From the NCBI GenBank assembly GCA_903879705.1, contig CAIRMO010000037.1:3698-67697 (forward strand): a stretch of 64,000 bases of DNA, written 5' to 3'. The notes below the pieces were generated by a model. That model made no database searches and had not been told where the DNA came from. It saw only the letters and a list, made by a program, of their open reading frames with translations. Below are positions 1-64,000 of this stretch, one piece after another (position 1 is the stretch's first letter; each line of letters opens with the position of its first letter). This DNA comes from an uncultured Candidatus Competibacteraceae bacterium (lineage in GTDB: Bacteria > Pseudomonadota > Gammaproteobacteria > Competibacterales > Competibacteraceae). The position numbers were made by a program, and so were the translations under genes.

Positions 1-1693
1 GCCCGGTTCGCACCGCTTTAATCAACGCACTAAGGCCATTGAATGCAAACTCTGCCGATTCTGGAGTTAACGCTTGCCCAATCGATTGTTGCATCGCTTC
101 CGCCGCGCTATAACCGCGCAGCTTTTCCACCGACGGACTGATATAGGTAAAATGGCCTTCCAGATTCATCGTCCAGATGACATCACTGGCATTGTCAGCC
201 AATAACCGATGCCGTTCTTCACTGATGCGCAGCGCCTCTTCCACTTGCTTGCGTTTGGTAACATCCAGTTTCACCGCAACATAATGAGTGGCACGGCCAT
301 TCGCATCAGTCACTGGTGACATATGGGTTTCATCATAATAAATCTCGCCATTTTTGCGGCGATTGATGAATTCACCTGTCCAGGTATTACCGTCAGCGAG
401 ATAACTCCACATTTCATGAAAGACGTTTTTTGTCGTTAAACCGGAATTCAGCATATGCGGTTTTTTCCCAATGACTTCGGCAGCAGTATAACCGGTGACC
501 TGCGTGAAATGCGGATTAACATACTTAATAATAGCATCCGGATCGGTAATGATGACGGACACTGGACTTTGCTCAACGACCATCGACAAGTTGCGCAAAT
601 TGATTTCGACCTGTTGGCTTTGCAGGAGAGTGAGGCTCAGTCGGTGATTAATCCGGTAGATATAAAAAGCGACACACCCAATCATGCCAGTCAGCAGTAA
701 AGCAAGGGTAAGGCCGAAATAAAGCCAGGTCAGGTTGGGTCTGGGATGTGGGTCATAGAGAAAACCATCCAGGGAAAAATGATGCGGTAGCAAATCAATG
801 TCAGCATAGGTGTCGGCGATATGCCGCCAACGTCCAGGATTCATGTAGCCCATTTCTACCAGCATCGGTTGAATCAGAAAAATCATATGTCTGGCTTCGA
901 ACAGATAATAATCGCGGCTGTGACGTTGCGAATACTTCGCCAGAATCAAATCAACGATTTCTTCCGGGTGCTGCATAGCGTATTGCCAACCGCGCAGACT
1001 GGCGTTGCGGAATGCCTTGACCCGATCGGGGTGCGTCTTCAGTACCGCTTCAGTGGTAAACAGCGTGTCGCCATAAAAATCAATGCCTGCTGAACGCGGG
1101 GTATAGACCTGATAGGAAAAATGGGTACGATCCAGGTCATAAGGCTCGCTGGTGACATAAGCAGACATAGCGTCTACTCTGCCATCGATCAAATCCTGTG
1201 GATTGGCGCTGTGCTGCACCCAGTCAATGTGTTCCAGCGGAATGCTTTCTTGCTTGAGATAAGCCAGCAGTTCGTCGGACTGCGGCTCCAGCATGACACG
1301 CTTGCCGACCAGATCATGAATCCCCTGGGTGGGATCGTGTTGTCTGGCGATTAGGACCAGCGGGGAATGCTGAAAAATCACCGCCAGTGCTACGACGGAT
1401 TGCCCGGCTTGTCGGTGCAGCAACAGACTACTGGTGCCAACACCAAATTCTGCCTGGCCTTGCAGGACTTTGTCGACCGGATCGACGCCGGGAAGCGCCT
1501 CTTCAATCTGAACCTCCAGCCCCGCGTCCCGGTAATAACCCTGTTCTTTAGCCGCGTAATAACCAGCGAACTGAAAAGCGTGCGTCCACTTCAATTGCAG
1601 AGTTACGGCATCGAGTGCCCAGACTGGCGCGGCCAACAACAGCCAGCCGCCAGAGGCAATGAGCCTACGGGTCCATCGCTGATTTTTCGTCAC
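1..1693 (-). CDS. Sensor protein, N-terminal part: periplasmic solute-binding-like domain, TM helix, tandem PAS domains; the 3' end lies outside the window
   Basis: Absent from the ORF track because the stop codon is off-window. Manual reverse-strand translation from GTG at 1693 stays open to position 1. It shows a signal/TM (RRLIASGGWLLLAAPVWA), a binding-protein-like region (LQLKWTHAFQFAGYYAAKEQGYY), a TM (LTWLYFGLTLALLLTGMIGCVAFYIY), a PAS domain (VEQSPVSVIITD...GEFINRRKNGEIYY) and a second PAS start (LLADNASDVIWTMNLEG). Confidence 0.7.
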   Translation of the reverse strand, partial: MTKNQRWTRRLIASGGWLLLAAPVWALDAVTLQLKWTHAFQFAGYYAAKEQGYYRDAGLEVQIEEALPGVDPVDKVLQGQAEFGVGTSSLLLHRQAGQSVVALAVIFQHSPLVLIARQHDPTQGIHDLVGKRVMLEPQSDELLAYLKQESIPLEHIDWVQHSANPQDLIDGRVDAMSAYVTSEPYDLDRTHFSYQVYTPRSAGIDFYGDTLFTTEAVLKTHPDRVKAFRNASLRGWQYAMQHPEEIVDLILAKYSQRHSRDYYLFEARHMIFLIQPMLVEMGYMNPGRWRHIADTYADIDLLPHHFSLDGFLYDPHPRPNLTWLYFGLTLALLLTGMIGCVAFYIYRINHRLSLTLLQSQQVEINLRNLSMVVEQSPVSVIITDPDAIIKYVNPHFTQVTGYTAAEVIGKKPHMLNSGLTTKNVFHEMWSYLADGNTWTGEFINRRKNGEIYYDETHMSPVTDANGRATHYVAVKLDVTKRKQVEEALRISEERHRLLADNASDVIWTMNLEGHFTYISPSVEKLRGYSAAEAMQQSIGQALTPESAEFAFNGLSALIKAVRTG

Positions 1694-1772
1694 CCGGTGC
1701 CTCTCGCCATCTTCGTCAACAACGCCACAACCGCTCAAAACGAATGAGGGGGAATCGAGAAACACAGGCCGA

Positions 1773-2687
1773 TCAGCGGGTCGCCTGAGCCGGTTGCAGA
1801 TAGGAAATCGGCGCGTGCCGTTCGTCATCGAAAGTGACTTCTTCCCAGGCGGTGCAGTCAGCCAGTAAGGCCCGCAGCAGACGGTTGTTCAGAGCATGGC
1901 CGGACTTGTAACCGTTGAAGGCGCCAATCAGGCTGTGGCCGAGCAGATACAAGTCACCAATGGCGTCGAGAATCTTGTGCTTGACGAATTCGTCTTCATA
2001 CCGCAGCCCGTCCTCATTAAGAATCCGGTAGTCGTCCACCACGATGGCATTATCCAAGGTCCCACCCAAGGCCAGCCGCCGCTCCCGCAGGTATTCCAGA
2101 TCGCGCATGAAGCCGAAGGTCCGCGCCCGGCTGATTTCCTTAACAAACGAAGTCGTCGAGAAATCAACGACCGCGTGCTGGTTACGACTCTTGAACACCG
2201 GATGATCGAAAGAAATAGTGAATTCCACCTTGAAGCCGGTGAAGGGATCAAACCGCGCCCACTTGTCGCCCTCTTCGACCAGCACCGGTTTTTTGATGCG
2301 GATAAACCGTTTAGGCGCGTTCTGGTCCTGAATGCCCGCCGACTGGATCAGAAACACGAACGGCCCGGCGCTGCCATCCATGATCGGCACTTCGGCGGCG
2401 CTGACATCCACATAGGCATTATCAATCCCGAGTCCGGCAAAAGCCGACAACAGATGCTCGACCGTGGAAATCCGGATCTTGTCCTTGACCAGCGAAGTCG
2501 AGAGCTGGGTATCGCCCACATTCTCCGGACTGGCCTTGATCTCGACCGGTTCGGGCAAATCGACCCGCCGGAACACAATGCCCACATCAGGCGCTGCTGG
2601 CCGCAGGGTAAGATAGACTTTATCGCCGGTATGCAAGCCGACGCCGGTCGCCCGAATCACGTTCTTCAAGGTACGTTGCCGAATCAT
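1773..2687 (-). CDS. lpxC: UDP-3-O-acyl-N-acetylglucosamine deacetylase
   Basis: ORF 1773..2825 trimmed to the internal ATG at 2687 ([24 protein letters not shown], canonical LpxC N-terminus). [14 protein letters not shown] motif present. Sits directly after ftsZ as in the gammaproteobacterial dcw cluster. Confidence 0.93.
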
Positions 2688-2899
2688 GCGAGTTCCCCAA
2701 TGCAATTTAATGATCTGGACTATGGCGCGGCGGGCTGCCCGGATGAAACGGGAACGCCATAGGTAAATTGCAGTAAAGATACCGCACTCAGTAGCGAGTT
2801 TGCAACTTTTGTTTCCCTTTAACAACGAAGCCTGTTGTTAAGTTGCCAAACTCCACGCCAGTATTCGGATCAGAACGCCGTCGCACGTTTCCCAGCGTC

Positions 2900-2925
2900 G
2901 TCATACCCGCGAAAGCGGATATGAC
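2900..2925. repeat. Solo hairpin module (GTCATACCCGC-GAAA-GCGGATATGAC) of the 130-bp intergenic repeat family
   Basis: Matches the core hairpin of the elements at 7328, 19978 and 41822. Lies in the ftsZ-lpxC spacer. Confidence 0.5.
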
Positions 2926-2946
2926 GAAAAGTGAAAACCCAACCCT

Positions 2947-4149
2947 TCACTCCCCAGCCCCGGCCTGCCGACGCAGGAAAGCTGGAATATCCAGGTAGCC
3001 CAAATCGTCCACTGATTCCCGAGTCTCACCGGCAACCTCGCCTGCCGCCTTCTGACGGGGCCACTCCGGGTGGCGCCCGCCCGTCTCCGGGGTTGGCATC
3101 AGCCTGACATTGACGTAATCACGCGCGATGGCCTCACGCGAGATCGGCTCCCGTCCGCGGGAAGTGGCCGGTTTGGTGGCGGCAGCAGGGACGCTTTGGC
3201 AGAGGCCAGTAGCGACGATCGTGACGCGCAACTCGTTGCGCATCTCCTCATCAACCGCCATTCCCACCTTAACGGTGGCATCCTCGGCCGCCAATTCCTG
3301 GATAATTTCGCCGACCTCGGTGAATTCACCAATCGTGATGTCGAGACCGCCGGTGATGTTGACCAGCAGCCCCTTGGCACCGGCCAGATTGACATTTTCC
3401 AGCAACGGACTACGGATCGCGGCTTCAGCCGCCTCCCGCGCCCGACCATCGCCCACCGCCCGGCCCGTACCCATCATCGCCATGCCCATGGCCGACATCA
3501 CGGTGCGCACGTCAGCAAAATCCACGTTGATCAAGCCAGGATGCGTGATCAGCTCGGCGATTCCCTGCACCGCACCCAGCAACACCTCATTGGCGGCCTT
3601 GAACGCATCCAGCAGGCTGGCGCTCTTGCCCAGCACCGTCAGCAGCTTCTCATTGGGAATGATAATCAGCGAATCCACGGTCTCCCTCAGTTCGTCAATC
3701 CCGCGCTTGGCGACCTCCATGCGTTTCTTGCCCTCAAAGGGGAAGGGCTTGGTGACCACGCCGACGGTCAGAATCCCCATTTCCCGCGCCAGTTGCGCGA
3801 CCACCGGGGCCGCGCCAGTGCCCGTACCGCCGCCCATGCCGGCGGTGATGAACACCATGTCGGCCCCCTGCAACACCTCACGGATGCGCTCGATATCCTC
3901 CTGAGCGGCTTGCCGGCCTACATCGGGATTAGCCCCGGCCCCCAGCCCCTTGGTGATATTGGCGCCAATTTGCAAGGTGATCGGCACCAGCGACGTTTTG
4001 AGCGCCTGGGCGTCGGTGTTGGCACAGATAAAATCCACCTTATCGATATTGGCGCTGAGCATATGCTGCACCGCGTTGCTGCCACCGCCGCCCACCCCGA
4101 TGACCTTGATCACTTCGTTACTCGGCTTGGTATCCATCAGTTCATACAC
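2947..4149 (-). CDS. ftsZ: Cell division GTPase FtsZ
   Basis: 400 aa with the tubulin signature GGGTGTGAAPV, IKVIGVGGGGSNAV near the N-terminus, and the C-terminal FtsA/ZipA-binding peptide DIPAFLRRQ. Confidence 0.97.
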   Translation of the reverse strand: MYELMDTKPSNEVIKVIGVGGGGSNAVQHMLSANIDKVDFICANTDAQALKTSLVPITLQIGANITKGLGAGANPDVGRQAAQEDIERIREVLQGADMVFITAGMGGGTGTGAAPVVAQLAREMGILTVGVVTKPFPFEGKKRMEVAKRGIDELRETVDSLIIIPNEKLLTVLGKSASLLDAFKAANEVLLGAVQGIAELITHPGLINVDFADVRTVMSAMGMAMMGTGRAVGDGRAREAAEAAIRSPLLENVNLAGAKGLLVNITGGLDITIGEFTEVGEIIQELAAEDATVKVGMAVDEEMRNELRVTIVATGLCQSVPAAATKPATSRGREPISREAIARDYVNVRLMPTPETGGRHPEWPRQKAAGEVAGETRESVDDLGYLDIPAFLRRQAGAGE

Positions 4150-4215
4150 GATTGTTTCTCCTCGACAGGGTTTTCGACCCCGGGTTTTTGACTTAACGTG
4201 ACTTGACCTTAAACC

Positions 4216-5448
4216 TTAAAAATTGCCCTGAAACCAGTGCCTCATCCGCGCCCACCACCCATCGCGGCCCACCCGCGATACCGGTCCTGACCGCAACGGC
4301 CGGTTTTCATTACCGAACAGCAACAAACCTACGGCTGTCGAATATTCCGGGTTGCACACCAAATCCGGTAATCCAGTAACCCCCTGCGGGGTTCCCCGTC
4401 GGACCGGCATGTGAAACACGGCTTCGGCCAGTTCCACAACCCCTTCTATCCGGGAACTGCCCCCGGTCAATACCACCCCGGCGGGAATCAGATTCTCAAA
4501 CCCGCTGCGCCGCAGCTTTCCCAGCGCCAAATCGAACAGTTCCTCATAACGCGGTTCCACGACCTCAGCCAAGTCATAGCGGGAAAACACCCGCGCCGCC
4601 CGGTCGCCGACGCCCGCCACGTCGATCCGTTCATCGGCCCGCGTCAACTGTTTGAGGCAGCAGGCATGGTTGATCTTGATTTCCTCCGCCGCTGCTGTTG
4701 GGGTATGAAAGGCGATGGCGATATCGTTGGTGACCTGATCGCCGGCAATCGGGAGTACCGCGGTATGGCTGATCGTCCCGTTGGTGAATACTGCCAGATC
4801 AGTAGTACCCCCGCCGATATCCAGCAGGCAAACCCCCAGGTTCTTCTCGTCCTGGGTCAGCACCGCCCGACTGGACGCCAGGGGTTGCAGGATGATCTCG
4901 TCCACCGTTAACCCACAGCGTTGTACGCATTTGCTAATGTTTTGTTCGGCATTGACCGCACCGGTGACAATATGGACCCGGGCCTCCAGCCGCACCCCGG
5001 ACATTCCTACCGGGTCCTGGATGCCTTCCTGACCGTCAATGACGAACTCTTTCGGCAAGATGTGCAGAATCATCTGGTCCGCCGGGATCGCCATCACCCG
5101 CGCCGCCTCGATCACCTGCTCCACGTCATCGGCGGTCACTTCCTGATTGCGGATCGCGGTGACACCGTCGGAGTTCAGCCCGCGAATATGGCTGCCGGAG
5201 ATGCCGGTATACACCGAATGAATTTTGCACCCGGCGTTCCGCTCGGCTTCATCGACCGCCTGCTTGATGGACTGGACCACCGATTCGATGTTGACCACGA
5301 CGCCTTTTTTTAACCCCCGTGAGGGATGGACGCCGATGCTGATGACCTCGATAGCCCCGTCTGGCCCGACCTCACCTACCATCGCCACCACTTTCGAGGT
5401 GCCGATATCCAGGCCGACGATTAAATTTTTGTCTTCTTTTTTGGCCAT
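4216..5448 (-). CDS. ftsA: Cell division protein FtsA (actin-like ATPase)
   Basis: 410 aa with VGLDIGTSKV and DIGGGTTD phosphate-binding motifs. Positioned between ftsQ and ftsZ. Confidence 0.96.
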   Translation of the reverse strand: MAKKEDKNLIVGLDIGTSKVVAMVGEVGPDGAIEVISIGVHPSRGLKKGVVVNIESVVQSIKQAVDEAERNAGCKIHSVYTGISGSHIRGLNSDGVTAIRNQEVTADDVEQVIEAARVMAIPADQMILHILPKEFVIDGQEGIQDPVGMSGVRLEARVHIVTGAVNAEQNISKCVQRCGLTVDEIILQPLASSRAVLTQDEKNLGVCLLDIGGGTTDLAVFTNGTISHTAVLPIAGDQVTNDIAIAFHTPTAAAEEIKINHACCLKQLTRADERIDVAGVGDRAARVFSRYDLAEVVEPRYEELFDLALGKLRRSGFENLIPAGVVLTGGSSRIEGVVELAEAVFHMPVRRGTPQGVTGLPDLVCNPEYSTAVGLLLFGNENRPLRSGPVSRVGRDGWWARMRHWFQGNF

Positions 5449-5471
5449 GTCCGTTCCCGTTCCCTCTCCCG

Positions 5472-6266
5472 CTAACCTGCCGTCGGCCCTGCTTTCCAGC
5501 GCACTGCGAAGCCATTGCCATAGCGCAAATCCACGATTGCGATCCGGTCGATCTGAGCGGCCAGCACCCGTGGATACAGTTGCGCCAGCAAGCGTAACCG
5601 TGGCTCAAATTGATCGCGCCCGACATACACCTCCAAACCATTGTCGAAGGTCAGCCACCAAGCGCGCCGGTCGTCCTGAGTCAGCTTCGTCAATTTCAGA
5701 CCGAGCGGGTCAAATAGCGCGTGAATGTCCCGCCAAGCCTTGATCAGCGCCAGTTCACGACCCGCCGGCCCGGCCAGGATCGGCCAGGGACCGGGCTGAC
5801 GCACCACCCCCGGCGTGAACCGCCGGCCCTGACGATCCACCATTTCCCGCTCGCCCCAGTAACCAAAGACGACCCGCTCTTGCAATTCGATCTCGATGGT
5901 ATCCGGCCAGCCGCGCCGCACCGCGATCTGTTCAATCCAAGGATTAGCCGTGAGCGCCGCACGCAATTCATCCAGATTGGCCATGAAGAAGTTCTGCCCC
6001 AGATAACCGCTTACCACCGGCTGGAGGTCGGCCTCGGCCAGATTGCGCAATTCGCCTTCAATCCGCACCTGGCGCAACGGAAACACGCCCGGATCACGCA
6101 ATTTCTGGCTGCCGGTCCACAGCCCGAAACCGACGCCCGCCAAGGCCAGCGCCACGCCCAGCCAGCGCAATGGCATTCCCCAGACCGCTTCCCATTGTCC
6201 CGGCGCGGTGGGCGTCTTGCGCTTGAGCGGGGTTGCGCCCCGGCGGCGGCCATGTCCAAGTTGCAT
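5472..6266 (-). CDS. ftsQ: Cell division protein FtsQ
   Basis: 264 aa with a basic N-terminus, a single TM (WLGVALALAGVGFGLW) and a POTRA-like region. Conserved position between ddl and ftsA. Confidence 0.85.
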   Translation of the reverse strand: MQLGHGRRRGATPLKRKTPTAPGQWEAVWGMPLRWLGVALALAGVGFGLWTGSQKLRDPGVFPLRQVRIEGELRNLAEADLQPVVSGYLGQNFFMANLDELRAALTANPWIEQIAVRRGWPDTIEIELQERVVFGYWGEREMVDRQGRRFTPGVVRQPGPWPILAGPAGRELALIKAWRDIHALFDPLGLKLTKLTQDDRRAWWLTFDNGLEVYVGRDQFEPRLRLLAQLYPRVLAAQIDRIAIVDLRYGNGFAVRWKAGPTAG

Positions 6267-6292
6267 GAAATTCTCCGCTGTCCCGTTTTATC

Positions 6293-7252
<960 letters not shown>

Positions 7253-7327
7253 TTATCCGAGGTCGGGGAATTTAGCCACGGAAGGACACGGAAGGACACA
7301 GAAAAATCAGTTGTAAAATAAGAGGTT

Positions 7328-7457
7328 ATACCAATTTCCAATAGATTTTCGCAGTTAGGTCTCCCGGATTCCGCCATATCCGCTTTCGGGGGTATGACGA
7401 ACGGGGTGGTTTTTGACCTGAAAAAGATAAAATCTATCGGGAAACGGGATTACAACC
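7328..7457 (+). repeat. 130-bp MITE/REP-like intergenic repeat, copy A (degenerate hairpin)
   Basis: Near-identical over its length to 19978..20107 and, inverted, to 41822..41989. Shared blocks are ATACCAATTTCCA...TTTTCGCA...AGGTCTCCCGG...TATGACGAACGGGGTGGT.TTTGACCTGAAAAAGATAAAATCTATCGGGAA. Confidence 0.8.
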
Positions 7458-7464
7458 TTTAACC

Positions 7465-8877
7465 TTAACCTTCTTTGACCAGCCGCGCTGCCATTGCGCC
7501 GATGTCGCCTGCGCCCATCAGCAACAGCAGATCGCCATCGCGCAACAGGTCCGGCACGACCACCGATAACTCAGCCGCTTGCTCGATAAACACGGGATCG
7601 ACCTTGCATCGGGTGCGGATGGCCCGGCACAGACTGCGTCCGTCTGCTCCGGCGATGGGTTTTTCGCCCGCCGGATAAACATCCAGCAGGATCAGCGCAT
7701 CGACCTCGGACAACACTTGGGCAAAGTCCTCGAACAGGTCGCGGGTGCGGGTGAACCGGTGCGGCTGAAAGGCCAATACCATGCGCCGCTCCGGCCATGC
7801 GCCGCGCAATGCCGCCAGCACCGCCTGAATCTCGCGGGGATGGTGGCCGTAATCCTCCATCACTGTCACCCGCCCGCCACTCGGCAAGGTCCATTCACCA
7901 TGCGCCTGAAAACGCCGGCCAATGCCCTGAAAATTCAGCAGGGCGCGACGACTAGCGGTTTCGGAAACCCCCAACTCCTGGGCCACGGCCAGCGCCGCCA
8001 GCGCATTCAGGACGCTGTGCCGGCCCGGCAGATTCAGGGTGATCGGCAAGGGCGCTTTCAGGTTGGGCAGATGCGCCATAAACCGGGTGCGCAAGCCGTC
8101 CTGGACGATATCAGTGGCGCGGGCGTCGCAATCGGCGCTGAAGCCATAGGTTAGCACCGGCCGGCTCAGGTGCGGCAGAATCGTTCGCACCTGCGGGTCA
8201 TCGGCGCACAGCACCGCCAGCCCATAAAACGGCAAATGGTGCAGAAACTCGATGAAGGTCTCGCGCAGTCGCTCGAAATCGCCGCCGTAGGTCGGCAGGT
8301 GGTCGGCGTCGATGTTCGTCACCACCGATATCATCGGCTGCAACAGCAGAAACGAGGCATCGCTTTCATCGGCCTCGGCCACCAGATAGCGGCCGGTCCC
8401 CAACCGGGCATTCGCTCCGGCGCTATTCAGCCGCCCGCCGATCACGAAGGTCGGGTCCAGCCCACCCTCGGCCAGCAGGCTGGCGATCAGGCTGGTCGTC
8501 GTGGTTTTGCCGTGGGTGCCGGCGACCGCAATTCCATAGCGGAATCGCATCAATTCGGCCAGCATCTCGGCCCGGGGCACCACCGGAATCCGCGCCGACC
8601 GGGCGGCGATCACTTCAGGATTGTCCTCGGCGACCGCGCTCGAAATCACCACCACGTCGCAATCGGCGATATGTTCAGCGGCATGACCGGGGCGGATGAT
8701 CGCCCCCAGTTGCGCCAGTCGCGCCGTCACCGCGCTGGCTCGCAGGTCGGAACCGGACACGCTGTAGCCCAGATTCAGCAACACCTCAGCGATGCCACTC
8801 ATCCCTGATCCGCCGATACCGACAAAATGCGCATGGCGAATCCGCCGCATATCGCGCCACGCCTCCGGGATTATCAT
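7465..8877 (-). CDS. murC: UDP-N-acetylmuramate--L-alanine ligase
   Basis: [17 protein letters not shown] and [11 protein letters not shown] motifs. Start is ambiguous: ATG at 8877 is chosen, 8850 is also possible. The ORF-track start at 8964 would overlap murG by 50 nt. Confidence 0.92.
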
Positions 8878-8914
8878 CAAGGGTTTATCCACGTCGCTTG
8901 CTCTCTTGTCATAG

Positions 8915-10000
8915 TCAATATCGCGCCTGTTCCAGACATATCGTCGCCACCTGGTCGGCTGCATCTATTTTCGCCAGTCGCCGCGCCGCCTCGGCCATCT
9001 GCAATAACCGGGCGCGGGCGCCGCTCAACTCTCGTATCAGGGTCGCCAATCGTTCTGTGGTCAGTTCCGCCTGCTGAATCAGCAACGCCGCCCCGCCTTG
9101 CTCCAGAAACCGGGCGTTGGCGGTCTGGTGGTCATCTACCGCAAACGGGAAGGGCACCAGCACCGCGCCCACGCCCGCTGCCGCCAGTTCGGCAATGGTC
9201 AAGGCTCCGGCCCGGCACAGCACCACATCCGCCCAACCGTAGGCTTCAGCCATGTTGTCGATGAACGGCGTCAACCGTACCGCAATCCCGGCCTGGTGAT
9301 AAGCCGCTTGCGCCGCGTCCTGCAACCGGCCCCCGGCCTGATGCCAGATTTCGGGGCGTTCCGCAGCGTCGAGCAAGGCCAGCGCTTGCGGCACCCGTTG
9401 ATTGAGCGCCAGCGCACCCTGACTGCCGCCCAGTACCAGTAACCGCGTCCGACCTTCCCGCCCCGCGAACCGCTCGGCCGGCGGCGGCAGATCGGCAATC
9501 GTCCGGCGAACCGGATTGCCGACCGTCACCGCCTGCCGTTGCGGGGGAAAAGTTCCCGGAAAGGCTTCCAGCACCCGCTGAGCCCACCGCGCCAGAATCC
9601 GGTTAGTCAAGCCGGCGATAGCGTTCTGTTCATGCACCACCAGCGGGATACCGAGCCACCGAGCCATGATCCCACCCGGACCGCTGACAAAACCGCCCAT
9701 CCCCAAAACGACTGCGGGTTGCAACCGGCGCAAAACCGCCCGCGCCTGCCACAACGCCCGCGCCAGCATGAACAGCGTCAGCCAGCGCCGCCGCCAACCT
9801 GTGCCGCGCAACCCGGCGACTTCGATCCACTCCATCGGGATACCCGCCTTGGGAACCAGCGTTGCCTCCAAACCGCTGCGAACCCCCAGCCAAGTCACCG
9901 GGATGCCGCGCTCCCGCAAGCATTCCGCTGCCGCCAGCGCCGGAAACACATGGCCGCCGGTCCCGCCGGCCATGATCAGGACTGGATGCGATGCATTCAT
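8915..10000 (-). CDS. murG: Undecaprenyldiphospho-muramoylpentapeptide beta-N-acetylglucosaminyltransferase
   Basis: 361 aa with the N-terminal [15 protein letters not shown] motif and a GT28 family layout. Confidence 0.93.
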
Positions 10001-11196
10001 TCGTTGCCACCGGCGCGGGTTTCCACATCAATCCGCAGCAACAGCGCCAGCGCCATGCACATCACCACCACACTGCTGCCGCCGTAGCTCATAAAGGGCA
10101 AGGTCAACCCCTTCGTCGGCAACACCCCCATGTTGACGCCCATGTTAAACAGCGACTGAATACCGAACCACAGGCCAATGCCATAAGCCAGCCAGGCCGA
10201 AAAGTTCAGGCCCAGTTGCTCAGCCCGCTGGCCAATGCGAAACGCCCGCCACACCAGGGTCATGAACAGCGCGATGATGACCAGAATGCCGGCCAGTCCC
10301 AACTCTTCGGCGAGTACGGCAAACAGAAAATCGGTATGCGCTTCAGGCAGATAAAACAGCTTTTCGACACTCTGGCCCAGGCCGACCCCGAACAGCTCGC
10401 CGCGTCCGATGGCGATCAGCGAATGGGTCAACTGGTAGCCGCTGGCCTGGGCATCCGCCCACGGGTCAAGAAAACTGACCAACCGCGCCCGCCGGTAGGG
10501 CGAGGACCACAGCAATACCGCCATCGCTGCCGCCGTCCCGAACAGCAGGACGCCAAACTGGACGAGGTTACCGCCGGCCAGAAACACCATCCCCATTGAT
10601 GCGGCCATCAACACCACGACGCTGCCAAAATCCGGCTCGAGCAGCAGCAGCACCGCCAGCACCGCCAGCACTGCCATAGGCCGCAACAGCGCCAGCGCCG
10701 AGGTTCGAAAATCGGCGGTTTGCAATTCCGCACTGTGCCGGCGGAGATAGTCAGCGACGTAAATCAAGGTAAACAACTTGGCAAGTTCCGAGACCTGGAT
10801 GTTGATCGGGCCGACTCCGATCCAGCGCAGACTACCGTTGACCTCCTTGCCGATGCCCGGAATCAGCACCAGCGTCAACAGGCCAACCGCTGCCAACAGC
10901 AACAGCGGACTGGCCTCCCGCCAGCGCGCCACCTGAACCTGAAAAATCACGCTCCCGGCCAGCACGCCGATCAGCACAAACACGCCCTGCCGAATCAGGA
11001 AATGGAACGGTTGCCCGGTCTGGCGCTCCGCCATGGGCATCGAGGCCGAAGTCACCATCAGCAGGCCAAGCGCCAGCAGCAGCAAGGCAGGAATCAGCAC
11101 CCAAGGATCAGGGAACGGCAACCCGCTCCGGCTTCTGGCGGACGACGCTGATTTCAAATCAGCCGCAATTTGGGCGATATTCAACATCCGGCCCAC
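9997..11196 (-). CDS. ftsW: SEDS-family peptidoglycan glycosyltransferase FtsW
   Basis: 399 aa polytopic membrane protein with LPTKGLTLPFMSYGGSS near the C-terminus. Four-nt overlap with murG. Confidence 0.92.
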   Translation of the reverse strand: MGRMLNIAQIAADLKSASSARSRSGLPFPDPWVLIPALLLLALGLLMVTSASMPMAERQTGQPFHFLIRQGVFVLIGVLAGSVIFQVQVARWREASPLLLLAAVGLLTLVLIPGIGKEVNGSLRWIGVGPINIQVSELAKLFTLIYVADYLRRHSAELQTADFRTSALALLRPMAVLAVLAVLLLLEPDFGSVVVLMAASMGMVFLAGGNLVQFGVLLFGTAAAMAVLLWSSPYRRARLVSFLDPWADAQASGYQLTHSLIAIGRGELFGVGLGQSVEKLFYLPEAHTDFLFAVLAEELGLAGILVIIALFMTLVWRAFRIGQRAEQLGLNFSAWLAYGIGLWFGIQSLFNMGVNMGVLPTKGLTLPFMSYGGSSVVVMCMALALLLRIDVETRAGGNE

Positions 11197-12542
11197 CTTC
11201 GCACTGCGGCGGCGAACATTGCGCCACGCTCCTCATAGCCGCTGAACATGTCAAAACTGGCGCAAGCCGGCGAGAGCAGGACGCTATCGCCCGGTTGGGC
11301 CAGTTCAGCGGCGACGGTCACCGCGCGATCCAGATTCGCCGCCGGATGCAGAGGAACGCTGTCGCCCAGCGCAGCGGCGATCAACGGCGCATCGCGACCG
11401 ATCAACACTACGGCCCGTGCCTTGCCGGCCAGCGCCGCCCGCAGCGGGGTGAAATCCTGATTTTTGCCATCGCCGCCGGCGATCAACACGATCTGACCGG
11501 GCAAGCCGCGCACGGCTGCCACCGTCGCCCCGACATTAGTGCCCTTGGAATCGTCGAACCAGCGCACCCCATCCCGGTCCAGCACCAGTGCGGTGCGATG
11601 CGCCAGTCCGGTAAATTCGCGCAACGCCACGAGCATTCCTTCCCGCTGCCAGCCGAGCGCCTGCCCCATCGCCAGCGCCGCCAGCGCATTAGCCCAATTG
11701 TGATCACCGCTGATCTTCAGTTCCGCAGCCGCGATCCAGCGTTCTCGACCGTAAGCCAGCCAGGTTTCACCGTCGGCCCGGCGCAGGCCGAATTCACCCG
11801 CAGCCGGCTCCGCCAGGGTAAAACGCCGCACGTCCCGACCCGGTTCCACCATCGTCATGACTACCCGATCGTCAGCGTTAATCACCAACGCGCCATCGCC
11901 CCGGAAAATCCGCTGCTTGGCGGCGATGTAGTCGTCGAGGTGGTCGTAGCGATCCAGGTGATCGGGACTGATATTGAGAACCGTCGCCACTCGTGCGTTC
12001 AGGCTATGTGTGGTTTCCAGTTGGAAGCTGGACAGTTCCAGCACATAGCAGTCAGGAGCGCTACCCGCGTTCCGTTCCTGCTGCAACCAGAGATCGAGCG
12101 CCGGTTCACCGAGATTGCCGCCCACCGCCGCCCGCACGCCCGCACGCTCCGCCATCAAACCCAGCAGCGTGGTCACCGTGCTTTTGCCATTGGAACCGGT
12201 AATTGCGGCAATCGGCGCCGAGGTCAACCGGGCCAGCAATTCGATGTCGCCCCAGATCGGAATACCGTGCGCCGCCGCTTCTGCAATTGCCGGGGTCTGG
12301 ACTGAAACGCCGGGACTGACCAGTAACCGGGAAGCCGTAGCGAAAGCGGCGGGATCAAAGCCGCCCAGAAACAGGGGCGCGTCAGGACACTCGGCTTGCA
12401 GCGCCGCCAGCCCCGGCGGATCGGTCCGGCTATCGGTCACGGCGAAATCCGCGCCCAGCGTTTTCAATGTCCGTGCAACCGACAGCCCACTTTTGCCCAG
12501 ACCGACCACCAGCGTGATCCCTGCCATATCCTGTTGCTGCAT
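11181..12542 (-). CDS. murD: UDP-N-acetylmuramoylalanine--D-glutamate ligase
   Basis: 453 aa with VVGLGKSGLS and ITGSNGKSTVT Mur ligase motifs. Confidence 0.92.
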   Translation of the reverse strand: MQQQDMAGITLVVGLGKSGLSVARTLKTLGADFAVTDSRTDPPGLAALQAECPDAPLFLGGFDPAAFATASRLLVSPGVSVQTPAIAEAAAHGIPIWGDIELLARLTSAPIAAITGSNGKSTVTTLLGLMAERAGVRAAVGGNLGEPALDLWLQQERNAGSAPDCYVLELSSFQLETTHSLNARVATVLNISPDHLDRYDHLDDYIAAKQRIFRGDGALVINADDRVVMTMVEPGRDVRRFTLAEPAAGEFGLRRADGETWLAYGRERWIAAAELKISGDHNWANALAALAMGQALGWQREGMLVALREFTGLAHRTALVLDRDGVRWFDDSKGTNVGATVAAVRGLPGQIVLIAGGDGKNQDFTPLRAALAGKARAVVLIGRDAPLIAAALGDSVPLHPAANLDRAVTVAAELAQPGDSVLLSPACASFDMFSGYEERGAMFAAAVRRWAGC

Positions 12543-12564
12543 GAATTTTTAACCTTTTAACCCT

Positions 12565-13650
12565 TCACCTGATTTTCAACGTCGCCAGCCCGATCAGCAC
12601 CAGCATGATGGTGATAATCCAGAACCGGACGATCACGCGCGGCTCCGGCCAGCCTTTCAGTTCAAAGTGGTGGTGCAACGGAGCCATGCGGAAGATGCGC
12701 CGGCCCGTGAGCTTGAACGAAGCCACTTGCAGAATCACCGATACGGTTTCCATCACGAACACTCCGCCCATGACGAACAGCACCAGCTCCTGCCGCACCG
12801 CAACGGCGACGATGCCCAACGCCGCGCCCAGCGCCAGCGCCCCGACATCGCCCATAAACACCTGAGCGGGATAGGTATTGAACCAGAGAAAGCCCAGCCC
12901 GGAGCCGACCAGCGCCCCGCAGAACACGATCAGTTCACCACTCCCCGGCACATGCGGAATGCCCAGATAGTCGGCGAAGATGCGGTTACCCGCGGCATAA
13001 GAGAACACCGCCAGCGCGGCGGACACCATGGCCGTCGGCACAATCGCCAGCCCGTCCAGTCCATCGGTGAGATTGACGGCGTTGCTGGAGCCGACGATCA
13101 CGAGGTAGGTCAGCGGGATGAACAGCCAGCCCAGGTTGATCGCCACGGTTTTGAAAAACGGCACGATCAGTTGCGTTTCCACCGGAGTTTGGGCGGTGAA
13201 ATACAGCAGCAACGCCGCCGTCAGCCCGATGCCGGATTGCCACGAATACTTGGCTCGCGCTGATAATCCCCTGGAATTGCGCAGAATCAGTTTCTTGTAA
13301 TCGTCGGCCCAACCGATGACGCCAAACGCCAGCGTGGTCAGCAACACGATCCAGACATAGCGGTTGCGCGGATCGGCCCACAGCAGGGTAGCGATCGTAA
13401 TCGCGATCAGAATCAGCGCCCCACCCATGGTGGGTGTACCGGCTTTGGCAAAATGACTCTGTGGACCATCTTCACGGATGTGCTGGCCGATCTGATCGCG
13501 GCGCAACCGCCGGATCATGGCCGGTCCGACCAGCAGTGAAATCGATAGCGCGGTAAGAACGCCCAGAATCCCCCGCAAGGTCAGATATTGAAAGACGTTG
13601 AATCCCGTGTATAAATTCTCGGACAGCCATTCCGTCAGCAGCAGCAGCAT
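12565..13650 (-). CDS. mraY: Phospho-N-acetylmuramoyl-pentapeptide transferase
   Basis: 361 aa, 10-TM-like, with [13 protein letters not shown] and HHHFE motifs. Confidence 0.96.
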
Positions 13651-15041
13651 CAGCCGTGTCCCTCCAGGCTGGCGGCCAGTGACCCGGCATCCACCAAAGC
13701 CGCTACCACCCGCTCCATGCGCATCCCCCGCGACCCCTTAATCAACACCGCTGGCGCTTCACCGTCGTCTTGAAGATCGCCGTACAAGCCGGCAATCAGC
13801 GCGTCCACCTCAGTAAAATGCGTTCCACCCACCCCAAAGGCCATTGCCGCCGCCCGGCTGTGTTCGCCCAGAGCGTAGAGCCGGGCAAAACCGGCGGCCC
13901 GCGCAAAACGCCCGGATTCAGCGTGGAGTTCCGCGGCGGTCGGCCCCAGTTCGCGCATGTCGCCCAACACCAGCCACTTGCCGCCCGGATCGGCTCCGAC
14001 CGTTTGCATTGCCGCCGCCAATGAAGCTGGATTGGCGTTGTAGGCGTCATGAATCACTGCCCCGCCATGTCGACCCGGCAAGCGCTGCAACCGCCCGCTG
14101 ACCCCGCGCAAACTTTCCAGCCCCTCGCTAATTTCGGTCAGCGTTGCCCCGACCGCCAGCGCCGCTGCTGCCGCCGCCAAGGCATTGCGGACGTTGTGCC
14201 GACCCGGCAGCGGTAGCCGCACCTCAATCTCGCCCACCGGGCTGATGAGCCGGAACCGGCGGTCCGCCGTGTCCAGAAGCTTGCCGCTCACTGCCGCCGG
14301 TTGGTCCAGACCAAAATCCACGATCCGCCGGCCCGGATTCAGACGGGCCCAATACTCGGCATAAGGATCGTCGCGGTTGATGATCGCGGTACCGCCGGGC
14401 GCCAATCCCTGAAACAGCTCGCCCTTGGCCCGCGCCACTCCGACCACATCGCCGAAGCCTTCCAGATGACAGGGTCCGGCATTGTTAATGATTGCGACAT
14501 CGGGCTGCGCCAAGCCGGTTAGATAGGCAATCTCGCCGGGATGATTGGCCCCCAGCTCGATCACCGCATAAGCATGTTCCGCCCGCAGCCGCAGCAAGGT
14601 CAGCGGGACGCCGAGATCATTGTTGAGGTTGCCCGCGGTAGCCAGGGTCGAGCCGCGCCCGCGCAAAATGGCCGCAATCATTTCCTTGAGCGTGGTCTTG
14701 CCGTTGCTGCCGGTCAGGGCGATCAACGGCCCGGTGAAGCGTGCCCGCCATGCTGCGCCCAATCGGCCCAGCGCCAGTCGGGTATCCGCCACCCGGATTT
14801 GCGGCAACGGATCAGCAACCCGGCGGTTGACCAGCGCCGCCACTGCGCCCCGCTCACGCGCGGCGGGAATGAAGTCGTGACCGTCGAAATTCGGACCGGT
14901 CAGCGCCACGAACAGCGCCCCGGCGGGCAGACGGCGACTGTCAATCTCGACCCCGGCAACAGCAGCGTCAGGGCCAATCCGTTCGCTCTCCAGCAACCGG
15001 GCGATGTCCCGCAACCACGGGGATGAAAAGGCATCGGTCAT
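13650..15041 (-). CDS. murF: UDP-N-acetylmuramoyl-tripeptide--D-alanyl-D-alanine ligase
   Basis: 463 aa with LTGSNGKTT. Its stop overlaps the mraY start (TGATG). Confidence 0.9.
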
Positions 15042-15044
15042 TAG

Positions 15045-16577
15045 TTATTGCAATCCTTGTTGTATTGGATGAGCCCTTGCGGACAAAAACTCGCGGGCGA
15101 TGGCCCGGTCGCTGAACGGCAACCGCTCCGCACCAACAATCTGATAATCCTCGTGGCCCTTGCCGGCGATCAGCACCGTATCGCCGCCGCCAGCCTCGGC
15201 CAGCGCCTGCCCAATCGCCTGCCGCCGATCATGGATCACAAGGGCGGCGTCGGGATGGCGCATTCCCGCCTGAATCGAGGCAATAATCTGTTGCGGGTCT
15301 TCGGTGCGCGGGTTGTCGTCGGTGACGATCACCCGGTCGGCCAACCGCTCAGCAATAGCACCCATCAGCGGGCGCTTGCCAGCATCCCGGTCGCCGCCGC
15401 AGCCAAACACGCACCACAACCGCCCGCCGCCCTGGTCGCGCAACGCGGTCAGGGCCTGTTCCAGCGCATGGGGGGTGTGGGCGTAATCGATCACGACCAG
15501 CGGCTGATCCGGCCCACCGCCGATCCGCTCCATGCGTCCGGGTGCGGGCGCGGTTTGGGCCAACCGGGCCAGCGCCTCAGCCAATGGCAGCTCCAGCGCC
15601 AGCAGGGTTGCCAGCGTCGCCAGCAGATTGCTCGCGTTGAAGCGGCCGGAGAGGCAGGTCGATAACGCGCCATCGCCCCAGGTGGAATGCACCTGCATCC
15701 GCAATCCGGCGGGGGTCAATTCCAGCCGCTCACCCCATACGAACCGCTCCAATCGTTCCGGGCGTTCGCCCAGGCCATAGGCGATGATCGGCGCACAGCC
15801 TTGCGCCTCGGCAGCGAGCCGGCGTCCAAAAGCGTCGTCCTGATTCAAGACCGCCCAGCCCGGTTGATGATCGATAAACAGCCGGCGCTTAGCGGACGCA
15901 TACGCCTCGACCGTGCCGTGGTAGTCCAGATGATCGCGGCTCAATTGGGTCAGCGCAGCGACGGCGAACGTCACCCCGCTCACCCGGCCCTGATCGAGGG
16001 CATGGGACGAGACCTCCATCGCCGCGTACCGTCGGCCCGTTGCGGTCAGTCCCGCCAGCCAGTGTTGCACCGCCAGCGGATCGGGGGTGGTATGCAGCGA
16101 AGGTTCGGTTTGCCCATACACGCCGCCGCCCAGCGTCCCCAGCAGCCCACAGGGACCGGCGGTCGCATCGCTCAGCGCCTGGGCAATAAAGTGGGCGCAG
16201 GACGTTTTGCCATCGGTGCCGGTAATACCCACCACGGCCAGTTGCCGGGAAGGTTCACCGTAAAACCGGCTGGCGATCAGGCCCAGATTCCGGCGCAACT
16301 CCGGCGCAGCCAGCAGCGGCAAGCCACAGTCGCCGACCGGGAACCAGCCCTCATCGGGCGGCTCCCAGACCACTGCCGCCGCCCGCGCCGCCCGCGCCGC
16401 GTCCAGAAATTCCAGTCCATGCCGTTGCCCGCCACGCCGGGCGAAAAACAGGTCGCCCGGCTGCACGGTCCGGCTGTCGGCGGACAACCCGCTAACCGGA
16501 CGGTCGGCCCACTGCGCCGGAATATCCGCAAAGCCCGCCAGCAACCGGCCCAGAGGCAACGGAACCGCCCGGTTCAC
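15045..16577 (-). CDS. murE: UDP-N-acetylmuramoyl-L-alanyl-D-glutamate--2,6-diaminopimelate ligase
   Basis: 510 aa with GITGTDGKTS, and DDNPRTE (DNPR motif associated with meso-DAP-adding MurE). Confidence 0.92.
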   Translation of the reverse strand: MNRAVPLPLGRLLAGFADIPAQWADRPVSGLSADSRTVQPGDLFFARRGGQRHGLEFLDAARAARAAAVVWEPPDEGWFPVGDCGLPLLAAPELRRNLGLIASRFYGEPSRQLAVVGITGTDGKTSCAHFIAQALSDATAGPCGLLGTLGGGVYGQTEPSLHTTPDPLAVQHWLAGLTATGRRYAAMEVSSHALDQGRVSGVTFAVAALTQLSRDHLDYHGTVEAYASAKRRLFIDHQPGWAVLNQDDAFGRRLAAEAQGCAPIIAYGLGERPERLERFVWGERLELTPAGLRMQVHSTWGDGALSTCLSGRFNASNLLATLATLLALELPLAEALARLAQTAPAPGRMERIGGGPDQPLVVIDYAHTPHALEQALTALRDQGGGRLWCVFGCGGDRDAGKRPLMGAIAERLADRVIVTDDNPRTEDPQQIIASIQAGMRHPDAALVIHDRRQAIGQALAEAGGGDTVLIAGKGHEDYQIVGAERLPFSDRAIAREFLSARAHPIQQGLQ

Positions 16578-18361
16578 GGCGTGGTTCCCGGCGGCGGCGA
16601 TCCGGCGATCTTCATGCTCGGCATGTCGTCCGGGGTGATGTTCAGAATCCGCAGCGCCTCGCCCATCGTTTCGCCAAATACCGGCGCCGCCACCGCCCCG
16701 CCGTAGTACGCGCCGCCCTTGGGTTCATCGATGATGATCACCATCACCAGCCGGGGCTGGCTGGCGGGAACCATGCCCGCGAACAGCGAAAAGTAGCGAT
16801 TACTGGCATAACGACCGTTGACAATCTTGTGGACGGTGCCGGTCTTGCCTGCCACCCGGTAGCCGGGAACGCCCGCCTTAGCCCCGGTGCCTTGTTTGCT
16901 GACCGCCAGCTCCAGCATCGTGCGCACCTGCCGCACCGTCTGCGCCGAGAGAATGCGCTGCTCCGTGGCGGGGTCCAGCGGTTGCTGGCGTTTGATCAGG
17001 GTCAGTGGCCGCTTCACCCCATCCGCCGCCAGCACCCCGTAGGCTTGAGCCAGTTGCAGCATATTGATCGACAGTCCATAACCAAAAGAATGATTGGCGT
17101 GGCCGATCTCGCCGCCCCACTTGCTGAAATGGTGGAGAACGCCGGGTTGCTCACCGGACAGGCTCAGCCCGCTCAGCGCGCCGAAGCCCACGTCCTTGTA
17201 CAGCTTCCACAGCCGCTCCATCGGCATCGAAAACGCGATCTTGGTGGTGCCGATATTGCTGGATTTGCTGATGACGTGGGTGACATCGATGATGCCGTAG
17301 CTATGAGTATCGCGCACCCAGTAACGGCCCACCCGCAGCGGCCCCCGGGTATCCACGAGCGTTGTGGGTGTCCACTTGCCACTCTCCAGCGCCAGGCTGA
17401 TGGTGAAGGGCTTCATGGTCGAGCCGGGTTCGTAGACATCAGTCACTGCCCGGTTCCGGAGCAAATCACCCTGCAACTCGTTGCGGTTATTGGGATTGCC
17501 GGCGGGCTGATCGACCATCGCCAGAATCTCGCCGGTGCGGACATCGAGCATCACCGCCGATCCGGCATCGGCCTTGTTTTCCAGCACCGCCGCCTTGAGT
17601 GCGCGATAGGCCAGATACTGCAAGCGCCGGTCGATGCTCAGCGTCAGCCGCTGGCCCGGTTGTGGCAACCGGAGATTTTCGACCTCCTCGACGATGTGAC
17701 CCAGCCGATCCTTGATGACCCGTTTCTGACCAGGGACGCCGCGCAATTGGCTGTCAAACGCCTTTTCCAGCCCTTCCTGGCCGGCGTCGTCAATGTCGGT
17801 AAAACCCAGCAAGTGCGAAGTCACCTCAGCGTCCGGGTAATAGCGGCGGTATTCGCGTTGGGCATACACACCCGGAATTTTAAGTTGCAGGATTTGCTGG
17901 GCCGCGCTGGGAGACAGATGCCGACGCAGATAAATGAACTGGCGGGTCTCTTTACCCGCCAGCTTCTGGTCCAGTTCGGCCAAGGTCAGACCTAACAGCG
18001 GTGCGAGAATCGGCCAGCGGTCGTGCTGTTGCAACAATTCCGCCGGTTGCGCCCAAATCGAATCCACCGGCGAACTGACCGCCAGTGACTCACCGTTGCG
18101 GTCCACGATCATCCCCCGGTGCGCGGGCGTCTCGACCACCCGCAGATAGCGCTCATCACCCCGATCCTGCAGGAAGTCTTTATGCAACAGTTGCAAATAC
18201 GCCGCCCGGGCTACCATGCCGCTGGCCGCAAGGAACAGCAACGCCAGCGCCAGCCGGTGGCGCGTCATGGTGTGGAGCCACGCCTGCGTTTTACGCCACA
18301 GCGAATCCGGTGGGGCAGGTGAAACGGTTTTGTTTATGGGTTTTTTCATGGAGTAATTCAT
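16574..18361 (-). CDS. ftsI: Peptidoglycan D,D-transpeptidase FtsI (PBP3)
   Basis: ORF trimmed to ATG 18361 (MNYSMKKP...), which overlaps the ftsL stop as ATGA. Contains the SxxK (STMKP), SSN and KTGT motifs. Confidence 0.92.
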   Translation of the reverse strand: MNYSMKKPINKTVSPAPPDSLWRKTQAWLHTMTRHRLALALLFLAASGMVARAAYLQLLHKDFLQDRGDERYLRVVETPAHRGMIVDRNGESLAVSSPVDSIWAQPAELLQQHDRWPILAPLLGLTLAELDQKLAGKETRQFIYLRRHLSPSAAQQILQLKIPGVYAQREYRRYYPDAEVTSHLLGFTDIDDAGQEGLEKAFDSQLRGVPGQKRVIKDRLGHIVEEVENLRLPQPGQRLTLSIDRRLQYLAYRALKAAVLENKADAGSAVMLDVRTGEILAMVDQPAGNPNNRNELQGDLLRNRAVTDVYEPGSTMKPFTISLALESGKWTPTTLVDTRGPLRVGRYWVRDTHSYGIIDVTHVISKSSNIGTTKIAFSMPMERLWKLYKDVGFGALSGLSLSGEQPGVLHHFSKWGGEIGHANHSFGYGLSINMLQLAQAYGVLAADGVKRPLTLIKRQQPLDPATEQRILSAQTVRQVRTMLELAVSKQGTGAKAGVPGYRVAGKTGTVHKIVNGRYASNRYFSLFAGMVPASQPRLVMVIIIDEPKGGAYYGGAVAAPVFGETMGEALRILNITPDDMPSMKIAGSPPPGTTP

Positions 18362-18627
18362 GGCGCGATGTAGAGAACCTCGCCCGGGTCGGGGGTCCGC
18401 ATGTTCAGGCGCGTCCGGGCGATTTGCTGGATGGCAATGTTGGTGACCAGCGTGCTTTGCTCCAATTGCAACAGTTCCCACTCAATGTCGATGCCATCCC
18501 GTGCGGTCTGGATAGTTTGCAGGCGGATGAACTGTTGCCGGTTGACGTGGTGAACGTAGACCACCCCCAAGCCCGATCCCATCGCCATGATCGTCAACAG
18601 CGCGATCAGCAGGGTTTGGCTTTTCAT
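18358..18627 (-). CDS. ftsL: Cell division protein FtsL
   Basis: 89 aa bitopic protein (TM LLIALLTIMAMGSGLGVVYV) between rsmH and ftsI. Called on position and topology. Confidence 0.75.
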   Translation of the reverse strand: MKSQTLLIALLTIMAMGSGLGVVYVHHVNRQQFIRLQTIQTARDGIDIEWELLQLEQSTLVTNIAIQQIARTRLNMRTPDPGEVLYIAP

Positions 18628-19556
18628 TCCAGCCGTTCCGCAATCCGCAACAGTGCGCTGCGGGCGCGGGGATTGGCGGCGATTTCGGCAGCGCCGGGCC
18701 GGATCGCCCGCCCGATCAGCCGCAGGGTCATGCCTTGCGGCGCACCCATAACAGGCAAACCCAGCGGCAGTTCCTGGCCGTGCGCCTGCTCCCGCATGAA
18801 CCGCTTCACTCGTCGATCCTCCAGGGAATGAAAACTGATTACCGTTAACCGACCGCCGGTTTTGAGTACCGTGACCGCTTGCGGCAAGACAGCCGCCAGT
18901 TCGACTAACTCGTCATTGATCGCGATGCGGATGGCCTGAAAGGCGCGGGTAGCCGGATGCTGACCGGATTCGCGGGTCGGCACCGCCGCGGCGATGAGGG
19001 CTGCCAGTTGCGCGGTCGTCGTCACCGGTCCCTGTTGACGGGCGGCGATGATGGCGCGAGCCACTCGCCGGTGAAACCGCTCCTCCCCAAATTCCACCAG
19101 CACCTGATTCAACGCAGTTTCACTGATCCGGCTCAACCAATCGGCGGCGCTGATGCCGGTCACAGGATTCATCCGCATATCCAGCGGCCCATTCTGGCGG
19201 AAGCTGAAGCCGCGCTCCGGATCGTTCAACTGCGGCGATGACACGCCGAGATCGAGCAGGATGCCGTCCACCCGCCCCGCCCAGCCTTGCCTGGCGATGA
19301 TTTCCGCCAACCGGCTGAACGCTGCCTGCACGAAAGTAAACCGGGGATCGCCGCTAAATCGCCCTGCCGCCCAGCGCGCCGCGTCCGGGTCTCGATCCAG
19401 CGCCAATAATCGCCCCGATGGTCCGAGCCGTTCCAGGACCGCCGCCGCATGGCCGCCTCGACCGAACGTGCCGTCCACATAGACGCCGTCCGGGCGGAGG
19501 TTCAACGCCTCCTGCGTCTCGGCCAGCAACACCGGCAGATGCGTGTCCGTCGTCAT
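18624..19556 (-). CDS. rsmH: 16S rRNA (cytosine1402-N4)-methyltransferase
   Basis: 310 aa with HLPVLL, DGTFGRGGH and ISFHSLEDR motifs. Confidence 0.93.
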   Translation of the reverse strand: MTTDTHLPVLLAETQEALNLRPDGVYVDGTFGRGGHAAAVLERLGPSGRLLALDRDPDAARWAAGRFSGDPRFTFVQAAFSRLAEIIARQGWAGRVDGILLDLGVSSPQLNDPERGFSFRQNGPLDMRMNPVTGISAADWLSRISETALNQVLVEFGEERFHRRVARAIIAARQQGPVTTTAQLAALIAAAVPTRESGQHPATRAFQAIRIAINDELVELAAVLPQAVTVLKTGGRLTVISFHSLEDRRVKRFMREQAHGQELPLGLPVMGAPQGMTLRLIGRAIRPGAAEIAANPRARSALLRIAERLE

Positions 19557-19717
19557 AATTCAGAACACCAGCGAATCCAGATCGGACAGGGGTTTGCATT
19601 GTCTTTGCCATCGCTGGCCTGCAACGCTGCCTCGTCCTGCAACGGTTGACGATACCGGGCTGGTATCGAGAGCCGGCCCTTGCTGTCCAGCGACAGCCGA
19701 TTGATGCCCCGGAACAA
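19553..19717 (-). pseudogene. mraZ: mraZ remnant: 54-codon stub retaining only the first SpoVT/AbrB-like strand region
   Basis: Reading from TTG at 19717 gives (M)FRGINRLSLDSKGRLSIPARYRQPLQDEAALQ, the canonical MraZ N-terminus. It then diverges and stops on the rsmH ATG. Only about 160 nt are available where a full mraZ needs about 450 nt. Confidence 0.6.
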
Positions 19718-19748
19718 TGCCTTATACCTTATTGTGTACCGGGGCGCG

Positions 19749-19770
19749 GCCACGCCCCACTTTTCGCCAC
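19749..19770 (-). promoter_or_regulatory. GTGGC-N5-GTGGG-N2-GTGGC direct repeats (MraZ-box-like) just downstream of the -10
   Basis: The reverse strand reads aaGTGGCgaaaaGTGGGgcGTGGCc. The first two repeats have 10-bp phasing, like the GTGGG operator repeats described for E. coli MraZ. Confidence 0.35.
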
Positions 19771-19772
19771 TT

Positions 19773-19802
19773 ACTATAGGGAGGCGAACCGGTTGCTGTC
19801 AA
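19773..19802 (-). promoter_or_regulatory. Candidate sigma70 promoter of the dcw operon (Pmra-like)
   Basis: The reverse strand reads TTGACA (19802..19797), then an 18-nt spacer, then TATAGT (19778..19773), about 55 nt upstream of the mraZ stub start. Confidence 0.5.
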
Positions 19803-19977
19803 GAAAAGTCACGGAGCCGCTTTTTTAAAGCTATTCAAATACATAGCATTATATTCTAGGCGAAATTACCGTCGGCGACCGGGGACTCACAGGGACACGG
19901 TTTCGAGAACCTGGGACTGGAGCTTGTTGAAAATCTGCAACGAATGCGCAAAGGGTCCGGTCGCACGGAAGGTACTC

Positions 19978-20107
19978 ATACCAATTTCCAGTATGTTTTC
20001 GCACTCAGGTCTCCCGGGTTCCGTCATACCCGCTTTCGCGGGTATGACGAACGGGGTGGTGTTTGACCTGAAAAAGATAAAATCTATCGGGAACCGGTAT
20101 TACAACC
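19978..20107 (+). repeat. 130-bp MITE/REP-like intergenic repeat, copy B (perfect 12-bp hairpin CGTCATACCCGC-TTTC-GCGGGTATGACG)
   Basis: Aligns along its whole length with 7328..7457. It produces the spurious N-terminal extension of ORF 19924..20745. Confidence 0.8.
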
Positions 20108-20232
20108 CGCGCTGCCTTGTGAAAGCCACGGCAAGCAGGTACCTTGCACCCGCGCTGGCTAACCCGTTCCTTGCCGGGTGGTTCGCTGCCACTTTCCAGG
20201 CCTGTTCCCACCCACGACCCGCTCTTGACGCC

Positions 20233-20745
20233 ATGCGTGTGCTGTTTAATCTGTTTCTGGATATTTGCCTGTTCCGCAAGGGACCACAGGACGCGCCGGC
20301 GTCAACGGCACTGCTGAAAATGTGTCTTCTGGCCTATGGGCTGACCAGCCTGCTGGCGCTGCTGATTGGAACACCGGCACGGGTCGCCCTGCTGCAAATC
20401 CTGCTGGACATGGTGCTGTTGAGCGGTTTGCTTTATCTGGCGCTGATCCTGTACCGGCATCCCCGGCGTTTTGAGCAAACCCTGAGCGCCCTGACCGGCG
20501 TTGGTGCGCTGATGAGCCTGCTGGCGCTGCCGCTGATCGTCTGGATTGACCAGAAATCCCCGGAGGACGATGTGCAATTACCCGCGCTGCTGTTGCTGGC
20601 GCTGATGGCGTGGAGCATCGCGATTATGGCGCATATTCTGCGCTGCGCCTTCACTATCCCGATCTGGACGGGCGCGCTGTATGCGCTGGGCTATACCTTT
20701 CTATCCTGGATGCTGACGGGCTGGGTGGGAACCTCACCTGGCTGA
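20233..20745 (+). CDS. Hypothetical inner-membrane protein (about 5 TM)
   Basis: ORF 19924..20745 trimmed to ATG 20233, downstream of the repeat element. Hydrophobic helices throughout; no motif recognised. Confidence 0.55.
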   Translation: MRVLFNLFLDICLFRKGPQDAPASTALLKMCLLAYGLTSLLALLIGTPARVALLQILLDMVLLSGLLYLALILYRHPRRFEQTLSALTGVGALMSLLALPLIVWIDQKSPEDDVQLPALLLLALMAWSIAIMAHILRCAFTIPIWTGALYALGYTFLSWMLTGWVGTSPG

Positions 20746-20795
20746 TCGGGTCCCGACTAAACCGTTCCGCCGGCGGCTCCGGCGGGGAGAGTTTG

Positions 20796-22160
20796 ATGCA
20801 CATTCACATTCTTGGCGTTTGCGGCACGTTCATGGCCGGAGTCGCGTTGCTGGCGCGGGCGGCGGGACATACTGTTTCTGGATGCGATGCAAACGTCTAT
20901 CCCCCGATGAGTACCCAATTAACGGAGGCGGGCATTGCCCTGCGCGAAGGCTACGATCCGGAACAACTTTCTGAATTTCAACCGGATATGGTCGTGGTCG
21001 GTAACGTCATGAGCCGGGGCCGACCGATTATTGAGGAATTGCTCAACGCCAAGCGACCCTATGCGTCCGGCCCGGACTGGCTGGCGGAGCATGTGTTGCA
21101 TGACCGTCAAGTGCTGGCCGTCGCGGGCACCCACGGCAAAACCACCACCAGCAGTCTGCTGGCCTGGATTCTGGAATGCGCTGGCTTGGAACCGGGCTTT
21201 TTGATCGGCGGCATTCCTGCCAATTTCGGCATTTCAGCGCGGTTGGGGGCAGCCCCGCTGTTCGTGGTGGAAGCCGACGAATACGACACGGCCTTTTTCG
21301 ACAAGCGCTCCAAGTTCATCCATTACCAACCGCACACCTTGATTCTGAACAATCTGGAATTTGACCACGCCGATATTTTTCCCGATCTGGCCGCCATCCA
21401 GCGCCAATTCCACCATCTGCTACGCACCGTGCCGGGCAATGGCCTGATTGTCGCCAATGGCGAAGACGCGAACCTGGCCGAGGTGCTGGCCATGGGCTGC
21501 TGGACGCCGGTGGAGCGATTCGGCATCGGCGATTGGGAAGCGCGGGATATCCTCCCTGACGGCAGCGGTTTCGCCGTTGACTACTGGGGTGAAGCGCAGG
21601 GCCGGGTGGAATGGTCGCAATTGGGCTTGCACAACGTCCACAACGCCCTCGCTGCCCTGGCTGCCGCTCATCACGTCGGGATTGAATCCGCCCAGGCGAT
21701 GGCCGCGCTGGCGACTTTTCAGGGCGTGAAGCGGCGGCTGGAGCTGCGAGGATCGGTGAGCGGCGTGACGGTCTATGACGATTTCGCCCATCACCCAACC
21801 GCAATTGCCACGACGCTGGCGGGGCTACGGGCGCGGGTCGGTTCGCAACCGATCATCGCGGTGCTGGAGCCGCGATCCAACAGCATGAAACTGGGCGTCT
21901 TCAAGGACAGCCTCGCGCCGGCGCTGGCGGTGGCGGATGCCGTGATTCTTTATCAAGCGCCTGATCTGGGCTGGGACCTGGGCGCGGTAGCGGGAGGACT
22001 CGGTGTGCGCGGGCAGGTTTGCCACTCGCTGGACGAAACGCTGGCCGCGATTCAAACCCGGCTACAACCGGGAACCCAGGTGCTGATCATGAGCAACGGC
22101 AGCTTCGGCGGGATTCACGAGCGATTGTTGCAAACGCTGCGGGTGGTCGCCGATACCTGA
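20796..22160 (+). CDS. mpl: UDP-N-acetylmuramate:L-alanyl-gamma-D-glutamyl-meso-diaminopimelate ligase (murein peptide recycling)
   Basis: Trimmed to ATG 20796 (MHIHILGVCGTFMAG) with GGGGAGA as the ribosome-binding site. Has the [11 protein letters not shown]-loop and MurC-like layout, at about 454 aa typical of Mpl. Confidence 0.88.
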   Translation: MHIHILGVCGTFMAGVALLARAAGHTVSGCDANVYPPMSTQLTEAGIALREGYDPEQLSEFQPDMVVVGNVMSRGRPIIEELLNAKRPYASGPDWLAEHVLHDRQVLAVAGTHGKTTTSSLLAWILECAGLEPGFLIGGIPANFGISARLGAAPLFVVEADEYDTAFFDKRSKFIHYQPHTLILNNLEFDHADIFPDLAAIQRQFHHLLRTVPGNGLIVANGEDANLAEVLAMGCWTPVERFGIGDWEARDILPDGSGFAVDYWGEAQGRVEWSQLGLHNVHNALAALAAAHHVGIESAQAMAALATFQGVKRRLELRGSVSGVTVYDDFAHHPTAIATTLAGLRARVGSQPIIAVLEPRSNSMKLGVFKDSLAPALAVADAVILYQAPDLGWDLGAVAGGLGVRGQVCHSLDETLAAIQTRLQPGTQVLIMSNGSFGGIHERLLQTLRVVADT

Positions 22161-22202
22161 GGTTAAAGGCTAAAAAAACCGACTGGATCATCGTAATCCT
22201 GT

Positions 22203-23042
22203 ATGACGGCTCACGTTCAACACCACCGCTTCGATCTCTATGCCGCCGGGCATCGCCTCCATGCCGAACGGCTGACTCCGCACCATACCAAGCGCGATCC
22301 CACCCTGGTTTTCCTGCATGAAGGGCTGGGCAGCATCGGCCAATGGGGCGCTTTTCCCGCCCAGTTGTGCGCCCGGACCCACTTGCCAGGCCTGGTCTAC
22401 GAACGCTGGGGTTATGGCCGCTCCCAAGGTCTGACCGGACCGCGTCCCAACGATTATCTGCAACAGGAAGCGCAAGACAGCGTGCCGGAAGTCCTGGCGG
22501 CCTGCGGCATCGCTGATCCACCGATCCTGTTCGGCCATAGCGACGGCGCGTCCATTGCCCTGCTGTTTGCCGCCGCCTTTCCCGACCGGACTCTGGCAGT
22601 CATCAGCGAAGCGGCCCATGTTTTCGTCGAGGATGTGTGCCTGGCCGGCATCCGCATCGCCCGGACCGATTTTGAGCAAGGCCCGTTGCGGGAGGGTTTG
22701 CGTCGCCATCACGGCGATAACACTGAATTGATGTTCCGGGGCTGGAGCAACGCCTGGCTGCGGCCTGACCGCCGCAACTGGGAGATGCAGGCGGAATTGC
22801 GCCGCCTGGTTTGCCCGACGTTGATCATCCAGGGTCAGGGTGACAAGTACGGCACTCGCGCCCAGGTCGACGCTATCGCCGCCGAGGTCTCCTGCCCGGC
22901 TGAAATTCTGTGGCTGCCCGACTGCGGCCACTCGCCCCACCATCAGGCGCGGGCGGTGGTGCTGGATACCGCCGGGCGCTTTATCGGCGAGGTATGCGCT
23001 AAACTGTCGATTATCCCACCGCAACCACTGAATCCCGGCTAA
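22203..23042 (+). CDS. Alpha/beta-fold hydrolase
   Basis: 279 aa with the LVFLHEGLGS oxyanion region, the GHSDGAS nucleophile elbow and a C-terminal GHSPH histidine region. Confidence 0.8.
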   Translation: MTAHVQHHRFDLYAAGHRLHAERLTPHHTKRDPTLVFLHEGLGSIGQWGAFPAQLCARTHLPGLVYERWGYGRSQGLTGPRPNDYLQQEAQDSVPEVLAACGIADPPILFGHSDGASIALLFAAAFPDRTLAVISEAAHVFVEDVCLAGIRIARTDFEQGPLREGLRRHHGDNTELMFRGWSNAWLRPDRRNWEMQAELRRLVCPTLIIQGQGDKYGTRAQVDAIAAEVSCPAEILWLPDCGHSPHHQARAVVLDTAGRFIGEVCAKLSIIPPQPLNPG

Positions 23043-23052
23043 GGAACCTGTC

Positions 23053-23655
23053 ATGTCCAAACTTGAACCCACTTTGGCTGCTGCGCCGACCCCTGCAAAA
23101 TCCAGTCTGCTGCGGCGGCTGTTTCATCCGAGAGATATTGGTTTCTATCTCATGATTGTGCTGTCATGGATCGGTGCTGTTTACACCACCTACGATCTGG
23201 ATATAAGTCGCTGGTACTGGCACGCGCTGATCCCGGTTTTTGGGTTGATCTGCATTCTCACCCAATGGAACAACGTCGAGCCAACCCTGAAAGCCCGGCT
23301 GCACCTGGTCAGGCGTCAGGTGCTGCACTGGGGCGCGGTGATGGCGCTGGCCTATTTGCTCTACATGGTTTCCAGCGGTCATAACAACCTGATCGATTTA
23401 ATCGACGACCGGCAGGGCAGCTTCATGATGACCTACACCGTCGCCTTGAGCGCCTTTCTTTCAGGCGTTTATTACGATTGGCGGCTATGCCTGGTCGGCA
23501 TCTTCATCCTCATGGGCGGAATACTCAATGTGGTCTTATCCAACACCGCACCCTTGCTGATGTGGATGAGCCTGGGGGTCGCTATCCTCTATTTTGCCGG
23601 GGCTTGGGGGTATAGCCGCTGGCAGGCGTGGCGGGTAAGCCGTAGCGAGATTTAA
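23053..23655 (+). CDS. Hypothetical membrane protein (5-6 TM)
   Basis: 200 aa hydrophobic ORF 10 nt after the hydrolase stop. No motif recognised. Confidence 0.55.
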   Translation: MSKLEPTLAAAPTPAKSSLLRRLFHPRDIGFYLMIVLSWIGAVYTTYDLDISRWYWHALIPVFGLICILTQWNNVEPTLKARLHLVRRQVLHWGAVMALAYLLYMVSSGHNNLIDLIDDRQGSFMMTYTVALSAFLSGVYYDWRLCLVGIFILMGGILNVVLSNTAPLLMWMSLGVAILYFAGAWGYSRWQAWRVSRSEI

Positions 23656-23703
23656 TCCTGAAATTTTGGCTTGCATCAAGCAGGAACAGAAACATGGGGA
23701 GCA

Positions 23704-26286
23704 ATGATGAGTAACCCTGCAACAGCGGCGACTCGACCAGCGGCGATAGCCGGCGGTGTGGATTTGGAAAAACGGCCAGTTCCGGAAGTGCTGGCGACCT
23801 TGGAGGTTCGCCCGGATACTGGATTGAGCGGCGCGGAAGTCCAGCAACGATTGGCCCAGTACGGACCCAACGCGCTGATCGAAAAGGAAAAGAACCTGCT
23901 GACCAAATTGATCGGCCCGTTCATGGGACCGATTGCCTACATGATCGAAGCGGCGGCGCTGGTTTCGGCGTTCCTGGGCCGTTGGGACGACTTCATCGTC
24001 ATCGCGGGCCTGCTGTTGTTTAACGCAGGGCTGGAATTCTGGCAGGACCGCAAGGCATCCAGCGCCCTGGCTGCGCTCAAGAACAGTCTGGCCCCGGAAG
24101 CTACCGCCCGGCGCGACGGTGAATGGCAAATCGTACCAGCGGCAACGCTGGTTCCCGGCGACATCGTCAAAATTCGGTTGGGTGTGATCGTTCCTGCGGA
24201 TTTGCGGCTGATCAAGGGCGACTTTGCCACGATTGATCAGGCGGCGCTCACCGGCGAATCGCTGCCTGCCACCAAAAAGGTCGGCGACTCCGCCTATTCT
24301 GGCAGTGTAGTCAAGCAGGGCGAGATGGAATGCGTGGTGATCGGCACCGGGGGCAACACGTTCTTTGGCCGCACCGCCAAGCTGGTCGCCGGGGCCGGTT
24401 CAGTCAGCCATGCCCAGCAGGCGATGTTTCAGATCGGCAACTTCCTGATCATGATCGCTTTGGTGCTGGCGTTGATCATGGTCGGCTTCGATGTATGGCG
24501 TGCCATCGTGATTCAGGACAACTGGCAATGGGCCGACGCGCTCAATATCCTCCAATTTGTGCTGATTCTGCTGGTCGCCTCGATCCCGGTGGCGATGCCA
24601 GCGGTGTTTTCAATCACCATGGCGTTGGGCGCATTGGCCCTGTCCAAGGAAAAAGCCATTGTCTCCAAGCTGTTGGCGATCGAAGAGATGGCCGGCGTCG
24701 ATATTCTCTGCTCCGACAAGACCGGCACCCTGACCAAAAACCAGCTCACCTTGGGCGAGCCGATCCTGTTCGCCAGCGCCGACCCGCAGGACGTGATTCT
24801 GGCTGGGGCGCTGGCTTCGAAAATCGAAGACCGCGACGCGATTGACACTGCGGTGATCGGCGCTCTCCAAGATCATGCCGCCCTCGCTACCTATAAACAA
24901 CTCAAGTTTGTTCCCTTCGATCCCGTTGGCAAGCGCACCCAAGCCACGGTGTCCACCCCCGAGGGCCAGACCGTCTTGGTGACCAAGGGCGCGCCGCAGG
25001 TGATCGCCGCACTGGCGAAACTCGCCGATGCCGACGACGCCAAGGTCAAGCAGACGGTCGAGCAACTCGGGGAAAAAGGCTATCGGGCGCTGGGCGTGGC
25101 CCGCTCCAAGGACGACGGCGCTACCTGGACTTTACTCGGCATCCTGCCCATGTTCGACCCGCCGCGCGACGACTCCAAAGCGACCATCGACCAAGCGCTC
25201 CTGAAGGGAGTGCGGGTAATGATGATCACCGGCGACGATACCGCAATTGCCCGGGAAACCGCCCGGCAACTGGGTCTGGGCACCCATATTATCCCGGCGG
25301 CAGAGGCCTTCCCCAAGGACATGGATCCCAACAAGGTGCCGCCCGCCATCGCCGAGGCGATTGAAAAAGCGGACGGATTTTCGCGGGTCTTCCCTGAGCA
25401 TAAATACGCCATCGTCAAGGCGTTGCAGGAACGCGGCCATTTGGTGGCGATGACCGGCGACGGGGTTAACGACGCACCCGCGCTCAAACAGGCCGACTGC
25501 GGTACCGCCGTTTCCGGGGCCACGGATGCCGCCCGTGGCGCGGCGGCATTGATCCTGACTGCGCCGGGCCTGTCGGTGATCAACAACGCCATCGACGAAG
25601 CGCGGCGGATCTTCGGTCGGATCACCAGTTACACCATCTACCGGGTGGCGCTCACCATGGACATCATGTTCCTGGTGGTGCTGTCCACCCTGTTGCTGGA
25701 TTTCAAGCCGCTGACCGCGATCATGATCGTGATTCTGGCGATCCTCGACGATGCGCCGATCATGACCATCGCCTACGACAACACTGAAGTGGCGGCGCAA
25801 CCGATCCGCTGGAAAATGCCGCGCGTACTCGGGGTGTCCTCAATACTCGGCTTTTTTTCGGTGGTGCAATCGTTCAGCCTGTTGCTGATCGGTTTCGAGA
25901 TTCTGAGCAGTCCCCAGGAACAGCAGTACTTCCAGATTTTCACCAAGACGGAGCTGCAATCGGTGATGTTCCTGCAGATCGTATTGGGCGGCCATTTCCT
26001 GCTCTACAACACCCGCACCGCCAAATGGTTCTTTCAGTGGCCGCTGCCGAGCCTGCCGCTCAACACCGCGCTGTGGGCTACCAACCTGCTCGCTATCCTG
26101 ATGTGCGGCTACGGCTGGCTGATGCCAAAACTGTCGTGGACCACGATCGGCTGGGTATTCGGCTATACCGTGGTCTGGGTGATCGTTATGGATATCATCA
26201 AACGCGGTGCCTACGCCCTGGTCGACCACGCCACCGACTGGCACACCAAACACCAGGACATCGTCACCCAGTCGTTGAAACGGTAG
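23704..26286 (+). CDS. P-type ATPase, type IIIA (plasma-membrane H+-ATPase-like)
   Basis: Motifs: LTGESLPATKK, CSDKTGTLT, MITGDD and GDGVNDAPALKQADCG. The TGES context (GD.AYSGS..KQGE...VI.TG..TFFGRTAKLV) resembles plant and fungal PMA pumps. Start is taken at ATG 23704, after GGGGAG. Confidence 0.88.
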   Translation: MMSNPATAATRPAAIAGGVDLEKRPVPEVLATLEVRPDTGLSGAEVQQRLAQYGPNALIEKEKNLLTKLIGPFMGPIAYMIEAAALVSAFLGRWDDFIVIAGLLLFNAGLEFWQDRKASSALAALKNSLAPEATARRDGEWQIVPAATLVPGDIVKIRLGVIVPADLRLIKGDFATIDQAALTGESLPATKKVGDSAYSGSVVKQGEMECVVIGTGGNTFFGRTAKLVAGAGSVSHAQQAMFQIGNFLIMIALVLALIMVGFDVWRAIVIQDNWQWADALNILQFVLILLVASIPVAMPAVFSITMALGALALSKEKAIVSKLLAIEEMAGVDILCSDKTGTLTKNQLTLGEPILFASADPQDVILAGALASKIEDRDAIDTAVIGALQDHAALATYKQLKFVPFDPVGKRTQATVSTPEGQTVLVTKGAPQVIAALAKLADADDAKVKQTVEQLGEKGYRALGVARSKDDGATWTLLGILPMFDPPRDDSKATIDQALLKGVRVMMITGDDTAIARETARQLGLGTHIIPAAEAFPKDMDPNKVPPAIAEAIEKADGFSRVFPEHKYAIVKALQERGHLVAMTGDGVNDAPALKQADCGTAVSGATDAARGAAALILTAPGLSVINNAIDEARRIFGRITSYTIYRVALTMDIMFLVVLSTLLLDFKPLTAIMIVILAILDDAPIMTIAYDNTEVAAQPIRWKMPRVLGVSSILGFFSVVQSFSLLLIGFEILSSPQEQQYFQIFTKTELQSVMFLQIVLGGHFLLYNTRTAKWFFQWPLPSLPLNTALWATNLLAILMCGYGWLMPKLSWTTIGWVFGYTVVWVIVMDIIKRGAYALVDHATDWHTKHQDIVTQSLKR

Positions 26287-26427
26287 GTCGCTTGGTCCTG
26301 CTCGTGAAAGAGACTGTCTAAAAACTAATCCTTTGATTTATAATATGATGGAGCCGGATTGATGGGCTAAAGTGGAGGCTCCACAGAAAATTTCTTTTTA
26401 AAATCAACCACCTTTTTTAGACCGTTT

Positions 26428-27732
26428 CTAAGCGACCGGCCACCGAACCATTACCCGCAGACCCCGGCCCGGTTCGGCATCTTCCAGCCGAAGGCTTGCC
26501 CGGTGGCGATTGGCGATCCGCTGGACGATAGCCAGTCCCAGCCCGCTGCCCGGCGCAGTAGCGTGAGCGCCGCGATAAAACCGGTCGAATACCCGCGCCC
26601 GCTCCGCCTCCGGAATACCCGGTCCGGTATCGCTCACCGTGAGTACCGCCTCATCCCCAGTGCGTTGTACCTGAACATCCACTCGCCCGCCGTCCGGGGT
26701 GTAACGCAACGCATTCTCCACCAGGCTGCTCAGCAGAGTGTGCAGCTCGTCCGGATCGCCGGCGACCGTGATCGCATCGCTGGGCAACAGTCCCAGATCA
26801 AGAGTGCGGTGGTCGGCGATGGGCGCGAACTCGACCACCACCCGCCTGGCTAAATCCAGCAGATCAACCGTTCCGATCAAGACCGTCGCGGGCGCAGCGT
26901 CCAGCCGGGCCATCGCCAGCAATTGCTCCATCAAATGGGAAGTGCGCAGCAGGCCCGTGCGTAACGCATCCAGCGTCCCGGCCCGTTCTGTGGCATCTGT
27001 CGCCCGCTGCGCCATTTCGGCCTGGAGCCGTACTGCGGTTAGTGGGGTGCGCAACTCGTGGGCGGCATCGGCGATGAATTGGCGCTGGGCAGCCAGGGTG
27101 TCCGCCAGCCGCGTCAGCAACCCGTTCAGGGCATCAACCAGCGGGGTAATTTCCGCGGGCAGGCCGTCTGCCGCCACCGGCTCCAGCGCCTCGGGCCGCC
27201 GTTGCTGAATATCGGCAGCGAGGCGATGCAAGGGTCGCAGGCCAGCCCCAACCCCGAACCAGATCACCAGCGCCATTCCCGGTAACAGCAACAGAAACGG
27301 GGCAACATTGCGCAGGGCGATGTCGGCGCTCATCCGCAACCGCAATCGCGTTGGCTGTGCGACCTGGACGATACGGTTCCCGGCGTACAGCGCGAACAGT
27401 CGCCAGCGCTCATTGCGCCAGAGCAGGTCGGCGAAGCCGGGTTCGGTGGCAAAAGGCAGTTCCCAGGCTTGCCGGGAGACGTACAGCAGACCGACGCCCC
27501 GATCCCGGATTTGCACCAGCAGATCGCCTTCCCCTTCGCCGGCCTCACCGCTGATGGCCAGCGCCAGCAGGTTTTGCCGACGCAGGGCCAGGGCGGTCTG
27601 CTGCAACTGATAATCGAACAGGGCGTCGATTTCGGCGCGGGCTTGACGGTAGGTGGCGTAACCGGCAAGGCCCAGCACCACGCTCAGCCCGACCACCAAC
27701 CCGACCAGCAGGCGCTGACGAATGGAAGTCAC
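26428..27732 (-). CDS. Two-component sensor histidine kinase (periplasmic sensor, HAMP, HisKA, HATPase)
   Basis: 434 aa with two TM helices, the H-box AAHELRTPL and the G-box GSGLGLAIV. Four-nt overlap with the upstream response regulator gene. Confidence 0.88.
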   Translation of the reverse strand: MTSIRQRLLVGLVVGLSVVLGLAGYATYRQARAEIDALFDYQLQQTALALRRQNLLALAISGEAGEGEGDLLVQIRDRGVGLLYVSRQAWELPFATEPGFADLLWRNERWRLFALYAGNRIVQVAQPTRLRLRMSADIALRNVAPFLLLLPGMALVIWFGVGAGLRPLHRLAADIQQRRPEALEPVAADGLPAEITPLVDALNGLLTRLADTLAAQRQFIADAAHELRTPLTAVRLQAEMAQRATDATERAGTLDALRTGLLRTSHLMEQLLAMARLDAAPATVLIGTVDLLDLARRVVVEFAPIADHRTLDLGLLPSDAITVAGDPDELHTLLSSLVENALRYTPDGGRVDVQVQRTGDEAVLTVSDTGPGIPEAERARVFDRFYRGAHATAPGSGLGLAIVQRIANRHRASLRLEDAEPGRGLRVMVRWPVA

Positions 27733-28391
27733 GGCGGCTCCCCAAACCGGTAGCCGACCCCCCGCACGGTGCGAATCACGCGGGGATTGAGCTTGCGGCG
27801 CAGGTTATGGATGTGGACCTCGACGGTGTTGCTTTCCACTTCTTCGCCCCAGCCGTACAGGCGTTCCTCCAGTTGTTCACGCGACAGCACCACGCCCGGC
27901 GCTTCCGCCAAGGCCTGCAACAGCGCAAATTCACGCGCTGAGAGTGACGCCGGCTGACCCTGGTAGTCGACGGTATGGGCGGCAGGATCGATCCGCAATG
28001 CGCCGATTTCAATCAAGTCCCGCGCCCGCCCGGACTGGCGGCGCAGCAACGCCCGCATCCGGGCCAGCAGTTCGGTCAGATCAAAGGGCTTCACCAGATA
28101 ATCGTCAGCCCCGCTGTCCAGACCCTTGACCCGATCCGGGACGGCGTCACGGGCAGTGAGAATCAGCACCGGCACGTTCAGGCCGCGTTGTCGCCAACCC
28201 CGCAATACGGCCAGACCATCCTTGTGCGGCAGACCCAGATCCAGCAGCGCCAGCGCATATTCGGTCACCTCCAGGGCCCGTTCCGCGCTGCGTCCATCCT
28301 GGACCCAGTCCACGGTAAATCCTTCGTCGCGCAGCCCCTTGCGCAAACTATCGCCGATCATCGGATCGTCTTCCGCCAGCAGAATACGCAT
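27729..28391 (-). CDS. OmpR-family response regulator (QseB/PmrA/TctD-like)
   Basis: 220 aa with a receiver domain (MRILLAEDD...LLDLGLP...LILTAR) and a winged-helix output domain (LSAREFALL...VRGVGYRF). Confidence 0.92.
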   Translation of the reverse strand: MRILLAEDDPMIGDSLRKGLRDEGFTVDWVQDGRSAERALEVTEYALALLDLGLPHKDGLAVLRGWRQRGLNVPVLILTARDAVPDRVKGLDSGADDYLVKPFDLTELLARMRALLRRQSGRARDLIEIGALRIDPAAHTVDYQGQPASLSAREFALLQALAEAPGVVLSREQLEERLYGWGEEVESNTVEVHIHNLRRKLNPRVIRTVRGVGYRFGEPP

Positions 28392-28492
28392 GGGTTCAAG
28401 GGAGTCGCGGCAAGAAAATAGTGAGGGCGGACGGGGCGCAAAACGCCATCATCCGCCCGATGAAACCTACTGGATTCCGGTTTTACCGGGTA

Positions 28493-28541
28493 GAACGGGC
28501 ATCTTGCCCGTTTCAACACGGGCGGGCAGCCCGCGCTACGC
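28493..28541 (+). repeat. 49-bp double-hairpin intergenic repeat, copy 1
   Basis: GAACGGGCATCTTGCCCGTTTCAACACGGGCGGGCAGCCCGCGCTACGC. Its reverse complement recurs at 56711..56759 with 5 substitutions. Confidence 0.7.
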
Positions 28542-28546
28542 CCAGT

Positions 28547-30022
28547 TCATCCGGCTGACTTGGGGCGAGCGGGCATTTCTACCGCCAGATACAACGACCC
28601 GTCATGGCGTTTGACCAGCAGCGGCGTCCGCTGGCCCGGTGGCAGTTCCTTAACGAGCTGGCGCAGATGGGCGGCATCCTTGATCTTCTGGCTATTGAGG
28701 CTCACCAGAATATCGCCCGGCTGTACCCCAGCCTCGGCGGCGGCGCCCGGCCCGACCTGTTGCACCAGTACCCCGCCTTCGCCTTGACCACGCTGGCCAG
28801 CGGGCAACTCGGCCACGGCAATGTTCAGCCGTGGCGAATCGTTATCCGGTGCGCTGTTCAGCGCCAATTCGCCTTGATTCTGTTCGGGTAACTGGCCGAG
28901 GGTGATAGCGATTTCTTGCTCCCGGCCGTCGCGAATCACGATCAACGTCCGGTTTGCGCCGGGTTTGGTCGAACCGACCAGCGGCGGCAGATCGGTGCTG
29001 TCGTTCACCGGCTTGCCGGCGTAACCGACGATGATATCGCCCGCTTTCAAACCCGCCTTGGCGGCAGGGCTGTCGATACTGACATCCGCCACCAACGCCC
29101 CGCGTGGCTGCTCCAGCTTGAACGAGCGCGCCAGATCCTGGGTGACCTCCTGCAAGGTGACACCCATCCAACCCCGGGTGACATGCCCATCATTCTTGAG
29201 TTGATCGACCACATTCATCGCGACGTTCATCGGGATGGCGAACGATAGCCCCATATAACCGCCGCTGCGGCTGAAAATCTGGGAGTTGACGCCCACCACC
29301 TTGCCATTGAGATCGAACAGCGGGCCGCCAGAATTGCCGGGGTTGATCGGTACATCGGTCTGGATGAACGGCACATAAGTATCGTTCGGCAGCGAGCGGC
29401 CCAAGGCGCTGACGATGCCCTTGGTCGCCGTGCGCTCCAGCCCAAACGGCGCACCGATGGCGAACACCCACTGGCCGACCTTGAGGCTGTCAACGTCGCC
29501 GATGGTCACGGTGGGCAAATCAGTGGCGGCGATCTTCAGCAGGGCAATATCCGATTGCGGGTCGCCACCGATGACCTTGGCCGGAAACTCGCGCTTGTCA
29601 TTCAGTTTAACGGTGATTTTTTCCGCCCCGTCCACGACATGATGGTTGGTGATCAGATAGCCATCGCTGGAGAGGATGAAGCCGGAGCCGAGCCCTTGGG
29701 TCGGTGCCCCCTGACCTTTGCCGCCCGGCATGGGGAACGGCCTGAACAGTTCGCCGAACGGGTTGTTTTCATCGTCCGGGGTGGACATCCCGCGCCCGGC
29801 TACGGCGGACGCGCGCTTGCCAGTTATGGCGATGTTGACCACCGCCGCCGCGTTTTGCTGAACCAGCGTACTGAAATCCGGGACCGTCATTTCTACCCGG
29901 ATTGGCGGTGGCGCACTATCGATTGCCAACGCCGGCGACAGTGCGCCGATCGCCAGAACCGCGCTGCTGGTTGCCAGCGCTATCGCCATCGTGAGTTTTT
30001 TGGGAGTGCTGGGAAATGGCAT
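28547..30022 (-). CDS. Periplasmic serine endoprotease, DegP/DegQ/MucD (HtrA) family, two PDZ domains
   Basis: 491 aa with a signal peptide, ITNHHVV (His), DIALLK (Asp) and GNSGGPL (Ser), followed by two PDZ-like segments. Confidence 0.92.
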   Translation of the reverse strand: MPFPSTPKKLTMAIALATSSAVLAIGALSPALAIDSAPPPIRVEMTVPDFSTLVQQNAAAVVNIAITGKRASAVAGRGMSTPDDENNPFGELFRPFPMPGGKGQGAPTQGLGSGFILSSDGYLITNHHVVDGAEKITVKLNDKREFPAKVIGGDPQSDIALLKIAATDLPTVTIGDVDSLKVGQWVFAIGAPFGLERTATKGIVSALGRSLPNDTYVPFIQTDVPINPGNSGGPLFDLNGKVVGVNSQIFSRSGGYMGLSFAIPMNVAMNVVDQLKNDGHVTRGWMGVTLQEVTQDLARSFKLEQPRGALVADVSIDSPAAKAGLKAGDIIVGYAGKPVNDSTDLPPLVGSTKPGANRTLIVIRDGREQEIAITLGQLPEQNQGELALNSAPDNDSPRLNIAVAELPAGQRGQGEGGVLVQQVGPGAAAEAGVQPGDILVSLNSQKIKDAAHLRQLVKELPPGQRTPLLVKRHDGSLYLAVEMPARPKSAG

Positions 30023-30055
30023 CGATGTTTACCTCGCGCAGTGTGAGCGGCTATC

Positions 30056-30078
30056 GGGATCGGAACCGTTCCGATCCC
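30056..30078. promoter_or_regulatory. Perfect 11-bp-arm palindrome GGGATCGGAAC-C-GTTCCGATCCC in the HtrA leader
   Basis: Read directly from the sequence, 34-56 nt upstream of the protease start codon. Function unknown; could be an operator or an RNA hairpin. Confidence 0.3.
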
Positions 30079-30633
30079 TTGGTTGCCCGCCATTGTTCCC
30101 GGCGATGCTTAAGGAAAACTTAAGGCCGAATTTGCGGGCGGCAAGAAAATCGCTGCCGCCTTTTCCGACGCAACAGGTTCGTCAACTGTTCCAGAAGTCT
30201 TCCGCATCTACGCGCCGAAGGATCCGCCCGCTCGCCCGTTATCCAAAGGTTTTTGTTAATAAAGCACTGATTAAAAAATAAAAGATGAGATTGGTTTATC
30301 AAGCCAGATAATTTTTTGTAGAATTCGTTTTTTTATTTTATTTATCAACTTGTTATGTATTTCAGAAAAATATCGTCTTAAAAATTAAATAACTAATATA
30401 ATCAATGTCATGTATCGATTTAGCGAAATTTTCCCGATTTTTTTATGCGCGTCAAAACATTTTCCACTGAAAGCATGGTACGCTTTAAACCATAACATTT
30501 TAGGAACTCGGGATAACCGCCGGCGAGTTTCGGTTTCCCCCAGCCCACCCGTGGAGGTTAACTCTTGAATGAATGCAACGAACCCCGCTGCTCAGCTCAA
30601 TTTTTCCGCCCGAGCGTTACTGGTTTTCGGACA

Positions 30634-31017
30634 ATGATTTTGATGGCCGCCTTAGCCCTGTCCGCCAGCCTCCCGACCGCCGCCGACGCCCGCAGCCCAA
30701 AAACGGCCAAGGCTGCCAGGATGGTGGACGGCCAACAGGTCGGCAAGGCGTCCTGGTACGGACCGGGATTTAATGGCAAGAAAACCGCTAGCGGCCAACC
30801 TTTTAACCAGGATGCGCTCACCGCCGCTCATCCGCGTTTGCCCTTGGGGACCCGGGCCAAGGTCACAAATCTCTATAATGGCAGGGAAGTTGAGGTGACG
30901 ATCAACGACCGTGGACCTCACGGCGGTGGACGGATTATCGACCTGTCCCGTGCCGCAGCGAGGCAACTGGGAATGGGCGGCAGCGCCCGCGTCAGCATTG
31001 TGGCGATCTCGAATTAA
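30634..31017 (+). CDS. RlpA-like double-psi beta-barrel (DPBB) lipoprotein/lytic transglycosylase-like protein
   Basis: Trimmed to ATG 30634 (signal MILMAALALSASLPTAADA). Contains GKASWYGPGFNGKKTASGQPF and VTINDRGP motifs typical of the RlpA DPBB domain. Confidence 0.8.
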   Translation: MILMAALALSASLPTAADARSPKTAKAARMVDGQQVGKASWYGPGFNGKKTASGQPFNQDALTAAHPRLPLGTRAKVTNLYNGREVEVTINDRGPHGGGRIIDLSRAAARQLGMGGSARVSIVAISN

Positions 31018-31181
31018 CTATTGTGCAGCGAGACTCCTTGAATCTCTTTCCGGCAATCGCAAGCGCGCTACCGCGATTCCAGAGCATCCTTGCGACGGAC
31101 CATACTTGACGTCGCGCAGACTCTAAAGCACCATCTTAATTGTGCAGTTAAACTGAGATTTTTAATGAAGAGAGGTTGCCC

Positions 31182-31610
31182 ATGCTGAATTCACGTCGCT
31201 TTGCGACAACCCTGTTATCGCTTGGCCTGGTCGCCAGCCTGACCGGTGGATCGATGGTTCAAGCCGCCGACCCTGCGCCACCCGCCGCCAAAGCCGTTCC
31301 AGCCCCGATTGACCTCTCGTTTCCTGATGGCGAAGATTGGACTACCGCCACCGAACGGGAAAAAATGGCTTACCTGCTCGGCATCCGCGACATGGCGTCA
31401 GCGGAATACCAGTTGACCGGCCCCAATCCCAAGCGTCGCACCCTGGTCGAAAAGCTGGTTAAGGCGCTGGACGGCATGGCCCTGCGGCACATCATGGAAG
31501 CCATCGACGGGTACTACAAGGCGAATCCCGACAAACAGAAGCGATCGATTTTCGAGGTTATCTGGTTCCAACTGGTCGTGCCCAAAGTCGGCCCGGCCAA
31601 GATCAAGTGA
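31182..31610 (+). CDS. Hypothetical exported protein
   Basis: Signal peptide MLNSRRFATTLLSLGLVASLTGGSMVQA, with AGAGAGG 7 nt upstream of the ATG. No recognised domain. Confidence 0.5.
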   Translation: MLNSRRFATTLLSLGLVASLTGGSMVQAADPAPPAAKAVPAPIDLSFPDGEDWTTATEREKMAYLLGIRDMASAEYQLTGPNPKRRTLVEKLVKALDGMALRHIMEAIDGYYKANPDKQKRSIFEVIWFQLVVPKVGPAKIK

Positions 31611-31624
31611 GGGGGCACATAGAT

Positions 31625-31867
31625 ATGAACAAGATAGGCTATTTAATCGTGATTCCGGCGCTGGCGTTGAGCGTCGGCTGCACCAACATGACGCCCACTG
31701 AACAAAGCACCATGAGCGGCGCGGCCATCGGCGCACTGGGCGGCGCGGCTATCGGCGGGTTGAGCGGCGGCAATGCGGGCGTTGGCGCAGTGATTGGCGG
31801 GGCCGCCGGCGCGGTGGTCGGGAATATCTACGGACGGAATCAGCAGCAGCAACGTTCCAACTATTAA
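31625..31867 (+). CDS. Glycine-zipper small lipoprotein (OsmB/YMGG-like)
   Basis: Lipobox LSVGC, then GAAIGALGGAAIGGLSGGNAGVGAVIGGAAGAVVG glycine-zipper repeats. Confidence 0.7.
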   Translation: MNKIGYLIVIPALALSVGCTNMTPTEQSTMSGAAIGALGGAAIGGLSGGNAGVGAVIGGAAGAVVGNIYGRNQQQQRSNY

Positions 31868-31939
31868 GGCTGAAAGCCCCTCTCCTGCTAACGGGCGAGG
31901 GGTTGGGGCGGAGTAGTTTCCTAATCGTTTGAGTGGGGA

Positions 31940-32758
31940 TTAAAGATCCTGTTCAGTCGGAACCGCAGCCAGATCACGACGCAATTCCGCCGCCGCTTCC
32001 CGCAATAACCCGAATACCCGCTTTACCCCTGCGCAGTCATAGTCACGACGCGGCCATTTGAAGTAACCACCGCAACTCTTGAGAAACTCACACGTCCGGC
32101 ATTCTTCCGCAGTCGCCAGGACCTGATCGAACCCGGTCTTTGAATCGGCATCCGGCAAAATCGTCAGATCAGCGCCCGCTAACCGGCCACTCAACGATTC
32201 TGTGCCGTCGGCGGCGATGTAGCGCACGATGCCGGGATTCTCATCCAGAATCAGCCATAACGGGATGGGTTCGTCATGGTAGAACCCCAGCAGCGCCCCG
32301 TGGAAATACTCGACAGGTTGGGCCACGGTCGGTTGGTGCAGATAAAACTCCAGCACCGCCGCCAGTTCCTCGATCAGCGCTGGATCGGGTTGCTCCAACT
32401 CCAGCCGCACTGCAAAATCCAGCGCCGCTGCTGTTTTGACCGCCTTGCCGAAACCCGGCGCCACAGTCATTGCAATCTGCACCGGATGGTTATCGAGCAG
32501 ATTGGTATGGCGATACAGCAATGGAAATTCGGCGGCGGGGTCGCGCATGAGCAGTTCAATGGGTAAACCCGGCGCCCAGGCGTTCAGCGGTTCGGAATCC
32601 GCGTCCAGGTTCAACAGTTGCACCGCAATCACCCGTCCCGGGTCTTCCGGCGTCAGCGCCGCGATCAGCTCGGCCGGATCGCTGGCCCGGACTATCAGCC
32701 TACCCTCGCGATCATCCGGGAGCCGATGGGCGGGGATGTTGTAGATCAGTGAATTCAT
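31940..32758 (-). CDS. Hypothetical protein with a C-terminal SPASM/twitch-like Cys motif (CxxCx5Cx12C) but no CxxxCxxC radical-SAM motif
   Basis: ORF trimmed to ATG 32758 (MNSLIYNIPAHRL), giving 272 aa. There are only four Cys, all within ECRTCEFLKSCGGYFKWPRRDYDC. It lies 50 nt downstream of, and co-directional with, the Gly/Trp repeat gene. Confidence 0.55.
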   Translation of the reverse strand: MNSLIYNIPAHRLPDDREGRLIVRASDPAELIAALTPEDPGRVIAVQLLNLDADSEPLNAWAPGLPIELLMRDPAAEFPLLYRHTNLLDNHPVQIAMTVAPGFGKAVKTAAALDFAVRLELEQPDPALIEELAAVLEFYLHQPTVAQPVEYFHGALLGFYHDEPIPLWLILDENPGIVRYIAADGTESLSGRLAGADLTILPDADSKTGFDQVLATAEECRTCEFLKSCGGYFKWPRRDYDCAGVKRVFGLLREAAAELRRDLAAVPTEQDL

Positions 32759-32808
32759 TACGGGTTGCTCCGGTGGTGAAATCAGGGGTCGCCGGGGATC
32801 GGGATCGA

Positions 32809-33255
32809 TCAACGATTGTACCAACCGCCGCCCTCGCCTTGGCCGTTGTACCAGCCACCGTTGTACCAAGGCCGATTATTCCAGGACCGGTTATACCAAC
32901 CACGGTTATTCCAGGGCCGGTCATACCCGCCGCCGGTGTTGTACCAGCCACCGCCGCCCAGGTTGATCCAGCCGCCACCCCAGCCGCCACCCCAGCCACC
33001 GCCCCAGCCGCCACCACCCAAATTGACCCAACTGCCGTTGCCGCCGCCCCGATTACCCCAGCCCAATGCCTTGGCGTCACGTTCGGGCGTGACCAAGCCA
33101 CCGCCCAGCAGAACGCCGCCGATCACGGCTTTCGACCAGCGCCCCAGACTGACCAGGAAATCCCGGCGACGGTGTTGTTGTTCATCCAGCGGCGCTGGCG
33201 CGCTGTCCTGTGGTTGGGGATTTGCCGACATGGATTTGTCTTCTTGATCAGTCAT
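32809..33255 (-). CDS. Tat-signal Gly/Trp/Asn-rich repeat protein (GrrA-like/triceptide-precursor-like)
   Basis: - ATG at 33255 is preceded by GGAGGTGG.
- Twin-arginine motif RRRDFLVSLG, an h-region and AKA follow.
- The C-terminal roughly 85 aa are almost entirely G, W, N, R and Y.
- They contain a GGGW x4 run and 10 W-x-N triplets. Confidence 0.65.
   Translation of the reverse strand: MTDQEDKSMSANPQPQDSAPAPLDEQQHRRRDFLVSLGRWSKAVIGGVLLGGGLVTPERDAKALGWGNRGGGNGSWVNLGGGGWGGGWGGGWGGGWINLGGGGWYNTGGGYDRPWNNRGWYNRSWNNRPWYNGGWYNGQGEGGGWYNR
32968..33015 (-). repeat. Tandem 12-nt coding repeat (CCAGCCGCCACC x4 on the plus strand, encoding GGGW x4)
   Basis: Four consecutive 12-mers read directly from the sequence; the third copy has the variant CCAGCCACCGCC. 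Confidence 0.85.
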
Positions 33256-33375
33256 AAACCACCTCCGCCTTTGTAAACGACATCGAATTTTTCCCCAGGC
33301 TGTATCATTATCCACTACATTATCGATGCATCCTCCCTAAATTTCTGCTGAACGCCCATCTTGCAGGTTGATTCC

Positions 33376-35646
33376 ATGCCTTATCGCTCGCGCCATCGCC
33401 GCCGTTTTCACCGATCTGGCATCCTGTTGCTGGCTTTGTTGATGTTGACAGGTTTTGATCCGGCGCTGGATGCCGTAGCAGCCGGATCGGGACGTTCTCG
33501 CGTTGGTTTGGTGTTGGGCGGGGGCGGCGCTCGCGGCATCGCGCACATCGGCGTCCTGAAAATGCTGGAGGAACTGCGGATTCCCGTGGACTGCATCGCC
33601 GGTACCAGTATGGGATCGATCATCGGCGGCTTGTACGCTTCCGGTATGACGCCCGACCAAATGAACGAAGCCGTGCAACGGATCGACTGGCCAAAGGCGT
33701 TTACCGACGGCCCACCCCGCGCCGATCTGCCGTTTCGCATCAAAGAGGAACAGCGGGTTTTGTTAACCGATGTTGGCGTTGGGGTCAAGGACTGGAGCGT
33801 GCAACTGCCCAGAAGTCTGTTGCAGGGTCAGAATTTGTCGCTGCTGCTGGAGGCATTGGCGCTGCCGGCAGCGGAAATCCACAATTTCGATCGATTGCGG
33901 ATTCCCTACCGGGCAGTAGCGACCGATTTAGCGACGGGTAAGCCGGTGGTGCTGGGTTCCGGCAACCTGGCGACAGCGATGCGGGCCAGCATGTCCATCC
34001 CCAGCGCCCTGGCGCCGGTGGAGCTGGATGGCAAACTGCTGGTGGACGGCGGTGTGTCGGACAACGTGCCGGTAGACGTTGCCCGCGCCCTCTGCAAACC
34101 CGATGTCATTATTGCCGTGGACGTAGGCGCGCCGCTGGCCCCGGCCAGTGAATTGACCTCGGTGCTGTCCATCACCGCGCAACTCACCACTATCCTGACC
34201 GTCCGCAATGTTGAGGAACAAATGAAAACGCTGGGTCCGAAAGATATCCGGATCACGCCTGATCTCAAGGATATTGGCAGCATTGATTTCGACCGTTCCG
34301 CCGAAGCGGTCCAAATCGGCTATGCGGCAGCCCAGACTCAACACAACGCCCTAAGCCGGCTATCGATATCGCCGGACGATTATCGAGCCTGTCTGGCGGC
34401 CCGACCGGAGATCGTGCCCAATACCGATCAGCCCGTCATCAACTTTATCCGGGTCAAGAACAACACCCGACTGGCTAACGAGGTGATTGAGAAACAGCTG
34501 CATATCCAGCCGGGTGATCGACTTGATCCGCAACAACTGAACCGTAATCTCAATGTAATTTATGGCATGGGCGATTTTCAACAGGTGGACTACTCGCTAG
34601 TCGAGGAAGACGGCAAGACTGGGCTGCTGATCGAGGCCAGAGAGCAATATATTGGAGATAACCGGCTAAATTTTGGTCTTTTTTTGGGAGCGAATCTGAA
34701 GGGTGATTCCATGTTCAACATCAGCGCGGCCTACACCATGTCGCAACTGAATCCGTTGGGCGGGCAATGGCGCAACTTTGTCCAAATCGGCGGCAACCTC
34801 GCGCTGGAAACTGACTTTTACCAGCCGCTCAATGCCGATCAGGATTATTACCTCGATCCCTACTTGAGCTATCAGCAATACAACCTGGATTTACAAGATA
34901 AAACCTCCGCTGCGACCAGCGCCAGCTATCGGGTGCGTCAAGCGGGATTGGGGCTGGAACTGGGCCGGAACCTGGAGCATTGGGGGCGGCTGTCGCTGGG
35001 GTTGCATTACAGCGCCGGGCGAAACGATCTGCGCTTCGGGCAATCTCCGGGTGACAAAAGCGAGTTCGATAACGAAGGCGAGTTCAACAACAGCGGTTAT
35101 TCGCTTCGCTTGGCGGCAGATACCCTGGACAACATCAACTTCCCGACTTCAGGGGACTACGCCAACCTCCGCTACTACAGCGCCTTAACCGGGCTGGGGG
35201 CCGACCAGAATTTCCAGACCCTGAGCCTGGATGCCTTCAAGCCTTACACCTGGGGCAGGTCCACCCTGATTCCGCGCTTCCGGCTGGCAGGTACGCTGGA
35301 TGGCGATCCCGGCGTGGAAAACCTGTTCCTGTTGGGCGGTTTCCTCAACCTGTCGGGTTATCAAATCGGTCAGCTTTCCGGGCAATACCTCGCCTTTGGG
35401 GAACTGATCTACCTGTACCGGCTCAACGACGCCTCAGCAGCGTTCACCATTCCGCTCTACGCCGGCGCTTCGCTGGAAGTCGGTGGGGCATGGATGAATA
35501 CCGATGAGATCAGCAGCGACTCGCTGATTCCGGCGGGCAGTCTGTTTCTGGGCGCCGACACGCCATTGGGGCCGTTTTATCTAGGTGCGGGTTTCGCCGA
35601 TGGCAGCCATGCCTCGCTGTACATGATGCTGGGTAAGCTGTTCTGA
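33376..35646 (+). CDS. Patatin-like phospholipase fused to POTRA plus an Omp85-type beta-barrel (PlpD-like, type Vd secretion)
   Basis: Signal peptide, GGGGARG oxyanion motif, GTSMGS lipase serine, DGGVSDN catalytic Asp, then about 400 aa rich in beta-strands ending in the aromatic terminus MMLGKLF. Confidence 0.87.
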   Translation: MPYRSRHRRRFHRSGILLLALLMLTGFDPALDAVAAGSGRSRVGLVLGGGGARGIAHIGVLKMLEELRIPVDCIAGTSMGSIIGGLYASGMTPDQMNEAVQRIDWPKAFTDGPPRADLPFRIKEEQRVLLTDVGVGVKDWSVQLPRSLLQGQNLSLLLEALALPAAEIHNFDRLRIPYRAVATDLATGKPVVLGSGNLATAMRASMSIPSALAPVELDGKLLVDGGVSDNVPVDVARALCKPDVIIAVDVGAPLAPASELTSVLSITAQLTTILTVRNVEEQMKTLGPKDIRITPDLKDIGSIDFDRSAEAVQIGYAAAQTQHNALSRLSISPDDYRACLAARPEIVPNTDQPVINFIRVKNNTRLANEVIEKQLHIQPGDRLDPQQLNRNLNVIYGMGDFQQVDYSLVEEDGKTGLLIEAREQYIGDNRLNFGLFLGANLKGDSMFNISAAYTMSQLNPLGGQWRNFVQIGGNLALETDFYQPLNADQDYYLDPYLSYQQYNLDLQDKTSAATSASYRVRQAGLGLELGRNLEHWGRLSLGLHYSAGRNDLRFGQSPGDKSEFDNEGEFNNSGYSLRLAADTLDNINFPTSGDYANLRYYSALTGLGADQNFQTLSLDAFKPYTWGRSTLIPRFRLAGTLDGDPGVENLFLLGGFLNLSGYQIGQLSGQYLAFGELIYLYRLNDASAAFTIPLYAGASLEVGGAWMNTDEISSDSLIPAGSLFLGADTPLGPFYLGAGFADGSHASLYMMLGKLF

Positions 35647-35658
35647 GCGGGGGACGCT

Positions 35659-36000
35659 GTGATTACCAGCAACGATGGCAACCTGTTCGCCAATCTCCCG
35701 AACCCGCGGGCGGAGGAGCAATCTAGTCTGCTGCTGCAAACCGGTTCTTGCCGGTTGGAGCGGATTGTCTCGATGGGCCACGCGACACCGCCGGGCGAGT
35801 GGTATGACCAGGACGAGGATGAATGGGTGGCGTTGATACAAGGTCGAGCCAAGTTGCGGTTGGCCGGCGAGGTGCATATCCGAAAATTAAGTCCTGGCGA
35901 TTATGTGTGGCTTCCGGCGCATTGCCGGCATCGGGTCGAATGGACCAGCGAACAACCGCCGGCGGTCTGGCTGGCGCTGCATCTCAAGGGTAGCGATTGA
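35659..36000 (+). CDS. Cupin-domain protein
   Basis: 113 aa from a GTG start. GEWYDQDEDEWVALIQGRAKLRL...GDYVWLPAHCRHRVEW resembles a small cupin_2 barrel. Confidence 0.65.
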   Translation: MITSNDGNLFANLPNPRAEEQSSLLLQTGSCRLERIVSMGHATPPGEWYDQDEDEWVALIQGRAKLRLAGEVHIRKLSPGDYVWLPAHCRHRVEWTSEQPPAVWLALHLKGSD

Positions 36001-36107
36001 TCGGGACCACGATTCAGTCGGATTTCAGCTTAACCTTGCAAAATGACCGGCCTATGGCATGATCGATCTGAATCGCAAGCTACTTAATCGCAATCGAAGG
36101 AGAGCAA

Positions 36108-36575
36108 ATGGACAAGCAACGGGCACTGATTCTGGCGAGTGGAATTCTGGGTGCGAGCCTTCTGACGGCGGTTCATGCCGCGGATCCAAAACCGCAGGAT
36201 GTCGCTGAGTATCGCAAGGCGGTCTACACGGTGGTCGGCTGGAACTTCAAACCGATCGGCGCGATGGTCAAGGGTGAAATTCCGTTTGACGCCGCCGCCG
36301 TCGCCCGGCACGCCCAGTATGTGGCGCTGATGAGCCAGGCGGCTCCAGAGGGTTTTGCCAAGGGTTCGGGGCCGGATGCCGTCAAGGATACCGAGGCCAA
36401 GCCGGAAATCTGGACCAATCCGGATAAGTTCAAGACCGCCATGACCAACTTCCAGCAGGAAGCGGCCAAACTGACCGAAGTCGCCAAGGCCGGCCAGGAA
36501 GCCGACATCAAGGCGCAGTTCGGCAAAACCGCCGAAACCTGCAAGGCGTGTCACAAGGAATTCAGAAACGATTGA
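36108..36575 (+). CDS. Cytochrome c' (class II c-type cytochrome)
   Basis: 155 aa with a signal peptide, helical-bundle-like composition and a single C-terminal haem motif CKACHKEF. Confidence 0.85.
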   Translation: MDKQRALILASGILGASLLTAVHAADPKPQDVAEYRKAVYTVVGWNFKPIGAMVKGEIPFDAAAVARHAQYVALMSQAAPEGFAKGSGPDAVKDTEAKPEIWTNPDKFKTAMTNFQQEAAKLTEVAKAGQEADIKAQFGKTAETCKACHKEFRND

Positions 36576-36604
36576 TCGCATCGTCAACAGTCGCGATTGA
36601 CGCG

Positions 36605-36636
36605 AAGGCCATGCCCCGGCATGGCCTTTTCGTTTT
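36605..36636 (+). terminator. Rho-independent terminator between the convergent cytochrome c' and cytochrome b561 genes
   Basis: AAGGCCATG-CCCCGG-CATGGCCTT stem-loop followed by TTTTCGTTTT. Confidence 0.65.
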
Positions 36637-36647
36637 CGGCAGTCGGG

Positions 36648-37322
36648 TTAGCGCACCAGCCATCCGACCGCGACCACGGCAACCGCCAGCGCCGCCAGTC
36701 CTAGCCACGGACTGACCATTCGCGGCGCTGATCCAGCCAGTTCCGGCGACAACTGTTTGCGCCCGCTCAACATCGGGTAGATCAGGTTTTCGTGCTTGAC
36801 CAGCAAGTAAAACAGCACCGCCGAAATATGAACGGCGATCACCAGCAGGAGCAGATTAAAGTTGACTTTATGAACCGTGGTCAGCCCGTTGCTCATGCTT
36901 TTGGAGACCCAGCCGGACAGCGGCCCATCGAAGCTAATGTCGTCGTTGGCGAACAGGCCGGTGCCGGCCTGAATCAGCAACAAAGTCAGCAGCGCCAGAA
37001 TCGACCAGCCGCCCATCGGGTTATGGCCCAGATACAGCGGCGTCTCACCCCGCAGCAACGCCTTCACATACTCCAGCGCCGCGTCCGGCCCCCGGACAAA
37101 GTGGCTGAATCGGGCAGTATCGCTACCAGCGAAGCCCCACATCAGCCGGAATAACACCAGCGTCAGCACCGTATAGCCGCCCCAGACGTGGTATTGCAAC
37201 GCGCTGTCGCTCTCGGTGGTCAGCCATTGGGCGATCATTAGCGCCACCAGGGTCCAGTGAAACAGCCGGGTCGGCAAATCCCAGACGGGGACGGTTTGTG
37301 GCAGGGGATTGGATTTGGGCAT
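36648..37322 (-). CDS. Cytochrome b561 family protein (CybB-like, 4 TM)
   Basis: Trimmed to ATG 37322. VWDLPTRLFHWTLVALMIAQWLT and conserved His residues in TM helices (HVWGGY, HISAVLFY). Confidence 0.83.
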   Translation of the reverse strand: MPKSNPLPQTVPVWDLPTRLFHWTLVALMIAQWLTTESDSALQYHVWGGYTVLTLVLFRLMWGFAGSDTARFSHFVRGPDAALEYVKALLRGETPLYLGHNPMGGWSILALLTLLLIQAGTGLFANDDISFDGPLSGWVSKSMSNGLTTVHKVNFNLLLLVIAVHISAVLFYLLVKHENLIYPMLSGRKQLSPELAGSAPRMVSPWLGLAALAVAVVAVGWLVR

Positions 37323-37438
37323 GGCAGGTTCCTCGTTGCAGAGATGGAAAAGCAATTATTGACCCGAAATCGCCGCTTGAGTTAATTTGCAAGTCATGAA
37401 ACATCCGCGATCCATCGAACGGTTTGAACTGCGACTGA

Positions 37439-39253
<1,815 letters not shown>

Positions 39254-39298
39254 TCCGGGCATGATCAAAGTAGCTATCTGGTTTCACCACAGCAGTTG

Positions 39299-39360
39299 AG
39301 GGACACTACCGAAAATGGCAGGGATTTGGAAAACTGGCTAACGGCGGATAGGGACACTAC
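39299..39360 (+). promoter_or_regulatory. Two perfect 11-bp direct repeats AGGGACACTAC spaced 51 bp apart, upstream of the AraC-family gene
   Basis: Copies at 39299..39309 and 39350..39360, read directly from the sequence. Candidate operator half-sites; speculative. Confidence 0.25.
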
Positions 39361-39413
39361 ACTTTCATTGATTCTCCAGTTCCCATTCCACCATCAATCG
39401 GGAAAGCGCTATC

Positions 39414-40181
39414 TTGAGTACGCTGTACATTTGGCAAAATCGCGGCTTTTTCATGGGCCGCCTGCCGGACATTTCCGAACACCGGCTCGGCTCTGCCGCG
39501 CTGTGCGTGGGCATCGACAAATCCTTCCAGGTGCTGGAAAGCGAGGGCAGCGGCTGGCAAGAATGTCGGATTGTGTTGGTCCCGCCCGGCTGTCTCCACG
39601 AAATCCATGTGAGCGGGGCGATCCTGGCAATCCTGTTTATTGAACCGGAAAGCCCTGATTACCCCGCGATCCAGAACGCCATGCTTGACGGCGAATGGCA
39701 ATGCCTCTACGGCCTGGCCCACGAAGAAGAGGTGCTGGCCGCGCTCTGCGACGCTTGGGAGTGCCCGCCGGATGCCGCCGTCATTCACGATCTGATCGAC
39801 CGGTTGATTCCGCCGCCGACCCCGGAGGAGCGCCAACCGTTGCTCGATGGGCGGATTCAGCGGGTGATTCAGTTAATGAAAGAAGATGTGACCCGCAGCT
39901 ATTCGATGAACGAACTGGCCGAGTACATCAACCTGTCGCCGACCCGCCTGGTGCATTTGTTCAAGGAGGAAGTCGGAGTGCCGATCCGACGTTTCCGGCA
40001 ATGGCACCGGATGCGTGTGGTGGCGGCCTTGATCGCCAAAGGCGACACCCTGACCGACGCGGCGCTGGGTGCGGGCTTTGCGGATTCGTCGCATTTTAGC
40101 CGCGCCTTCCGCAACATGTTCGGCATTACCCCGTCTTCGGTTTTTGGTCGCGCCGCCAATGTGCGGATCGTGATCGCCTGA
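39414..40181 (+). CDS. AraC-family transcriptional regulator
   Basis: C-terminal dual HTH (YSMNELAEYINLSPTRLVHLFKEEVGVP...AALGAGFADSSHFSRAFRNMFGITPS). The TTG start at 39414 is uncertain; ATG at 39453 is the alternative. Confidence 0.83.
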   Translation: MSTLYIWQNRGFFMGRLPDISEHRLGSAALCVGIDKSFQVLESEGSGWQECRIVLVPPGCLHEIHVSGAILAILFIEPESPDYPAIQNAMLDGEWQCLYGLAHEEEVLAALCDAWECPPDAAVIHDLIDRLIPPPTPEERQPLLDGRIQRVIQLMKEDVTRSYSMNELAEYINLSPTRLVHLFKEEVGVPIRRFRQWHRMRVVAALIAKGDTLTDAALGAGFADSSHFSRAFRNMFGITPSSVFGRAANVRIVIA

Positions 40182-40192
40182 GCCGGGCGGCG

Positions 40193-40984
40193 ATGCTGAC
40201 CCTGATCGATAGCCATAACCATTTCGATGATGCCGGCTTTGACCGTGACCGGGACGCTGTTTATCAGCGGACCCGGGCGGCAGGGGTTGAAGCGCAGGTT
40301 GTGAATGCCGTCTGTGTCCGGCTGTGGCCGAAGCTCAAAACGGTTGCCGCCGGTTATCCGGGGCTGTACCCGTGCTACGGTCTGCATCCGGTCTGGCTGG
40401 CGGAACATCGCCCGGAACATCTGGACCGGCTCGCCGCCTGGCTGGCACAGGAACGGCCAGTAGCGATTGGCGAATGTGGCCTGGATTTTTATCTACCCGA
40501 TCTAAACCCTGACGCCCAGGCTGAATATTTCGTCGGACAACTGCGGCTGGCCCGCCGTTATGATCTGCCGGTGGTCATTCACGCCCGCCATGCTGTCGAT
40601 CAGGTGATCAAGCAGGTGCGACGCTTTGCCGGAGTGCGCGGCATGGTCCACAGCTTTTCCGGCAGTGAAGATCAGGCCGGACGGCTGCTGGATTTGGGGA
40701 TTCTGCTGAGTTTCGGTGGCCCCCTGACCTATCTTCGCGCTCACCGGTTGCGGACGCTGATGCGCTACCTGCCACTGGACGGGCTGTTGCTGGAGACCGA
40801 CGCGCCCGATCAGCCGGTCAGCAGCCATCGCGGCGAACGCCATGAGCCGGCGGATCTGCTGGATGTGCTGGCTTGCGTTGCTGAACTGCGCGATGCCGAT
40901 CCGGCCACCATCGCTGCGGCCACCACTGAAAACGCCCGCCGACTGTTCAAACTGCCTGATGCCTCACCCGCACGCCCGCACTGA
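40193..40984 (+). CDS. TatD-family metal-dependent hydrolase/DNase
   Basis: 263 aa with LIDSHNHF (HxH), GECGLDF, HSFSG and ETDAP motifs. Confidence 0.87.
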   Translation: MLTLIDSHNHFDDAGFDRDRDAVYQRTRAAGVEAQVVNAVCVRLWPKLKTVAAGYPGLYPCYGLHPVWLAEHRPEHLDRLAAWLAQERPVAIGECGLDFYLPDLNPDAQAEYFVGQLRLARRYDLPVVIHARHAVDQVIKQVRRFAGVRGMVHSFSGSEDQAGRLLDLGILLSFGGPLTYLRAHRLRTLMRYLPLDGLLLETDAPDQPVSSHRGERHEPADLLDVLACVAELRDADPATIAAATTENARRLFKLPDASPARPH

Positions 40985-41726
40985 AATTCTGATTGGCGCT
41001 GAGGGGTTAGCCCGGTTGCGGGCGGCGCGGGTGCTGGTCGCCGGGCTGGGCGGGGTCGGTGGTTATGTGGCGGAAGCCTTGGGCCGGGCCGGAGTCGGTC
41101 ACCTGACCCTGCTGGATCACGATGTTGTGTCGCTCTCCAATCTCAATCGGCAACTGGTGGCGCTGCATTCGACGCTGGGTCGGCCCAAGGTGGCGGTGAT
41201 GGCGGAGCGGTTGCGCGATATTGATCCTGCGCTTGAACTGACCCTGATCGACCAGTTTCTGCACCCTGCCGCTGCCGAAGCAGTCATCGCCGCCGGTTAT
41301 GACTATGTCGCTGATTGCATTGACAGCATCGCCTGTAAAGCGGCGCTGGTCGCGGCCTGTCATCGGTTGGGCGTCCCGGTGATTTCGGCCTTGGGCGCGG
41401 GGAATGCGCTGGATGTCAGCCGGGTCCGGGTGGCGCCATTGCATCAAACCCAGGTTTGTCCGCTGGCCCGTGAGTTGCGGCGACGGTTGCGGGCATTGAA
41501 TGCGCCGCTGAATTACCCGGTGATTTACAGCGATGAACCTCGCCGGCAACCCTTGCCGCATCAGCCGGTCGGCGGCGATGCGCCGGGCCGGCCACGGGCC
41601 GTCAATGGCGTGATTTCTTATCTGCCGGCGCTGGTTGGCATCATGCTGGCGGGGGTGGTGATTCAGCGGCTGCTGGGTGAAAATCAATCCTCTCCTCGTA
41701 TAAATTTTCCTGTGATCCGACCCTAA
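40959..41726 (+). CDS. tcdA: tRNA threonylcarbamoyladenosine dehydratase (ThiF/MoeB-fold E1-like)
   Basis: VLVAGLGGVGGYVAEALGRAGVGHLTLLDHDVVSLSNLNRQ Rossmann motif. Start is taken at ATG 40959, overlapping the tatD-family gene by 26 nt. Confidence 0.82.
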   Translation: MPHPHARTEILIGAEGLARLRAARVLVAGLGGVGGYVAEALGRAGVGHLTLLDHDVVSLSNLNRQLVALHSTLGRPKVAVMAERLRDIDPALELTLIDQFLHPAAAEAVIAAGYDYVADCIDSIACKAALVAACHRLGVPVISALGAGNALDVSRVRVAPLHQTQVCPLARELRRRLRALNAPLNYPVIYSDEPRRQPLPHQPVGGDAPGRPRAVNGVISYLPALVGIMLAGVVIQRLLGENQSSPRINFPVIRP

Positions 41727-41821
41727 AATCGGGTCAGTACACGATCCTCGAACCAGCGATATCAATCGGTTGGAAACGCCTAACGGCCGGGCTGACCCCG
41801 CGATTTACCGTTATCGCCAGG

Positions 41822-41989
41822 TAATACCGTTTCCCGATAGATTTTATCTTTTTCAGGTCAAAAACCACCCCGTTCGTCATACCCGCGAAAGCGGGTATCC
41901 CGTTTTTCAGCGGCTGACTGGATTCCCGCATTGGCGGGTATGACGGAACCCAGGAGACCTAAATGCGAAAACCTACTGGAAATTGGTAT
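41822..41989 (-). repeat. MITE/REP-like intergenic repeat, copy C (inverted, 168 bp, hairpin module duplicated)
   Basis: Its reverse complement aligns with copies A and B at both ends and carries an extra internal segment of about 38 bp containing a second CCCGC..GCGGG hairpin. It generates the spurious ORF 41734..41931 and the N-terminal extension of the corA ORF. Confidence 0.8.
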
Positions 41990-42086
41990 AATTTGCACAC
42001 AGGGAAAATTTACACGAGGAATTTTCTTTACCCGAACCCCGGTTTCCGACTATTTTCCGCGCCATTTTACGAGCGGGACAAACCGC

Positions 42087-43049
42087 ATGATCAACGCCTT
42101 TGAACTGCAAACGGGTCGGCTCCGCCAGATTCCGATTGAGGATCAGGCTGACCTGGAACACGTCAAGCCGATCTGGATTGATTTTGACGATCCGACCGAC
42201 GAAGAGCGGCAGTGGGCTAAGGACCAATTTGGTCTCACTCTGCCGGATGAAGATGATTTTGGCGATATTGAAGCCAGCGCCCGCTGTTTCGAGGATGCGA
42301 GCGGCGCCCTGCAAATCCGTTCCGATTTCCTGATCGACAAGGCTGATGAGTCGCGCAACGTGCCGGTGGCTTTCGTGCTACGCCAAGACATTCTGTTCAG
42401 TCTGCACGAGGAAGATTTGCCGGTATTCCGCCTGCTGCGGATGCGGGCGCGTCATCAGCCGGGGTATATCGAAGACTGCCGGGAAGTGTTGCTGGAACTG
42501 TACGCAACCGACGCCGAATATTCCGCCGACTCACTGGAGGGCATTTACGCCGCACTGGAAGAGATCAGCGGGCGGGTGCTGAAAGCGCACCTGACTGACG
42601 AAGCTGCCGCCGAGGTACTGGCCAGCGTCGCCCGCGAGGAAGACCTGAATGGGCGGATTCGCCGCAATCTGATGGATACTCGCCGGGCCATTTCCTTTCT
42701 GATGCGGCGGCGGTTATTGACGGTTGAACAGGTCGAAGACGCCCGGCAGATTTTGCGCGATATTGAATCTCTGGACGGTCACACCTCGTTCCTGTTTGAA
42801 AAAATCAACTTCCTGCTGGATGCTACGGTCGGTTTCGTCAATATCAATCAAAACAAGGTGATCAAATTGTTCTCTGTGGTTTCCGTGGCGTTATTGCCCC
42901 CGACCTTGATCGCCAGCATTTACGGGATGAACTTCGAGTTAATCCCTGAACTGAAATGGTTATGGGGGTATCCGTTTTCACTCGGCCTGATGATCGCTTC
43001 GGTGATCGCACCATTTTGGTATTTCCGCAAGAAAGGCTGGTTGAAATAA
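42087..43049 (+). CDS. corA: Magnesium/cobalt transporter CorA
   Basis: Trimmed to ATG 42087 (MINAFELQ), giving 320 aa. Two C-terminal TM helices and the YGMNFE signature. Confidence 0.92.
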   Translation: MINAFELQTGRLRQIPIEDQADLEHVKPIWIDFDDPTDEERQWAKDQFGLTLPDEDDFGDIEASARCFEDASGALQIRSDFLIDKADESRNVPVAFVLRQDILFSLHEEDLPVFRLLRMRARHQPGYIEDCREVLLELYATDAEYSADSLEGIYAALEEISGRVLKAHLTDEAAAEVLASVAREEDLNGRIRRNLMDTRRAISFLMRRRLLTVEQVEDARQILRDIESLDGHTSFLFEKINFLLDATVGFVNINQNKVIKLFSVVSVALLPPTLIASIYGMNFELIPELKWLWGYPFSLGLMIASVIAPFWYFRKKGWLK

Positions 43050-43053
43050 GGGG

Positions 43054-43079
43054 AAAGGTCAAAGGTCAAAGACCAAAGG
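43054..43079 (+). repeat. Heptamer array AAAGGTC AAAGGTC AAAGACC AAAGG
   Basis: Begins 5 nt after the corA stop. Inverted relative to the CCTTTAA array at 43177..43211. Confidence 0.7.
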
Positions 43080-43176
43080 AGAAGGGTGTGATATCTCATC
43101 CTGAAGCACCTCTCCGCAGCCCCTTAATCTGGCACCCCCATCTATAATTGGGGAGAAGGGGGAGTGAATGTTTCAG

Positions 43177-43211
43177 CCTTTAACCTTTAACCTTTAACCT
43201 TTAACCTTTAA
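43177..43211 (+). repeat. Perfect tandem heptamer (CCTTTAA) x5
   Basis: Read directly from the sequence, 18 nt upstream of the pncC start. Its reverse complement, (TTAAAGG)n, matches the left array in 6 of 7 positions per unit. Confidence 0.85.
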
Positions 43212-43229
43212 TCGCCACAGGAGAACGTC

Positions 43230-43739
43230 ATGCCCGCACTGAATCCCGCTTATCAGAATCTTTACGAACTGGCCACGCAAGTGGGCATTGCCCTGCGTAC
43301 CCGCAACCGCACCCTGGCGATTGCCGAATCCTGCACCGGCGGCTGGATCGCTAAAGTCATCACCGATGTATCCGGCAGTTCCGGCTGGTTTGACCGGAGC
43401 TTCGTGACGTACAGCAATGCCGCCAAAACTGATCTGCTCGGCGTCCAGGCCGCGACGATTGCTCAGCATGGCGCAGTCAGTGCTGAAGTGGTTGCGGAAA
43501 TGGCGGCGGGCGCTCTGGCGCGCAGTCCGGCGGATCTGGTTATTGCGGTCAGTGGCATCGCCGGCCCCGAAGGCGGTACCCCGGACAAGCCGGTCGGTAC
43601 GGTTTACCTGGCGTGGGCGCGGCGCGGCGAGCCGGTGCAGACCGAAATCCGGCAGTTCCCCGGCAACCGTGACGAGGTGCGGCTGGAAGCCGTCGCCGCC
43701 GCCTTGCAAGGAGTGCTGGATGTGTTTGCCGGGCAATGA
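43230..43739 (+). CDS. pncC: Nicotinamide-nucleotide amidohydrolase (CinA C-terminal domain family)
   Basis: 169 aa with LAIAESCTGGWIAKVITDVSGSS and YSNAAKTDLLGV motifs. The position upstream of recA is typical for cinA/pncC. Confidence 0.87.
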   Translation: MPALNPAYQNLYELATQVGIALRTRNRTLAIAESCTGGWIAKVITDVSGSSGWFDRSFVTYSNAAKTDLLGVQAATIAQHGAVSAEVVAEMAAGALARSPADLVIAVSGIAGPEGGTPDKPVGTVYLAWARRGEPVQTEIRQFPGNRDEVRLEAVAAALQGVLDVFAGQ

Positions 43740-44256
43740 GCAAAATACCCGCCGGCTGTTTCTGGCGCTGTGGCCGGAAGCTGCCGAGCGCCAGCAACTG
43801 GCTGAAATAGCGGCCAGCGTGGCGGGTCGGCAGCGAACCCCTGACGCCAACCTGCATTTGACCCTGGTGTTTCTGGGCGCAACCGATCCGGCCCGCCTGA
43901 CCGCTTATGAAGCCGCGTTGGCCGGTTTCACCCCGCCGCCGCTGGAACTGATCCTCGATCGCTATGGCTACTGGCCGCAACCGCGCATCCTCTGGCTCGG
44001 CTCCAGCCACACCTCGCTGGAGCTGGATGAATGGGTGGCCGAGTTGCATCAGCGGTTACGCGGCTGCGGCTTTGTCCCGGAACGGCGGGCATTTCAACCG
44101 CATCTCACCCTAGCCCGTAACCATCCCGGCCCGGCCCCGGTTCAACCGCTGGTTGCCCCGATGCATTGGCGAATCAATCAAGTGGCGCTGGTGGAATCAC
44201 TGCGACAGGACACCGGTTTAGCTTATCAAGTGGTGCGGCACTGGCCAGCGGGCTAG
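43720..44256 (+). CDS. thpR: RNA 2',3'-cyclic phosphodiesterase (2H phosphoesterase, LigT/ThpR)
   Basis: Two HxT/S motifs (HLTLVFLG and HLTLAR). Start is taken at ATG 43720 after AAGGAG, overlapping pncC by 20 nt. Confidence 0.83.
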   Translation: MCLPGNEQNTRRLFLALWPEAAERQQLAEIAASVAGRQRTPDANLHLTLVFLGATDPARLTAYEAALAGFTPPPLELILDRYGYWPQPRILWLGSSHTSLELDEWVAELHQRLRGCGFVPERRAFQPHLTLARNHPGPAPVQPLVAPMHWRINQVALVESLRQDTGLAYQVVRHWPAG

Positions 44257-44324
44257 GTTTAAACCGCCGGGCTATGGAATAATCGTTGGCAACATGATTC
44301 ACCACCCAACAGAGGATTCGTGGA

Positions 44325-46475
44325 ATGGATGACAACAAGAAAAAGGCGCTCGCCGGCGCATTGACCCAGATTGAACGCCAGTTCGGCAAGGGGGCCGTCA
44401 TGCGGTTGGGTGATACCAGCGTCTCCCGTGACGTGATGACGGTTTCGACCGGTTCGCTGGGGTTGGATATTGCGCTTGGCATCGGTGGTCTGCCGCGTGG
44501 CCGAGTCACGGAAATTTACGGCCCGGAATCCTCCGGCAAGACCACTCTGGCGCTGCAAGTCATCGCTGAAAGTCAGAAGCTGGGCGGTTGCGCGGCGTTC
44601 ATCGACGCCGAACACGCGCTCGACCCGATTTACGCCGGCAAGCTGGGCGTTAATGTCGACGATCTGCTGATTTCGCAGCCGGACACCGGCGAACAGGCGC
44701 TGGAGATCACCGATATGCTGGTGCGCTCCGGGGCGGTGGATATCGTTGTCATCGACTCGGTAGCGGCGCTGACCCCCAAGGCCGAAATTGAAGGCGATAT
44801 GGGCGATTCCCATGTCGGCCTACACGCCCGGCTAATGAGTCAGGCCCTCCGCAAGCTCACGGCTAACATCAAACGCTCGAATACCCTGGTAATTTTTATC
44901 AATCAAATCAGGATGAAAATTGGGGTCATGTTTGGCTGTTTTGATTATGGGGCACGTGTCGTTTTGGCTGACGGTTCGACTGAGAAAATCGGCAAGATTG
45001 TTAATCAGAAAAAACCAGTTGAAGTCCTGTCGATGGATCCGGTAACCGGACGAATCGAACCGCGTCCAGTCGTCAAATGGTTCCGCAATGGCGCGACCGA
45101 TGAATGGCTCTACTTCGAGGCTGCCGCGGGTGGTGGATCGGGCCGTCGCAAATTGACTTGCACCGCTAATCACCTGATTTTTACCCCCAGCGGTGAACGA
45201 CGGGCCGGTGAGTTGCAAATCGGTGATGAAGTGATGGTGGCTGCCAAGCATTACCAATTGAGTGAAGATCAGCGGCAATTGATTCTGGGTGGTTTGTTGG
45301 GGGATGGATCTCTGCGCTATGCCTCAGAACAGAATGTGTCTTTCCGGGTTGGGCATGGCGAGAAACAACTGGACTATTGCCAATGGAAATGGCAGATGCT
45401 GGCACCCTTTGCCAACAAGATAGGCAAAACGGGTAAAGGCTTTGGTTTCGATACCCTTCCAATGCGCCAGTTGGCTGAATTGCATGAACAGGCTTATGGC
45501 CCGGAGGGTCGGCAGGTCAGTGAAGCGATGCTGGCGGCGCTGGATGCGCGGGCGGTTGCCGTCTGGTACGGCGATGACGGTTCATTCTCTGGCAGTTATG
45601 AACACTGGGGGCATGGCAAGGCCGAAATCGGCTGTGTCAGTCTCTCTATGGCCGATAAGGAACGACTGGCCGCCCGTCTGGAAGAACTGGGCATGGGGCG
45701 TCCCACCGTGCGGGAACGCTCGCTCCTGTTCAGTGGCGAACGGACGCAGTTGCTTCACGCAAAAATCGCTCCTTATCTGCACCCGTCCCTCGATTACAAA
45801 CTGCATCCCGATTTTCGCGGGCAATTCGGCTGGGCGCTGAATGACGCGGCGAATGCGCCCGATAGTGGTCTGGCGGCCCGCACCGAACTACGGGCCGCGC
45901 CGATGCGGATTACCCGTAAGGAACTCCGTCTCGCCGCGCCACGCCACCGGATGCGTTTTGATCTGGCGGTCAAAGGTCATCACAGCTATCTGGTGGATCA
46001 TGTGGTGGTTCACAACTCCCCGGAAACTACCACCGGCGGCAATGCCCTCAAGTTTTACGCCTCAGTGCGACTCGATATCCGCCGCACCGGCGCCATCAAG
46101 AAAGGCGATGAAGTCATCGGTAATGAGACCCGCGTTAAGGTGGTCAAGAACAAGATGGCTCCGCCGTTCAAACAGGCTGAGTTTGAAATTCTCTACGGCG
46201 AAGGCACCTCCCGACTGGGCGAAATCATTGATCTGGGAGTCAAGGCCGCGCTAATTGATAAATCCGGGGCCTGGTACAGTTGCGGCGGGGTTCGCATTGG
46301 TCAGGGCAAGGAAAATGCCCGCTCCTATTTGCGAGAAAATGCTGAACTAGCGCGTGAGCTGGAAGCCAAGATTCGCGCCCACTTCCTGGCTAAGCCTGAC
46401 ACGCTGCCGGCTACGCCTGAACCTGGCGCGGAAGACGAACTCCCCGGCGACGATGAACTGGACGCGGATCTCTGA
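44325..46475 (+). CDS. recA: Recombinase RecA precursor containing an intein
   Basis: 716 aa. The exteins are canonical RecA ([12 protein letters not shown] Walker A, ...[13 protein letters not shown] / [23 protein letters not shown]...). Removing residues 205-564 gives a 356-aa RecA. Confidence 0.95.
44937..46016 (+). mobile_element. RecA intein (360 aa): Hint splicing domain with an embedded LAGLIDADG homing-endonuclease domain
   Basis: - Starts with Cys ([19 protein letters not shown]) and ends [12 protein letters not shown], followed by Ser+1.
- Two LAGLIDADG-like motifs: [12 protein letters not shown] and [11 protein letters not shown].
- Local GC is visibly lower than in the exteins. 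Confidence 0.9.
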
Positions 46476-46935
46476 GAGCGCCGGCACTGCCGATCCGGTA
46501 GTAATTCGCGCTAAAGGGCTGGAATTGCTGGCCCGGCGCGAACACTCCCGGTTGGAACTGCGGCAGAAACTGATCCAGCGCGGCTATCCGGCGGAAGCCG
46601 TTGCTATCGCGCTGGATCAACTGGTGGCGGAACGGCTGCTCGATGAAAGCCGCTATGCCGAAATTTACGCCAGCAGTCGGGCGGATAAAGGCTACGGCCC
46701 GCTGCGAATCGCCAGTGAATTACGGCAACGCGGCATCCCGGATGAACTGACCGCTGCGGCGATTGCGGCGCTTGATGAGTTCTGGATTCTGAAACTCCGG
46801 GAATTGCACCGCAAACGCTTCAAGTCCCACATTCCCGCTGATGCCGCTGGCCGGATGCAGCAAACTCGGGTGTTGCGCCAACACGGTTTTACTCTCGATC
46901 AGATTAAAATTCTGTTTGAATGTAGTGAACAGTAG
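46453..46935 (+). CDS. recX: RecA regulator RecX
   Basis: Trimmed to ATG 46453, overlapping the recA end by 23 nt. Repeated helical RecX modules ([21 protein letters not shown]..., ...[15 protein letters not shown]). Confidence 0.87.
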
Positions 46936-47004
46936 CCGCTGAGGAGATTATTTCCTTAGGATTTATTCCAGTGGCTCACCTTTGGTGAAAGAGGAATTGA
47001 TAAC

Positions 47005-47565
47005 ATGAGCGTTTTCTACACGGTCTATTTTGTTAAAACATCGCAACCTGAAATTGTTGCTAAGGCATTTAACCGCATAGAGCGGGTGGAGGATTCTGAA
47101 TGGTTAGTCTGTAATTTTGACGATAGCGATGAGGATGGATTATTTGAGCCAGATAGTGATTTTACCAGCAAAATTTCTCAGCAATTTGGTGAAGCTATTT
47201 TCATTTGTGTCAATGAGCGTGATGATCAGTTTGAGTACGAACATTCCAGGGATGGCGTTTTGCTGCGTAAACTCACCTGGGTTTCTGACGGCTGTCGATC
47301 AACCTGGATGAACGTGCAGGGAGAACAGGAGGCATGGGAAGATGATGTGCTATTTTCGGAAGAGAACTTTGCTAGGGCATTAGAGATCATCAAATATGAC
47401 GATCATCTTAACTTGCTCAGTAATCAGCAATTGATGGAAAAGCAGCAACAACTCCGCGCTATTTGGGATGCCCGGCAATATGTCGTTAATGGGCAGTGGC
47501 CTTTAGGTGATGGAACGATAGGTATGGCGATTCCAAAGTATTTTGGAATCAAAATGCCGGTTTAA
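47005..47565 (+). CDS. Hypothetical acidic cytoplasmic protein (islet gene 1)
   Basis: 186-aa ORF with GAGGAA upstream of the ATG. No recognised motif. Acidic composition is reminiscent of immunity-type proteins, which is speculative. Confidence 0.55.
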   Translation: MSVFYTVYFVKTSQPEIVAKAFNRIERVEDSEWLVCNFDDSDEDGLFEPDSDFTSKISQQFGEAIFICVNERDDQFEYEHSRDGVLLRKLTWVSDGCRSTWMNVQGEQEAWEDDVLFSEENFARALEIIKYDDHLNLLSNQQLMEKQQQLRAIWDARQYVVNGQWPLGDGTIGMAIPKYFGIKMPV

Positions 47566-47616
47566 CATAAGCGTATTAGCGCAATTATGATTACACGAAT
47601 TGGATAGGAGCGATAT

Positions 47617-48293
47617 ATGTGTGAGAATTTAATCTTCATAAAGAAAGACGATAAGGTTATAAAATCTGATTTTATGATTGCGCAATATCCAGTAACCATA
47701 AAAGAGTTTCAAGAGATGTTTGAAAAACAGGCAGGCGATCCAGAAAATGCGAAATATATTAAGGAATCAACATGGATGGAGGCTATTAAATACTATAATT
47801 TATTAAACATAAAAAAAAAGAATTACCGTTGTCTTATGATGAAAATACTGGAGAGTTAATTGATGAAAATGGAGAACGCATAGAAGAGGTATTAGAAATA
47901 GCAGGCTTTAGATTTCCAAGTTCCAGAGTAAAAGGATTTAGACTTCCAACCTCAGAGGAATGGGAATATGCGGCAAAAGGGCGGAGTTTAGAAAGACAAA
48001 CCGGTTCTTATCTAAAAATTCTTCAGGAAATTTATACAGATTGGAATATAGATACGCGATGCTCAGAAATTGAAAAAATGAAAAGCAATACTATAGGATT
48101 ATTTGGAATTTTAGAAAATCGCGAATGGTATAGTGATAATAAAAATTTAGAAGGATTAAAAAATAAAATGTGTCTTTGGGAGGAATATATTTGCAATTAT
48201 AACAACGATCTCTCCTATCAAGTAATCAGGAAAATAAGTAATGACACGGAACTAACTGGTTTTAGGGTTGCAGTTGGACAAAAAACAAGGTAA
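47617..48293 (+). pseudogene. FGE-sulfatase (SUMF1/EgtB/PvdO-like) domain gene interrupted by a -1 frame change at an A9 run
   Basis: ORF 47617..47859 (FMIAQYPVTIKEFQEMF...STWMEAIKYYNLL) and ORF 47829..48293 (GFRLPTSEEWEYAAKG) are the N- and C-halves of one FGE-type domain. They join in the -1 frame at A_AAA_AAG (47814..47820). This could be a frameshift mutation, programmed slippage, or a homopolymer sequencing error. Confidence 0.7.
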
Positions 48294-48340
48294 CAATACC
48301 ATGATTAGAGAGTAATCCACCAGAAAGAGGATGTATTGTG

Positions 48341-49801
48341 ATGAACCAAGAACAACTTGAAAAAGCTAAAAAACTTTTCTTTATCCTTCTTAGCGTTGAT
48401 ATTGTGGTTAACGCTATTGCTGGATTTAATTCCTTCTCAACAGTAGAAATACTAAGAAATGTTCAGTCTGGTACCAGAAGCATAGATCAAGCTTTAATCA
48501 ATAGCGTGGATTTTTGGGATAAATTTTCCATGCTAACCATTTTGACCTTGATCGGCGTTGGTCTTGGTCTAGTCAAATGGTTAAATTCATGTTACCGCTT
48601 TGCCAAAGAATTTATTGGAGCAACCGGGTTCAAAAATGAGAAGTGGACGGTTGTTGGGTGGATTATTCCTGTATTTAATCTTTTTAAGCCGTACCAAATT
48701 ATCAATGAAATCTATAAGGCTGGATCACAAAACTACTCAAGAGCCGATGATTGGAAGAAAGAGAACGGCTCTTGGTTGTTGCTAACATGGTGGATTTTTT
48801 GGGCTGTAACTCATTTCTTTATGTGGATTTTTGGTAAAGAAATGCTCAAAAAATCACTTCGTGGCGATCTTACATTACTGCAACTAATTGGCCTATATGA
48901 AATTCAAGCATGGCTATTTGCTTTTTCAATTCTTGTGGCTGCTTTATGGTTCATAGTCGCTGGAAGTTTAACGCAACGCTTTCTGAATCGTTCAACTAAG
49001 CCTAGCAGGAATACCGTAAGTGTAGATGACGATCATTCATACAAAACAGCTTATGAAGAAATGAGTTCTGGACAATTTCAAACGGCTACTTGGGCAAAGG
49101 CATTTGCAAACGCAGAAGGCAATCAAGATAAAGCCAAAGCGCTGTATATCAAGTATCGTGTAGAACAGCTTTCTGCACTGCCCGTTCAGCAACCACAAAC
49201 TGTTTCTGCAGCAGACAGCACAGAGTTGCCAGATCAACATGAAGTAGCCGGTTCAGTTTACAGTGAAAATAAGAGCGCTATTGCTGTTATTGTCCTTGTT
49301 GGCTTAGCAGGCTTTATCTTATTGATTTCTCAGATTAAAAAACCATCGACGAATTTACCCGAAAAATCTTCTGAAGTTTCGACCACCACCACTAATCATC
49401 AGCTATCTGCTTCAAATTCAGATCAAGCTCAAAAAGAAAGATTAAGTAGTAAAGCATCTATAGATTCTCAACAAGAAAGATCAAATAGTAAAGTATCTAT
49501 AGACTTTGATTGTATTGAAACTTCTCTTTATAATAAAAGTGGTTATGCAATCAGCCTTAGTGCTAAAATCAAAAATAATAGCGATAATTATGTTGAATCT
49601 ATTTTGGCTAACTGTTCAGGTTACGATAAAAATAAGAATAAAACTTTTTATGAAGAACAAGTGCTGTTTACAAGTAAAGATTTAATAGCATTAGCCCCAA
49701 ATAATGAGGCTTATTTTTGGAATGCACCTCAGTATCCTAAATATCCATCTTCTACATTCAGCATAGATTGTCAAGTTACAAAAATAAAATTTTCTCGATA
49801 A
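48341..49801 (+). CDS. Multi-TM protein with a DUF4328-like N-terminal membrane domain and a Ser/Thr/Gln-rich linker (islet gene 3)
   Basis: - WTVVGWIIPVFNLFKPYQIINEIYKAG resembles the DUF4328 signature.
- A central segment reads TATWAKAFANAEGNQDKAKALYIKYRVEQL.
- One more TM helix and a low-complexity tail follow.
- Assignments are from memory and unverified. Confidence 0.6.
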   Translation: MNQEQLEKAKKLFFILLSVDIVVNAIAGFNSFSTVEILRNVQSGTRSIDQALINSVDFWDKFSMLTILTLIGVGLGLVKWLNSCYRFAKEFIGATGFKNEKWTVVGWIIPVFNLFKPYQIINEIYKAGSQNYSRADDWKKENGSWLLLTWWIFWAVTHFFMWIFGKEMLKKSLRGDLTLLQLIGLYEIQAWLFAFSILVAALWFIVAGSLTQRFLNRSTKPSRNTVSVDDDHSYKTAYEEMSSGQFQTATWAKAFANAEGNQDKAKALYIKYRVEQLSALPVQQPQTVSAADSTELPDQHEVAGSVYSENKSAIAVIVLVGLAGFILLISQIKKPSTNLPEKSSEVSTTTTNHQLSASNSDQAQKERLSSKASIDSQQERSNSKVSIDFDCIETSLYNKSGYAISLSAKIKNNSDNYVESILANCSGYDKNKNKTFYEEQVLFTSKDLIALAPNNEAYFWNAPQYPKYPSSTFSIDCQVTKIKFSR

Positions 49802-49829
49802 CTCCTTTGAATTATAGAGGGGTTCCACG

Positions 49830-50045
49830 ATGAACAAAACGCAACCCTACCATGATTCCATCGTTGCCGAACTTCACGCCATCCGCCAACACTTCGCAGA
49901 ACAATATCACAATGATTTGGTAGCTTATTCTCAAGCCGCAGAAACACATTGCCGCGCTTTGGGATTTCAGATGGTGGACAGTCCACGCCTACCACGGAGT
50001 CACAGCGAAATGGCTAAAACCGAAAGCGCCAATACCCGTTCTTGA
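49830..50045 (+). CDS. Hypothetical small protein
   Basis: 71-aa ORF at the right edge of the islet with intermediate GC. No recognised motif. Confidence 0.4.
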   Translation: MNKTQPYHDSIVAELHAIRQHFAEQYHNDLVAYSQAAETHCRALGFQMVDSPRLPRSHSEMAKTESANTRS

Positions 50046-50096
50046 TCCGAATCGGCTCGACACTATCCATTCACCACTGACCATTAGCGACTTCCC

Positions 50097-52724
50097 ATGA
50101 CCAGCAGCGCCGAACTCCGCACCCTCTTTCTCGACTACTTCCGCCGCCACGGCCACGAAATCGTCGCCAGCAGTCCGCTGGTGCCGATTAACGACAGCAC
50201 TCTACTATTCACCAACGCCGGCATGGTGCAATTCAAGGACGTGTTCACCGGCCGTGATCCGCGCCCCTATCGCCGGGCCGCCACCGCCCAACGCTGCGTC
50301 CGGGCCGGCGGCAAGCATAACGATCTGGAAAATGTCGGCTATACCGCCCGCCATCACACCTTCTTCGAGATGCTCGGCAATTTCAGCTTCGGCGATTACT
50401 TCAAGGCCGACGCGATCCGGTTCGGCTGGGAGTTCCTGACCGGGGTATTGAAGCTGCCGGCGGACAAGCTGTGGGTCACGGTTTACGCGACCGACGACGA
50501 GGCTTATCAAGTCTGGGCCGATGAAATCAAAGTCCCCCACGAGCGCATCGCCCGGATCGGCGACAAGCCTGGCGGCAAGCCCTATGAAAGCGACAACTTC
50601 TGGGCGATGGGCGATACCGGCCCGTGCGGCCCCTGTTCGGAAATCTTCTACGACCACGGCCCGGAGATCGCCGGCGGCCCGCCCGGCACCCCGGATCAGG
50701 ATGGCGACCGCTACATCGAAATCTGGAATCTGGTGTTCATGCAGTTCGACCGCAGCGCCGACGGGGTGCTGACCCCGTTGCCGAAACCGTCTGTGGATAC
50801 CGGCATGGGGCTGGAGCGGCTGGCGGCGGTGATGCAAGGCGTCCACAGCAACTACGAGATTGACCTGTTCCAGAATCTGATCAAAGCCGCTGCTGCCGCC
50901 ACCGGCACGACCGATCTGCATTCCAGTTCGCTGCGCGTCATCGCTGATCACATCCGCGCCGTTGCCTTCCTGATTACCGATGGCGTGTTGCCTTCCAACG
51001 AAGGGCGCGGCTATGTGCTGCGGCGCATCCTGCGGCGGGCCATTCGCCACGGCTACAAGCTCGGCGCGGAAGGCAGCTTCTTTCACACCCTGGTCGTGCC
51101 AGTGGCGGCGGAAATGGGCGACGCCTACCCGGAACTGGCCGCCGCCGCTGTTCAAACCGCTCGCGTCATTCAGCAGGAAGAGGAGCGGTTCGCCGAAACC
51201 CTCGCCCACGGCATGAAATTGCTGGAGGACGGTATCGCCAATCTGTCCGGGGCGACCATTCCCGGCGCAACCGTGTTCAAGCTCTACGATACCTACGGCT
51301 TCCCGGTCGATCTCACCGCTGACATTGCCCGCGAACGGGGTTTGCAGGTGGATCTCGCCGGCTTTGAGCGGGAAATGGCGGCGCAGCGGGATCGCGCCCG
51401 CGCTCACAGTCAATTCGGATCGCGCCAGACCGCCGATCTGGGCATCGCCGGCTGCACCGAATTCCACGGCTACGACCGGCTGGAAGAACAAGCGACGGTG
51501 ATTGGCCTGTTCCGCGACGGACAAGTGGTGGAGACACTGAATCCCGGCGACGAGGGCGTGGTGGTGCTGGATCACACCCCGTTCTATGCCGAATCCGGTG
51601 GTCAAGTCGGCGATAGCGGCTGGTTGCGGGGCGACGGGCTGAAGTTCACCGTTCGCGATACCCAGAAACAGGGCAAGGGCGTTTTCACCCACCTAGGCGT
51701 TTTGAACCAGGGCCACCTGCGGCACGACCAAATCGTGCTGGCGCAGGTCAACGGTGCAGCCCGCCAAGCCACCGCCCTCCATCATTCCGCCACCCATCTG
51801 TTGCACGCCGCGTTGCGCCAGATTCTCGGAACCCATGTTAGCCAGAAAGGCTCGCTGGTCGATCCGCAGCGGTTGCGCTTTGACTTCTCGCATTTCGAGC
51901 CGATCAGCCCCGAACAACTGGAGGCGATTGAACGGCTGGTCAATGCCCAAATTCGCGGCAACGTCGCGGTGGAAACCACGATCATGGCCCCGGAACAGGC
52001 GATTGCCGCCGGCGCAATGGCCTTGTTCGGCGAGAAATACGGCGATCAGGTCCGGGTGCTGCGAATGGGGGATTTTTCCACCGAACTGTGCGGCGGCACC
52101 CACGTTCAGCGGGTCGGCGACATTGGCCTGTTCAAGATCATCGCCGAAAGCGGAGTCGCTGCCGGGGTACGACGGATCGAAGCCGTCACCGGCGAACGGG
52201 CGCTGGACACCATCGCCGCCTTGCAGGATCGCGCCCGCCAGACCGCGCACCTGGTCAAGGGCGACCGTGACAACTTCCCTGACAAGGTTCGGCAACTGGT
52301 CGAACGCACCCGGCAACTGGAAAAAGAGATCGAGCAGTTGAAAAGCCGGCTGGCCAGCGGCCAGGGCGCGGATCTGCTCAGCCAGGTGGTCGAGGTCAAC
52401 GGGATCAAGGTACTGGCGGCCCGGATGGACGGCGTCGACGCCAAGACCCTGCGGGAGGCGGTGGATCGCTGCAAGGATCAGCTCAAAGCAGCCGTCGTCG
52501 TGCTGGCCACGGTCGAGGACGGCAAGGTGCGGCTGGTGGCCGGGGTAACGGCGGCAGAAACCGCCAAAATCAAGGCCGGCGATCTGGTCAACAGCGTCGC
52601 CCAGCAGGTCGGGGGCAAAGGCGGCGGTCGTCCTGATCTGGCCCAAGCCGGTGGCACAGATCCGACCCGTCTGGATGCCGCGCTTCGGGCGGTGCCGGAC
52701 TGGGTGCGGGAGCAATTGGCTTGA
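50097..52724 (+). CDS. alaS: Alanine--tRNA ligase
   Basis: 875 aa with [29 protein letters not shown], the editing-domain HSATHLLH...CGGTH motifs and a C-terminal DHHA1-like domain. Confidence 0.97.
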
Positions 52725-52950
52725 AAACCGGTCCGAGCCAAGGCGTTTCTGCCATAAAATCGGTGATTACGTCAGTTAAATCAGGCGTTTTAGCTGTTTT
52801 TAGGGGGCCGAGTGTAGCCTGTTTACGCAACACCCTGTGCGAACTGCTTGGCGAGAGCCGGTCTTTCGTGAATAATTGCGCCTTTCACGACTATCCCGGC
52901 TCAACCATTGCCGGGAATGCGGTTTAACTCCGATTTTGAACAGGGACAGC

Positions 52951-54183
52951 ATGGCGCTTATCGTCCAGAAATACGGCGGCACCTCGGTCGGTACCCTCGA
53001 GCGGATTGAGGCCGTCGCCGAAAAAGTGATTGGCTGGCGCGAGCGCGGCCATCAACTGGTGGTGGTGGTATCGGCCATGAGTGGCGAAACTGACCGGCTG
53101 ATCGGCCTGGCTAAAGGCATTACCCCCCGCCCCCATCCCCGTGAACTGGATGTGCTGCTGGCAACCGGCGAACAGGTCACCATTGCGCTCCTGTGCATCG
53201 CTCTGGAAAAGCGCGGCTGTCCGGCCCGGTCCTACACCGGCGGCCAAGTCCGCATTCTCACCGATAACGCCTTCAACAAAGCGCGCATTCAAGCCATTGA
53301 AGCCGCCGCCATGCAGGCCGATCTCGACACTGGGCGGATCGTGGTGGTGGCCGGGTTTCAGGGCGTGGATGAGGACGGCAATATCACCACTCTCGGTCGG
53401 GGCGGATCGGACACCACCGGCGTCGCCTTGGCGGCCGCGCTAAAAGCCGACGAATGCCAGATTTATACCGACGTGGATGGGGTCTATACCACTGATCCTC
53501 GTGTGGTTTCCGATGCCCGCCGCCTCGATCGCATCACGTTTGAGGAGATGCTGGAAATGGCCAGCGCCGGTTCCAAGGTGCTGCAAATCCGTTCGGTCGA
53601 ATTTGCCGGCAAGCACAATGTCCCATTGCGGGTCCTGTCCTCCTTTCAGGATGGGCCGGGCACGTTGATCACTTTCGAGGAAGCCCTGGAGGCGGAGCAA
53701 ATGGAGAAAGCGCTGATTTCCGGCATCGCGTTCAACCGTGATGAAGCCAAACTGACCGTGCTGGGCGTCCCGGATCGGCCGGGCATCGCCTACAGTATTC
53801 TGGGTCCAGTGGCCGACGCCAATATCGAAGTCGACATGATCATCCAGAACATCGGCCGCGATGGTACGACCGACTTCACTTTTACGGTTAACCGCAACGA
53901 CTACGACCGTGCTTTGGAAATCCTGCGGGAACTGGCGACCCGGCTCGGCGCTCGTGAAGTGTCGGGCGACCCGAAAATCGCCAAGTTGTCGCTAGTCGGA
54001 ATCGGGATGCGTTCTCATGCTGGAGTCGCCAGCAGGATGTTTCAGACGCTGGCGAAGGAGAGCATCAACATCCGCATGATCTCGACCTCCGAGATCAAAA
54101 TTTCGGTGGTGATCGATGAAAAATACCTGGAACTGGGGGTTCGCGCCCTGCACGAAGCCTTTGAGCTGGACAAGGCCGCCTGA
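52951..54183 (+). CDS. lysC: Aspartate kinase (monofunctional, ACT-domain regulated)
   Basis: Trimmed to ATG 52951 ([14 protein letters not shown]). 410 aa with tandem C-terminal ACT domains. Confidence 0.94.
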
Positions 54184-54264
54184 ACCTGGAGCGATTGCAG
54201 ACGCGGACTGTCCAAACCGCAAGATGACCTGGTGCTGTTGATGGAACAAAAGGAGTAGCTTGAT

Positions 54265-54480
54265 ATGTTGATACTGACGCGCAGAGTTGGGGAAACGCTC
54301 ATGATCGGCGACGAAGTCACCGTGACCGTGCTGGGCGTGAAAGGTAATCAGGTCCGGATTGGGGTCAATGCGCCCAAGGACATTGCGGTGCATCGCGAAG
54401 AAATCTATGAACGGATCAAACGCGAGCAGGAAGGCGTCCTGGCCGAGACCAGCCCGCCACAGCCGCAACCCGAAGTCTGA
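54265..54480 (+). CDS. csrA: Carbon storage regulator CsrA
   Basis: [48 protein letters not shown] is canonical CsrA. It has a short Gln/Pro-rich tail. Confidence 0.96.
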
Positions 54481-54532
54481 TCGGCCAGGGCTTTACCCCA
54501 GCCGATTCAGGCGGTATCCTTAGCCACTTGGG

Positions 54533-54556
54533 ATGCCCGGGTTCCGGGCATTTGCT
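54533..54556 (+). terminator. Possible csrA terminator hairpin (ATGCCCGG-GTT-CCGGGCAT then TTGCT)
   Basis: Perfect 8-bp stem read directly from the sequence. The U-tract is weak and it abuts the tRNA-Ser 5' end. Confidence 0.3.
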
Positions 54557-54650
54557 GGAGAGATGGCCGAGTGGCTGAAGGCGCTCCCCTGCTAAGGGAG
54601 TATGGGGCTTTAAAACTCCATCGAGGGTTCGAATCCCTCTCTCTCCGCCA
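54557..54650 (+). tRNA. tRNA-Ser (anticodon GCU)
   Basis: - Acceptor stem GGAGAGA pairs with TCTCTCC.
- Anticodon loop CTGCTAA.
- Long variable arm, T-loop GGTTCGAATCC, encoded CCA. Confidence 0.92.
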
Positions 54651-54711
54651 CTGTTATGTGAAGTGTGTGAAAATAGGCCGTTTCGGGCCCGCTCCGTATC
54701 ATTTCTTCAAT

Positions 54712-54788
54712 GCGCCCGTGGCTCAGTTGGATAGAGTACTTGGCTACGAACCAAGGGGTCGGGAGTTCGAATCTCTCCGGGCGCGCCA
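54712..54788 (+). tRNA. tRNA-Arg (anticodon ACG)
   Basis: - Acceptor stem GCGCCCG pairs with CGGGCGC.
- D-loop AGTTGGATA.
- Anticodon loop CTACGAA.
- T-loop GTTCGAATC, encoded CCA. Confidence 0.94.
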
Positions 54789-54800
54789 AACATCAAGGGG

Positions 54801-55001
54801 TTAGCGGCTATTTGCTGCTAGCCCCTTTCGATTTTCCGACATTTTTCCGACAACAGCATTCTGGGTCCGCCATACCACCGTCAGCGTGGGCGTTTGGTTG
54901 ACGCCTCGATCCACCTTCTTTTCGACCGCATCCAGCAGTTCCCGTAGTTCGACTGCCGAGTAGTGCGTCGTAATATCCGGTTTGTTCCGGGAATCGCCTA
55001 A
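54801..55001 (-). pseudogene. C-terminal remnant of a tyrosine recombinase (phage/island integrase) next to the tRNA-Arg 3' end
   Basis: The reverse frame reads LGDSRNKPDITTHYSAVELRELLDAVEKKV. This resembles the integrase C-terminus (LLGHK..ITTHYSAAEL..LIEA..KV) including the catalytic Tyr context. Everything upstream is missing, and the frame runs into the iscA-like 3' end. Confidence 0.5.
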
Positions 55002-55074
55002 AGTCAGTGTAGCCACGGGATCGGGCGTCCGGTAGCACCGATAATAGCGCCCGCCCTTGCTGCTTGACGCCTTT

Positions 55075-55398
55075 TTAGACGCTGAAGCTTTCACCGCAAC
55101 CGCAACTGTTTTTAGCATTGGGATTGCGGAAGCGGAACCCCTCATTTAACCCGTCCTTGCCGTAATCCACTTCCATCCCGTCCAGAATCGGCAGGTTCCT
55201 GGCGCTGACCACGATTTTCACCCCTTGCGAATCAAACACCTGATCATCGGGATTAATCCGGTCAGCCAGCTGCACAACATACATGTAGCCAGAACAGCCC
55301 GTGTTGCGCACACCCAGCCGCAGTCCCTGAGCTTGGGTCTGTTTGGCGAGAAAGGCGCGGGCATGATCGGCGGCTTGTTCAGTCAAGGTGATCGACAT
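55075..55398 (-). CDS. iscA: Iron-sulfur cluster carrier, IscA/HesB (A-type) family
   Basis: 107 aa with MSITLTEQAA..., GLRLGVRNTGCSGYMY and the C-terminal CGCGESFSV, closely resembling E. coli IscA. Confidence 0.88.
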   Translation of the reverse strand: MSITLTEQAADHARAFLAKQTQAQGLRLGVRNTGCSGYMYVVQLADRINPDDQVFDSQGVKIVVSARNLPILDGMEVDYGKDGLNEGFRFRNPNAKNSCGCGESFSV

Positions 55399-55831
55399 GG
55401 TGAACTCCTGAATCGTGAAGTGAAGCGGTTGCGGGTGTGCTGCTGGCCGCAGACGGTTTGGCGGCGTAATCCTGCAGGGCAGTTTTCAGCGCCGTTTCGG
55501 CCAGGACCGCGCAATGCAGTTTTTCCGGCGGCGCGGCCAAGGCTTCGATCAGCGCGTGATGCCGAAATTGTGCGGCCTCGGTGAGATTTTTACCCTGGAT
55601 GAGTTCGGTCAGTAGCGAACCACAGGCGATCAGCCAGCCACAGCCATAAGCCTTGAACCGGGCAGCGACGATGCGTCCGTTCGGATCGATGCACAGGCCT
55701 AGTTGCAGCAGGTCACCGCTAACCGGCTCACTCACCTGCACGGTTGCAACCGCGGGATCGTCCGGGTCGAGATCGCCGACGTTGCGGGGATTGTCAAAAT
55801 GAATCCGCGCTGCCGTACTCAATTCCCGCAT
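55379..55831 (-). CDS. IscU/NifU-N-like Fe-S scaffold homologue (atypical: first ligand Cys replaced)
   Basis: HFDNPRNVG, YGCGW and KLHCA match IscU. The expected PACGD is PVSGD here. Overlaps the iscA-like start by 20 nt. Confidence 0.7.
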   Translation of the reverse strand: MRELSTAARIHFDNPRNVGDLDPDDPAVATVQVSEPVSGDLLQLGLCIDPNGRIVAARFKAYGCGWLIACGSLLTELIQGKNLTEAAQFRHHALIEALAAPPEKLHCAVLAETALKTALQDYAAKPSAASSTPATASLHDSGVHHVDHLD

Positions 55832-55840
55832 GACCGCCGC

Positions 55841-56668
55841 TCAGGAGAGCGTCGCTGCATTCTGGCTGGCCTTCGCGGAATCGGCCTTGGTGGGTTCATG
55901 CCAACCGTTAGCGCTGGCGGCTGAATGCAGTTCACAACCGCGCAGCTCGCACAGTTGCACTTCTCCGGGATCAATTCCGGCCTCCCGCAGGGCTTGGCAT
56001 AACTGGCGGACGGTGCGATCGAGCGTCTGAATGTGATCCAGCATCTGGTTGATTGCGTGAGCTTCGGGATCGGGCAGATCCGGCGTCGCCCCGTAAGCGT
56101 CGAAACCGAGTTTGCGGGCAATTTCCCGCCGCACGTCGCTGGCATCGTCACCGGCCTCAACCACCCGGCCTGGAACCCCGACCACCGTGGCGTGCGCCGG
56201 CACTTCCTTGATGACCACCGAGTTTGAGCCAATTCGGGCATGATCGCCGACCTTAAACGGGCCGAGGACTTTCGCTCCGGCACCGATGACTACATGGTTG
56301 CCAAGGGTGGGATGGCGCTTGCCCTTGTTCCAACTGGTGCCACCCAGAGTCACCCCTTGATACAGAGTACAGTCATCGCCGATTTCAGCCGTTTCGCCGA
56401 TCACCACCCCCATGCCGTGATCGATGAAAAAGCGCCGGCCAATTTTTGCGCCGGGATGAATCTCGATCCCGGTCAGCCAGCGGGCTACAGTCGAAAAAAA
56501 GCGGGCCAGCCATTTCAGGCCCAGCGTCCACAGCTTGTGGTTGACCCGGTGGAACAGCACCGCATGGATGCCAGGGTAGACGGTGAGAACCTCGAACACG
56601 TTGCGCGCCGCCGGATCGCGGTCGAACACGGCGGTGATGTCTTCCCGCAGACGCTGCCAAAACGCCAT
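55841..56668 (-). CDS. cysE: Serine O-acetyltransferase
   Basis: 275 aa with the N-terminal SATase helical domain ([28 protein letters not shown]) and left-handed beta-helix hexapeptide repeats ([28 protein letters not shown]). Confidence 0.92.
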
Positions 56669-56710
56669 AGCTCATTCCAGGAAAGTTAAGAGGTTAAAAG
56701 GTCAGCCAAA

Positions 56711-56759
56711 GCGTGGCACGGGCTTCCAGCCCATGTTGAAACGGGCAAGATGCCCGTTC
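56711..56759 (-). repeat. 49-bp double-hairpin intergenic repeat, copy 2
   Basis: Its reverse complement, GAACGGGCATCTTGCCCGTTTCAACATGGGCTGGAAGCCCGTGCCACGC, matches 28493..28541. Confidence 0.7.
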
Positions 56760-56817
56760 CACACCATAACAAGCGAAGGTCCCGAAGTTTTAAAGACCCA
56801 GGTCAGGACATTATTCG

Positions 56818-57682
56818 TTACTCGTCAAGCGGTTGCCCACCGGTCTTCAACATCAGAAGCGTCAGGACATTCCGGCCCTCCTCGCGACGGTAACGGACTT
56901 CACTCACCAGGGTCTTGATCAGGAAAACGCCTAACCCGCCGGGTTGGCGCTCCTCAAGCTCCAGAGTAGTATCAGGATCGGGCCGGACCAGCGGATCAAA
57001 TGGCGGTCCCTCGTCAGCGATCTCGATCAGCAACCCCTCCGGTTGCACTGCGATCCGGCAATACACCGGGCCGGGTTGCGCCCGGTCGGCGTAGGCATGA
57101 TGACTGACGTTGACCAGCGCCTCTTCCACCGCCAGTTCCAGCCGACTCACTTGCGCCTCGGCTAAACCCGCGTTTTCCGCCGCCCGCCGGATCGGTTCAA
57201 GCCATTCCAACAACCGATCGGGTTCCGCAGGCCGACATAAAACATTCCAGGCAACCTCGGCAACGGAATCTGATACCCGTCGCGTCACCGCCAGCAGAGT
57301 TAGATCATCGTTCTGATCGGCGTCTCCGACATGAGCGGCCACCGCAGTGATCACCCGCTGGACGGGTTGGACGGGTTCATCGCCACCGGAGAAATGGCTG
57401 GCCGCCAGCAACTGCCCGGTTCCGAAACACTCACCGGCAGTGTTCATCGCCTCAGTCAAACCATCGGTATACAACACTAAGGTCTCCCCTGGATTCCAAC
57501 TGCAATCGGGACGCGGCATAGGCAAATTCCGGTTCTACTCCCAGCACCCGCAATAGCGGGTTATGGCCGGCATTGCTGAAGATCAACTCCCCGGTTTCCG
57601 GCGTCAGCGCCGCAGCAAACAGCGTCACAACACCAATTCCGCATTGATCGCGCACAGTGCGCGGTTGACCCGTTGCAGAATT
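56818..57682 (-). pseudogene. Decayed PP2C/SpoIIE phosphatase fused to an RsbW-like anti-sigma kinase (HATPase) gene: 5'-truncated with at least 2 frameshifts
   Basis: Three reverse frames carry consecutive SpoIIE pieces: EILQRVNRALCAINAELV, then VTLFAAALTPETGELIFSNAGHNPLL, then PGETLVLYTDGLTEAMN. An intact RsbW-like domain follows (EEALVNVSHHAY...IEIADEGPPFDP...GGLGVFLI). The remnant begins exactly at the arnD stop. Confidence 0.7.
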
Positions 57683-58615
57683 TCAGAGTCTTCCCTGTCT
57701 TGCGATGTGCCGATCTCCCTGAACCAACAGGGTCCCACTACGGCCCGGCACCGTCCCGGCAATGATGTCATGTTGGGGTAAGCCGCTGAAGTCCATCGTT
57801 CCGGCCAGCGTTCTTAATCCCCCCAAGCCATAACCCTGATGGCACCAACCCGTTAGCAACCGGTCGATAATCGATAAAAATTTCAGACCTTCCAGTTCAG
57901 CATGAAGGGTGAAAACATGACCGGTTGTTGGTGGGTTTTTAGTGAGTTCCAGCACTCGGTCAGCCACATTTTCCGGCGTGATGCCATCGATGCCAATCAG
58001 CTCATCAAGAGTTGGCAAAGTCGTTGGTAATTGCGGAATGCGAAGCACTTGACCATCAATCACCGGCAAAAATGGATAAGTTCCGCGTGAATCAGAACAC
58101 CAGTTAAAACCGAGTTCCTCAGTCAAGCGCAGCGCATGATCATTCATTTTCCAGCCCGCCGCACCATGCACCGTAGCCGGTTTGCCAAAAATCTCCGCAT
58201 AGCGATCCACCGCTTTTTGCATTTGCCGGGCAGTCCATTCCGCATCCGCTTGGGCGACCTCATCCTGCCAAAGCACATGATCCCAGCAATGAATCCCGGT
58301 TTCAAAACCGGCATCGCGGACTTGTCGCATGACGTGGCCTGCCCGCCGACCAATATCCGGGCCGGGCAACAGCGTTCCATACAGCAAGGTTTTCAGCCCA
58401 TAATGCTCAATAACCGACGTGCGTTTGACTTTGCCCAAAAAGCCGCTCTGGAAGATTCGCCGAATTGCCCAACCCGTATGATCGGGACCGAGACTGAATA
58501 AAAAGGTTGCATCAATTTGTCGTTGGCGAAACAGATCCCGCAATCGGGGAACGCCCTCCAAGGTCCCGCGCAGGGTATCAACATCAACCTTGAGCGCAAT
58601 CAATGGCGCGGTCAT
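57683..58615 (-). CDS. arnD: 4-deoxy-4-formamido-L-arabinose-phosphoundecaprenol deformylase (NodB-type polysaccharide deacetylase)
   Basis: 310 aa. The N-terminus LKVDVDTLRGTLEGVPRLRDLF...FLFSLGPDHTG parallels E. coli ArnD. It is the last gene of the arn operon. Confidence 0.83.
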   Translation of the reverse strand: MTAPLIALKVDVDTLRGTLEGVPRLRDLFRQRQIDATFLFSLGPDHTGWAIRRIFQSGFLGKVKRTSVIEHYGLKTLLYGTLLPGPDIGRRAGHVMRQVRDAGFETGIHCWDHVLWQDEVAQADAEWTARQMQKAVDRYAEIFGKPATVHGAAGWKMNDHALRLTEELGFNWCSDSRGTYPFLPVIDGQVLRIPQLPTTLPTLDELIGIDGITPENVADRVLELTKNPPTTGHVFTLHAELEGLKFLSIIDRLLTGWCHQGYGLGGLRTLAGTMDFSGLPQHDIIAGTVPGRSGTLLVQGDRHIARQGRL

Positions 58616-58617
58616 TT

Positions 58618-59661
58618 TTAGTCAACCAGATGGCCGGCTTCGGCGACATGAGTGCGGTAGGCTTCAAAAATCCGCCGCAGTGCATCATCCATTTTGACCG
58701 TCGGCTGCCAGTCCAAATCCGCGCAGGTATTAGCGATTTTTGGTACGCGCTGTTGCACGTCCTGATAACCCTTTCCATAATAATCCATCGAAGTGGTTTC
58801 AATCAATTTAACCTTTGCAGCATTGTCGCGATATTCAGGGTATTCCGCGGCCAACTCCAGCATCCGGGTTGCCAGTTCTCGCACCGACAGGTTATTGCAT
58901 GGATTACCGATGTTGTAAATTTTTCCAGTAGTTATGCCGTCCACATTGGCAATAATCTTGATCAAGGCGGCAATGCCATCATCGACATAAGTAAATGAGC
59001 GGCGCTGTTCACCGCCGTCTACCAGCTTAATCGGTTCACCCCGGGCAATCTGGCCAAGAAATTGAGTAATCACCCGTGAACTCCCCTCTTTTGGAGTGTT
59101 AATTGAATCCAGTCCTGCGCCAATCCAGTTAAAAGGCCGGAACAGGGTAAAATCCAGTCCCTGTTCCATGCCATACGCCCAAATAACCCGATCCATCATT
59201 TGTTTCGAGCAGGCATAAATCCAGCGTGGCTTGTTAATCGGCCCATAAACCAGTGGCGAATTTTCCGGATCAAATTCCGCGTCAGCGCACATCCCGTAGA
59301 CTTCGGAAGTTGAGGGAAACACCAGCCGTTTTCGGTATTTGACACAGGATCGCACGATCGGCAGATTAGCCTCGAAATCCAGTTCAAACACTCGCAACGG
59401 CTCACGCACATAAGTCGCCGGCGTAGCAATAGCGACCAGCGGTAATGCCACGTCACACTTCTTGACATGGTATTCAATCCACTCCCGATTGATGGTGATG
59501 TCACCTTCAAAGAAATGGAAACGCGGATGGCCCACTAAATCACGGATGCGGTCATCCTGCATGTCCATACCGTAAATTTCCCAGTCGGTATCGGCCAGAA
59601 TACGGTTAGACAAGTGATGACCAATAAAGCCATTGACGCCAAGAATCAGGACTTTTTTCAT
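58618..59661 (-). CDS. arnA: UDP-glucuronate decarboxylase/UDP-4-keto-pentose-forming dehydrogenase (stand-alone ArnA C-terminal domain)
   Basis: 347 aa short-chain dehydrogenase with VLILGVNGFIGHHL (Rossmann), STSEVYG and YACSKQ (YxxxK). Matches the ArnA dehydrogenase half. Confidence 0.86.
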   Translation of the reverse strand: MKKVLILGVNGFIGHHLSNRILADTDWEIYGMDMQDDRIRDLVGHPRFHFFEGDITINREWIEYHVKKCDVALPLVAIATPATYVREPLRVFELDFEANLPIVRSCVKYRKRLVFPSTSEVYGMCADAEFDPENSPLVYGPINKPRWIYACSKQMMDRVIWAYGMEQGLDFTLFRPFNWIGAGLDSINTPKEGSSRVITQFLGQIARGEPIKLVDGGEQRRSFTYVDDGIAALIKIIANVDGITTGKIYNIGNPCNNLSVRELATRMLELAAEYPEYRDNAAKVKLIETTSMDYYGKGYQDVQQRVPKIANTCADLDWQPTVKMDDALRRIFEAYRTHVAEAGHLVD

Positions 59662-59752
59662 GCGAACAAGAGTTCCAAATAGGGTCTGCCCTACACCAGA
59701 GTTACGTTATTTCTGGTGCAATGGGTGAACGAAAATTAAAATGACAATTAAT

Positions 59753-60121
59753 TCAATATTTTTGTCCAGTAATTACTGCAGTCCAGTAATTGCCCGGCAC
59801 ATACCAATCAGCCGTCCCATGATGAATGCGTGTCCCGTCTCTTGACAAACGACCGTAGTAAAGTTGCCGAAGTCCACGCCGGTATAATACTACTTGCCCA
59901 TCATCTATTGAGCGAAACTCAATAATATCATGTGCAATCCCTCCTGTAGCACTGTAAACCCATACAGCATCAAAGATGGGAGATCGCGGTCTTCGTGTCC
60001 AGGTACCCTCGTAAACACTGCCATCCGGCATATACTCGCGAACCCTCCAGACTCGACCTAAATCAAGCCCATTAACTTCGTAAGCAGAAAGAGGGCTAAC
60101 AAAAGTCAGCAACAGGCACAC
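59753..60121 (-). CDS. Hypothetical small exported protein interposed between the two arnA halves
   Basis: The ORF is open from 60166. The first canonical start is GTG at 60121, but a better signal peptide (AILNKHRSLTAVVCLLLTFVSPLSA) and GGAGGAG point to a start near ATC 60154. No recognised domain. Confidence 0.45.
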   Translation of the reverse strand: MCLLLTFVSPLSAYEVNGLDLGRVWRVREYMPDGSVYEGTWTRRPRSPIFDAVWVYSATGGIAHDIIEFRSIDDGQVVLYRRGLRQLYYGRLSRDGTRIHHGTADWYVPGNYWTAVITGQKY

Positions 60122-60182
60122 TACCGCCGTCAGCGAACGGTGTTTGTTTAAGATGGCTATCTCCTCCTAATCAAGGTTAATA

Positions 60183-61106
60183 TCAAACGAACCGCCACGG
60201 ACAAGGGCCAAGCTGATTCGTCAATTGCGCCGGAACCACTGAATCACCGGCTATATCCAGCGCCAAAATTTGCAAGGAGCCGCCACCCGCACAATGGGCA
60301 ATCAAGCGACTGTCGATTAATTCAAGCTGTGGCGTCAGCATCGTGTCGGTGTTTAATTCAACCCGCTGAGTACGCAGAATCCGCACCAATTGACCATTGA
60401 CCATAGTGAATGCGCCGGGATAAGGTGGAGCGACTGCCCGCACTAGATTATGAATCCGTTCTGCCGGCCAGTTCCAATCAATGCACCCATCTTCGGGCTT
60501 ACGCCCGGAGAAATAACGGCCTTGGCTTAAATCCTGAACGATGCGTGGCGCATTGCCAGCGATGAGCGCCGGCAAAACACGATACAAGGTTGATTCAGCG
60601 GCAAGAGTTACTTTACTAAAAACGTCTCCTGCGGTATCGTCCGGTAAAATCGGCACTGCGGTCTGATCAACAATATCACCAGCATCCGGCTTTTCAACCA
60701 TGTAATGCAGCGTTGCGCCGGTTTCAGTCTCACCGTGAATGATCGCCCAATTCACCGGAACCCGGCCACGATATTTTGGGAGCAATGAACCATGCATATT
60801 TAATGCACCCTGTGGCGCTATTGCCAGCAAGTCCATCGACAGCATTTTTCGGTAATAAAATGAAAACAGGAAATCGGGTTTTAAATCACGAATCCGCTGT
60901 AATAATTCCGGCGTATTGGGATCATCCGGGGTAATAGTGGGAATACCGTAATCGGCGGCAACTGCAGCGACACTGTCAAACCAGATGTACTCAGCGGGAT
61001 TATCCTCATGAGTGAAAAGGAGCGCCACATCGACGCCATGCGCCAGCAATGCCTTGAGACAGCGTACTCCGACATTATGATAGGCAAACACAACAGCACG
61101 GGTCAT
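60183..61106 (-). CDS. arnA: UDP-4-amino-4-deoxy-L-arabinose formyltransferase (stand-alone ArnA N-terminal domain)
   Basis: Trimmed to ATG 61106 (MTRAVVFAYHNVGVRCL). Contains the formyltransferase motif NMHGSLLPKYRGRVP. Confidence 0.86.
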   Translation of the reverse strand: MTRAVVFAYHNVGVRCLKALLAHGVDVALLFTHEDNPAEYIWFDSVAAVAADYGIPTITPDDPNTPELLQRIRDLKPDFLFSFYYRKMLSMDLLAIAPQGALNMHGSLLPKYRGRVPVNWAIIHGETETGATLHYMVEKPDAGDIVDQTAVPILPDDTAGDVFSKVTLAAESTLYRVLPALIAGNAPRIVQDLSQGRYFSGRKPEDGCIDWNWPAERIHNLVRAVAPPYPGAFTMVNGQLVRILRTQRVELNTDTMLTPQLELIDSRLIAHCAGGGSLQILALDIAGDSVVPAQLTNQLGPCPWRFV

Positions 61107-61110
61107 GGTT

Positions 61111-62058
61111 TTAGTTTTCCTCCTCGCGCTGTTCCAGAATTGTCTGGATATTAAAACGTGGCCGTTTGCGCACCTGCTGATAAATCCGTCCAATATATTC
61201 GCCCAACAGCCCAATGCCGAACAGCAAAATCCCCATCAGAAAAAAATTGATGGCAAACAGCGTAAAGAGTCCTTCCGCTTCCGGGCCAACCATGATCCGG
61301 CGGATCAGAAGAAATACCACGAATCCCGCTGAAGCTAATGACAGTGCAATACCAGCCAGCGAAAATATTTGCAACGGAGCTAATGAAAATCCAGTCACTA
61401 GATCGAAATTCAGCCGGATCAACTTGTACAGCGGATATTTCGATTCGCCGGCGGCTCGTTCAGCATGAGCGACGATCACTTCAGTCGGGTTGGCAGCAAA
61501 AGTATAAGCCAGCGCCGGGATATAAGTGCTGACCTCACGCGTCGCAACAACCGCTTTGACGATGTCGCGACTATAAGCCCGCAACATGCAGCCTTGGTCG
61601 GTCATTTTGATATGGGTAATCCGCTCGCGCAGCCGGTTCATCAGCTTTGAAGCGAGGTGCCGCCACAGACTATCCTCGCGGGTCTGGCGAATGCTGCCGA
61701 CATAATCATGGCCGTCATCCATCGCCGCTAACAACTTGCCAATTTCTTCCGGCGGATTCTGCAAATCAGCATCCAGCGTCACGACCCGCTCGCCCCGGCA
61801 ATATTCAAATCCAGCCATAATCGCTAAATGCTGGCCGTGATTGGCATTGAACAGAATAACTCGCGTTACGTCGGGCCGGGCCAAAAACTGGTTTTTGAGC
61901 AATGCCGCCGATCGGTCGCGGCTGCCGTCATTAATGAACAGCACCTCATAAGCACTCTTTAACCGGTCCAGCGCCGGATAAAGCCGGGTAAACAACGCCG
62001 GCAACATAGCCTCTTCGTTATAAACGGGAATAATCACCGATAACAACGGATCGTTCAT
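61111..62058 (-). CDS. arnC: Undecaprenyl-phosphate 4-deoxy-4-formamido-L-arabinose transferase (GT2)
   Basis: 315 aa with SVIIPVYNEE, FINDGSRD and DADLQNPPEE, plus two C-terminal TM helices. Confidence 0.9.
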   Translation of the reverse strand: MNDPLLSVIIPVYNEEAMLPALFTRLYPALDRLKSAYEVLFINDGSRDRSAALLKNQFLARPDVTRVILFNANHGQHLAIMAGFEYCRGERVVTLDADLQNPPEEIGKLLAAMDDGHDYVGSIRQTREDSLWRHLASKLMNRLRERITHIKMTDQGCMLRAYSRDIVKAVVATREVSTYIPALAYTFAANPTEVIVAHAERAAGESKYPLYKLIRLNFDLVTGFSLAPLQIFSLAGIALSLASAGFVVFLLIRRIMVGPEAEGLFTLFAINFFLMGILLFGIGLLGEYIGRIYQQVRKRPRFNIQTILEQREEEN

Positions 62059-63204
62059 TCAGCATTTCGCCTCTGTCAACACCTCATCCACTGCCACGCA
62101 CACTCGCTCGACATCAGCGCGGGTCATGGTCGGGAATAGCGGCAAGGTCACGGTTTCACGGGCTATTCGTTCGGTATTAGGTAACTCGCCTTCGCTGTGA
62201 CCGTCACTGCGAAACAGCGTCGTTAAATGTGCCGCTTCATAAGAAATCCCGGTGCCGATACCACGACTTTCCAGCGCAGCACGGAATTGTGAACGGTCAA
62301 TTCGTAACTGATCCAGCGGTAATAATGGCGCAAACAGATTCCAGCTATGACCTGACGCATCGCCGGGATAGCCTGGATGTGGCAACAGACAAGGTGGATC
62401 GGTCTGCAACAACTGAAAATAATCAGCAACCCATTCGCGGCGGCGACTATTGAATTCTTCGAGTTGCGCCAATTGACCAAGACCAATCCGGGCATTGACA
62501 TCGGGCAAATTGAACTTGCCGCCGGGAAAAACGACATCGCGGGTTCCATCCGGTAGCCGGGTAATCCCATGAAAGCGCAGTTTTTCCACTTCCAGCGCCT
62601 CGGCTTCGTCATTGATAACCAGCGCCCCGCCTTCAATCGTGGTCATATTTTTATTGGGATGAAAACTGAATACGATCAGGTCGCCAAAACTGCCAATTCG
62701 TCGCCCGCGCCAACTCGAACCCATCGCCAGCGCCGCATCTTCAATTACCCGCAACCCGTATTTACCCGCGATTTTATACAGCCGATCCATGTCCACTGGC
62801 AATCCACCAAAATGAGTCGGCATAATGGCTTTGGTGCGTGGGGTAATGGCGCGCTCCACCGCGTTAAAATCAAGATTGCGGCTGATCAATTCTACATCGA
62901 CAAATATCGGTCTCGCCCCCACCTTAGCGATCATGTTTGGTGCGGCAAAGAAAGTTTGCGCCGGGGTAATCACTTCATCACCGGGGCCAATTCCACATAA
63001 TTGCAATGCAACTTCCAGCGCCGCCGTCGCCGAATTGAGTACCCGGACCGGTCGATCGCCCAGATAAGTGCAAAGCGCTGCCTCGAATTGCTTAACTTGT
63101 GGTCCAGTCGTGATCCAGCCGGAACGTAAAACTTCAGTCACGCCATTAATCGTGTCTTCATCCAATGTTGGGCGGGCAAAGGGCAGATAGGGAATGGTTG
63201 CCAT
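62059..63204 (-). CDS. arnB: UDP-4-amino-4-deoxy-L-arabinose--oxoglutarate aminotransferase (DegT/DnrJ/EryC1 family)
   Basis: 381 aa with the FSFHPNKNMT PLP-lysine motif and an N-terminus (LPFARPTLDEDTINGVTEVLRSGWITTGP) like ArnB. Confidence 0.9.
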   Translation of the reverse strand: MATIPYLPFARPTLDEDTINGVTEVLRSGWITTGPQVKQFEAALCTYLGDRPVRVLNSATAALEVALQLCGIGPGDEVITPAQTFFAAPNMIAKVGARPIFVDVELISRNLDFNAVERAITPRTKAIMPTHFGGLPVDMDRLYKIAGKYGLRVIEDAALAMGSSWRGRRIGSFGDLIVFSFHPNKNMTTIEGGALVINDEAEALEVEKLRFHGITRLPDGTRDVVFPGGKFNLPDVNARIGLGQLAQLEEFNSRRREWVADYFQLLQTDPPCLLPHPGYPGDASGHSWNLFAPLLPLDQLRIDRSQFRAALESRGIGTGISYEAAHLTTLFRSDGHSEGELPNTERIARETVTLPLFPTMTRADVERVCVAVDEVLTEAKC

Positions 63205-63205
63205 A

Positions 63206-63577
63206 TCACGATCTCGTCAGTAGATAAACGCCGACAATAATGAAACCAATCCCGATCCAACGCCCGCTATTGAGCATTTCACCAAATAAATACCAGGCAG
63301 CAAAAGCATTAACGACATAGCCAATCGACAGCATGGGATAGGCAATGCTGACCGGAACGCGGGACAGTGCCAGAATCCACACTAACACACTGATTCCATA
63401 ACATGCGAAGCCACCCAGAAAATGGGGATTGGTAACAATCGCGCCGGACAGCGGTATCGCGTTGGACAAAGTAGGTGTAATGACCCCTAGCGTATTAGTC
63501 CCGGCCTTGAGCAGTAATTGCGCGACGGCATTAAGCAATACACCGGTCAGAATCAGCGCGAAACTGGCAGCGTTCAT
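63206..63577 (-). CDS. SMR/EamA-like small 4-TM protein, ArnE/ArnF-type undecaprenyl-phospho-Ara4N flippase subunit
   Basis: 123 aa with four hydrophobic helices, located between arnT and arnB. Only one such gene is visible. Confidence 0.7.
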   Translation of the reverse strand: MNAASFALILTGVLLNAVAQLLLKAGTNTLGVITPTLSNAIPLSGAIVTNPHFLGGFACYGISVLVWILALSRVPVSIAYPMLSIGYVVNAFAAWYLFGEMLNSGRWIGIGFIIVGVYLLTRS

Positions 63578-64000
63578 TGCCGGCTCACAATCACCCGGCG
63601 CGGGTCGCGGGCTAAAACACGCATCGGCAAGCCCTCAGCAGTAAACCGATCATAATTAGCCGGATTCATGAGCGCATAACCCCGCTCCAGGGCAATCCAA
63701 TATGGTTTCCAATCTTCAACCTGGGCAATGCCTTTCTCCGGTTCCGCATTCAGACCCAAGGCAAATTCATCAGTATATTGCACCAGCGTCACCGGGCGCT
63801 TGAGATAGAACGGCAGGGTCTGATCGTGCATTTGAATACTGTAGAACGGCAGGCTCCGGTCGAGTGGTCCCTGCGCGGCTTCAATCTCGCGGACGATGTG
63901 ATAAGTCGAGGACAACCGGGACTGGGTATCGTGACCGTCCATCGCCAGAATGCCCGCGGTCAGACTGCCCAGCGCCAGCGCGACGATGCCGGTCGAACGG
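63574..64000 (-). CDS. arnT: 4-amino-4-deoxy-L-arabinose lipid A transferase ArnT (GT-C/GT83), C-terminal part only
   Basis: The reverse frame is open from the window edge to the stop at 63574. It shows a last TM segment (GIVALALGSLTAGILA) followed by a soluble periplasmic tail. Assignment rests mainly on operon context. Confidence 0.65.
   Translation of the reverse strand, partial: RSTGIVALALGSLTAGILAMDGHDTQSRLSSTYHIVREIEAAQGPLDRSLPFYSIQMHDQTLPFYLKRPVTLVQYTDEFALGLNAEPEKGIAQVEDWKPYWIALERGYALMNPANYDRFTAEGLPMRVLARDPRRVIVSRQ

Follow-up and report, generated by a model that had tools for sequence, protein, structure and literature searches.

A glycine- and tryptophan-rich precursor gene and the gene directly downstream of it, on the minus strand of the 64-kb stretch of DNA analysed here (the window), are parts of a widespread, undescribed three-gene system. 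The system consists of a Gly/Trp-repeat peptide, a radical-SAM look-alike (the partner) and what its motifs mark as a true radical-SAM enzyme (the maturase). In Competibacteraceae, the three-gene operon is divided into two loci and the maturase lies apart from the pair. We propose, with a probability of roughly 0.55, that the window pair represents two-thirds of a conserved, triceptide-related radical-SAM maturation system whose maturase is encoded elsewhere in the genome, and that the partner serves as a pseudo-radical-SAM accessory subunit.

The precursor gene and its coding strand

The precursor gene (32809..33255, minus strand) encodes 148 amino acids according to its ORF and translation: a leader of about 63 residues followed by an 85-residue repeat core of Gly, Trp, Asn, Arg and Tyr. 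A Shine-Dalgarno sequence, GGAGG, can be read directly 6 nt 5' of the ATG (33262..33266, minus strand). The leader (residues 1–63; 33067..33255, minus strand) carries the motif RRRDFL (R29–L34, preceded by H; 33154..33171, minus strand), then LGRWSK and a Gly-rich h-region, AVIGGVLLGGGLV, which is followed by A61-K-A63; the h-region and A-K-A were read by eye. Across the family the leader motif is RRxF(L)xxLG(K/R)WS, and R30, R31, F33, W40 and S41 are invariant in both alignments used (A4 and A5). The AF2 model of the precursor has a helix at residues 22–52, with pLDDT up to 92. A twin-arginine (Tat) signal combines an S/T-R-R-x-F-L-K motif with an h-region of moderate hydrophobicity and with AxA as the cleavage site. 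The window leader itself has no match to the TAT HMMs (TIGR01409 and PF10518), and the orthologous leader at one locus (L051) scores above the NCBIfam TAT_signal_seq cut-off (TIGR01409; 17.9 versus 16.7). We judge a Tat-type signal to be plausible, in keeping with an earlier interpretation made from the letters of the window (the sequence-only reading).

The core (residues 64–148; 32812..33066, minus strand) contains 34 Gly, 13 Trp, 13 Asn, 6 Arg and 6 Tyr and ends in WYNR. Ten of its Trp stand in W-x-N triplets (WGN, WVN, WIN, five WYN and two WNN) and the other three in GGGWGG; the 14th Trp of the precursor, W40, sits in the leader. The ten W-x-N triplets compare with 1.96 expected, and at least ten were obtained in 0 of 200,000 composition-preserving shuffles. 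Tandem Repeats Finder describes the (GGGW)n run (32968..33015, minus strand) as 4.0 copies of a 12-nt period with 88% matches. The copy number varies, and the closest relative (L004) differs from the window in this respect. The sequence-only reading had pointed to the Shine-Dalgarno sequence, to RRRDFL with its h-region and AKA, to a mature part of about 85 residues, to two Trp contexts and to four 12-nt repeats, and every one of these was recovered.

Across phyla, precursors retain both the W-x-N(R) repeats and a W-x-N-R at the C-terminus. In an AF2 model based on 46 sequences, residues 58–148 have a pLDDT of about 42 throughout and lack secondary structure, so no autonomous fold is predicted for the core. 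This model gives no support to an alternative that we considered, in which the core would fold as a beta-solenoid with Trp stacking and a ladder of Asn. A profile search with the precursor found 451 relatives. The best 120 of the 451 are all unnamed or annotated as 'hypothetical protein', and none among these 120 is named GrrA.

Opposite the precursor, a Pro-rich ORF on the plus strand (32816..33247) is open for 143 codons, and the sequence-only reading had allowed that this might be the real gene. Substitutions relative to four orthologues fall chiefly at the third position of minus-strand codons (18/8/36 and 22/14/61 at positions 1/2/3), and the minus-strand leader is conserved as a protein across phyla despite differing DNA. 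Because of this codon-position bias and leader conservation, we take the minus-strand frame to be the real gene and the Pro-rich ORF to be the mirror image of its Gly codons; any stretch of GGN codons should be faced by such a frame. The chance that the plus-strand ORF is the gene is close to nil.

The partner protein

The partner gene (31940..32758, minus strand) is co-directional with the precursor and begins 50 nt downstream of its stop; the spacer (32759..32808, minus strand) includes a GGAG 9 nt before the partner ATG. The 272-residue product has an alpha/beta N-terminal part and a C-terminal four-Cys motif (32033..32101, minus strand) that reads C220-x2-C223-x5-C229-GGYFKWP-x5-C242. These four residues, in the pattern CxxCx5Cx12C, are the only Cys in the protein. 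Having no CxxxCxxC and no Pfam match, the partner is not a member of PF04055 (radical SAM). Its spacing from the precursor, its length, its Cys pattern and the absence of CxxxCxxC are all as they had been described before.

Searches with family HMMs placed neither the precursor nor the partner in a curated family. No Pfam or NCBIfam family corresponds to that of the partner, for which 409 close representatives and 302 distant ones were collected; at 50% identity it comprises about 300 clusters. Among 54 aligned sequences with 27–47% identity to the window partner, no column other than the four Cys is invariant. No His, Asp or Glu of a catalytic type is conserved throughout, and several members have other residues in place of the His of the YLH and EFFHS motifs. 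The only matches of the partner to family models are weak and C-terminal, to SPASM and HxsC. The SPASM match (TIGR04085 / PF13186; 13.6 bits, E = 0.067) is below the cut-off of 27 for membership, and a weak match of this kind is found in only 3 of the 54 family members. Models of the pseudo-SAM/SPASM protein TIGR04347 and of PsgB (TIGR04419) gave no match to the partner at E ≤ 1.

Comparison of the partner with its cognate maturase by hhalign gives a marginal similarity (P about 1e-4, probability 58%). In this alignment the four partner Cys pair with C322, C325, C331 and C353 of the maturase, which form the CX2CX5C...C of SPASM; the maturase CX3C cysteine, C335, has no counterpart. The AF2 model of the partner has a pLDDT of 75 and a pTM of 0.75, with low confidence in the Cys region. 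Among structures in a viral library, its best Foldseek matches are radical-SAM / Fe-S oxidoreductase proteins at a TM of about 0.5. No Foldseek match to the partner reached an E-value ≤ 1e-3, and matches in the PDB were weak and limited to generic TIM barrels (MbnB at rank 50). A search of PDB sequences with the partner profile found nothing. Judged from the sequence alignments and the model, the partner appears to be a degenerate relative of radical-SAM/SPASM proteins, as had been suggested earlier, and its four-Cys motif probably forms a single predicted [4Fe-4S] site, equal to half a SPASM motif.

The partner domain also occurs elsewhere fused to radical-SAM domains (P0152, P0187, P0203 and P0236). 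The gene clusters of P0152 and P0203 additionally hold a homologue of the cassette-type maturase, and their precursors have the same leader with different cores. We considered whether the partner is kin to the HxsC-like radical-SAM domain fused in P0203, through internal duplication, and rejected this because the hhalign probability was 0.07%.

The three-gene system and its division in Competibacteraceae

Scanning species-representative genomes with an alignment of the partner (A1) located the precursor–partner pair at about 130 loci in Competibacteraceae, Chromatiaceae, Acidobacteriota, Rokubacteria and delta-proteobacterial groups. At essentially all loci where the sequence extends far enough, the gene directly preceding the partner is the precursor. 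Outside Competibacteraceae, 30 loci extend far enough downstream to show what follows the partner, and in 28 of them the next gene encodes a radical-SAM/SPASM maturase of about 400 amino acids. In 20 of these 28, the maturase start and the partner stop overlap by 4 nt, which is the usual sign of translationally coupled subunits. The maturase carries CNxxCxYCF and scores above the SPASM domain cut-off; we regard it, on its motifs, as a true radical-SAM/SPASM enzyme. Its closest named families are DynA, anSME, DarW/DarE and GrrM/OscB, and it is below the cut-off of every one. The sequence-only reading had coupled the precursor to a degenerate or novel protein. The partner does look degenerate, but it is not the only partner of the precursor, given the true maturase that follows it at these loci.

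No maturase was overlooked near the window pair: no ORF of at least 100 amino acids in the 64-kb window contains CxxxCxxC, and tblastn with the cassette maturase found no match there. The same separation holds more widely, with a maturase within 6 kb in 0 of 49 Competibacteraceae-type loci. Maturase orthologues of Competibacteraceae (about 60–63% identity) are located at separate loci, as seen in the genomes of relatives of the window organism; the closest of these relatives has a partner 86% identical to that of the window. The MAG SJ320 carries the pair at one locus (L004) and the maturase at another (L086). Ca. Competibacter denitrificans Run_A_D11 has the pair at L041, and the maturase P0358 is named from that strain, its gene context being taken from other assemblies (L087 and L088). 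At L086, a second precursor comes after the maturase; it carries the same leader and roughly 17 GGGW[FYH]NR repeats.

Competibacteraceae cores have shifted from GGGW[VIL]NR to RPWYNR. Across 68 partners and 46 precursors from Competibacteraceae, the four Cys and the W-x-N spacing show little or no variation. Because the operon is divided between two loci in Competibacteraceae, genome mining that requires a maturase beside the precursor would miss this branch entirely. The neighbours of the pair in the window are envelope genes, encoding a patatin-Omp85 protein, a Gly-zipper lipoprotein and RlpA-like and DegP-like proteins.

Proposed mechanism and alternatives

In the mechanism that we propose, the leader of about 63 residues would double as a Tat signal. 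A cytoplasmic radical-SAM/SPASM maturase, encoded outside the window at the separate Competibacteraceae locus, would join Trp to the side chain of Asn within each W-x-N and so produce three-residue cyclophanes. The partner would be a non-catalytic relative of the maturase that has lost the SAM-binding cluster and kept one four-Cys iron-sulfur site. As an obligatory accessory subunit in a complex with the maturase, it may hold the leader, present the core and perhaps relay electrons. The modified product would then exit by the Tat pathway and be cleaved after A-K-A.

A more specific form of this proposal, which we put forward tentatively, is that the partner, as a pseudo-radical-SAM protein, binds the twin-arginine leader and recognises it directly. 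The leader would then be RiPP leader, chaperone handle and Tat signal in one, and cross-linking would be checked before release to Tat. The maturase and the partner accompany the leader with equal fidelity, so co-occurrence cannot decide which of them binds it. If true, recognition of this kind would be an undescribed quality-control coupling of peptide maturation and Tat export. Among the papers searched, none combines twin-arginine, precursor peptide, radical SAM and SPASM. A looser search (RiPP, leader-peptide, radical-SAM) had no 'twin-arginine' among the matches listed.

Other roles for the partner have to be weighed against that of an accessory subunit. It could be purely a Tat proofreading chaperone, comparable to TorD, DmsD and NapD, that binds the leader and delays export until the precursor is modified, with no catalysis of its own. 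This would fit the conservation of the RRxFL motif, h-region and AxA site across phyla, the one relative whose leader passes the TAT_signal_seq cut-off, and the constant company that the partner keeps with the leader, even where cores differ. However, the partner resembles none of the known Tat chaperone families and is fused to radical-SAM domains in several organisms, and its four invariant Cys, which form a motif with homology to part of SPASM, would serve no need in a simple chaperone; we consider the explanation unlikely. It is also improbable that the partner is an independent enzyme, making a second, different modification to the precursor with a TIM-barrel-like domain and an iron-sulfur or zinc site. 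No enzyme family is matched by the partner, no polar residue beyond the four Cys is invariant (the YLH/EFFHS His are replaced in several members), and the stop/start overlap with the maturase in most operons fits a subunit better. These points outweigh, in our estimate, a conservation as strong as that of the maturase, weak PDB matches to TIM-barrel enzymes that include the peptide-modifying MbnB, and the fact that in Competibacteraceae the partner stays beside the precursor while the maturase does not.

The split operon also allows the pair in Competibacteraceae to have become uncoupled from radical-SAM chemistry, the precursor being a secreted, unmodified envelope protein and the partner a relic or repurposed. 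The lack of a maturase within 6 kb of any of the 49 loci and anywhere in the window, the move of the cores to RPWYNR and the envelope genes next to the pair would all agree with this. We give it little credence, since the same genomes keep a maturase orthologue, in one lineage beside a second precursor with the same leader, and the W-x-N spacing and the four Cys have stayed (nearly) invariant in the family.

The partner points to a new protein family, proposed to be accessory, that appears to be a fixed third component of radical-SAM peptide maturation in several phyla. Should it prove to be a pseudo-enzyme subunit or a receptor for the leader/Tat signal, it would be an alternative to PqqD-like recognition elements in radical-SAM RiPP pathways and would tie radical-SAM chemistry to Tat export. 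The products would be Gly/Trp-rich proteins of 80–150 residues with at least 10 putative cyclophanes each, and their producers are glycogen-accumulating organisms, which abound in wastewater plants.

Comparison with known systems

W-x-N is an experimentally established cyclophane motif in the substrates of OscB and XncB: OscB joins Trp C7 to the C-beta of Asn/Asp, and XncB joins Trp C6 to the C-beta of Arg/Asn (PMC11002830). The definition of the triceptide class includes aromatic-X-X core motifs (PMC11499958), of which the window precursor has ten as W-x-N. Triceptides also have a radical-SAM/SPASM maturase dedicated to the precursor and an aromatic-to-C-beta cross-link worth -2 Da per motif. 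The maturase of the present system lies next to the pair in other phyla and at a second locus in related Competibacteraceae genomes; the window does not contain it.

The GrrA/OscA1 precursors and their GrrM/OscB enzymes (TIGR04260 / TIGR04261) share several features with the present system. A Gly-rich repeat core with aromatic-x-Asn triplets is common to GrrA/OscA1 and the window precursor, whose repetitive C-terminal half has 34 Gly in 85 residues, and GrrM/OscB and our maturase are radical-SAM/SPASM enzymes of the same broad clade. However, the window precursor does not match TIGR04260 at E ≤ 1, and its relatives remain under the 31-bit cut-off (L051, 25.9 bits; L067, 17.3 bits; L055, 16.7 bits). 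The maturase scores 77–94 bits with TIGR04261, for which the cut-off is 310, and neither GrrM/OscB nor any other radical-SAM gene accompanies the precursor in the window. The Tat-like leader, RRxFLxxLGKWS, differs from that of Grr, and the partner is an obligatory third gene, unlike in Grr clusters, of which it is to our knowledge no part. Because the precursor falls below the GrrA model and the maturase below the GrrM/OscB model, the system is best placed by sequence as a sister of the Grr systems, not a member. The likeness to GrrA and triceptide precursors that the sequence-only reading had drawn is borne out as to the kind of Gly-rich repeat, and membership in GrrA is not.

DynA, DarE, DarW and anSME are the best-scoring named families for the maturase (DynA, 133–152 bits; anSME, 143–149 bits), at scores far under the cut-offs (450, 349 and 650). 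DarE and DynA cross-link Trp-containing peptides. Precursors of the dynobactin/darobactin type, in contrast, are short and single-core, and have neither Gly-rich repeats nor a Tat-like leader. We know of no partner homologue in DynA, DarE, DarW or anSME operons.

The partner has 4 Cys where SPASM has 7 (two auxiliary clusters), and these 4, as CX2CX5C...C, line up with the second half of the SPASM motif in the cognate maturase. In length, the partner falls short of the maturase by about 100 residues. Radical-SAM look-alikes that lack the SAM cluster are already named in NCBIfam (TIGR04347 and PsgB, TIGR04419). Although the partner has no detected sequence or fold similarity to PqqD-like RiPP recognition elements or to TorD, DmsD and NapD, its proposed role would be like theirs, that of a small dedicated holder of one substrate's leader.

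Precursor and partner genes in the window

The precursor ORF (32809..33255, minus strand) encodes 148 residues and has GGAGG 6 nt ahead of its ATG. Its leader carries H-RRRDFL (R29-L34), a Gly-rich hydrophobic stretch (AVIGGVLLGGGLV) and A61-K-A63. The 85 residues that follow include 34 Gly, 13 Trp, 13 Asn, 6 Arg and 6 Tyr. Of these 13 Trp, W-x-N triplets hold ten and GGGWGG the other three; four 12-nt tandem units occupy 32968..33015. The strong SD, twin-arginine-type motif, AKA site, G/W/N/R/Y region, division of the Trp and tandem repeats described in the sequence-only reading were thus all recovered. Chance would give 1.96 W-x-N triplets, and no shuffle out of 200,000 got as high as ten. 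AF2 predicts a disordered core and a helical leader, a pattern that fits a peptide substrate.

The plus-strand Pro-rich ORF was rejected as the real gene. Substitutions between the window precursor and four orthologues fall mostly at codon position 3 of the minus frame, and the leader is kept as protein across phyla; the plus-strand ORF is a mirror artefact.

The partner ORF (31940..32758, minus strand) starts fifty nt downstream of the precursor and encodes 272 aa, with Cys exclusively at 220, 223, 229 and 242. No ORF of at least 100 codons in the whole 64-kb window contains CxxxCxxC. This agrees with the first description of the protein. A Candidatus Contendobacter MAG encodes the same protein (100% identity), labelled hypothetical, and there are 409 close homologues, mostly from Competibacteraceae. 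The family forms 302 clusters at 50% identity, nearly all of ~270 aa and matching end to end, and 132 stretches from species-representative genomes contain it. The proposed HMM searches placed neither window protein in any Pfam or NCBIfam family, and of 451 precursor relatives, the best 120 all carry either no name or the label ‘hypothetical protein’.

Divergent from the precursor lies a patatin-POTRA-Omp85 (PlpD-like) outer-membrane phospholipase gene (33361..35646, plus strand). The same order occurs in Ca. Contendobacter odensis (L001), reflecting either functional linkage or synteny alone. The downstream neighbours (31607..31867, plus strand, and 28547..31610) all encode envelope proteins: a Gly-zipper lipoprotein, an unannotated secreted 144-aa protein, an RlpA-like DPBB protein and a DegP/HtrA protease. 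Elsewhere, a long ORF of 544 aa on the minus strand (37394..39028) overlaps one of 592 aa on the plus strand (37475..39253); a Pfam search found no match for the minus-strand ORF.

A three-gene set, split in Competibacteraceae

The co-occurrence check was positive: the pair recurs across phyla, in Competibacteraceae, Chromatiaceae (including cultured Thiorhodococcus minor and Rhabdochromatium marinum), Pyrinomonadaceae/Blastocatellia, Rokubacteria and delta-proteobacterial lineages. In the 80 loci retrieved, the partner is immediately preceded by a gene whose product has a leader (...RRxF(L)xxLG(K/R)WSxxVIGG...), an AxA-like site and Gly-rich W-x-N repeats; these resemble RPWYNR in Competibacteraceae and GGGGW[VIL]NR in the other groups. 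R30, R31, F33, W40, S41 and the first core Trp are invariant in both precursor alignments (A4 and A5).

Outside Competibacteraceae, a ~400-aa gene with CNxxCxYCFEDKT adjoins the partner 3′ in 28 of 30 loci with enough downstream sequence; its start codon overlaps the partner stop by 4 nt in 20 of these 28. The product is a radical-SAM/SPASM protein (SPASM domain 51–52 bits, cut-off 27). Among named families, its best matches all stay far short of the cut-offs: DynA (133–152 bits, cut-off 450), anSME (132–149, 349), DarW (108–117, 650), DarE (91–113, 650) and GrrM/OscB (77–94, 310).

In one Pyrinomonadaceae locus (L077 6832..7533), the adjacent maturase matches residues 109–342 only and may be truncated or a pseudogene. 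Two other Acidobacteriota loci (L073 and L081) have no maturase; these cases could reflect separate losses or relocations of the gene outside Competibacteraceae.

The maturase is absent within 6 kb of all 49 Competibacteraceae-type loci and from the 64-kb window. A Thiorhodococcus enzyme query found Competibacteraceae orthologues at 60–63% identity, including Contendobacter and Competibacter denitrificans Run_A_D11. In MAG SJ320 (GCA_020846135.1), the pair is on contig JADLEK010000018.1 (partner 86% identical to the window partner) and the enzyme on JADLEK010000061.1, followed by a second precursor with the shared leader and ~17 GGGW[FYH]NR repeats; no partner is found there. Run_A_D11 has the pair at locus L041, and the enzyme P0358 carries the name of this strain, its genomic context being taken from other assemblies (L087, L088); the C. 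denitrificans enzyme stands alone. From these arrangements, the lineage has a locus A with precursor and partner, as in the window, and a locus B with the enzyme, with or without a second precursor.

A second precursor directly 3′ of the relocated radical-SAM gene occurs in L086 (the SJ320 enzyme locus; 7386..7913, plus strand) and likewise in L084 and L085. The near-perfect GGGW[F/Y/H]NR repeats of the L086 core are far more regular than the window core. In the Ca. Competibacter denitrificans precursor (L041 5558..5968, plus strand), a Pro/Gly-rich insert of ~50 residues (PLPGRPPLGDGPGPRPP...) separates the signal cleavage site from the WYNRRR repeats, showing that the core evolves rapidly. 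Two contigs labelled Synechococcaceae cyanobacterium SM1_2_3 (L054, JAAUTD010000123.1) and Phycisphaerales GAO1 (L083, JACSSB010000040.1) carry Competibacteraceae-type pairs at 62–63% identity and are likely mis-binned; the SM1_2_3 MAG also has a matching radical-SAM gene (P0370).

Relation of the partner to the maturase

The suggested structure prediction (AF2; pLDDT 75, pTM 0.75) gave a confident alternating beta/alpha region at residues 1–160 and low confidence in the Cys region. By hhalign (P ~1e-4, probability 58%), partner 85–265 aligns with 179–376 of the cassette enzymes, placing C220, C223, C229 and C242 on C322, C325, C331 and C353. These are the CX2CX5C...C of the SPASM motif, with the CX3C cysteine missing; in the published anSME structure, these four positions ligate the second auxiliary cluster. 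In the PDB, Foldseek found only weak TIM-barrel matches; among predicted viral structures, the top matches were radical-SAM/Fe-S oxidoreductases (best E = 1.9e-3, TM 0.48–0.52). The partner domain also occurs in fusions with true radical-SAM domains of other kinds (P0152, P0187, P0203, P0236) and with DUF483 plus a methyltransferase (P0196, P0201). Both fusion clusters examined also hold a cassette-type enzyme homologue (36–45% identity), and their precursors share the leader with differing cores, e.g. WNKW-RPP repeats.

Other readings are that the partner is an independent enzyme or a pure Tat chaperone, or that the pair is uncoupled from radical-SAM chemistry. Among 54 members at 27–47% identity to the window partner, the four Cys are the sole invariant columns. 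G231, Y232 and F233 come close to invariance, and every polar residue of catalytic type varies in some member. The leader is plausibly Tat-type, judging from its motif and one relative whose leader passes TIGR01409; the window leader itself has no Tat HMM match. The partner always accompanies a leader-bearing precursor and a maturase. Together, conservation, predicted structure, profile and fold comparisons and fusions make the partner look like a shortened, cluster-less maturase relative retaining one putative Fe-S site. The sequence-only reading of a precursor with a degenerate or novel partner is supported as to a partner resembling a degenerate radical-SAM/SPASM relative, but not as to a pair alone: the real maturase is a third gene.

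In the proposed mechanism, the maturase would cross-link the W-x-N triplets in trans, and the partner would assist as an accessory subunit that binds the leader, presents the substrate and possibly relays electrons. The product would leave by the Tat pathway, and the leader would then be cut after AKA.

In a metagenomic cluster (L090 1552..8361), two precursors carry the leader but have non-Gly/Trp cores; alongside them are four radical-SAM genes and a 103-aa ORF. One of the four encodes a HemN-like enzyme with the partner domain fused to it. The cluster looks like a relative of the trio with a more elaborate make-up.

Comparison with known systems

W-x-N is an established triceptide motif (PMC11002830; class definition in PMC11499958). 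With OscB the bond joins Trp C7 to the C-beta of Asn/Asp, and with XncB it joins Trp C6 to the C-beta of Arg/Asn (PMC11002830). Among the papers searched, none combines twin-arginine, precursor peptide, radical SAM and SPASM, and the term ‘twin-arginine’ occurs in none of the papers listed by a looser search. The uncharacterised accessory family is the most interesting element. The trio would work like the GrrA/GrrM (OscA/OscB) triceptides but falls outside GrrA/GrrM by their membership tests, and it differs from them in its Tat-like leader, its obligatory third protein and, in the Competibacteraceae lineage, its split operon.

Follow-up and report, generated by a model that had tools for sequence, protein, structure and literature searches.

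A LAGLIDADG-containing intein at the M. leprae-type site of a Competibacteraceae RecA, with signs of recent transfer between genera

When the only recA gene of a bacterium is split by a long in-frame insert, three questions arise at once: what the insert is, how the cell would still obtain RecA, and where the insert came from. Such a gene lies in the window, the whole stretch of 64,000 nucleotides that was analysed here, and public records label it plainly as "recombinase RecA". The window comes from a wastewater bacterium, which its named relatives assign to the Competibacteraceae, near Ca. Contendobacter. A first-pass annotation made from the sequence had read the gene as recA interrupted by a 360-aa intein at 44937-46016, and these coordinates proved exact to the base. 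The features of the locus are the following.

44325-46475, + strand: recA open reading frame, 716 aa, the single long open reading frame there
44325..44936, + strand: recA N-extein, aa 1-204, ending ...IGVMFG (Pfam RecA 7-205; TIGR02012 4-205)
44937..46016, + strand: intein, read as class 1 and full length (Hint plus LAGLIDADG endonuclease), 360 aa
44937..44975, + strand: splicing block A, with Cys1 as the predicted first nucleophile (C1, L10, D12 and G13 invariant in 22 homologues)
45150..45182, + strand: splicing block B with TxxH (T76-A-N-H79; T76 and H79 invariant)
45273..45830, + strand: LAGLIDADG homing-endonuclease domain, intein aa 113-298 (Pfam LAGLIDADG_2; model match to I-SceI)
45279..45314, + strand: LAGLIDADG motif 1, LILGGLLGD123GSL, intein aa 115-126, with presumed catalytic Asp123
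45555..45587, + strand: LAGLIDADG motif 2, VAVWYGDD214GSF, intein aa 207-217, with presumed catalytic Asp214
45831..45884, + strand: variable, low-confidence linker from the endonuclease to the C-terminal Hint lobe, aa 299-316
45954..46016, + strand: splicing blocks F and G, with penultimate His359 and terminal Asn360 (H349, V358, H359 and N360 invariant)
46017..46475, + strand: recA C-extein, aa 565-716 plus stop, starting SPETTTGG (+1 Ser)

The insert runs in frame from CFDYGARV to VVVHN and occupies aa 205-564 of the open reading frame, exactly 1080 nt or 360 aa, with GVMFG before it and SPETTTGG after it. That it starts with Cys and ends with VVVHN followed by Ser, the extein being otherwise continuous, had been noticed from the beginning, and both the sequence and the alignment with E. 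coli RecA agree with it: once the insert is removed, a RecA of 356 aa remains that aligns without gaps across the junction with E. coli RecA (3CMU, 2REB and others). The N-extein is 98% identical in amino acids to those of intein-free congeners, and the C-extein gives Pfam matches to RecA and RecA_C (632-687). Calculation yields 78.0 kDa for the precursor, 38.0 kDa for spliced RecA and 40.0 kDa for the intein, as the annotation had expected for the first two (78 and 38 kDa). The gene with its intein contains zero stops and zero frameshifts, and it is the single recA copy of the genome. A search for a LexA box (CTGT-N8-ACAG with at most one mismatch) upstream of recA, at 44100-44325, found none.

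As for the capacity to splice, the annotation had proposed a check of blocks A, B, F and G, and an alignment of 22 homologues shows the key residues of all of them to be present and invariant, with H349 belonging to block F and the H359-N360 pair to block G; moreover, the +1 residue is Ser in every homologous copy that could be read through the junction. Among the profile models, NCBIfam intein_Nterm (TIGR01445) matches with 39.5 bits over a cut-off of 24.5, and Pfam Intein_splicing and Hint also match, both under their gathering scores. The best sequence matches in the PDB are to the Hint domain of PI-MtuI, the M. tuberculosis RecA intein (E 1e-9). An AlphaFold model of the intein, built on the homologue alignment, reached a pLDDT of 91.6 and a pTM of 0.84, and when its Hint part was compared with the PDB by Foldseek it superposed on the Mtu RecA mini-intein with an rmsd of 1.3-1.8 Å and 30-34% identity over ~102-108 residues, which makes the PI-MtuI Hint domain the closest solved structure. 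The Hint fold of the model also matches those of the Ssp DnaB and Npu DnaE inteins, the TM-scores on the target being 0.5-0.64 for the three, Mtu RecA included. The locus therefore combines Cys1, a block B with TxxH, His-Asn followed by Ser+1, an insert removable in frame and a predicted Hint fold, which are the marks of a class-1 intein. Compared with the copy of Ca. Contendobacter odensis, the Hint lobes show dN/dS values of 0.03 (N-terminal) and 0 (C-terminal).

The two LAGLIDADG-like motifs that had been seen in the insert were found at intein aa 115-126 and 207-217, inside a domain that Pfam LAGLIDADG_2 recognises with E 3.5e-16 (60-62 bits, the cut-off being 25). Both D123 and D214 are kept, and each is conserved in 90% or more of the homologues in the alignment. 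In the Foldseek comparison, the endonuclease part of the model resembles I-SceI and I-WcaI (TM 0.65-0.71 on target), and the pseudo-dimeric alpha-beta-beta-alpha-beta-beta-alpha fold is predicted in the model by comparison with I-SceI, I-WcaI and I-Tsp061I (TM 0.56-0.71 on target). Between the window and the C. odensis copy this domain (aa 113-298) has accumulated 27.5 synonymous and 7.5 non-synonymous changes, with a dN/dS of 0.07. The linker that follows it behaves otherwise: residues 303-309 have a pLDDT below 50 and are the sole disordered part of the model, and the linker holds 6 of the 16.5 non-synonymous changes and 7 of the 16 residue differences from C. odensis. To judge from these substitutions, the endonuclease domain is constrained by purifying selection, with free evolution in the disordered linker only. 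Altogether, domain models, conserved blocks and the AlphaFold fold support the initial proposal of an intein with a LAGLIDADG endonuclease, and by residues and predicted fold we regard the insert as an intact, full-length class-1 intein carrying a monomeric, two-motif enzyme of this family.

The junction corresponds to G204/N205 of E. coli RecA and to Gly204/Ser205 in the mature protein. Residues 195-209 of E. coli RecA form the L2 loop, so the junction falls inside this DNA-binding loop. The claim that RecA function depends here on protein splicing finds support in this position, since the insert splits the L2 loop, and in the single recA copy of the genome. Moreover, the exteins have a dN/dS of ~0.03-0.04 against intein-free congeners, which indicates a RecA in use and, consequently, a requirement for splicing. 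The NCBIfam model NF007072, which describes the M. tuberculosis-type intein-containing RecA over 790 positions with the intein after ~255, aligns the window N-extein to its positions 6-206 and the start of the window intein to 256-350, for a total score of 465.8 bits, far under its cut-off of 1024. The window intein thus precedes the M. tuberculosis one by ~50 residues, and RecA site a (the M. tuberculosis type, ~251/252) is ruled out by both the positions and the score. Five insertion points have been defined in RadA/RecA (Topilina et al. 2015, PMC4513877, Table 1), among them site a, with the M. tuberculosis RecA intein at 252-691, and site b, with that of M. leprae (P35901) at 206-570 and most of the others at 205-573. 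With its intein at 205-564, the window occupies RecA site b, of the M. leprae and not the M. tuberculosis type, as the annotation had proposed. Site b is also used in other Actinobacteria, in one proteobacterium (Thiovulum sp. ES, 210-562) and in one cyanobacterium (PMC4513877), and 56 bacterial RecA inteins have been counted across Actinobacteria, Cyanobacteria and Proteobacteria (Novikova et al. 2016, PMC4760082). RecA inteins, then, extend beyond mycobacteria, and proteobacterial and cyanobacterial cases at site b were already published.

Our searches widen this picture. Inteins at the same codon occur in other Competibacteraceae (85-96% amino acid identity), in Chromatiaceae such as Allochromatium, Chromatium and Thiohalocapsa (76-80%), in many soil Actinomycetota (Solirubrobacterales, Thermoleophilaceae, Gaiellaceae and Nocardioidaceae; 59-68%) and in an Anaerolineae genome (~40%), whose copy has Gly at the position of D123 and Asn at that of D214, both presumed catalytic Asp being lost. 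A large protein collection returned more than 1,900 matches; among those listed, the named ones are RecA recombinases, two of them described as "intein-containing recombinase RecA". Within the Competibacteraceae, 11 of the 88 species genomes carry the intein, distributed over 5 of 29 genera and patchily within each genus. Every intein-bearing allele has a Ser codon of the TCN type at +1, as do their closest intein-free relatives, while more distant members of the family have either Asn, as in E. coli, or an AGY-Ser at this position. Because splicing needs a nucleophile at +1, the site would be productive in only part of the family. One genome of the family (G006) has a mini-intein of 168 aa, from which the endonuclease domain has been cleanly deleted with all splicing blocks kept; the missing part is exactly the one that spans aa 113-298. 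When the intein was compared by tblastn with 50,697 phage records in search of a possible phage vector, the only matches were distant inteins in other genes, with at most 36% identity.

Where did the window copy come from? An alignment to close relatives had been suggested to look for intein-free alleles, and three sister species turned out to be precisely empty. Two of them (G001 and G003) belong to the same genus and have an intein-free recA encoding a 96% identical protein. The third, a metagenomic sister (L067, P0121), shows an exact empty site, with the BLAST alignment breaking at 44935 | 46017, and offers the closest intein-free allele found, 98% identical in amino acids. Its flanks are 91-93% identical in nucleotides, and this value of ~92% indicates a sister species, for which reason we reject a presence/absence polymorphism within one species. 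The nearest intein, by contrast, is that of C. odensis, which the genome collection assigns to another genus. Between the window and C. odensis the intein is 93.1% identical in nucleotides, against 83.9% and 83.1% for the two exteins, and the synonymous divergence (Nei-Gojobori) is 0.26 for the intein and 0.88 for the exteins, with 58 of 258 synonymous sites differing in the former and 128 of 246 in the latter (Fisher p = 5e-12). The extein dS between the window and its intein-free congeners is 0.44-0.52, so the two inteins would have parted later than the species within the genus did. Different mutational or selective regimes could in principle lower the dS of an intein. All other pairs of Competibacteraceae speak against this explanation, as their intein dS equals or exceeds that of the exteins, and the low value is thus specific to the pair formed by the window and C. 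odensis.

Phylogenies tell a concordant story. The intein tree joins the window with C. odensis (100/100 support), whereas the DNA tree of the exteins joins it with the intein-free G001 and G003 (100/100), and an AU test on the exteins rejects the grouping of the window with C. odensis (p = 0.0125). The presence of the intein mapped on the extein tree needs at least six gains or losses. At the flanking sites where the congeners agree and C. odensis differs, the window exteins are congener-like up to position -64 and again from +25, and the only odensis-like site is +3, at the third position of the codon for Ser+1. A long co-conversion tract is therefore rejected, since congener-like sequence comes as close to the junction as 64 nt on the upstream side and 25 nt on the downstream side, and these informative sites suggest that the intein arrived alone, with a very short tract, as endonuclease-driven homing predicts and a gene replacement would not. 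The horizontal acquisition advanced in the annotation is in this way upheld by the empty sites in sister species and by the discordant divergence of intein and exteins, and these comparisons point clearly to a recent transfer of the intein across genera, probably into the window lineage.

Base composition contributes less to the argument. The insert had been described as visibly lower in GC than the exteins, a statement that stands only in part: its overall GC is barely lower (56.3% versus 58.5% and 57.5%), whereas the difference in GC3 is clearer (57.8% versus 72.1% and 62.7%) and a dip to 49-55% is confined to the first ~550 nt. A strongly foreign composition is rejected, with the GC at 56.3% against ~58% and the GC3 of the insert at the 12th percentile of the long open reading frames of the genome, which makes it no outlier, and the compositional signal for a foreign origin is accordingly weak.

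Very probably, then, the window holds an intact site-b intein that splices and homes, and that was gained after the split from its intein-free sisters. Translation would give a 78-kDa precursor unable to act as RecA, and the residues present at the junctions suggest the usual order of events for its maturation. An N-S acyl shift at Cys1 would be followed by the attack of Ser+1 on the resulting thioester; cyclisation of Asn360, helped by His359 and residues of blocks B and F, would then free the 40-kDa intein, and a final O-N shift would leave the 38-kDa RecA ligated. The released intein, as a monomeric enzyme with two LAGLIDADG motifs, would be expected to cut intein-less recA at GGC|TCN, and repair of the cut gene would copy the intein in. 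Both splicing and DNA cleavage by the window intein are inferred from its sequence and predicted structure. As regards its history, comparison among relatives suggests that the lineage received the intein from a source allele closest to that of C. odensis, with almost zero flanking extein DNA transferred.

Other explanations have to be set against this one, the most serious being that the intein splices but its endonuclease is inactive, so that we would be looking at a domesticated or decaying passenger whose distribution reflects old homing, vertical descent and loss. Sequence cannot reveal activity, inactive endonucleases are common among inteins, the mini-intein of G006 shows that the domain is already gone in one genome of the same family, and the Anaerolineae copy is devoid of both presumed catalytic Asp. 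In the window, both D123 and D214 are retained, the domain has kept a dN/dS of 0.07 since its split from the C. odensis copy, and the transfer itself appears recent, given that the two inteins separated after the host genera did (dS 0.26 versus 0.88). We consider an inactive endonuclease unlikely on balance, while giving it more weight than any of the alternatives below. A strictly vertical history, in which the intein was inherited from a Contendobacter-like ancestor and precisely lost in the sisters, would fit the fact that the intein tree follows taxonomy at high rank, with Competibacteraceae, Chromatiaceae and Actinomycetota forming one group each, and an intein can be lost precisely when the gene recombines with a cDNA-like copy or with an allele that lacks it. 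Such a history would have to accommodate an intein dS far below that of the exteins of the same pair, and below that of the congeners too, as well as the conflicting trees with their AU result and the six or more changes on the extein tree, and we find it very improbable.

The genome is a draft of 148 contigs, which leads to the suspicion that the insert was mis-joined during assembly, or that a dead recA needs no splicing at all. The annotation itself had named an assembly chimera as what would refute it, and the evidence contradicts this: two independent conspecific assemblies (L068, GCA_049318565.1, and L069, from Logan, SRR30676216) share the insert, aligning with 96.5-97.3% identity straight through the intein, without interruption between 40001/41962 and 47049. 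In these two and in more than 20 other genomes recA is built alike, with the in-frame insert at the same codon. For practical purposes a chimera is excluded; with a single-copy gene free of stops and frameshifts and an extein dN/dS of ~0.03, a pseudogene fares no better, and the two readings together deserve next to no credence.

A further possibility concerns regulation. Conditional splicing has been shown for mycobacterial DnaB inteins, and the Competibacteraceae hosts live in wastewater plants, where anaerobic phases alternate with aerobic ones. By analogy, splicing of the window intein might be blocked by oxidation, involving Cys1 and the nearly invariant Cys75 of block B, or by metal binding, a speculation that we regard as quite doubtful. 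If it held, RecA activity would be gated post-translationally and the intein would be more than a parasite.

Among known systems, the closest, and the one whose way of working the window copy would share, is the M. leprae RecA intein (PI-MleI), inserted in the same host protein and at the same point, after the Gly of GVMFG and before SPET, a grouping that is defined by the site coordinates alone (206-570 in M. leprae, 205-564 in the window). Its 360 residues set the window copy within the range of 353-367 aa of the site-b inteins in Table 1 of PMC4513877, with which it has in common Cys1, a final His-Asn followed by Ser+1 and a LAGLIDADG endonuclease; the host differs, as a Competibacteraceae gammaproteobacterium where the sole proteobacterial site-b case of that table is Thiovulum. 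The M. leprae precursor is reported to splice in mycobacteria and not in E. coli (PMC5874633), and for this reason a failure of the window intein to splice in E. coli, an outcome that had been offered as a sign of degeneracy, would not demonstrate it. PI-MtuI also resides in RecA and shares the class-1 chemistry and the LAGLIDADG endonuclease, but it is placed at 252-691, with 440 aa and a Cys at +1 instead of 360 aa and Ser. More remote are PI-SceI (the yeast VMA1 intein) and PI-PfuI, where the Hint domain is likewise split by a two-motif LAGLIDADG endonuclease. They were the best Foldseek matches of the whole model (E 4e-12 and 1.5e-11), with only 13-15% identity and unrelated hosts; both are larger than the window intein (454 residues for PI-PfuI and ~430 for the PI-SceI chains), and their domain placement fails a whole superposition on the window model, with an rmsd of 17-21 Å.

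Since site-b RecA inteins are catalogued in Actinobacteria, one proteobacterium and one cyanobacterium, the kind of element was already known, and neither the window copy nor the G006 mini-intein changes the general knowledge on inteins. The added value is modest, consisting of a quantified recent transfer between genera and an endonuclease loss in one environmental family. Within a single bacterial family, the homing cycle can be followed cleanly in nature, with recent invasion, a constrained endonuclease, empty sites and a mini-intein. For annotation, the gene should be described as encoding a 78-kDa precursor whose mature RecA needs protein splicing. As minor observations, the endonuclease may be a rare cutter with a new specificity, directed at a highly conserved stretch of recA, and the mini-intein of G006 represents a naturally minimised splicing domain.

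The residue encoded by the codon that follows GVMFG in recA, where the intein is inserted, varies within the family (loci L008-L037 of our comparison), being Asn (AAY) in most distant genera and Ser encoded by AGY in a few, with Ser encoded by TCN found in the clade that contains every intein-bearing allele. Productive invasion by the intein may be restricted to Ser lineages.

At this same insertion site, the recA of another Competibacteraceae genome (G006; locus L004, 871-2727, minus strand) carries a natural mini-intein of 168 aa. A few residues, TCSDEL, stand where residues ~113-312 of the window intein, with the entire LAGLIDADG domain, would be, and blocks A, B, F and G as well as Ser+1 are all intact. 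Within the homing cycle, this mini-intein belongs to a late stage, and it offers a predicted minimal splicing domain that is ready-made.

Other copies of the recA intein occur in distant hosts. In the Anaerolineae copy (L059, 2501-3535), the presumed catalytic Asp pair is replaced by Gly and Asn, and because both residues are changed the endonuclease is probably inactive. In a Solirubrobacterales locus (L055), the intein has been open for just a few codons when its reading frame is broken, which suggests either a frameshift or a degenerate copy.

Two more inteins were found in the genome to which the window belongs. One of them, with junctions ...ANILK/CLRYNALV...GGVVHN/CRPPDNR, interrupts a family-4 uracil-DNA glycosylase (Pfam UDG; contig C100, locus L006, 795-2942, minus strand). 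Like the recA intein, to which it is 31% identical, it contains a LAGLIDADG_2 domain. The other occurs in DnaE, the DNA polymerase III alpha subunit (contig C38, around 16873-17103, minus strand), within an open frame of 1634 aa and with junctions GYGFNK/CVHGNTV...GIIVHN/SHSAAYA.

Regarding the neighbourhood of recA, a gene for a thpR-like 2'-5' RNA ligase (43803-44150) is flanked by pncC and recA in the window, and most of it is missing from the intein-free metagenomic sister (L067), where a 62-aa ORF alone is left. A LexA box of the gammaproteobacterial type (CTGT-N8-ACAG, with at most one mismatch) was not found upstream of recA (44100-44325), and the single perfect match in the whole window lies at 59952-59967. 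An AT-rich islet whose content differs among strains extends from 47050 to 49829, with recX on one side and alaS on the other. Two conspecific assemblies (L068 from NCBI and L069 from Logan) hold another insert between these genes, encoding an N6/N4 DNA methyltransferase and a HATPase_c_4 protein, within flanks 96-97% identical to those of the window. Since conspecifics differ in what is inserted there, the junction of recX and alaS is a hot spot for integration.
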